From a virus (Duplodnaviria > Caudoviricetes): a DNA stretch of 29,198 bases. The notes below the pieces were generated by a model. That model had not been told where the DNA came from. It did not search any database and saw only the letters and a program-made list of their open reading frames with translations. The DNA is taken from the IMG/VR virus record IMGVR_UViG_3300024305_000002, positions 1 through 29,198 of that record. One strand, given 5' to 3'. Each line of letters opens with the position of its first letter. Positions within the stretch are counted from its first letter, which is position 1. Shown here piece after piece: positions 1 to 29,198 of the stretch. The translations under genes were made by a program, and so were the position numbers.

Positions 1-360
1 TCATTGAGTAACCTCAGGACGTTTAATATCCTGGTCTTCTTCGAAATGACGTTTTAGTAATGCCATGAAATCTTGAATGAAGTTAGTTATACCATCTTCT
101 CCATATTTATCTTCATATAATTGAACTAAATCATTTATAGTACGTGCAAATGTTGGAACAGTTTGTTTTAAACTTAATGCTTTACCATCAAGATAAGTTT
201 CAACAACGATGTACGCTAATGGAAATACAATAACTCCAATCTGGCCAATCAACATCACTGACTCATTATTCTCACCATAAAGAATTGCTAAGATTGAAAA
301 TATTAGACCTCCTAATTGGATTAAAAACTTGCGAGATGTAAATTTCTTTAGAACTTCCAT
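1..360 (-). CDS. Holin-like membrane protein (119 aa; start revised to ATG 360)
   Basis: SD GAAAGGAG before ATG 360. N-terminal KKFTSRKF, two hydrophobic helices, charged C-terminus. Lies after the tail genes. Confidence 0.65.
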   Translation of the reverse strand: MEVLKKFTSRKFLIQLGGLIFSILAILYGENNESVMLIGQIGVIVFPLAYIVVETYLDGKALSLKQTVPTFARTINDLVQLYEDKYGEDGITNFIQDFMALLKRHFEEDQDIKRPEVTQ

Positions 361-370
361 AGTTCTCCTT

Positions 371-652
371 TCAATTAAAAAAGTCCCTAAGGACTTCGAT
401 TTTATCGATAACTTCTTTTGGTAATGATGCGATGATTTTAATCTTATTCTCAGCTCTAGCTTTCCATATATAGAATGCATTAATGCTACTTAATTCTACC
501 CAACTTGCTAAAACTACATTTGAGAAAGCCGACATATCTCTTTCAAACATAGATCCAGTAAATAGAGCAATCGTTAATATAACAGCTAAGAAATAACTTA
601 TTCTTACTAACTTTTTACTAAACTCATTCTGGGATGATATCTTCGTATCCAA
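371..652 (-). CDS. Small two-TM membrane protein of the lysis module (holin/antiholin-like); start probably TTG 652
   Basis: EFSKKLV, two hydrophobic segments and FYIWKARAENKIK. AGAAAGGA/AGGA upstream of TTG 652. The start is uncertain. Confidence 0.55.
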   Translation of the reverse strand: MDTKISSQNEFSKKLVRISYFLAVILTIALFTGSMFERDMSAFSNVVLASWVELSSINAFYIWKARAENKIKIIASLPKEVIDKIEVLRDFFN

Positions 653-1994
653 TCGATCCTGGTGTCCTTTCTCCACGTACCATGGCAATATAATCAACTA
701 ATCGACCACGACCAACCTTACCTCCAGAATCAACTGAGAAGGTTGTTGTGAATCCACTCTTTCCAAAGCTATGAGATATTTCAGTGATTAAACCCAATTC
801 AGTTGTTCCATCTTGATCAACAATACTAGCTCCATCACCAATTAATAAAAATGGTCTAAATGGTCCAGTAAAGCTTTCAACTTTACCAACACTTTCTAAT
901 CGAGCAGCAATTGATTCAGCAATGTTCGTTGCATTAACCAATGTTGTTCCTTCAGGGACTTCAACAAACAAGGTCTTATTCGATTGAAGATTCCAACCAG
1001 CATACGATTGTACATCACGATACACTTCAACGACCCATTTATTATCGTGAATACACACCTTCTTATAGGAAGATTCATCATCTCTTCGAATACTTCTACT
1101 GAAAATATCTTTATTTCTTAGGAAAGTAAATGTTGATCTACTTGGAAAATAACTGTATTCAAGGTCACCAATAATAATTTGACCATCAAGTGACTCCTCA
1201 ATCTTCCAAGTAACCATTGTTTTTAATATCTCATTTATAGCACTTAGAACATCTTTATCAGCTGTAAATTTAAATGACCGTTGATTTGCTTCATATTGTA
1301 TTTGGTATTGATCTTTGGTCAAATTAGCATATTCGAGTAACTCTTCAAAAATACCACTTAATGTTTTATAAGTTATATCTTTATGATTGTTTAACGTTTG
1401 ATCTTTTAGTGCTTTGCCAATTAGATTTCTTCCATCTACCTGGACAGATTCTGATAAAACTGAGTAATCAGAATGATCAATATAGAATGTACCCATATCT
1501 ATCTCATCTTCATCACCTAGAGCAAATTTAAAGATTATTTTTGCACCTGGTGAGAATAAACTATTCTTCTCATTGATGGCCACATTTCCATCAAAATCAC
1601 TTGTTTCATTCTTAGGATTCTCAATTGATAAATTAAATGAGTAAATTGGATTATCAACACTATACTGTATACTTCCATCTTTTAAATAACGATTCATATC
1701 ATGTTGAAACTCATATATAATCATCTTTTGAGTGTCACCAGCTTTATATGAACCGATTAAACCAAAACCATTCAATGTTTTTATTTCGAGTAGAGAAACA
1801 TTTGTATCTAAGCCAACTTTAATTTCATTAAGCCAATCTGGATCACTAAAATTACCTTTAAATTTTTCACTAGGTTTTCCATATAACTCACCACTTTTTG
1901 TATAAAAAACTTGTCCTTCTGTATCATAAAACTGTAAGAAATCCGGGAATGATCCATTAGCAATCACTCCCAAATTTTCAAATATTAGCTGCAT
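624..1994 (-). CDS. Tail tip/baseplate hub-like structural protein
   Basis: 456 aa beta-rich ORF at the end of the tail module. The C-terminal GDGASIVD...LITEISHSFGKSGFTTTFSV resembles hub/Tal-type ends. SD GAGGTGA. Confidence 0.6.
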   Translation of the reverse strand: MQLIFENLGVIANGSFPDFLQFYDTEGQVFYTKSGELYGKPSEKFKGNFSDPDWLNEIKVGLDTNVSLLEIKTLNGFGLIGSYKAGDTQKMIIYEFQHDMNRYLKDGSIQYSVDNPIYSFNLSIENPKNETSDFDGNVAINEKNSLFSPGAKIIFKFALGDEDEIDMGTFYIDHSDYSVLSESVQVDGRNLIGKALKDQTLNNHKDITYKTLSGIFEELLEYANLTKDQYQIQYEANQRSFKFTADKDVLSAINEILKTMVTWKIEESLDGQIIIGDLEYSYFPSRSTFTFLRNKDIFSRSIRRDDESSYKKVCIHDNKWVVEVYRDVQSYAGWNLQSNKTLFVEVPEGTTLVNATNIAESIAARLESVGKVESFTGPFRPFLLIGDGASIVDQDGTTELGLITEISHSFGKSGFTTTFSVDSGGKVGRGRLVDYIAMVRGERTPGSIGYEDIIPE

Positions 1995-2002
1995 AAATCA
2001 CC

Positions 2003-2167
2003 TCACATTACTTCAGGTTCTTGAACAGACTCTTCGATAATCTCTTCCTTTACTGGAAAATTAACAGTCTCATGTGATAATCCACAAGAAGTACACGCTA
2101 TTACATCTTTATTCGTTTCAAAATAAAATACTTGACCACAAGTGCATCTTATTTCACCATGTTTCAT
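2003..2167 (-). CDS. Small zinc-ribbon protein (54 aa, CxC...CxxC, acidic tail); start revised to ATG 2167
   Basis: MKHGEIRCTCGQ...CTSCG. SD GGAG in the last codons of the upstream gene, and ATG follows its stop. Confidence 0.7.
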   Translation of the reverse strand: MKHGEIRCTCGQVFYFETNKDVIACTSCGLSHETVNFPVKEEIIEESVQEPEVM

Positions 2168-2168
2168 T

Positions 2169-4151
2169 TTATATTTCTCCAAATTGAATAGCGAATGAAG
2201 TATCAATAACATATTGATCTGTCTTATGTACTCCATCAACAGTATAATCTGCTGTTATTACATCACCGATTAAAGGTGGAGTATCAAAAACAATTCTCGT
2301 GAATAAAATTGCTTTTAGAATTAGACTTGAAACACAAGATATCGAACCATCATTTGTATATCCAAACGAATAGCCTGAAGAATTTACATTTATACTAGAA
2401 ACTAATTTCCATTCATTATCAATAAAATCAAACTGAGCAAAAGGACTATAACCTTGATACTTTATGATAAAACTTTTTCTAACTCTTGATAATAAAACAG
2501 TTCCACCATAATATGATGTAGATATTCCTGTTGGATTCGTTAATTTTATCCAATTGGTTCCATCCCAATCATACATTACAAAATATGGTGAATTATTAGA
2601 TGTAGCAATCAAAAATAAACCATCTTGGCTTATTTCAATGCTTGCGCCCATATTTGACGCACCTGTTGGGAATGATGGAGGTGTAGATCTTTTTGTCCAA
2701 CTTGTGCCACTCCAATCATAAATTGAAATAAAAGGTGAATTATAATGTGCAACTGCAATCGTATTTCCATTATTTGCCATTCTACAATCATTTGCAGTAC
2801 TTGAAATTCCAGTCACATTAGGTCTTTTTGTCCAACTCATTCCATTCCAATCATAAACTTCTAAGTAAGGTGATCCTTGAGTTGCAAAAGCGACAACACT
2901 ACCATCATCGTTTATACATGAATCTTGAATGTTACCATTTAAGCCTGTTGTAGGCATAGGTCTTTTAATCCAAGTACTACCAATCCAATCATAACAAAAG
3001 AAAACTGTTGAATTAGGCATTAACATAATAACTTTATTATCATTACTTATTACCAGTGATCTAATCGATTGTTGAGTCGGCAATTCACTAGGTAAAGGCC
3101 TTTGTATTAAAATATCACCCACTAAATCATATGTTCTTATAAAAGGTGATCCAGTTAGTGCTACAAGTACCAAACTTCCATCATTTGAGATTGCAACCAT
3201 TTCAGCATCTGTTTCAGGTTTATATGAACTTCTAAATTGCGAAAAAGAAGATTCATTAATATAGTTTGTGACTACTAATCCATTTCTTTTAATTACAATA
3301 CTTGAATTTCTAATATTTGCAGATGGTAAATCATAGGCTTTTTTAACGCCATCTCCAACACCAATTGAAACTCCAGCATAAGATTGACCTGTAAAAATAC
3401 CGGTTGATGGTAGTTTTAAAGAAAATAAATTTGTAAACTCTAAATACTTAACGTGGCCATTGCCAACTGTTGTAGAGAATCTAGGAACATTTGTTTTCCT
3501 TTGTTTTAAAACAGTATCACTTGTCCAAGTAACATTTGCTGTTGTCCCTAGTTTAGCACTACTCAAATATGTATCATTCAAGCTAAATGCTCCCGTTGGC
3601 GCACCAGAACCACCTATTAAATAGTTCACTAATTGATTTGAGCTAGGCATACTGATATATGTTAGGTTTGCATTACTTGTATCAAATGTGACAAATACTG
3701 TTGCGTAAATTGTTACTACATCTACATCAGTTTTAACAATTGAAATTGTATTTCCTTCAGAATCTTTTAACAATGAATGAGTCACTAGATTCGTATTGGT
3801 GGATCCAAATGCTATTCCAACTTCTGATATTGTATTACCAACATATTCTTCTGGATTTAATACGATTTTTCGTTTCCAAACTGATAAAGGGATTGCTTTA
3901 ATAATTTCTTCATCTACAGCAGCTTTTGTTCCTAGATGTGTAAATAATGAAGTTCTTGATGGAGACAATGTACCTGTACCAGAGCCAAAATGAATGTTTA
4001 CGAAATATGCTAAACCACCACATAACCGAGTATACATTTGACTCAAAACAATGTTATAAGACACAAGAGACTGTTTTACTTCACCAGTGTTTTTATCTAC
4101 AATCTCAATATCAAATCGATTATGTATTTTGATATTATTCTTTATTTCCAT
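2169..4151 (-). CDS. Tail fibre/receptor-binding protein with internal beta-propeller repeats
   Basis: 660 aa, SD AAGGAG. About six repeats of the type ISxDG...SP(F/Y)xxxYDWxGxxWxKRP. Tail-module position. Confidence 0.75.
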   Translation of the reverse strand: MEIKNNIKIHNRFDIEIVDKNTGEVKQSLVSYNIVLSQMYTRLCGGLAYFVNIHFGSGTGTLSPSRTSLFTHLGTKAAVDEEIIKAIPLSVWKRKIVLNPEEYVGNTISEVGIAFGSTNTNLVTHSLLKDSEGNTISIVKTDVDVVTIYATVFVTFDTSNANLTYISMPSSNQLVNYLIGGSGAPTGAFSLNDTYLSSAKLGTTANVTWTSDTVLKQRKTNVPRFSTTVGNGHVKYLEFTNLFSLKLPSTGIFTGQSYAGVSIGVGDGVKKAYDLPSANIRNSSIVIKRNGLVVTNYINESSFSQFRSSYKPETDAEMVAISNDGSLVLVALTGSPFIRTYDLVGDILIQRPLPSELPTQQSIRSLVISNDNKVIMLMPNSTVFFCYDWIGSTWIKRPMPTTGLNGNIQDSCINDDGSVVAFATQGSPYLEVYDWNGMSWTKRPNVTGISSTANDCRMANNGNTIAVAHYNSPFISIYDWSGTSWTKRSTPPSFPTGASNMGASIEISQDGLFLIATSNNSPYFVMYDWDGTNWIKLTNPTGISTSYYGGTVLLSRVRKSFIIKYQGYSPFAQFDFIDNEWKLVSSINVNSSGYSFGYTNDGSISCVSSLILKAILFTRIVFDTPPLIGDVITADYTVDGVHKTDQYVIDTSFAIQFGEI

Positions 4152-4160
4152 GATTCTCCT

Positions 4161-5561
4161 TTATAGTGGATTACTACCAACTTTTGTCACAACGAAACTT
4201 AAATTAGAAATACTTATTGTTATATTATCTCCACTGTTTTTTGCATATAAGTAATAAACTTGTTTTGGAATAAACGTTATTGGCAGAGATATTGAAATAT
4301 TCTCAATGTCAAAACCTTCTGGAGGCGTTAATTCAGGAGTAAAGTTGAATACAAAGCTTTCTATTGCAAATCTACAACCTTGATTTAGACAATCCAATTC
4401 GAATAAACTTCGATCATATGAAATATATAAATCTCCACTAGCACTAGTGAAATTACTCATACTAAATATAATTTCTGAGTTATCGATACCAGGTATAGTC
4501 GATATAACAGCAAATGAAATATTTGTATTGTCTTTAACAATAAAAGCAGATGCAACTTGTGTTAGATCTGCATCAATTAAGTAATTAAACTTCAGTCTAA
4601 TCGTATATTCGTCTTCATTTTCCGCGCTTATAGGTAGAGGATAGATTGGTTCTGCAACATTGAACCATGGAAGAATACATGTGTTAATATTTTCATCATC
4701 TAACTTAAAATTTAAATGCGTTAAAGGAAGAACTTCAAATTTAATATCTTTAATTGATGACTTCAAGTACTCGTCTGGTGAAGCCATTCCAGCCCAATTA
4801 CGCTGAGTAATAAACCATTGAACACTACCTAAACTATTTTCAATAACAAATCCCATTCGATAATCATTTGTTATAAATAAATTCAACGAAACACCTATTC
4901 CAACAAACTCAGTTACTAACTGCTCATTTTCCCACGAATACGTACCATCGAATTGTTGACAATAACTTCGATAATTCAATGTACCATCTGATTTGATAAA
5001 TCCAACCACTATACCTTGATCTTTATCGATATATGAAGCATTCTTCCATGCACGAATCGCTTTTACTTTTGTAACATCTGAAGCTAATTGAAATTTGGTA
5101 CTGACATCATCCCAATATTGAGACCAAAGATTTCCTAGATTATCAACCCAAAAAATAAATGGTTTTTCAGAAGTAATTAATCTCCAAAGTTTTCGATATC
5201 TAACCCAATTACCATCGAATGCGATTGCTACAGCACTACCTAGCCCTAACTCAAATTGATCTTTCCAACCATCTTTTAATTTATCAGGATATTCTCGAAT
5301 AGCGGTTCTAACTAAACCTGTATCAACATGAATTTCATAAATACGATCTGGAGGACCAAAAGCTTTTAAACGTCTTCCAGCCAAACTAATATCACCTAAT
5401 CCACTTTTGCTTCTGATTGTTTCTGTTGTGAAATATGACGTATCCATAACCGTAGTTTTAGCACGTGCAATCGTCACACTCATTCTTGGATCAGAATTAT
5501 TGGCTTTAGTCTGATGTTGAGACATCAATTTATTTAATAATTCAGCTGGAATTTCTCTCAT
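4161..5561 (-). CDS. Minor tail/baseplate protein
   Basis: 466 aa, ATGA overlap with the upstream gene, two genes after the tape measure. Confidence 0.6.
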   Translation of the reverse strand: MREIPAELLNKLMSQHQTKANNSDPRMSVTIARAKTTVMDTSYFTTETIRSKSGLGDISLAGRRLKAFGPPDRIYEIHVDTGLVRTAIREYPDKLKDGWKDQFELGLGSAVAIAFDGNWVRYRKLWRLITSEKPFIFWVDNLGNLWSQYWDDVSTKFQLASDVTKVKAIRAWKNASYIDKDQGIVVGFIKSDGTLNYRSYCQQFDGTYSWENEQLVTEFVGIGVSLNLFITNDYRMGFVIENSLGSVQWFITQRNWAGMASPDEYLKSSIKDIKFEVLPLTHLNFKLDDENINTCILPWFNVAEPIYPLPISAENEDEYTIRLKFNYLIDADLTQVASAFIVKDNTNISFAVISTIPGIDNSEIIFSMSNFTSASGDLYISYDRSLFELDCLNQGCRFAIESFVFNFTPELTPPEGFDIENISISLPITFIPKQVYYLYAKNSGDNITISISNLSFVVTKVGSNPL

Positions 5562-5920
5562 AATTCTCCTATTTCATTGATATAGAATTTGAATGTACCG
5601 AAATACAGAACATTCTCTTTCGTCAATCTAGGGGTCTTTCTTACCCATTGCACTGGTTCATCAATATAACCGACATAATAATTTGAATCTTTAATTAGAG
5701 TGAATACTTCACCATTAGCCTGTCCTAAATTTATTGCATCAAACTGAATTTCATTTGTAAAAATCTCAACGCTAACATAAGGTTGAGGATCTCCAATAGT
5801 TTGAACATGGTAAGTCCCATCAAATAGTTTATTTTTGATTTTAGTTGATTCGTATTCAATTGGTGAAATTTCTTGAACATATTTTGCGATTGATACATCA
5901 GAAGAATTTTTTAATTGCAT
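5558..5920 (-). CDS. Distal tail (Dit-like) protein
   Basis: 120 aa beta-rich ORF immediately after the tape measure, TAATG coupling. Confidence 0.55.
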   Translation of the reverse strand: MQLKNSSDVSIAKYVQEISPIEYESTKIKNKLFDGTYHVQTIGDPQPYVSVEIFTNEIQFDAINLGQANGEVFTLIKDSNYYVGYIDEPVQWVRKTPRLTKENVLYFGTFKFYINEIGEL

Positions 5921-8172
5921 TATTTACGAACCTCTCTTCTGAGTCTGTCCATTAGTATATCAACCACACTTGTCATCTGACCTTGATTGTCAATACCCTC
6001 AACGCGTATCACTCCAGTATGGTTATGAACAACTTCACCTTGAGTAAATGCTGCAATCGAACTATCTGCCATTTGATATACCTGGTTATTTAATTTACCA
6101 ATCGAGTTCTGTAAACCCAATGCGAAACCTTCACCAGTAAATGCTCCAATCTTTTCGAACTCTTTAGATGGTGAATTGATATCAAGAGCTTGTTTTGCTG
6201 AATCGATTAATCCTCCAGCAATGCCTTTTATTCCATCAAATAATGATCCAACCATTGAGCTAATACCACCCCATAATCCATTTATGATATCAATACCTAC
6301 TTGAAATAGATCTATACCTAGGAATGGCTTTAAAATGTAATCATTAATCAATCCAGGTATCCCACCTCTTAAGAAAGAAAAAAAGACATTCTTAATGCCT
6401 TCCCATAATTTATTGAAGATACTCACACCTGCATTCAAGAAGTTTGTAAACATCGTACCTAATCCTGTAAACATATTAGAGAAAAATGTCGTTACAGATG
6501 TCCATATTTCACCAGCTTTAGTACTTATCCATTCCCAGTTATCAACTACAAGCTTACCAATTGCTATAACTGCCATTATTGCTATAACTACTCCACCGAT
6601 GATTGGCAACATACCAACGAATGCGGCACCAGCTGTTCCAGCCATTACTCCAGAAATAATTCCCCATAAACCGATTAAACTTGAAATAGAACTAGCTAAC
6701 ATACCAAGTATTACTAATACTGGACCAATTGCAGCTACTATCGCTAGAATTATTAGTATTGTCCGTTTAGTCGAGTCATCTAACCCTTTAAACCAAGTAG
6801 CAACGTCTTTTAATATCTGTGATAATGATTCAAAGATTGGACCAAGCGCACTCTGAATTTCTTTTCCAAGTTCTGCACCAGCTAGAGTCAAATTATTCAT
6901 TGCAACTGTTGAATTATCAATTGGATCTAATGTTGAATCGAATGTAGTTGCTGTTGATCCAGCATAACCAGATAAAGCATCAGTCATACTATCTATTTCA
7001 AATCGACCAGTTCGAATGCTTTCAGTGAATTCCACTGCAGCTTTACTTCCAAAAGTTTCAGTTGCTATTTTTAAAGCATCTGTTTCAGTTTTAGCATTCT
7101 TGATTGCATCAATCGTTTTTGTGAATTCTGTTGTTGCATCTTTTCCAGATGATGCCCAATTTTTATTTGATGTTTTTAAAGCAGCAAACACATTGTCGAC
7201 ATTCATACCAGACTTTTCAATCTGTCCAAGTAACGCAACACTCTCATCCATATCAAATCCAACTGTTCTAAGCTGTGCTCCATATTTTTCGTATGAAGAG
7301 AACAATTCATCAACTGATATACCAGTCTTTTGACTTGCTACAGTCGCAATATCGAGTAAGTCATTGTATTTACTCAATGGTTCGCCTGATGCTTCTAATG
7401 ACCTAGAAACAGTTGCTATGGCTGTGTTAACATCGATTTTATTAATCTCTGCAAATTGTAAAAAAGCTAATGAAGCATCTTCAAGCTCTTCATTAGCAAA
7501 TCCAAATCGAGTACTAACTTCACCAACTGCATCTGAGACAGCTTGTGTTTCAAATGGGAAGTTACCATATATTGAATCGAAAACTTTAGTCAATCCTTCA
7601 AGCTCTGTACCAGTTGCGCCAGTCTTAACAATAATGTTGTCATATGCTTCATCAATTGTTTTAAATGCAACAATAGCACCAGTCGCAACCGCCATAATTG
7701 GAACAGTCACATTACGAGTCATTGACTCACCCGTAGACTTCATTTTTTGGCCAACATCATCAACCTTTTTAGCCAGTTCTTCAAAATTAGCAGTGCCTTT
7801 TTCAACTTCTTTTGATACTGACTTAAGATCAACTTCATATTTAACTAATTCTGTTTTTGCACGTTCTATAGCTTGAGTTTTACGTTTAACAACATTTTCA
7901 TTTCTACCTTCTGAAGAAGAGTAATCCTCTAAATCGCGGGTTAAAGCTTTAATTTTATCTTTATGTAATGTTACTTGTTCTGAAAGGTATTTTTGCTTGT
8001 CGGCAAGTTTATCCGCAGCTTTAGTATTTTCATCATACGCAAGAGTAGTTCTTTTAAACTCATTCTTACTAATTGCTAATTGATTATTAACTTCACTTAA
8101 TGATCGTTTAAAATCAGCTACACCATCTGCAGTGAACTCAAGACCAACGCGCTTAATATCATTTTTTGCCAT
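5920..8172 (-). CDS. Tail tape measure protein
   Basis: 750 aa: N-terminal coiled coil, Ala/Gly-rich core, hydrophobic segment, periodic Trp/Phe repeats, C-terminal INSPSK motif. SD GAAAGGAG. Confidence 0.95.
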   Translation of the reverse strand: MAKNDIKRVGLEFTADGVADFKRSLSEVNNQLAISKNEFKRTTLAYDENTKAADKLADKQKYLSEQVTLHKDKIKALTRDLEDYSSSEGRNENVVKRKTQAIERAKTELVKYEVDLKSVSKEVEKGTANFEELAKKVDDVGQKMKSTGESMTRNVTVPIMAVATGAIVAFKTIDEAYDNIIVKTGATGTELEGLTKVFDSIYGNFPFETQAVSDAVGEVSTRFGFANEELEDASLAFLQFAEINKIDVNTAIATVSRSLEASGEPLSKYNDLLDIATVASQKTGISVDELFSSYEKYGAQLRTVGFDMDESVALLGQIEKSGMNVDNVFAALKTSNKNWASSGKDATTEFTKTIDAIKNAKTETDALKIATETFGSKAAVEFTESIRTGRFEIDSMTDALSGYAGSTATTFDSTLDPIDNSTVAMNNLTLAGAELGKEIQSALGPIFESLSQILKDVATWFKGLDDSTKRTILIILAIVAAIGPVLVILGMLASSISSLIGLWGIISGVMAGTAGAAFVGMLPIIGGVVIAIMAVIAIGKLVVDNWEWISTKAGEIWTSVTTFFSNMFTGLGTMFTNFLNAGVSIFNKLWEGIKNVFFSFLRGGIPGLINDYILKPFLGIDLFQVGIDIINGLWGGISSMVGSLFDGIKGIAGGLIDSAKQALDINSPSKEFEKIGAFTGEGFALGLQNSIGKLNNQVYQMADSSIAAFTQGEVVHNHTGVIRVEGIDNQGQMTSVVDILMDRLRREVRK

Positions 8173-8342
8173 ACTTACTCCTTTCTATTTCATTGTGATA
8201 ATCAACCATTTTATAAAAAGTAATAGGATCTGAACTCCAAAATTCGTCTTCAGATAGACCCATTGCATGAGCTATATATAGACATCTAGCCCAATCTATT
8301 TCGTTATCTTCAACAGATTCAACTTCTCTTGGCTTTTTTTTT
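8159..8342 (-). CDS. -1 frameshift extension of the tail assembly chaperone (gpGT-like)
   Basis: After CAA AAA AAA A (8342-8334) the -1 frame stays open: KPREVESVEDNEIDWARCLYIAHAMGLSEDEFWSSDPITFYKMVDYHNEIERSKYGKK*, stop at 8161-8159. Confidence 0.85.
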
Positions 8343-8622
8343 GGAATTTTTCAACTTCTTCTTGAAACCCAGAAATAAGTTCAAAGAAAGTATCCGTTTC
8401 ATCAATTGGAACTAATGCTAATGCATCTTCTTTAGAAATCTTTTTACCATTTGAATACATCAACGCGTAAATCATTGTAGACATCATTTCAATTTGCTCA
8501 TTGGAGTCTTCTGTTTTACTTGCCTCACTTAAATTGTGTTTGCCTTTAGCAATCATATTTAAAGTAAGCATGTTAACTTTTATCTCTAAAGTAGTACCAT
8601 CTTGTAATTTAATGAATTTCAT
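8296..8622 (-). CDS. Tail assembly chaperone (gpG-like)
   Basis: 108 aa between the tail tube and tape measure genes, with an A9 slippery run near its 3' end. Confidence 0.85.
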   Translation of the reverse strand: MKFIKLQDGTTLEIKVNMLTLNMIAKGKHNLSEASKTEDSNEQIEMMSTMIYALMYSNGKKISKEDALALVPIDETDTFFELISGFQEEVEKFQKKSQEKLNLLKITK

Positions 8623-8642
8623 ATTTTCTCCTATTGCCCTTT

Positions 8643-8665
8643 AAAAAAGGGTCGATGTGACCCTT
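8643..8665 (-). terminator. Intrinsic terminator after the major tail gene
   Basis: - strand AAGGGTC-acatc-GACCCTT followed by TTTT, just after the tail tube stop. Confidence 0.75.
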
Positions 8666-8670
8666 ACTTC

Positions 8671-9288
8671 TTATCCTTCTGGTACAGGTTCTAATGCAGT
8701 AAGCATTGCCTGATCTAATACTGGTTTAGAGAAGAATAAATCCTCTGTTAACCATAATGGATATGTAGACATATCCGACTGAACATATACTTTGATATTA
8801 CCGAAATCATCAAATGGTAATGCTGTGATCGTTAATGTATCATTCTGTTCTTTGAATGAACCTTCTGATGTTTCAACTGAATCAGTGTTTGTTGTAAGTT
8901 GACATTTTGGAAACCACTCAAATCGATGTTTTCCATTTTGCATTTTAACAACTTTACCATACGCAAAATATGGACGTTCTGTACCAGCTCCGGATAAAAC
9001 AAGACCTCCAGTTTCAACTGTTTCAGAACGCATTTTTGCTAATGTCTCAGCAACGAAGGCAATTACTTCAACACTTATTTCTGCACTTCCTTGACTAGAA
9101 ACGTTTTGAATCAATTTTCCAGAAGCATAAATTGGAGTAGCCTCAGATGATTCATTTGTTTCAACACTCTTTACAACTTCTGTCTTTTCAACATCAGCTG
9201 AATATGTTTTAGTGTCGATGTTAGTCGCAAAACAAATGTATTGAGCACCTACTGATTGCTTAATATTAGGTGTTTTTTTTGTGATCAT
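8671..9288 (-). CDS. Major tail (tube) protein, phi13-like family
   Basis: 205 aa with IYASG, RPYFAYG and WFPKCQL motifs. Precedes the chaperone and tape measure genes. Confidence 0.9.
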   Translation of the reverse strand: MITKKTPNIKQSVGAQYICFATNIDTKTYSADVEKTEVVKSVETNESSEATPIYASGKLIQNVSSQGSAEISVEVIAFVAETLAKMRSETVETGGLVLSGAGTERPYFAYGKVVKMQNGKHRFEWFPKCQLTTNTDSVETSEGSFKEQNDTLTITALPFDDFGNIKVYVQSDMSTYPLWLTEDLFFSKPVLDQAMLTALEPVPEG

Positions 9289-9298
9289 AAATTCCTTT

Positions 9299-9697
9299 CT
9301 AAAGACCTAAAGTCTTCTTCATCGTTTCTTCATACTTCTTTTGATTCTTTTCAAACATAGGAATCATATGAGGTTGTTTACCTTTTTTATAATTAAAAGC
9401 ACCAAACTCTAACATAACCCCATAGTACTTACCCCACCCAACAGTAACTTCAACACGCTTCTCATTAACTTTGTATTTAAACATATCAACAAGATGCATG
9501 TAACCAGGTTTTCTGACTTCGCGATATGGTTTGGGTAACTTCTTTAAGTCATTTACAAATTCTTTTGCACCTGCTTCTAAAGCATCAATTGCATTATCTG
9601 CAGATCTTAATGACTCCTCTAAAATCGATTCAAAATGATTAATACCCACTAAATAGTCAATATCACTGTAATCTCTTTTTTTAGGTTTCGATGCCAT
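9299..9697 (-). CDS. HK97 gp10-like head-tail/tail completion protein (start probably ATG 9697)
   Basis: VTVGWGKYYGVMLEFG...QPHMIPMFE. GAGGA upstream of ATG 9697. Confidence 0.75.
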   Translation of the reverse strand: MASKPKKRDYSDIDYLVGINHFESILEESLRSADNAIDALEAGAKEFVNDLKKLPKPYREVRKPGYMHLVDMFKYKVNEKRVEVTVGWGKYYGVMLEFGAFNYKKGKQPHMIPMFEKNQKKYEETMKKTLGL

Positions 9698-10022
9698 CGA
9701 ATAGATCCTCAAGAACTTCTATTGTAAAAGCTGAATGAACACATTTAAAATCATCAACATATTCATGTTTTACATTAGGTCGAATGCTTAAGTCTCTGAA
9801 TTTCAATAATAAAGACATCAACTTAGGATGTCTTGGCTTGTCCGCAAAAAACGATATTTGATATGTAACTACATCAGTATTAACTTCATCACTGGCTGTT
9901 TGATAATCCCAATCAATTTCCCAAAATGCTAAGTAGGGAAATTTTATACTTGGAGGAACAACACCCTCTTTGGCATCTGGCATTTCAGATTTCAATAAGT
10001 CAATCAACTCTTGTTTTGTCAT
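9681..10022 (-). CDS. Tail terminator/completion protein
   Basis: 113 aa with FPYLAF, ASD and YQISFF, in the head-tail joining cluster. Confidence 0.65.
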   Translation of the reverse strand: MTKQELIDLLKSEMPDAKEGVVPPSIKFPYLAFWEIDWDYQTASDEVNTDVVTYQISFFADKPRHPKLMSLLLKFRDLSIRPNVKHEYVDDFKCVHSAFTIEVLEDLFDGIET

Positions 10023-10387
10023 AATTGTTCCTCCAAAATAATATTCGATTTAGATAATGTAATTTCAATCTCTTTGAAGCCATTACTATTTGTTACAGTA
10101 GTAATATTTTGAGCTTCAAAAATCTCATCATCCAACTTTACTGCATACATTGCATCTCTCTTCAGTTCTTGGAATGGGATGACTAACATGTAAACAACAT
10201 CAACATCTATTTGCTTGTATTCAATTTTGGTTTTGTTATAGATGGCTTTTTCACGATAATAGATTTGTGTTCCTGGCTTGATGTACTTTCTTTGAAATGT
10301 TTCATTTGTAAAATGAACTTCATGCAATGTACAAGAACCATCGTGATAACTAGGAAGACGATTGTAATCGATTAATTTGCGTGTCAA
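10019..10387 (-). CDS. Head closure/head-tail adaptor (start probably TTG 10387)
   Basis: Beta-rich ORF after the gp6-like gene. SD GAGGGTGA 5 nt before TTG. Confidence 0.65.
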   Translation of the reverse strand: MTRKLIDYNRLPSYHDGSCTLHEVHFTNETFQRKYIKPGTQIYYREKAIYNKTKIEYKQIDVDVVYMLVIPFQELKRDAMYAVKLDDEIFEAQNITTVTNSNGFKEIEITLSKSNIILEEQL

Positions 10388-10652
10388 ATATCTCACCCTC
10401 ATATTTCTTCTTAAATTCATCTATAACTCCAAAATAAGCATGTCGAACGTATTCTTTTAAAAGTGATCGAGCACTTAAATCTGTTTCAAAATTGATATCT
10501 ACAGCACCAGCTCCAATTACGAGTGAATTTAAAAAGTATTCACCTTCTTTAATTTTTTGAGTTATATTTTCACTTGGAAATGAACTTGGTAATTGTAAAT
10601 CACTCTTAACTTCATTAAGTAAAGTCTCTAATTGGGCAGGTAACATTGACAT
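10350..10652 (-). CDS. Head-tail connector (gp6/gp15-like)
   Basis: Helical 100 aa protein, LLNEVKSDLQ...ARSLLKEYVRHAY. SD AAGGGAG. Confidence 0.75.
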   Translation of the reverse strand: MSMLPAQLETLLNEVKSDLQLPSSFPSENITQKIKEGEYFLNSLVIGAGAVDINFETDLSARSLLKEYVRHAYFGVIDEFKKKYEGEIFDTQINRLQSSS

Positions 10653-10653
10653 A

Positions 10654-10971
10654 CTATTCTCCCTTATTTACGTCTAAACTTAAATCATTTGATGCTTGAT
10701 TCTTATCTAGTAAGTTTGGATCATTAAGTGTTTGATTTTCATCTAACAAGTTTATACTTTCATTCACAACTGTTTTTTCTGTTACTGTTTCGGTTTTTTT
10801 TGAATCATCAACTTCAACTATTAAAACTCTTTTAAGTTTATTTTTGTCAGAAGCTAATTCTTTTAATCGTGCTTTTTTGACTTCACTACCATCATGGGGG
10901 AATAAATCCCCCACGTTGTAGATATGTCCAGTTTGTAGGTCTCTAAATTTAGAAACTACTTGGTATTTCAT
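10654..10971 (-). CDS. Small capsid-adjacent protein with low-complexity C-terminal tail
   Basis: FRDLQTGHIYNVGDLFP...RLKELASDKNK, a type commonly seen right after capsid genes. TAATG coupling to the capsid gene. Confidence 0.6.
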   Translation of the reverse strand: MKYQVVSKFRDLQTGHIYNVGDLFPHDGSEVKKARLKELASDKNKLKRVLIVEVDDSKKTETVTEKTVVNESINLLDENQTLNDPNLLDKNQASNDLSLDVNKGE

Positions 10972-12104
10972 TAAGCACCTTCAACTACGGAAACAGTTCT
11001 AACAGTTGGAATATATTCCTCTAACTTTGTTACATCAAACACATAAGCACAATTATCATCTTCCGCTCTACCATTTCCATAAGCCTTGATAACAAGAGCA
11101 TCTACATCATCTAATGCTTTAGCTTCTTTGTATTCTGTAAGATTGAATCCATTTAGTCCCATAGTGTATTTACCTTCTAGTGTAAATGCAGCTTTCCCAA
11201 GAGGATTATTTGGAGTGTCAATAACTTCAATATTCTTGTATGATGAAATCATTTTTCCTTCTTTGTCATATAATGCTGGTTCAACATAAGTTGCCTTGTC
11301 AGAAGGATTACATATTAAATAAATCTTATCGATTGAACGTTTACCACCATTATTCAACGCATTCTTTACAGGAGCTAATGTTTTAGGTGAAAAGTCTGTA
11401 ATCTCAGTACTTAATGTTTTTGCTGTATGAACTCCATCCACAGAAGTATTTATTAATCGATAGATACCAATTGGTGCATCTTTTCCATCTTCATTTAAGT
11501 ATCCATCTTCGATACCATCTTCAAAAGCTTCTTTTAAGATAGCCATAAAGTATTTATCGACATATGGTAATCCTAGATCTCTAATTGATTTTGGAACAAG
11601 TAATAACACATGGAACTTTGAAACTTCCATATTTAATCCTGTAATACTTGCACTTAATTCAGAAGTAATCGCTTCAGTTAAGCCACCCCATTTGCCTTTG
11701 CCAGTCTTTGAAGCAGTAAACCATCTCTTAACTCCAGCTGGTGCAAAATTTATTAGCTTTAATAATTTAGATTCTTTTTTAACATCTTCTAAAGTGCGAT
11801 CAATAATAGTAGTTGGAATAAAATCAACTTGATCAATCGTGATGGCTTGTTTAGGCCCAGACTTAAGGATGTTATAAAACTTAGTTTCTTCTTCATTCAA
11901 AATACGCAAATTTAGTGATTTGGCAAATTGTTCATCAGATGCTGCACGATTTGCATCAGCTAAAATCTTTTGAATTAATTCATCATTCTTGGCTGAAACG
12001 ACTAATTCCATCGCTTCAAGTAATGCAGATGGTTTGTCCTCCGCACTGTTGAGTAATGCTAAAGCTTTCTCTTTAGCTTGTTTTACGATATCGTCTAATC
12101 TCAT
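10971..12104 (-). CDS. Major capsid protein, HK97 fold (start revised to ATG 12104)
   Basis: N-terminal helical delta-like region, IPTTIIDRTLEDV, WGGL, GKDAPIGI. SD GAAAGGA and ATGA overlap with the protease stop. Confidence 0.93.
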   Translation of the reverse strand: MRLDDIVKQAKEKALALLNSAEDKPSALLEAMELVVSAKNDELIQKILADANRAASDEQFAKSLNLRILNEEETKFYNILKSGPKQAITIDQVDFIPTTIIDRTLEDVKKESKLLKLINFAPAGVKRWFTASKTGKGKWGGLTEAITSELSASITGLNMEVSKFHVLLLVPKSIRDLGLPYVDKYFMAILKEAFEDGIEDGYLNEDGKDAPIGIYRLINTSVDGVHTAKTLSTEITDFSPKTLAPVKNALNNGGKRSIDKIYLICNPSDKATYVEPALYDKEGKMISSYKNIEVIDTPNNPLGKAAFTLEGKYTMGLNGFNLTEYKEAKALDDVDALVIKAYGNGRAEDDNCAYVFDVTKLEEYIPTVRTVSVVEGA

Positions 12105-12790
12105 AAATTTCCTTTCTTCCCATTTAAAAAGGACTTCCATGTGTCCTTGGGTTCAACATTAGTTTTTGATTCTAAATCTTTTTCTAATTGCTTGTTCTTA
12201 ATCACCAACTTATAGAGAAAGTGATTTTCAAGACTTTGCTTAGGTCCATCTTCCGAAACCACAGTTGCAAATCCATACTTTAAAGCTTCATCTGCAGATA
12301 TCCATGTTTCATCATCAAGCATTTTTTTAATCTCTTTTTCAGATAAATTACTGTTTGATAGATAAATTTCTATGGATGGTTGTGTAACTTTTTCTAACCA
12401 TTCTGCTGTTTTTCGCAACTCATTAGCATTACCCGCTGCATATGCCCAAGCATTATGAATCATGAGTAAACTAGATCGTGGCATAATGCGTTGCTTCCCA
12501 GCCATGAAAATTACAGAAGCTGCAGAACAGGCAAATCCATCATTAATCGTAATGACATTTCCATTGAATGACTTAAGAAGGTTATAAATACCTAAACCTT
12601 GACTTACTTCACCGCCATAAGAGTTTATTCTTACGGTTAGATTTGGAGTAGTTACCTTGGATAAATCATTTGCAATATCATAAGATCCTACATCTGAATC
12701 TTCCCATGACATTGAACTAATATCACCATGAATAATTAATTCCGTATTCGATTCATCTTCGCTTTTAACTAGTTGATAGAATTTCTTCAC
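12101..12790 (-). CDS. ClpP-like prohead maturation protease
   Basis: INSYGGEV, ACSAAS (Ser), MIHNAW (His), DETWISADEALKYGFA. Between portal and capsid; GTG start with SD GGAGGTG. Confidence 0.95.
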   Translation of the reverse strand: MKKFYQLVKSEDESNTELIIHGDISSMSWEDSDVGSYDIANDLSKVTTPNLTVRINSYGGEVSQGLGIYNLLKSFNGNVITINDGFACSAASVIFMAGKQRIMPRSSLLMIHNAWAYAAGNANELRKTAEWLEKVTQPSIEIYLSNSNLSEKEIKKMLDDETWISADEALKYGFATVVSEDGPKQSLENHFLYKLVIKNKQLEKDLESKTNVEPKDTWKSFLNGKKGNL

Positions 12791-13965
12791 TTTTCTTCAC
12801 CTCCTTTCTCCTTAGTATAGTTTTTGGTTATATAATGCTCATTTGCCCATTCTTCATTGATCGGTTCAAGACCACCAATTTCTCGAATGTCATTATGAGA
12901 AAACCCAATTCTAAATAATGCTTCACTATCTTTACTTATATCAATGATTGAAGTGTGGAGTATTTTAGTTCGATCTATTCTTACTTTACTTCCAGATATA
13001 TACTCTTCTTTTGTTGATATTTTTGCATTAATTCCGTCTTCAATAATTTCAAGAAAAGGCATAATAGCATTCGTGATCATATCAACATTTGAAGTTGATT
13101 TATCTGTCTTATTTCCAAGCATAATATCAACAGGAATATTAAAAGTTGATGCAACATAATTGAAAGCACCATCAATAAGTTTTCGATAATCTTCAGAAGT
13201 TTTAGCAGAATCAGTTATTAAGTTATTGATTTCAATATTACCAGGTATATTCAAGATAGCTGGATCATCTGAGAAAAGATCGTTAGCAATAATTTGAATA
13301 TACTCACTAGCGCTATATGTTTTTTCTCCAGTTTCTTTGCTCCTAATTTGAGTACCACCCCCACCAGGAAACTTAATTCTAAATTTTTTACCATTCTTGA
13401 ACTTGTAATCAAAGGCAGCAAACGCAATTAGCTTAGAATACTCATTCATGAAAACTTCTAGCATGTTTGTTATTTGGGAGTTGCCTAATGAAAAGTAAAA
13501 TACCTCATCCATGCTGAATGTACGACTCATCTTATATAGATTGTCACCATTTAATGTTTTAAGATGAATGTTTTTAAACTTCTTAGCAAAAACAACTTCA
13601 TCTGTTTTATCGAATGTTTCAGCTAGATATAACTTGGAATTTAATATAATAACTAATGCTTCGTTTTTTATTATGAGTTTTCGAACTACATCTTTCCAAA
13701 ATGTCGTTCCATCTGCATTATCATTTGGACGTATATTCAATCGATAGTAGATATCATCAGTTATAGATTTAACTTGTTTAGTCTTATCATCATACTTGAA
13801 AACTTTAAACTCTAATCTAGATATAGTCTTACTGATTAGATCTACACACTTCTCAACTGCTAATTCTTTTGCACTTAGTTGAGCTAATTTTGCAGAGTAT
13901 AAACCAGAAGCAGCATCTATCAGGACACCATCTTTGTTTTCAAAAAACATACTAAATATTCCCAT
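12787..13965 (-). CDS. Portal protein, HK97 family
   Basis: 392 aa after terL: LNIRPN, VASTFNIP, SHNDIREIGGLEPI...HYITKNY. Confidence 0.93.
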   Translation of the reverse strand: MGIFSMFFENKDGVLIDAASGLYSAKLAQLSAKELAVEKCVDLISKTISRLEFKVFKYDDKTKQVKSITDDIYYRLNIRPNDNADGTTFWKDVVRKLIIKNEALVIILNSKLYLAETFDKTDEVVFAKKFKNIHLKTLNGDNLYKMSRTFSMDEVFYFSLGNSQITNMLEVFMNEYSKLIAFAAFDYKFKNGKKFRIKFPGGGGTQIRSKETGEKTYSASEYIQIIANDLFSDDPAILNIPGNIEINNLITDSAKTSEDYRKLIDGAFNYVASTFNIPVDIMLGNKTDKSTSNVDMITNAIMPFLEIIEDGINAKISTKEEYISGSKVRIDRTKILHTSIIDISKDSEALFRIGFSHNDIREIGGLEPINEEWANEHYITKNYTKEKGGEEK

Positions 13966-13977
13966 ATATACTCCTTT

Positions 13978-15642
13978 CTAGATGTAAATATTAACTGGTT
14001 CGAGCATATCAAATTCACTCATTGCAACCATATGAGCCATTAATGGATCATTCTTTCTAAGCTTTGGTTCAATCTTGAAGTATCTCTTATTCCCTAATCC
14101 ATCAATTTGAACTCCAGTGTTATTACATGCCCATCTCCACAAGGCACTATTACCAGCATTAATCTTACCTTCTGCAAAATTGTATTCAATTATTGGAGCA
14201 ACCATAGCATTAACAGATGGAAGATTACGAATCATTCGAACAAGGTTGTTTGGATTATCTCTGTCTTCTGCTTCGATTCCATATGATTCAAAAATCTTTT
14301 TAATCATTCTAAACCTATAGCTATCCATAATGATCTTCATAACATAATATTTAGACATTTCTTGATAAACCCAATCGATAACTTTTTGAGCATCAATAGA
14401 TGGACCATAAACTAATTCAAAGTCTTGATAACCAGGCTGTCCTATCATTTCAAAAGGAAACTTTATATCTTTGAAAAAAGGTGATCTTGTGCAAATCCAT
14501 GTCTTGCTTATCCAAACTACTTCTCCATCGACATTAAATAAAAACCCCGCTGTTGCGAAGTCTCTTAAATCAGCAAAGTCAATTCCAACAATACATGATC
14601 TATCTCTAAGCTCCGGTAGTGGTCTCGGAATCTTCATGTCTTCATCTAGATGTGTAGTCTTTCTAATTTGTTCCCAAGTTGCAATCATTATTGCATCATC
14701 TCTTTTTGGGAAGTTCATTCTTTTTGTAAAGAATTCAACTCTTAGACTTGGAAACTTTTGCATCTGAATATAATCATATTCAATTTGCTCTTTTAAAGTA
14801 GGAAGATCATTAATACTAGGATTAGCTTTAATCCAATTTCTTGGATCATCCGCTTCCTCTTCTTTTTGAATTCTGCAAATAAATGGAAATATTCGTATTG
14901 AATTCTCTTCACCCTTTAAAATACTTTTTGAAACACTCATCAATTCATCTAAAACTCCATCACGTATATTCCCATCAGTTGATGTTATAAATGTCCTTGC
15001 ATGTGGAATTTTACCTAATGCAGATGTAAACACTTTTACTTGATCTGCTGATTCGTAAGCGTGATATTCGTTAAACCATAATGCACCAATCTTCTTTCCA
15101 TCTTTTGTTTTTGCGTTTGAAGTATTAAATCTTAATTTAGATCCAGTTTCTATATTTGCAATAACTTCTTTATTCCATTTGAATTTAGGTTTAAAGTATT
15201 CCTTATTTTCTTCAAGCATTTCATATACCACATCAAAGGAATCATTGGCTTGATCTTCACTATTCGCGACTATTTCAATATGATAATTCTTAATGTTATA
15301 CATTGGTGTTTGAAAGAAATTTAATGTAGGACTAATAAATCCATCTTTTCCGTTTCCTCGACCCATATATGTAAAAATTATTTTGAAATATGGAGTATTT
15401 TTATAGAAAATAAACAAGAAATATAGAATAAATTTCTGATAAGTAAATAGTTTTACATACCATTTCTCACAATAATTAATACAGTTTCGATACATTGTTT
15501 CATTAAAAACTAGATCATCACGTTCAAATAATGGTAAAACTATGTTTTTAATTAACAGTTTTACATCATCACTAATCATGTCGGGATTCTTATCACAAAA
15601 ATCAATATAATCAGATACTTCTTTAACCTTAATAATAGCCAT
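13978..15642 (-). CDS. terL: Terminase large subunit
   Basis: Walker A GRGNGK, Walker B-like LWFNEYH, nuclease GIDFADLRDF and C-terminal KND. Confidence 0.96.
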   Translation of the reverse strand: MAIIKVKEVSDYIDFCDKNPDMISDDVKLLIKNIVLPLFERDDLVFNETMYRNCINYCEKWYVKLFTYQKFILYFLFIFYKNTPYFKIIFTYMGRGNGKDGFISPTLNFFQTPMYNIKNYHIEIVANSEDQANDSFDVVYEMLEENKEYFKPKFKWNKEVIANIETGSKLRFNTSNAKTKDGKKIGALWFNEYHAYESADQVKVFTSALGKIPHARTFITSTDGNIRDGVLDELMSVSKSILKGEENSIRIFPFICRIQKEEEADDPRNWIKANPSINDLPTLKEQIEYDYIQMQKFPSLRVEFFTKRMNFPKRDDAIMIATWEQIRKTTHLDEDMKIPRPLPELRDRSCIVGIDFADLRDFATAGFLFNVDGEVVWISKTWICTRSPFFKDIKFPFEMIGQPGYQDFELVYGPSIDAQKVIDWVYQEMSKYYVMKIIMDSYRFRMIKKIFESYGIEAEDRDNPNNLVRMIRNLPSVNAMVAPIIEYNFAEGKINAGNSALWRWACNNTGVQIDGLGNKRYFKIEPKLRKNDPLMAHMVAMSEFDMLEPVNIYI

Positions 15643-15964
15643 TCGATTCCTTTATAGGCTTTTTAACAACAACTTCTTGAAGTCCTAAATCAGCTAGTAT
15701 CTTTAACATTGAAACTGTGACTTTCCCTAGATTTTGAACGGATTCATTTGCTTTTGAAACTTTGATTCCGTTGCCATTAAATGTATCAAATCGAATACCA
15801 TATTCTCGTATGTCTGCCTGGAGTTTTTCTTTTAATTCCCAATAGTAAATATAGTCATCAACAAGGTTCTCAAAGTGTTCTCCAACCTTGTTATTTTCCT
15901 TAAGTTGTTCAATTAGTGACTTCTTAATTCGTTTTTTTAATGATTCATTTATCTTTGAAGCCAT
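15629..15964 (-). CDS. terS: Terminase small subunit, P27-like
   Basis: 111 aa, LVDDYI...DIREYG...KANES...MLKILADLGL, directly upstream of terL. Confidence 0.9.
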   Translation of the reverse strand: MASKINESLKKRIKKSLIEQLKENNKVGEHFENLVDDYIYYWELKEKLQADIREYGIRFDTFNGNGIKVSKANESVQNLGKVTVSMLKILADLGLQEVVVKKPIKESNGYY

Positions 15965-16084
15965 AATTGACCCCCTTTCTCATGTGTGCACGCGGAATAT
16001 TTACGTTTAGACACCCCACTAGTCCGTTCGCCAGTCAAAATAAAATAGCATTAGATTTAACCCGGGGGGTATTTATAAAAATAG
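15965..16084. other. Putative cos packaging region
   Basis: GC-enriched intergenic block between HNH and terS. The - strand reads ACCCCCCGGG...AACGGACTAGTGGGGTG...CCGCGTG. This is the usual cos position in HNH-terS phages. Confidence 0.6.
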
Positions 16085-16441
16085 TTACCATCTCTCTTGT
16101 GTTAATGGCATCTTGTGTTCAAACAACTTACTTCTTTCTTCTACAATTTCATGACAAGAGAAGCAAAGACTTACTAAGTTTTCTAATGTAAGACATAGCT
16201 CTGGATGATCCTTAAGAGCCTTGATATGATGAACATATTTCGCATCTTTGTATGCAACACGTTTGATTGGAATGTGTGAATTCCATTCTCCAGAACATCG
16301 TTTGCAATTGTAGTGATCACGTCTTAATGCAAGCAACCTAACTGCTTTCCATTCTTTCGTATAATAGAATCGGTTAGGATATGGCCCACGAATAATAGAT
16401 GTTAACTCTTGAATAGTTTTTATCATTGTTATCTCATTCAC
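16085..16441 (-). CDS. Terminase-associated HNH endonuclease (HK97 gp74-like)
   Basis: FYYTKEWK, RDHYNCKRC, VHHIK, ENLVSLCFSCH. Immediately upstream of terS. Start uncertain because there is no clear SD. Confidence 0.92.
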   Translation of the reverse strand: MNEITMIKTIQELTSIIRGPYPNRFYYTKEWKAVRLLALRRDHYNCKRCSGEWNSHIPIKRVAYKDAKYVHHIKALKDHPELCLTLENLVSLCFSCHEIVEERSKLFEHKMPLTQERW

Positions 16442-16447
16442 GCATGC

Positions 16448-16472
16448 AAATAAAAAGAGACATTTCTGTCTC
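16448..16472 (-). terminator. Terminator-like hairpin upstream of the HNH gene
   Basis: - strand GAGACA-gaaa-TGTCTC followed by TTTTTATTT. Confidence 0.6.
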
Positions 16473-16489
16473 GGTTATATATCTCATAC

Positions 16490-16540
16490 TTTTCACTTCT
16501 ACCACAAATTATCATTTTTCCGTGGACTTGTCCATACTTA
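16490..16540 (-). promoter_or_regulatory. Putative activator-dependent late promoter region
   Basis: Intergenic gap before the packaging operon. Palindrome TGGAC-TT-GTCCA (16523-16534) lies upstream of weak TGn -10-like sequences, with no consensus -35. Confidence 0.35.
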
Positions 16541-16548
16541 CTACTCAC

Positions 16549-16773
16549 CTAAATACACCATTTATCTAATACAAGATATCCAGAATGAATTAATTCTTTA
16601 ACATCTACTTTATCAAATGAACTCATATGATCAAGTTTATCTAGGTTATCTAAATCCTCATCAGATAATTTATCATGTTGTTTACGATACTCTCGATACT
16701 TATGATAATTGAATCTAATCTTAGGATCATTATTATTTACAGTTAACTCTTTAGTTGCTTTAACATCTTCCAC
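16549..16773 (-). CDS. Hypothetical protein
   Basis: 74 aa ORF overlapping the upstream gene in the operon direction. Confidence 0.55.
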   Translation of the reverse strand: MEDVKATKELTVNNNDPKIRFNYHKYREYRKQHDKLSDEDLDNLDKLDHMSSFDKVDVKELIHSGYLVLDKWCI

Positions 16774-17003
16774 TCTTCAATATCTCCCATTTGAAACTTA
16801 TCGTTTAACCAATCAAACATTATTTCTTTATCATAAAACTCTTCAGTCCATGAATTACCAGTTGAGTTATCTACGGCAACATACTTACCTGGTGCTACTT
16901 CTGTCCAGTATTTACCAATAGGAGTATAGAACTCAATGATTAAATCAAGTTCTAATGCTCCAACTTCTTGAATTTTAAACATACTATCATCTAGATTAAC
17001 CAT
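16743..17003 (-). CDS. Hypothetical acidic protein
   Basis: 86 aa, SD AGAGGA, YVAVDNSTGNSWTEEF motif. Confidence 0.7.
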   Translation of the reverse strand: MVNLDDSMFKIQEVGALELDLIIEFYTPIGKYWTEVAPGKYVAVDNSTGNSWTEEFYDKEIMFDWLNDKFQMGDIEEWKMLKQLKS

Positions 17004-17024
17004 TAATTTCCTCTTTCTAATTTC

Positions 17025-17441
17025 TTACTGATTCATTCTTTTAACAAATGCATCTATCTCTTCATCTATTTTTTTGTAGATTAATGATTTAGCGCATTCA
17101 TGAATTTCAACCATTTCGCTAATATTCTTTTTCTTGATATATAAATCAATCACAATTTGTTTAACATCAATTGGAAACACTGAACATTCATCAATGAATT
17201 TATTTACAATGAATAATTTATATTCATGGTTAGTTAGTTCTAGCAAATAAAAGTCTTCTTTATCCATGTTACTGATGATTAACTTCTCCCTTGAAATAGG
17301 ATTTTGCGGAATCTTAGCAATTGAACTACCTGCCTTTTCTTTCATATTTCGAATAACCGTAATATTATCCTGGTCAATCTTAATTGCTCTTTTTAACATG
17401 TGATAGTTTATTAATGCTTCTTTAATATCTGTCTTAATCAT
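17025..17441 (-). CDS. Late transcriptional activator (RinA/ArpU-like)
   Basis: 138 aa: N-terminal L..Y coiled coil and C-terminal sigma-region-4-like HTH (KQIVIDLYI...SLIYKKI). Lies just before the packaging genes. Confidence 0.7.
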   Translation of the reverse strand: MIKTDIKEALINYHMLKRAIKIDQDNITVIRNMKEKAGSSIAKIPQNPISREKLIISNMDKEDFYLLELTNHEYKLFIVNKFIDECSVFPIDVKQIVIDLYIKKKNISEMVEIHECAKSLIYKKIDEEIDAFVKRMNQ

Positions 17442-18223
17442 TAAACAGACCTATGTATACCACTTGCAAGTTGATCAAGTGTATAACCTTTTCTATTCCA
17501 AGATTCTAAACAAGCCTCCATATAGCTTAAGCTAAGTTTTTTATACAGTACTGATTCAATTAGCGATAATTTCATTTTCTTAAATCCGTATGTATAAAAC
17601 ATTTCTTTTAACTTCTCTAATTCTGTAACTGATAAAGTTCTTTTGAATTCTATCTCAACTAAACCAATTAATTCTTCAGATGTTTCAACTGGAGGAATTG
17701 GATCGTCACTATATTCTTCTAAGTAAGAATAATCTTTATCTTTTTCTAGTTCTTTATCTAGTTCTTGTTCTTTATCTTCTTCTACTGCGTTATTTTCCGT
17801 TAGTGGTAACGTTATCGTAACGTTACTATTTGCTAATAACCTCTGTTTTTCTCTGTGTTTTTCTTGTCTTTTTCGATTTTGAACACTAATTTTTTGAAGC
17901 TTATCAAGTTCTTGATATTCTTCCCAATTCTTAATGAAAATGATTTGATCAAAACGTTCTATCATCTTGAATTTTTCCAAAGTCATAAGCGCTATCTTAA
18001 CGAAATCAATAGTGAAATCAAAGTCATCAGCTAAATCTTCTTCGGTATATGGAATATCGCTTGTATAGAACAAAGCACCATTCTGATTTGATTCACCTGC
18101 TCTAGCTAGTAAGAAAACCCAAAGTAATACAATATCATTTCCACCAGGTAATTTTCTAATTCGTTTAATTTTACGATTATCCGGTAAAGTAACATCCATC
18201 TTTATCCATTTCACATCAGCCAT
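17441..18223 (-). CDS. Replication initiator (replisome organizer N-terminal domain plus DnaD-like C-terminal domain)
   Basis: MADVKWIKM...KIKRIRKLPGG...NWEEYQ, E/D/K-rich linker, EFKRTLS...YMEACLESW. Confidence 0.9.
   Translation of the reverse strand: MADVKWIKMDVTLPDNRKIKRIRKLPGGNDIVLLWVFLLARAGESNQNGALFYTSDIPYTEEDLADDFDFTIDFVKIALMTLEKFKMIERFDQIIFIKNWEEYQELDKLQKISVQNRKRQEKHREKQRLLANSNVTITLPLTENNAVEEDKEQELDKELEKDKDYSYLEEYSDDPIPPVETSEELIGLVEIEFKRTLSVTELEKLKEMFYTYGFKKMKLSLIESVLYKKLSLSYMEACLESWNRKGYTLDQLASGIHRSV
17730..17830. repeat. Iteron-like repeats, probable phage replication origin
   Basis: GTAACGTTA at 17806 and 17817; CGTTA at 17788, 17798, 17810 and 17821; adjacent CTTTATCT and CTAGTTCTT repeats. 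Confidence 0.6.
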
Positions 18224-18452
18224 GATTCACCTCTGGAACATCTAGTTGAGCACTAATTTCTTTTAACATTTCAATTCCTTCAGGAGTAAACATATGCTTC
18301 TTAGTCACAAGAATTGTATCGATGAATGACTTCTTACTTTTATCGGAATACTTCATAGCTCCAACATGTGGTTGTATTCTCGTGTTGATATCACATAGAT
18401 CTAATTCTTCTCTTAAACCACTTGGTCTCAAAACAATTACTTGGTCACGCAT
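18216..18452 (-). CDS. Hypothetical protein
   Basis: 78 aa, SD GAGGGGAG, overlaps both neighbours. Confidence 0.7.
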   Translation of the reverse strand: MRDQVIVLRPSGLREELDLCDINTRIQPHVGAMKYSDKSKKSFIDTILVTKKHMFTPEGIEMLKEISAQLDVPEVNHG

Positions 18453-19200
18453 TTATTTTTCTCCCCTCAATAACGTAAGAACCATCTTTCAATTCTCTAA
18501 CAGTGCAGTCATAACCAAACTCTCGAAGATCATTTAAGATGTGTTCTTCACGTCCTTTAAATTTCTTCTTTGTAATCAAGGCATTGCCTTTCTCTTCTAT
18601 ATTTCTAAAAACGTAAGCTTCTACATACTTAGTTGAATGATTACACCGTTTTTCAATAATGACTGGATTATTATCATATGTGTTCGCTATACCTATACGT
18701 TTCAATCGAATGGATTCTAGTGCAGTGGTTAATATATCCCAATTCATTCGAGTAATCGAATAGGACCCATTCCGATACTTTTCTATCGTTAATTTATCCA
18801 TTTTTGCATGAGTCGCAAGTTCTTTATCAGATATATCATTCTTAGACATTTCTTCATTCAAGATACTCTGACGATCAATTCTTCTTTGTATTTCTTCACC
18901 TGGAATAACAATAGGACCTCTCGGTTTATTACGATGATCCACAATCTCTTGAATAGCTTTTATTAATCGATTATGGGTCTTTTTAGTTAAAACTGTAGAT
19001 CCTCTTCGATAGTGCACGATAGCTCCAATTGACATGCCTAATCTCTCAGCTAGTTCACCATTCGTTACTTCACAATCTTTCATTTTCTCAATCAATTCTA
19101 TGCGCAAAGCTTCACGTTTTTTAACTTCATCATCTGTTATGACATGCTTCATAATTGTGCTCCTAAAGTGGTCTAAATCGGCTATAAAATGTTTGGTCAA
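18445..19200 (-). CDS. DNA-binding protein with two tandem XRE-type HTH domains and a C-terminal domain
   Basis: TNGELAERLGMSIGAIVHYRRG and SDKELATHAKMDKLTIEKYRNG. Confidence 0.75.
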   Translation of the reverse strand: MTKHFIADLDHFRSTIMKHVITDDEVKKREALRIELIEKMKDCEVTNGELAERLGMSIGAIVHYRRGSTVLTKKTHNRLIKAIQEIVDHRNKPRGPIVIPGEEIQRRIDRQSILNEEMSKNDISDKELATHAKMDKLTIEKYRNGSYSITRMNWDILTTALESIRLKRIGIANTYDNNPVIIEKRCNHSTKYVEAYVFRNIEEKGNALITKKKFKGREEHILNDLREFGYDCTVRELKDGSYVIEGRKINA

Positions 19201-19210
19201 TAACCTTATA

Positions 19211-19597
19211 TTATCGGTGATTTTGAAATCGCTTATATCGCCTTTGTTTATAAGGCTTTATTGATGATTTCTTGAGAACAATAGTTTTTGATAAATTCGA
19301 CCTACTTTTTTCGCTGTTTTTAATGAGTTTTCCTATCTCTTCGAAGGTATATCCAGCTGCAATAAAAGTATCGAATATCGGTGTTAGAATTTGTTGGATT
19401 GAAGTGTACAATTTAGCAATTGAAATTCGATTAATTCCATATTGTTCATCAAGAAACTTCTCTATATCTGATTGATTTAAATCTTTACTAAACTCTTTAA
19501 TTCGGTCATAAAGCTCATTTTTATTTGAACCATGACCTATAACTGCTATATGAGTTTTCTCATAATCCATATCGTGGACCTGGTACTCGAATAGCAA
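19211..19597 (-). CDS. Hypothetical protein
   Basis: 128 aa in the operon direction with a basic C-terminus. Start uncertain. Confidence 0.6.
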   Translation of the reverse strand: MLFEYQVHDMDYEKTHIAVIGHGSNKNELYDRIKEFSKDLNQSDIEKFLDEQYGINRISIAKLYTSIQQILTPIFDTFIAAGYTFEEIGKLIKNSEKSRSNLSKTIVLKKSSIKPYKQRRYKRFQNHR

Positions 19598-19829
19598 TAC
19601 CCTTCTCTAATAATTTGGATAATGAATCATTGGATGATTGTTGCGATTTAGATCGTAATTCTAATTCATTTTTAAGTCGATCATATTCACCGATTTTTAA
19701 TTCAAACCATTCATTACCATTAATAATCCAAACTCTCTCATACTTATCATTTTTTGAAATATGTTCAATAGCACTCAAATTAACAATTATTTTTGTACCG
19801 TTTTTAATTTCAAATTCTATGAAATCCAT
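19560..19829 (-). CDS. Hypothetical protein
   Basis: 89 aa, SD AAGGAGGT, TAATG coupling. Confidence 0.7.
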   Translation of the reverse strand: MDFIEFEIKNGTKIIVNLSAIEHISKNDKYERVWIINGNEWFELKIGEYDRLKNELELRSKSQQSSNDSLSKLLEKGIAIRVPGPRYGL

Positions 19830-20086
19830 TATTTTGAAACCTCCTTTAAATCGAATAGTCTTAACTTCTCAAAGTTTTTATCTTTTGGCTTAACAATTCT
19901 AGTTCTATAAGGTATTTCTGCGAATATATCCATATAGTCTTTATCTTCGCATTGACACAATACCCAATTCTTGCATTTGGTTTGTCTACTAGCTTGATCG
20001 TAACTAATGATTTTACCAGTTAACTCACATTCAAGTTCAGCATCTCCATGTGGATTTGCATTCCAACAAAATCTACATCGTGACAT
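19829..20086 (-). CDS. Cys-rich hypothetical protein (CRFC...C...C)
   Basis: 85 aa, TAATG coupling. Confidence 0.7.
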   Translation of the reverse strand: MSRCRFCWNANPHGDAELECELTGKIISYDQASRQTKCKNWVLCQCEDKDYMDIFAEIPYRTRIVKPKDKNFEKLRLFDLKEVSK

Positions 20087-20292
20087 TATTTTCTACCCCA
20101 TAAACGCTTACCACAATCCGAACAATATTTTGGGAATTTATAGTATTTCTTTCCACAATGTGGACATTTAAGAGTCTTAACAGCTTTTATCATTATTAAG
20201 AATGTATAAATAGCTGTCATAACGAGATAAATGTAATATTTGAGTTTATTCTTAAGAATGTACATTTTATAGTTTTTCATTTTCATCCTCAA
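20086..20292 (-). CDS. Small protein with a hydrophobic segment and zinc ribbon (CPHCG...YCSDCG)
   Basis: Two CxxC pairs; coupled to both neighbours. Confidence 0.65.
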   Translation of the reverse strand: MRMKMKNYKMYILKNKLKYYIYLVMTAIYTFLIMIKAVKTLKCPHCGKKYYKFPKYCSDCGKRLWGRK

Positions 20293-21083
20293 AGTTTTAA
20301 TGATATTGGAACTTCTTTTAACATTTTCTTTCTTGCAAGTTCACAAAAGTCTTTTTTAATTTCGAATCCATAAGCATTACGATTCAATTCAAGAGCTGCT
20401 CTAAGTGTTGAAGCACTTCCAGCTACTGGATCAATTACAACATCACCATAATCAGTAAAGATTGTTATTAATTTTTTTAATACTGGTATAGGTTTCTGTG
20501 TTGGATGTAATTTTGGATATGAACTGTCTGTTTCCCATTCAAACCAATTTAGAACCATTCGGCCATTATTATTGAATTTAGGTAATTTTTCTCTATATAA
20601 TACAAGTCCATACTCAGTTGCTCCTACAATTTTCATATTTGCTTTTAAAACTTGTGAGCTTGATTTTTTAATAAATACAAGTGGTATATAGTTGTTAAAC
20701 CCATATTTTTTACCATAATCAATTACCATTGATAACTGTTGGAATGAACAAAATACAATCATACATGGAGCTTTTCCAGTCTCTTTTGGTTCTTTGATTA
20801 ACATCGTTGAACAAAAATGCATAAACTCGGCTATTTTAAAATTCTCATCTGTATCAAAGAATGATTTACCAGCTAAATCAGATTCACCATTACTATTGTC
20901 CCCATCCTCATACCAAACAGGATTAGATGCATATGCGTTATTACCTAAGTTATAAGGAATATCCGCAATTACTAGTTGAGCTTTTGGAATACCGTATCTT
21001 TTATAATTTTGAAAGTGATCGTTAATTAAATTACACTTAATTTCTTTTTCTGATTTGATAAATACCTCATTCATTAATGTCAC
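20289..21083 (-). CDS. Orphan N6-adenine/N4-cytosine DNA methyltransferase, beta class
   Basis: Motif IV DIPY N-terminal, HPTQKP, motif I DPVAGSAST and GFEI C-terminal. Confidence 0.92.
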   Translation of the reverse strand: MTLMNEVFIKSEKEIKCNLINDHFQNYKRYGIPKAQLVIADIPYNLGNNAYASNPVWYEDGDNSNGESDLAGKSFFDTDENFKIAEFMHFCSTMLIKEPKETGKAPCMIVFCSFQQLSMVIDYGKKYGFNNYIPLVFIKKSSSQVLKANMKIVGATEYGLVLYREKLPKFNNNGRMVLNWFEWETDSSYPKLHPTQKPIPVLKKLITIFTDYGDVVIDPVAGSASTLRAALELNRNAYGFEIKKDFCELARKKMLKEVPISLKL

Positions 21084-21663
21084 TCTTTCTTTTGTTTTTA
21101 CTATTTGTTTTAAGAATTACTTTCGTAAGCAATATTCCAGTTTTAGTTAACTCCCTATCATTTTTTATTAAATCCAATCGATTTAAATTAAGCATTTCAG
21201 CATTAGATACCATAGCTAAGTTTTCTATTGAAATATTAGATTTATTCCCATCAAGGAATATGAGTTTAAACCCTTTACGTAGCGGTCCGTTTATTCCTTC
21301 CCAAAGTATGATGTGTTTACCTCTCCATTTATTTGGATCTGCTACTTTAACATCTTTATATCCAAGAGTGTTTATTCTTTCGGAACCTACAGGCATATAA
21401 TTCTTAGGTCGATCACCTTTTTTAAATTCTGTTTTTGGATTTAAACGTTGTCCTTTTTTAATTGGATTTGACGACACATGTCCTTTAGGGAAATATCCAG
21501 TTAAACCACTCGATATTTTATTGTTGTGTTTAAATCCTTTTACTTGTTGAATCGATAAAGTGATATTGAACTTTTCATTTACCATTTCAGTTATTTTTTT
21601 ATTACTTATGCCTTTTGCATTCTCTTCAATAAACCTTCGTTGGTCATTAGTAAACTTGTGCAT
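21067..21663 (-). CDS. HNH_3-type endonuclease-like protein with FxKG repeats
   Basis: FPKGH, FKKGD, PVGSER, HIILWE, IFLDGNKSNISIENL. Confidence 0.85.
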   Translation of the reverse strand: MHKFTNDQRRFIEENAKGISNKKITEMVNEKFNITLSIQQVKGFKHNNKISSGLTGYFPKGHVSSNPIKKGQRLNPKTEFKKGDRPKNYMPVGSERINTLGYKDVKVADPNKWRGKHIILWEGINGPLRKGFKLIFLDGNKSNISIENLAMVSNAEMLNLNRLDLIKNDRELTKTGILLTKVILKTNSKNKRKSDINE

Positions 21664-21911
21664 TATTTTTTCTCGACAATTTTTAATACATCCGGTAAAT
21701 TAGATGATTTATCAGTTCCATAATATTCATCAATATGTTTTCTAGCGTTTAACATAACATTAGCGTTGTTAATGATGTTTCCAGCTACACTACTAATAGC
21801 TCTAGAACGTTTGATTTCCTCTTCGAGTTCTTCTCCAACAAGTGTTTCATCATTTAATCTTTCTAGCTGCTCAAACAAGTGATCATTTAAATTTTCTAAT
21901 CTATTTTTCAT
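21663..21911 (-). CDS. Conserved phage protein (partner of the downstream HNH gene)
   Basis: MKNRLENLNDHLFEQLERLND...EIKRSRAI; TAATG coupling to the HNH gene. Confidence 0.75.
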   Translation of the reverse strand: MKNRLENLNDHLFEQLERLNDETLVGEELEEEIKRSRAISSVAGNIINNANVMLNARKHIDEYYGTDKSSNLPDVLKIVEKK

Positions 21912-22200
21912 TAACTTGTCCTAACCTTATCTTTTCTAAATAATTCTTTAATCTAATGAGTTTATAGTTTTTCTGTTGAACTACTTCTTCATTTAATTTG
22001 AACATTTGTATTATTTGCTCAAGCATAATAGTTACATCAGCAATCTCTTCAGACATGTGTTGCTTGTCACCTATGCCTCTTTTATACTTAATTATTTCTT
22101 TTATTAACTCAGACATTTCTTCAATCGCGACATCTAGTTGAGCATTTTCGCCCCAAGTCTCTAATGCATCCTGGTATACTTTATTTTCTAAATCAGACAT
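21901..22200 (-). CDS. MazG-like nucleotide pyrophosphohydrolase
   Basis: AIEEMSEL and EEIADV (ExxE...ExxD). Confidence 0.8.
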   Translation of the reverse strand: MSDLENKVYQDALETWGENAQLDVAIEEMSELIKEIIKYKRGIGDKQHMSEEIADVTIMLEQIIQMFKLNEEVVQQKNYKLIRLKNYLEKIRLGQVNEK

Positions 22201-22222
22201 ATGTATTTTATTTGATGGAATT

Positions 22223-22244
22223 ATGGGGAGCTTTCACTCCCCAT
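22223..22244 (-). promoter_or_regulatory. Stable stem-loop with GAAA tetraloop and no U-tract
   Basis: - strand ATGGGGAG-T-GAAA-G-CTCCCCAT. Confidence 0.6.
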
Positions 22245-22249
22245 TAAAA

Positions 22250-22975
22250 CTACCCAACAACAACCTTTCCAGATGCTACTTCTTCTTCAAACTCGTTATA
22301 TAAATAATCTGTAATCACTAATTGACAATCATGTTTCCAACGACTACCAGCTGCATCAAACAATGCTACTAGACCGCTCTTATCAATTCGTAATAAGAAT
22401 AGTTGTTCTGGTTGTTTTACCTCGTAGAACGTACGTATTGGAGTTAATTTAACCAGTGGCGGAAGTTGAACTGTAGTCTTAATTCCTTGAGTAACTGTCA
22501 TTTTTTGTGTTACTCCATCATCATCTAATGAGATTGATGTATCATTAGATAACTTACTAATTAAAGCAATCAACTGTGATTTATTGATTGATTCCTCAAA
22601 ACAAGTTTGTAATTGAATAATCATTTCTTCGACTGTGATAAATCGATCAAACTTAATCTCAGGAACTTGTGCTTCTGCAACATACAATGTTTCGCGTTCC
22701 TTATTAACATCAAGTGATGATAAGACAACAACTCTCTTTTCTGAAACAATAATTCGTAAAGGTAAAACAACATCATTTCTATCAATTTCTTGTTGCTTTA
22801 GGTTACTTACAAGAGATAGTAATGACTTAACTACTACTTCTCTACGTTTTGGAATATATTCATCAATGCGAGTTATGTCTTTATCGACATACTCACGTCC
22901 ATGAATTACAATATGATTTACTTTTCGTGATTCATCGAATAAATCTAATAACTGTAGTATTGCTTCTTTAATCAT
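22250..22975 (-). CDS. Conserved phage early protein
   Basis: 241 aa, DDGVTQ...LTPIRTFYEVKQP...FLLR...ALFDAAG. This type usually pairs with the upstream gene. Confidence 0.8.
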   Translation of the reverse strand: MIKEAILQLLDLFDESRKVNHIVIHGREYVDKDITRIDEYIPKRREVVVKSLLSLVSNLKQQEIDRNDVVLPLRIIVSEKRVVVLSSLDVNKERETLYVAEAQVPEIKFDRFITVEEMIIQLQTCFEESINKSQLIALISKLSNDTSISLDDDGVTQKMTVTQGIKTTVQLPPLVKLTPIRTFYEVKQPEQLFLLRIDKSGLVALFDAAGSRWKHDCQLVITDYLYNEFEEEVASGKVVVG

Positions 22976-22989
22976 TTGTTTTACTTTCG

Positions 22990-23418
22990 CTAGTTAGCGC
23001 CTTTCTCTGATACGATATCTACCTCTTCAATAACTGAATATGCACTCATTCCAATTACAAATATTTCTTGTTCTTGAACATTTCCAAAGATATCGAATTG
23101 CCCTGGAGCAACTGGAGTGACTTCTTTTAGAATATTGAATACTTCACCAGTCTTCTTATCAGTTTCTTTAACATTGAATAATGTTGTGGATGTTGGAGCA
23201 GTTGGTTCTACTTTAGATTTAACTTGAGAAATCATAGTGATTTGTGTTCGATCTGCAGATGGTGTGAATGTAAGACGAATATCAATAACACGTTTCTTTG
23301 TTGGATCTGTATTGATATCGTTAATATTGGCCACAATTTTTTCTAGCTCATAATCAGCTAACTTCATGATTTGATTGCGACCAGCTTCTAGAATGCTTTT
23401 CTTTTTTTGTGCTGTCAT
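22990..23418 (-). CDS. Conserved phage protein ('replication terminator protein'-like annotation); start probably ATG 23418
   Basis: NINDINTDPTKKR...VKSK...PGQ. SD AGAAAGGA before ATG 23418. Confidence 0.7.
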   Translation of the reverse strand: MTAQKKKSILEAGRNQIMKLADYELEKIVANINDINTDPTKKRVIDIRLTFTPSADRTQITMISQVKSKVEPTAPTSTTLFNVKETDKKTGEVFNILKEVTPVAPGQFDIFGNVQEQEIFVIGMSAYSVIEEVDIVSEKGAN

Positions 23419-23482
23419 AATGTTCCTTTCTTTGACTGACATTTATATTTTTTAGGTGTAATAGAATTTCATTTCGTACCCC

Positions 23483-23779
23483 CTAAGTAACAAACATCGA
23501 CAATTGAGTATCAGGTAGTAATTCTGGATTACTCATTCTTACAAGGCTAGCAATCGTACTAATCAGCATTTCATAGGTATTTACTTTTGAATGTGTGCCT
23601 AATTGATGTAGTGCTGAGTGATCTATTCTAAACTCCCCATTGTCGGCTATCTTGATTGCAATAAATTGCTTTCTTCCATATAAAGCAGTTACACACTCTT
23701 TCCCAAATAGTGTTCCTCGATGGAATCTTAACTTAGGAAACTCATTGTTTAACTTTTGATATAACTCTTGTAAATCCAT
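23483..23779 (-). CDS. Hypothetical protein
   Basis: 98 aa, SD GAGGGG, TAATG coupling to the recombinase gene. Confidence 0.7.
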   Translation of the reverse strand: MDLQELYQKLNNEFPKLRFHRGTLFGKECVTALYGRKQFIAIKIADNGEFRIDHSALHQLGTHSKVNTYEMLISTIASLVRMSNPELLPDTQLSMFVT

Positions 23780-24597
23780 TACTTTCCCCTCATGTTTTCT
23801 AGTTTTTTACGTTTGTTTTCTTTCGATGTCTGTAGATAAATTGCGGTTGTTTTAATATCCAAATGTCTTAGAATATCTTTGAGATCTGCAAGACTTCCAC
23901 CATTTTCAATCCAATTTATTGCGAATAGATGTCTAACATTATGTGGATATACGATTGACTTATTTACTCGTGCTCTTCCAGCAATCTTCTTTAATCGATA
24001 TCGAATTTGACGATCATTTAAATCGAATATAGGACCAGTCTTGATACGTTTATCTTTGGCATAATTAACCAACTTTCGTTTCAATTGTTGAGTGAGTATG
24101 ATGTCACCCATCTTTCCTTTGTTGTTGACCTCAATGTAGAATGATTTGAGATTATCAACAGTGAAGAATGTTAACTCACTGATGCGTATTCCTGTGGTCA
24201 CTAGGACTTCTAATATGAGGTAGATGTCTTCATACCCCATAGCTTTCGCAAAACGTTGTAAACGTGCAAAATCTTTATTAGACAAGACTGTTTCAAGACT
24301 ACTCTTCATTTGTGTCTTAAACTTCTTTACTACGAGTTTTTCAAGCTTTAACCATCTAAGGTACTTATTCACTGAAATAACGATTTGATTCAATGAAGAT
24401 GATTTATAGCCTTCTGCAGCGATCATTTCTTTAAATGAAATGACATCTTCTTTAGTGATTGGATTATTGTGCTTAACTGATTCGATAAACATTTCAATAT
24501 TGCGTTTGTATGCATGGACTGTATTTTTAGACTTTTCATCATTTCTTAATTCGTCGACGAAAACGGATAACTCATCCTTTAACTGTGTTCGATTCAT
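23779..24597 (-). CDS. Tyrosine recombinase, Xer-like (core-binding and catalytic domains only)
   Basis: TGIRISE (R), NKGK (K), PHNVRH (HxxR), LRH (H), TTAIY (Y). Confidence 0.93.
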   Translation of the reverse strand: MNRTQLKDELSVFVDELRNDEKSKNTVHAYKRNIEMFIESVKHNNPITKEDVISFKEMIAAEGYKSSSLNQIVISVNKYLRWLKLEKLVVKKFKTQMKSSLETVLSNKDFARLQRFAKAMGYEDIYLILEVLVTTGIRISELTFFTVDNLKSFYIEVNNKGKMGDIILTQQLKRKLVNYAKDKRIKTGPIFDLNDRQIRYRLKKIAGRARVNKSIVYPHNVRHLFAINWIENGGSLADLKDILRHLDIKTTAIYLQTSKENKRKKLENMRGK

Positions 24598-24608
24598 TTT
24601 TATTTATC

Positions 24609-25184
24609 TTATTGATCAGTCTTTAATATGACTTGACCAATTACTTTCCCAATAACGTTTTTTGTAACAAAGATATCGTATCGTTGTAGAAACTCACCTT
24701 CCATGTAATAGCAAGCGCCACAAACATCTAATACAATAGCTTGATATTCTTTGTTGTTTAATTGAATCTTAAATTCATCATATAATTCATGGCTTTGGTA
24801 ACCCTCGTATATACCACGTTCTAAACGTGTCATATTAGCTGTTGCTACAACCACTTTCCCATCGAATGTATACATACCATCGTCATTAACTTCAAAGTCA
24901 TAGATCCTTAAGCCACTAGCAGTTGTTATACCGCTTGAACCATCTCCAAGATGATAGTTCGTAAAGTAAACATCCACTTTTCTATATTCTTCAAGATACA
25001 TTTGATTAATCTCTTCACCAGAATCAGTCTTTGGTTCCTCATACACTGGTTTAATCAATGTTGAATATTCTTCTCTTCGAATACTTAAATCTTTTGTATA
25101 CCAGGAGTAATGGAGAATTAAAAGAGATACAAGTAGAATAATTGATACATACTTAACTTCTTTTTTAAGTCTTCTCTTTTTCAT
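24609..25184 (-). CDS. Membrane-anchored 3D-domain-like (MltA/RlpA-type barrel) cell-wall protein
   Basis: Basic N-terminus and one TM helix; FTNY, TTASG, VLDVCGA, YDIFV. SD AAGGAGGT. Confidence 0.65.
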   Translation of the reverse strand: MKKRRLKKEVKYVSIILLVSLLILHYSWYTKDLSIRREEYSTLIKPVYEEPKTDSGEEINQMYLEEYRKVDVYFTNYHLGDGSSGITTASGLRIYDFEVNDDGMYTFDGKVVVATANMTRLERGIYEGYQSHELYDEFKIQLNNKEYQAIVLDVCGACYYMEGEFLQRYDIFVTKNVIGKVIGQVILKTDQ

Positions 25185-25344
25185 CTTGTACCTCCTTTAG
25201 ATTTCTTTCTAAATCATTGATATGAGAAAGTATTTTATTCACTTTCTCACCATTGGTAAGCTTGTTGTTTTTTACAGTTGATTTAATAAGTGCAATTGCG
25301 ACAACATGATCGACTAAACGTTTCATATCATTTACTAGATTCAT
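25165..25344 (-). CDS. Hypothetical protein, 59 aa (not in the ORF track)
   Basis: MNLVNDMKRLVDHVVAIALIKSTVKNNKLTNGEKVNKILSHINDLERNLKEVQDEKEKT*. ATGA overlap with the antirepressor stop; fills the gap to the next gene. Confidence 0.65.
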   Translation of the reverse strand: MNLVNDMKRLVDHVVAIALIKSTVKNNKLTNGEKVNKILSHINDLERNLKEVQDEKEKT

Positions 25345-26117
25345 AAATCAGTTCTCTCAATCATCGGTAGAATTCCCTTCTCTTTTAAGAAGTTATAAAG
25401 GAACATTCTTCCTTTTTGAGTCCACTGAGTATGCATTGAAACTTCCCTACGTCCATCTGTACGTGTAATCGGCACACTTATTGAAGATGTATAACCTTTG
25501 GAATGATATTCTGAATACAATAACCATTGGCCATTCATTAAGTATTGAATTCGATGATTATGAAGTATTACATTGAACTTCACTGCTGACATTCCATAAT
25601 CCTTTGCGATCTGCGTGATTGTCACTAATTCATTACCTTTTAGAATTAGATCTAAATAATCAACTTTTGGTTTAAGTTCACCAATTATCTGATGGCTTAT
25701 CTTAAGTTCCTGTTTTGCATCACTATATGCCTGGATAATCCCTAAGATATAATTTGGATCCTGCATAGTTTTTACAATTACATCTTCAGTAAGATACGCA
25801 CCTTGTTTTCGAATAGCTGGTAGTACATCACTGGTAACCCAACGTTTGAATTTCTTAGCAGCTGGTAATTGAGATTTAAGAATCAAACTATATAAACCGG
25901 ATTCATTAATGATTGGAGTTTTTTGTAATCTTCCGATGGAGTCCTGAATTGGGACTTCATCTTTGTCTTCTAAATCAACAAGATCATTTATCGCTTTTGT
26001 AGTTCTGGTATACCCAAGTACTTCAGCAACATCTTTACCAACAAACCAAGGTTGATTATCTTTGACTATTGTTCGAATCTCTTTTTGATCAAATTCAAAT
26101 ATTTGTAAATTATTCAT
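25341..26117 (-). CDS. Phage antirepressor (BRO-N plus KilA-C/ANT domains)
   Basis: PWFVGKDVAEVLGY, INESGLYSLI, FKRWVTSDVLPAIRK, ITQIAKDYG, WTQKGR. Confidence 0.95.
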   Translation of the reverse strand: MNNLQIFEFDQKEIRTIVKDNQPWFVGKDVAEVLGYTRTTKAINDLVDLEDKDEVPIQDSIGRLQKTPIINESGLYSLILKSQLPAAKKFKRWVTSDVLPAIRKQGAYLTEDVIVKTMQDPNYILGIIQAYSDAKQELKISHQIIGELKPKVDYLDLILKGNELVTITQIAKDYGMSAVKFNVILHNHRIQYLMNGQWLLYSEYHSKGYTSSISVPITRTDGRREVSMHTQWTQKGRMFLYNFLKEKGILPMIERTDL

Positions 26118-26128
26118 TTTAAGGATTA

Positions 26129-26145
26129 CCTTTCTTTGTTATGAT
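26129..26145 (+). promoter_or_regulatory. Extended -10 promoter (TG-T-TATGAT) overlapping the - strand SD of the antirepressor
   Basis: CCTTTCTTTGTTATGAT, identical to 27092-27108. Confidence 0.65.
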
Positions 26146-26171
26146 GTGAATAGTAACTAACTGGGGAGGGG

Positions 26172-26531
26172 GTGAAGAATTTGAATAATAAATTAGATAT
26201 TTTAGCTAAATCTCTTGAAAACGTTGGCAATTCTTTAAATAAATCTATAGAAGAAGCAAGTAAGAAAGCGTTAAGTTTTGATTTACCAACCCCTATTTGG
26301 GAAGATTTTCATTATAATTTACCTGAACTTGAGATTAATCCAATGATAGGATTAGCCGAGGAACAGTTAAGTGAAATTAAGAAGCTTAACTCTCAAATAG
26401 AAACTTTACAAAAAAGAATTCAAGATTTAGAAGAAAAAGCAGAACTAAGTAGAAAAAATCAATGGAAACACGATGTTTTAATAGCTTTTATTGGAGCCTT
26501 TTTCGGATTTATTTTCAGTTTATTTATTTAG
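26172..26531 (+). CDS. Counter-oriented accessory protein: coiled coil with C-terminal TM anchor
   Basis: SD GGGGAGG and GTG start, heptad region, ends in VLIAFIGAFFGFIFSLFI. Confidence 0.75.
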   Translation: MKNLNNKLDILAKSLENVGNSLNKSIEEASKKALSFDLPTPIWEDFHYNLPELEINPMIGLAEEQLSEIKKLNSQIETLQKRIQDLEEKAELSRKNQWKHDVLIAFIGAFFGFIFSLFI

Positions 26532-26588
26532 AATTTATTTTTCTTTGATTAATCTAGTACTATCAATAAAACAACAGGAGATATAAAT

Positions 26589-26891
26589 TTGAGACAAACA
26601 ATAATGAATAGACTTATTGAATTGCGTAATGATTTGATTCTTATATCTGATAATCACGATGATGTTTTAAATGTAATAATTAAGTACGAAATGATGATAA
26701 TGGGTACAAGACATAATACTGTAAGTTCACTTGAACTTTTATATAGATTAGGTATCAATATTGAAGAATTTAATGACCATATTCCAAGTATTTGTAAAGA
26801 TCTTGGAATGAAATATGAAGGTCTTATTTCTGTTAAAGATATCAATGTTAAGGATCCAAAAATTAGCATGTATTTAATTGAATTATTCTGA
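26589..26891 (+). CDS. Counter-oriented hypothetical protein, paralog A (100 aa)
   Basis: SD AGGAG and TTG start; aligns without gaps to 27136..27438. Confidence 0.8.
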   Translation: MRQTIMNRLIELRNDLILISDNHDDVLNVIIKYEMMIMGTRHNTVSSLELLYRLGINIEEFNDHIPSICKDLGMKYEGLISVKDINVKDPKISMYLIELF

Positions 26892-27086
26892 GAACGTTCC
26901 TGGATATTTTTGATTGAACATCGATTTTGCTTCATTAATTGAGATTTTTCCGCAAAGTATTAGATTTTTAATTCTTTCCATAAATTCATTTAATGTTTCA
27001 TTTACATCACTATTCTCAGTAGTGATGTTTTCTATGCCCTCATCTTTTAAATCTTTTAAAATATATTTCTCATCTAACATTTTCAT
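26883..27086 (-). CDS. Hypothetical early protein
   Basis: 67 aa, SD AGAAAGGA, on the lytic strand. Confidence 0.65.
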   Translation of the reverse strand: MKMLDEKYILKDLKDEGIENITTENSDVNETLNEFMERIKNLILCGKISINEAKSMFNQKYPGTFSE

Positions 27087-27091
27087 ATTTT

Positions 27092-27108
27092 CCTTTCTTT
27101 GTTATGAT
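27092..27108 (+). promoter_or_regulatory. Extended -10 promoter overlapping the - strand SD of 26883..27086
   Basis: CCTTTCTTTGTTATGAT, second copy. Confidence 0.65.
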
Positions 27109-27135
27109 TGTTTTTAGTAATGGTGAGGGATAACT

Positions 27136-27438
27136 ATGAGAGAAGTAATTAAGAACAAGCTTATTGAAGTTCGAAACGATTTTAATTCTTTAGATCAATC
27201 GAAACGAAACTCAATGTCTTTGTTCAAAAAGCACGACTTAGTGTTAACAGGTCCAATCAGAAGTAGAATTTATGCTGTGGAGCTTCTATACATGATTGAT
27301 ATTCCAGTAGAGAAATATATCGATATTATTCCTGGTATATGTGATGAGATTGGATTAAAGACGTTTGGTGTAATAAGCTCTAATGATTTATTCAAAGAAG
27401 ATGTAGAAATAAGAAACTTTGTAATCGAATTAATCTAG
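27136..27438 (+). CDS. Counter-oriented hypothetical protein, paralog B (100 aa)
   Basis: SD GAGGGA and ATG; paralogous to 26589..26891. Confidence 0.8.
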   Translation: MREVIKNKLIEVRNDFNSLDQSKRNSMSLFKKHDLVLTGPIRSRIYAVELLYMIDIPVEKYIDIIPGICDEIGLKTFGVISSNDLFKEDVEIRNFVIELI

Positions 27439-27442
27439 GATT

Positions 27443-27540
27443 GAATACATGCATCGAAGTTGCTACCGATCAGGCCAACAAAGGAAGGAATTTCAGGAGA
27501 ACACAAAACTTGATCAGTAACAACTTGCATACATGTATTC
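27443..27540 (-). ncRNA. Putative structured RNA, long hairpin 1
   Basis: 32-nt arms (27443-27474 and 27509-27540): 26 Watson-Crick pairs, 3 G.U on the - strand, a 2x2 internal loop and 1 mismatch. 34-nt pyrimidine-rich loop. Confidence 0.7.
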
Positions 27541-27552
27541 TTTTTTTTATAA

Positions 27553-27768
27553 TCACTTCCAAGCTCTTTTTCGTAATGGAGAATTCACAAATTCGATATA
27601 CTTTCTAACAACAACCTTCCATGGACTATTTCTCTTAGTCCCCTCTTTAAATGCGTGTGCATTCTTAGATCTGCAATAATTTAGAACATGTTCTTCACTG
27701 AATCCAAGTTTTGTAAGCTCTTGAACAGTCATAACTTCTTTTTCAATTTTTATTCCGAAGTATTCCAT
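27553..27768 (-). CDS. Small basic DNA-binding protein, excisionase-like
   Basis: 71 aa, MTVQELTKLGFS...WKV, SD AGGAG, first gene after cro. Confidence 0.55.
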   Translation of the reverse strand: MEYFGIKIEKEVMTVQELTKLGFSEEHVLNYCRSKNAHAFKEGTKRNSPWKVVVRKYIEFVNSPLRKRAWK

Positions 27769-27782
27769 TTGCTCTCCTATTC

Positions 27783-27890
27783 TGAATACATGTATCTAAA
27801 CTGGCATCCTACTAATCTAGTAATCGGGGGATGATTACTTTGGGTGGGGGAAGTAGATCAATAGAATGACAGTCTGCATACATGTATTCA
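27783..27890 (-). ncRNA. Putative structured RNA, long hairpin 2
   Basis: 37-nt arms (27783-27819 and 27854-27890): 30 Watson-Crick pairs, 4 G.U on the - strand, a 2x2 internal loop and 1 mismatch. 34-nt C-rich loop containing a sub-hairpin. Confidence 0.7.
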
Positions 27891-27893
27891 ATA

Positions 27894-27908
27894 TTCACAT
27901 ATCGTGAA
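27894..27908. promoter_or_regulatory. Distal repressor operator
   Basis: TTCAC-ATATC-GTGAA, symmetric half-sites, 14/15 identical to the operator at 28150. Confidence 0.8.
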
Positions 27909-27909
27909 G

Positions 27910-28116
27910 TTACTCTTCAAAAAAAATAGCTTGAACTGTAGTACCTAAAGTTTTTGCCAATAAGATCTTAACTTCATCGCGAGGAACTCTTGCTCCTTGC
28001 TCGTATGATTCAATAGCTCTTAGAGATAATCCTGTAATTTTAGCAAGTTGTATACGAGTAAGCCCAACATTTTCTCTAAGTTCCATTAATTTTCTTGAAA
28101 TGAATTTCTTTTCCAT
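27910..28116 (-). CDS. cro: Cro-like XRE HTH regulator (start probably ATG 28116)
   Basis: LTRIQLAKITGLSLRAIESYEQGARVP. Divergent from the repressor; SD AGAAAGGA. Confidence 0.9.
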   Translation of the reverse strand: MEKKFISRKLMELRENVGLTRIQLAKITGLSLRAIESYEQGARVPRDEVKILLAKTLGTTVQAIFFEE

Positions 28117-28140
28117 AACCAATTCCTTTCTACTAATTGC

Positions 28141-28169
28141 ATTCTATACTACACATATCGTGAAGTCAA
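28141..28169 (-). promoter_or_regulatory. Lytic promoter, with an operator (28150-28164) over its spacer
   Basis: -35 TTGACT (28169-28164), 17 bp spacer, -10 TAGAAT (28146-28141). Operator TACACATATCGTGAA. Confidence 0.85.
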
Positions 28170-28177
28170 TACCTAAA

Positions 28178-28192
28178 TACACATTTTGTGAA
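28178..28192. promoter_or_regulatory. Central operator
   Basis: TACAC-ATTTT-GTGAA. Confidence 0.8.
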
Positions 28193-28199
28193 TATTTGT

Positions 28200-28228
28200 T
28201 TGACATCTACACAATTCGTGTGTATTGT
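28200..28228 (+). promoter_or_regulatory. Repressor promoter, with an operator (28208-28222) in its spacer
   Basis: -35 TTGACA (28200-28205), 17 bp spacer, -10 TATTGT (28223-28228). Operator TACACAATTCGTGTG. Confidence 0.85.
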
Positions 28229-28253
28229 ATAGATAAAGAAGTGAGGAAATTTA

Positions 28254-28664
28254 ATGTCAATATTTAGTGATCGTCTCAAACAACTGAGAAAACAAAACGG
28301 TTTGACTCAAAAAATGTTAGGTCAGAATTTAAATTTAGGCGAAAGTACAATAAGTATGTATGAGCTTGGAGAAAGAGAACCAAATTTCGAAACACTTGAA
28401 TTATTAGCTGATTATTTTAATGTTGATATAGATTTTTTACTTGGGAAATCTGATAAAACAACTAAATTAGATATATATGGGAATCACAAAAATAATCTAG
28501 AGTATTTTTCAGATAAACCAGAATTGTTGGATTTATATCAACAGATTTATGAAAGTGAAACATTACAACTATTATTCGACTCAGCGAAAGATTTAACACC
28601 ACAAGATTTAGAAATGGTATTAACAATAATAAAAGGCATTAGAAAGGAAAGAGGCATAGATTAA
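28254..28664 (+). CDS. CI/ImmR-like XRE repressor with no S24 autoprotease domain
   Basis: RLKQLRK...LTQKMLG...STISMYELGEREP...LADYFNVDIDFLLG. Confidence 0.93.
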   Translation: MSIFSDRLKQLRKQNGLTQKMLGQNLNLGESTISMYELGEREPNFETLELLADYFNVDIDFLLGKSDKTTKLDIYGNHKNNLEYFSDKPELLDLYQQIYESETLQLLFDSAKDLTPQDLEMVLTIIKGIRKERGID

Positions 28665-28670
28665 TTAATT

Positions 28671-28979
28671 ATGGGGGAATTTGATATCGGGGACTTTAAT
28701 GAGTTTTGTAGTATTCATGGAATATGCATAAAAATTAAGAAGAATCTTGGTTCATCTATAAAAGGGTTTTGTTATTACGATGGGGAATCGTACCATGTGT
28801 TTCTAAATAATAGATTCAGTGGATCACAATTAAAAACAACCACAATACACGAGATTATACATATTATGAAAGATCACTTTAGTTGTGATCCTAAATATAT
28901 TTCTAAATGTGAAATCGAAGTTGAAAGAATTATTGAGGATTATCATTTGCAGTTTAATTTATTGGGTTATAACGCATGA
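28671..28979 (+). CDS. ImmA/IrrE-like zinc metalloprotease
   Basis: KGF...VFLN...HEIIH (HExxH) with a downstream Glu; directly after the repressor. Confidence 0.85.
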   Translation: MGEFDIGDFNEFCSIHGICIKIKKNLGSSIKGFCYYDGESYHVFLNNRFSGSQLKTTTIHEIIHIMKDHFSCDPKYISKCEIEVERIIEDYHLQFNLLGYNA

Positions 28980-28997
28980 TGCGTTCAAGGGGGAAAT

Positions 28998-29198
28998 ATG
29001 AAGTTAGGGTTGAGAACACCAAGCCTAAAGAAAAGCTTTAAAGCTAGAACCACAGGCAAGCTAAAAAGATCATTAAAGAAGGCAGTAAATCCACTATATG
29101 CTAAAAGTGGAATTGGATTTTTAAAGAATCCTTTAAAGTCTTCCAAAGCAAAGATTTATAAAAAAACAACTTTCAGTCTTTGGGACCTATTTAAATAA
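28998..29198 (+). CDS. Highly basic conserved lysogeny-module protein of unknown function
   Basis: RTPSLKKSFKARTTGK...KKTTFSLWDLFK; SD AAGGGGG. Confidence 0.8.
   Translation: MKLGLRTPSLKKSFKARTTGKLKRSLKKAVNPLYAKSGIGFLKNPLKSSKAKIYKKTTFSLWDLFK

Follow-up and report, generated by a model that had tools for sequence, protein, structure and literature searches.

Small RNAs (sRNAs) of low-GC Gram-positive bacteria act on Shine-Dalgarno sequences through unpaired C-rich motifs (PMC2790875, PMC9410917). The loops of RsaE/RoxS, IsrR and RNAIII present a conserved unpaired C-rich motif on variable helices. For AgvB and AsxR of EHEC, PMC4104026 describes a constant scaffold with a short variable part matched to a core-genome sRNA; these RNAs mimic a target and antagonise the host sRNA. 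RNase III cuts phage early mRNA in SP82 (PMC4838370) and T7 (PMC5389636), and these sites are described as long imperfect hairpins between early genes, just upstream of a ribosome-binding site (RBS), that act as processing or stability signals. With Racrs and rAcrIIA1, a phage reportedly copies a functional motif of a host non-coding RNA. The pseudo-ToxI RNA of phiTE is reportedly a phage mimic of an antitoxin RNA with a counter-defence role, and KSHV miR-K12-11 is said to be a viral orthologue of host miR-155 whose hairpin-borne seed copy taps the host target set.

Here, we analysed a window that is the whole 29.2-kb record (29,198 nt) of a temperate, siphovirus-like phage, in whose early region two long hairpins, A and B, flank a 71-aa gene. 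The open loop of A exactly copies an invariant C-rich motif of a candidate host sRNA, and a host regulator is thus likely produced by the phage in a version of its own. Similar to the described members of the RsaE/RoxS/IsrR class, the host RNA has a promoter and a terminator and is predicted to pair with G-rich Shine-Dalgarno sequences; in contrast, its motif and synteny are different, it has no Rfam match, and the phage copy sits inside an mRNA. Whereas AgvB and AsxR mimic the target, the better-folding strand of the present hairpins carries the seed of the sRNA itself rather than its complement, and the phage RNA would therefore reinforce the host sRNA. Additionally, AgvB and AsxR come from a different phylum than the present phage, and no shared sequence was detected. 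Racrs, rAcrIIA1 and pseudo-ToxI mimic CRISPR or antitoxin RNAs and are reported to act on proteins, while the RNA copied here lies beside neither a Cas nor a toxin gene and resembles a regulator that pairs with mRNA. For the RNase III sites of SP82 and T7, a host-derived regulatory loop is to our knowledge not part of their description; A and B resemble them in form and position, and their cleavage is a prediction. The viral microRNA orthologues depend on eukaryotic machinery and offer an analogy only.

Phage sponges of host sRNAs and CRISPR-RNA mimics have already been described, whereas repeated copying of a seed from a chromosomal regulatory sRNA was not found in our searches. The open-access literature searched, with the opening part of the review PMC12197685, gave no account of this host RNA, nor of any phage that copies the seed of a chromosomal sRNA; on the motif string and on structured RNA of Erysipelotrichaceae, the searches returned nothing relevant.

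Two hairpins in the early region of a temperate phage

On the minus strand, the order is a predicted lytic promoter, cro, hairpin A, the 71-aa gene, hairpin B and a Bro-N/KilAC antirepressor gene. On the plus strand, short genes are interleaved with the minus-strand early genes, and cI, an ImmA-like protease gene and a 66-aa gene lie to the right. The features of the hairpin region are as follows.

27136..27438 (+): 100-aa orphan gene in counter orientation, G-rich around its start; seed pairing predicted at -13.3 kcal/mol
27443..27540 (-): hairpin B, 98 nt, a diverged duplicate on the scaffold of A, downstream of the 71-aa gene
27541..27548 (+): U8 tract that follows B, read from the sequence
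27553..27768 (-): 71-aa gene between the hairpins, encoding a probable helix-turn-helix (HTH) DNA-binding (xis-like) protein
27784..27889 (-): hairpin A, 106 nt, with basal scaffold, 2x2 loop, upper stem and 34-nt loop, between cro and the 71-aa gene
27897..27912 (strand unassigned): operator-like sequence of the immunity region, a copy at the end of cro, just upstream of A
27910..28122 (-): cro-like HTH gene, the first in the lytic transcript
28141..28169 (-): predicted lytic (early) promoter, a consensus match only, from which both hairpins would be transcribed

A related prophage in genome G001 aligns with 22,583 of the 29,198 window bases (77%) at ~75% identity. The RNA pattern of G001 is common to nine genomes, G001 included, seven of which are labelled Erysipelotrichaceae; these nine are the ones examined out of 13 matches, the others being two Streptomyces, an actinomycete and an Elusimicrobia record. 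Because of the related prophage and the sharing of this RNA mostly with Erysipelotrichaceae genomes, the host of the window phage is likely a member of this family.

The 71-aa protein had been called xis-like in the initial annotation. Pfam and PHROG searches gave no match for it, while its language-model features resemble clusters of phage HTH DNA-binding proteins, so the label is plausible and remains unproven. For the 100-aa orphan, 23 close homologues were retrieved, but neither a family nor a fold of use. It and another counter-oriented 100-aa orphan look paralogous (27136-27438 and 26589-26891; 72% DNA identity over 58 nt at their starts). A cassette is repeated at 26115-26180 and 27078-27135, in which an extended -10 box overlaps, on the opposite strand, the RBS of a lytic gene and precedes a G-rich RBS, and different small orphan genes behind it are swapped among related phages. 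Terminator-like hairpins are also present on the plus strand at 25935-25961 and 27004-27028, inside minus-strand coding regions and oriented for counter-directed transcripts. Moreover, the early lytic operon contains a gene for a 272-aa XerD-like tyrosine recombinase (23779-24597), as does the G001 prophage.

On the minus strand, both hairpins start with GAAUACAUGUAU-GC-A and close with AU(A/G)CAUGUAUUC, and 12 pairs are followed by a 2x2 loop, formed by G.G and C.A in A and by G.G and C.C in B. The upper stems comprise 22 (A) and 18 (B) positions and carry 34-nt loops. This geometry is as the initial annotation gave it, and its count of G.U pairs on the minus strand at seven of the nine non-Watson-Crick positions outside the 2x2 loops was reproduced. 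Folding of the minus strand gave -45.4 kcal/mol for A (z -10.97) and -39.7 kcal/mol for B (z -8.06), with 0/200 shuffles equally stable in either case, while the plus strands were ~11 kcal/mol worse. A and B are the two longest inverted repeats in 24000-29198. With the U8 tract on its far side, B may double as a terminator of the counter-oriented 100-aa gene on the plus strand.

An Rfam 15 covariance-model scan, which included SprX, skipping-rope, C4 and RsaE, gave no window match at the gathering threshold, and the best match by E-value reached 23.5 bits against a threshold of 150; thus, neither hairpin belongs to a known Rfam family, in line with the earlier statement that the family was not recognised. 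A put-like antitermination element, which had been proposed, is not favoured. A put-type RNA consists of two abutting short hairpins close to the promoter, whereas A and B are ~240 nt apart with a gene between them and begin ~250 nt past the predicted promoter. C4/CI-type antisense RNAs have extended complementary sites in the antirepressor operon of the same phage; such a role was rejected, as exact complements of the inner parts reach no more than 8-12 nt in the window and lie scattered, and the antirepressor start pairs at only -2.7 kcal/mol. A MITE- or REP-like repeat was also rejected, because just two copies, both in the prophage, occur within 2.0 Mb of G001.

To follow the hairpins in relatives, we used pattern scans. 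These located A in 7/7 related phages (the window, G426, L025, L030, G427, G428 and the G001 prophage) and B in six of the seven; G428 has no B, and B is inverted in one of the six (G001). The window is identical to L053 across 4,754 bases. On inspection, 1/2, 6/9, 41/46, 15/15 and 8/12 of the pattern-scan matches were discarded as low-complexity or unrelated. Protein-anchored locus searches added no further phage, and GenBank phages held nothing matching the hairpin region or the late-promoter hairpin described below, and matched the G-rich start cassette at chance level only. Both hairpins are a real RNA element, conserved in seven related temperate phages of Erysipelotrichaceae.

Judged from their proteins, cI and cro fall into five types, each with its own operator-like copy just upstream of A. 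This copy matches at 13-16 of 16 positions in 7/7 phages (a figure without chance control) and varies with the repressor type in all seven, while A is retained. Thus, A is kept across exchange of the immunity module.

The RNA-level, strand-specific structure claimed for the window holds throughout the relatives: in 11/11 distinct hairpins, the C-rich strand gives the more stable fold, the gain being 3.6-14 kcal/mol, and each hairpin has 3-5 G.U pairs and at most one A.C mismatch. The constant basal scaffold is likewise borne out, its 12 base pairs being nearly invariant among the phages. Covariation, which had been named as a test, is scarce. Only 2/27 pairs of A and 2/31 of B change on both sides, with several further one-sided changes to G.U, since the basal scaffold is almost invariant. 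Two other parts of the initial description have to be revised. The equal length of the 34-nt loops is a coincidence, as whole hairpins of relatives measure 78-107 nt and their loops are shorter; and the upper stems, said to be of different sequence, are instead diverged homologues. Selection on RNA structure in the lytic transcript, as proposed, fails for one homologue, the G001 prophage, where B is inverted exactly between its arms and faces a counter-oriented gene, while the flanks keep their orientation. In the inverted copy of B (L004:3188-3265), a short non-coding stretch takes the place of the 71-aa gene. Contigs of four small-share runs over this region in relatives contained no joint of a B inversion, although contigs cannot show its absence.

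A host motif in the loop of hairpin A

Every A loop has UUCCCCCACC or a one-base variant of it, as do the B loops of G427 and G001. For hairpin B, the motif or a near copy is found in these two relatives (inverted in one); it has drifted in the window, and the seed is lost in 4/6 copies. A search of G001 for the loop motif returned five sites, one of which is an intergenic chromosomal unit between genes for an MFS transporter and a Nudix hydrolase. The corresponding features are listed here.

27841..27854 (-): seed block of A, 14 nt, equal to the main loop of the host RNA; its core UUCCCCCACCCA lies at 27841-27852, and in the predicted ensemble the block is fully unpaired
27821..27832 (-): second block of A, 12 nt, with the same sequence as the G001-lineage host RNA has in its second C-rich mini-hairpin
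27475..27508 (-): B loop, which is rich in pyrimidines (UCUCCU, UUCCUUCCUUU) and has drifted away from the seed
G001:C1:86803-86930 (L193:1501-1628): candidate host sRNA unit

The A loop and the chromosomal unit share 14 + 12 nt of identity in two blocks that occur in the same order within 40 nt. The two-block score of 26 exceeds the best score of 23 among 1000 dinucleotide shuffles (0/1000 as good), and each block is unique in the 2.0 Mb searched of the 2.008 Mb of G001. Among 14 host copies compared, this form of the second block is confined to the G001 lineage, which suggests that the A loop was captured from that lineage. For the window B loop, the chain score against the G001 unit is 19, inside the shuffle range, and no host RNA for this loop was found in four genomes with two exact patterns or in 61 relatives at 3 mismatches. 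The hairpins had been described as carrying a variable or exchangeable payload; the A loop is instead the most informative conserved part, a copy of a host motif, and B alone has drifted. Judging from these sequence matches, "variable payload" should be replaced by "copied host seed".

The host unit starts from a promoter match (TTGACA-17-TAAGAT) and ends in an intrinsic terminator; it has a mini-hairpin on the 5' side and a long stem that bears two C-rich loops, and its z score is -6.3. In the G001 lineage, the adjacent region L193:1460-1500 shows an inverted repeat, ACAAAT-N9-ATTTGT, across the promoter spacer, a possible regulator site. The unit is syntenic in 9/61 relatives by the exact pattern. 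A covariance model finds it in 23/151 family genomes; the seed is present in 19 of 22 inspected matches (26 in total), and the other inspected matches, without the seed, are terminators or a tRNA. The 12-mer UUCCCCCACCCA is present in 95/401 family genomes, compared with 3 matches of the reversed control. In non-coding occurrences, it lies in an open loop closed by at least 7 pairs in 56/58 cases, compared with 11/38 coding ones; these are the 96 distinct occurrences folded out of 119, duplicates and loci that lacked the exact seed or lay too close to an end having been excluded, and the related genomes are not independent. The 44 distinct 5' flanks of UUCCCCCACCCA average 37% identity, so that the stems diverge and the loop stays constant. 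A column-wise covariation analysis of the host RNA (MAFFT/RNAalifold) yielded 0 pairs because the stems are too diverged to align, and the alignment-free loop test was used instead.

A two-motif scan of GTDB gave 27 matches, of which 16 are labelled Erysipelotrichaceae or Erysipelotrichales, four have uninformative names, and seven belong to genera that we take to be members of Erysipelotrichaceae or Erysipelotrichales. The distribution is patchy (7/101 genomes of the order), and the carriers include culturable gut species; among cultured members of the family, Longicatena caecimuris, Dielma fastidiosa and Copranaerobaculum intestinale have the host RNA. Several genomes carry two sibling host RNAs. 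The layouts comprise either a 5' mini-hairpin with a separate terminator or a basal stem with a U-tract, and a second C-rich motif occurs. The neighbours of the host RNA are MFS transporter, Nudix hydrolase, radical-SAM and HAD-like genes, with no toxin or Cas gene adjacent; some copies adjoin genes that, from their N-terminal sequences, are presumably rubrerythrin- or desulfoferrodoxin-like. At threshold, Rfam gave 0 matches for the host RNA in G001 and in nine further loci. Collectively, the unit is a predicted small RNA and a candidate family conserved in Erysipelotrichaceae, without an Rfam model, and we infer that it is transcribed and acts by base pairing.

The same motif is displayed by other phage hairpins. 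In two prophages of G078, the seed sits in a different hairpin, located between a gene for a RinA/ArpU-like activator, which it directly follows, and the downstream terminase genes. A second copy of the seed in G428, an exact one, is mounted on a third scaffold with its own terminator, at an equivalent late-promoter motif. A scan for the late-promoter motif plus seed returned five virus records, namely G428, two that match the G078 prophages and two more. Behind the motif GTGTTATTATG, such seed hairpins lie at L247 ~1500, L257 ~2000, G428 (16056, lytic orientation), L362 and L363. Since the same seed occurs in these unrelated late-promoter hairpins, the common unit is the loop rather than the GAAUACAUGUAU scaffold, and its presence in two unrelated late-promoter hairpins of other phages indicates that the motif has been captured repeatedly.

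Predicted pairing partners of the seed

The four window start regions with the best seed pairings all belong to counter-oriented genes, namely the 100-aa orphan gene listed above and the following three.

26172..26531 (+): 119-aa gene in counter orientation, G-rich around its start; seed pairing predicted at -18.7, the best of the window
28671..28979 (+): ImmA-like metalloprotease gene whose first codons are G-rich; seed pairing predicted at -14.9
28998..29198 (+): 66-aa gene on the lysogeny side, with G5 in its ribosome-binding site; seed pairing predicted at -17.9

Pairing at or below -13 kcal/mol is predicted for 4/6 counter-oriented compared with 0/43 lytic genes of the window. In the same test, the values are 5/9 and 1/42 for G426, 3/7 and 1/26 for G427, and 2/7 and 4/40 for the G001 prophage. 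No such bias exists in G428 (1/7 and 3/52), G078a (0/4 and 2/44) or G078b (1/5 and 3/52). The bias is thus present in four of the seven phages, with start codons taken from a simple script; these four share start-region cassettes and are not independent. Anti-SD strength is equal between counter-oriented and lytic genes, and on 36 counter-oriented start regions the real seed performs better than 298/300 shuffled seeds. For the B loop, the predicted partners are ordinary ribosome-binding sites (AGGAG/AAGGA), and no clear target stands out. A pairing of loop B with the phage 150-aa gene at 22990 (-28.1 kcal/mol) was rejected, as this gene was not found in G426, which has the identical loop, yet is present in G427, which has another loop. 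Counter-oriented phage proteins gave 0/14 PADLOC matches.

On the host side, nrdD is the top prediction in G001, and as a conserved target it was rejected, since the pairing holds in only 3/18 close orthologues; no conserved host target was found. The predicted targets of G001 are richer in low-GC genes (34% of 110 versus 13% of 1786), an enrichment that is only suggestive, and include Schlafen, Gp49-like, HNH, DpdF-like and Panacea proteins. An enrichment of defence genes was not seen, as PADLOC matches among the 50 top predictions (11/50) do not differ from those among controls (7/50) and are mostly to generic domains. Taken from these pairing models, the likely targets are the counter-oriented accessory genes of the phage itself and host or foreign genes with G-rich start regions.

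Possible roles of the hairpin RNAs

The reading that we favour, at a probability of just over one half (about 0.52), is that A is a phage-made seed mimic of the host C-rich sRNA, which would be induced, cut by RNase III, pair with G-rich ribosome-binding sites and block translation, and that B is a drifted duplicate. Upon induction, the lytic promoter would transcribe the hairpins within the early transcript, from which RNase III would cut a stable hairpin RNA. With the host seed on display, this RNA would keep ribosomes from binding at G-rich start regions, thereby adding to the effect of the host RNA during lytic growth; B, as a duplicate on the same scaffold, would be free to drift. Release of a phage sRNA from the early transcript is a reasonable model. 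The stems, with 30-36 positions and small internal loops, have the size of RNase III substrates (about two helical turns or more), and RNase III is encoded, over the cut-off, in 3/3 family genomes tested. A wider version is tentative and stands well below even odds. It supposes that the Erysipelotrichaceae sRNA silences foreign messages with G-rich ribosome-binding sites, such as those of prophage accessory and defence genes, and that phages captured its seed at least three times, place it on hairpin scaffolds of their own in early or late transcripts, overproduce it on induction against defence and lysogeny genes, and retarget duplicates such as B to other ribosome-binding sites.

It is possible, though rather doubtful, that the single-stranded C-rich motif serves the host RNA and its siblings to bind a protein, in an antitoxin- or sponge-like manner, and that the phage hairpins titrate or satisfy this protein in lytic growth, as RNA anti-CRISPRs do with Cas proteins. 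An invariant 12-13-nt loop on freely changing stems would suit a ligand defined by shape plus motif, as would the pairs of sibling RNAs that genomes often have and the display of one and the same loop on three unrelated scaffolds in phages. The lack of a conserved host mRNA target in our searches and of a self-target bias in phages with a late-promoter copy points in the same direction. However, toxin and Cas genes are absent beside the host RNA, the phage loops tolerate changes (UUCCCCCCACCC, UUCCCCCACCUU, UUCCCCCUACC) that preserve G-pairing, and at phage start regions the pairing of the real seed exceeds that of shuffled ones. A role in cis only, in which the hairpins adjust the early operon as RNase III sites or as structures akin to antiterminators and the loop is incidental or inherited from an old captured sRNA gene, would leave unexplained the 26-nt two-block identity with the host lineage RNA. 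We consider it unlikely, even though long stems with small internal loops directly before an RBS are classic phage early RNase III substrates, as in SP82 (PMC4838370) and T7 (PMC5389636). The invariance of the basal 12 pairs and the loss of the seed in 4/6 B copies agree with such a role, whereas the seed is kept in all A copies while the upper stems change and recurs in unrelated late-promoter hairpins.

On its plus strand, the A loop is exactly complementary to the host seed, and a G-rich strand made from counter-oriented promoters in the lysogen could thus neutralise the host RNA as an anti-sRNA sponge, like AgvB against GcvB. Prophage anti-sRNAs with a constant scaffold and a variable seed are described (PMC4104026), B with its U8 tract ends the counter-oriented 100-aa gene, and a plus-strand extended -10 match is located at 27080-27108. 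Nevertheless, a sponge is quite unlikely, because the fold is better on the C-rich strand in 11/11 hairpins, G.U pairs become A.C mismatches on the other strand, and the G-rich motif is largely paired in the plus-strand fold of A. Moreover, the late-promoter copies place the C-rich strand directly behind the promoter motif. Finally, the palindromic ATACATGTAT arms could be recombination sites at which the XerD-like recombinase flips the inner segment and chooses the transcript that receives the C-rich strand. The exact inversion of B between its arms in G001, with unchanged flanks, and the 272-aa tyrosine recombinase gene in the early operon would fit such a DNA switch, which we regard as highly improbable: there is one inversion in 13 hairpin copies from seven phages and 0/7 for A, the arms have only 11-13 perfect pairs, and the many G.U positions favour RNA over double-stranded DNA symmetry. 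Template switching in quasi-palindromes also yields inversions of this kind without an enzyme.

If the wider version given above is true, the phage hairpins would be a bacterial counterpart of the viral microRNA orthologues. Repeated capture by phages marks the host RNA as a control point of phage-host conflict, with a role that is directly testable. Collectively, the analysis uncovers a conserved candidate sRNA family of Erysipelotrichaceae, one without an Rfam model.
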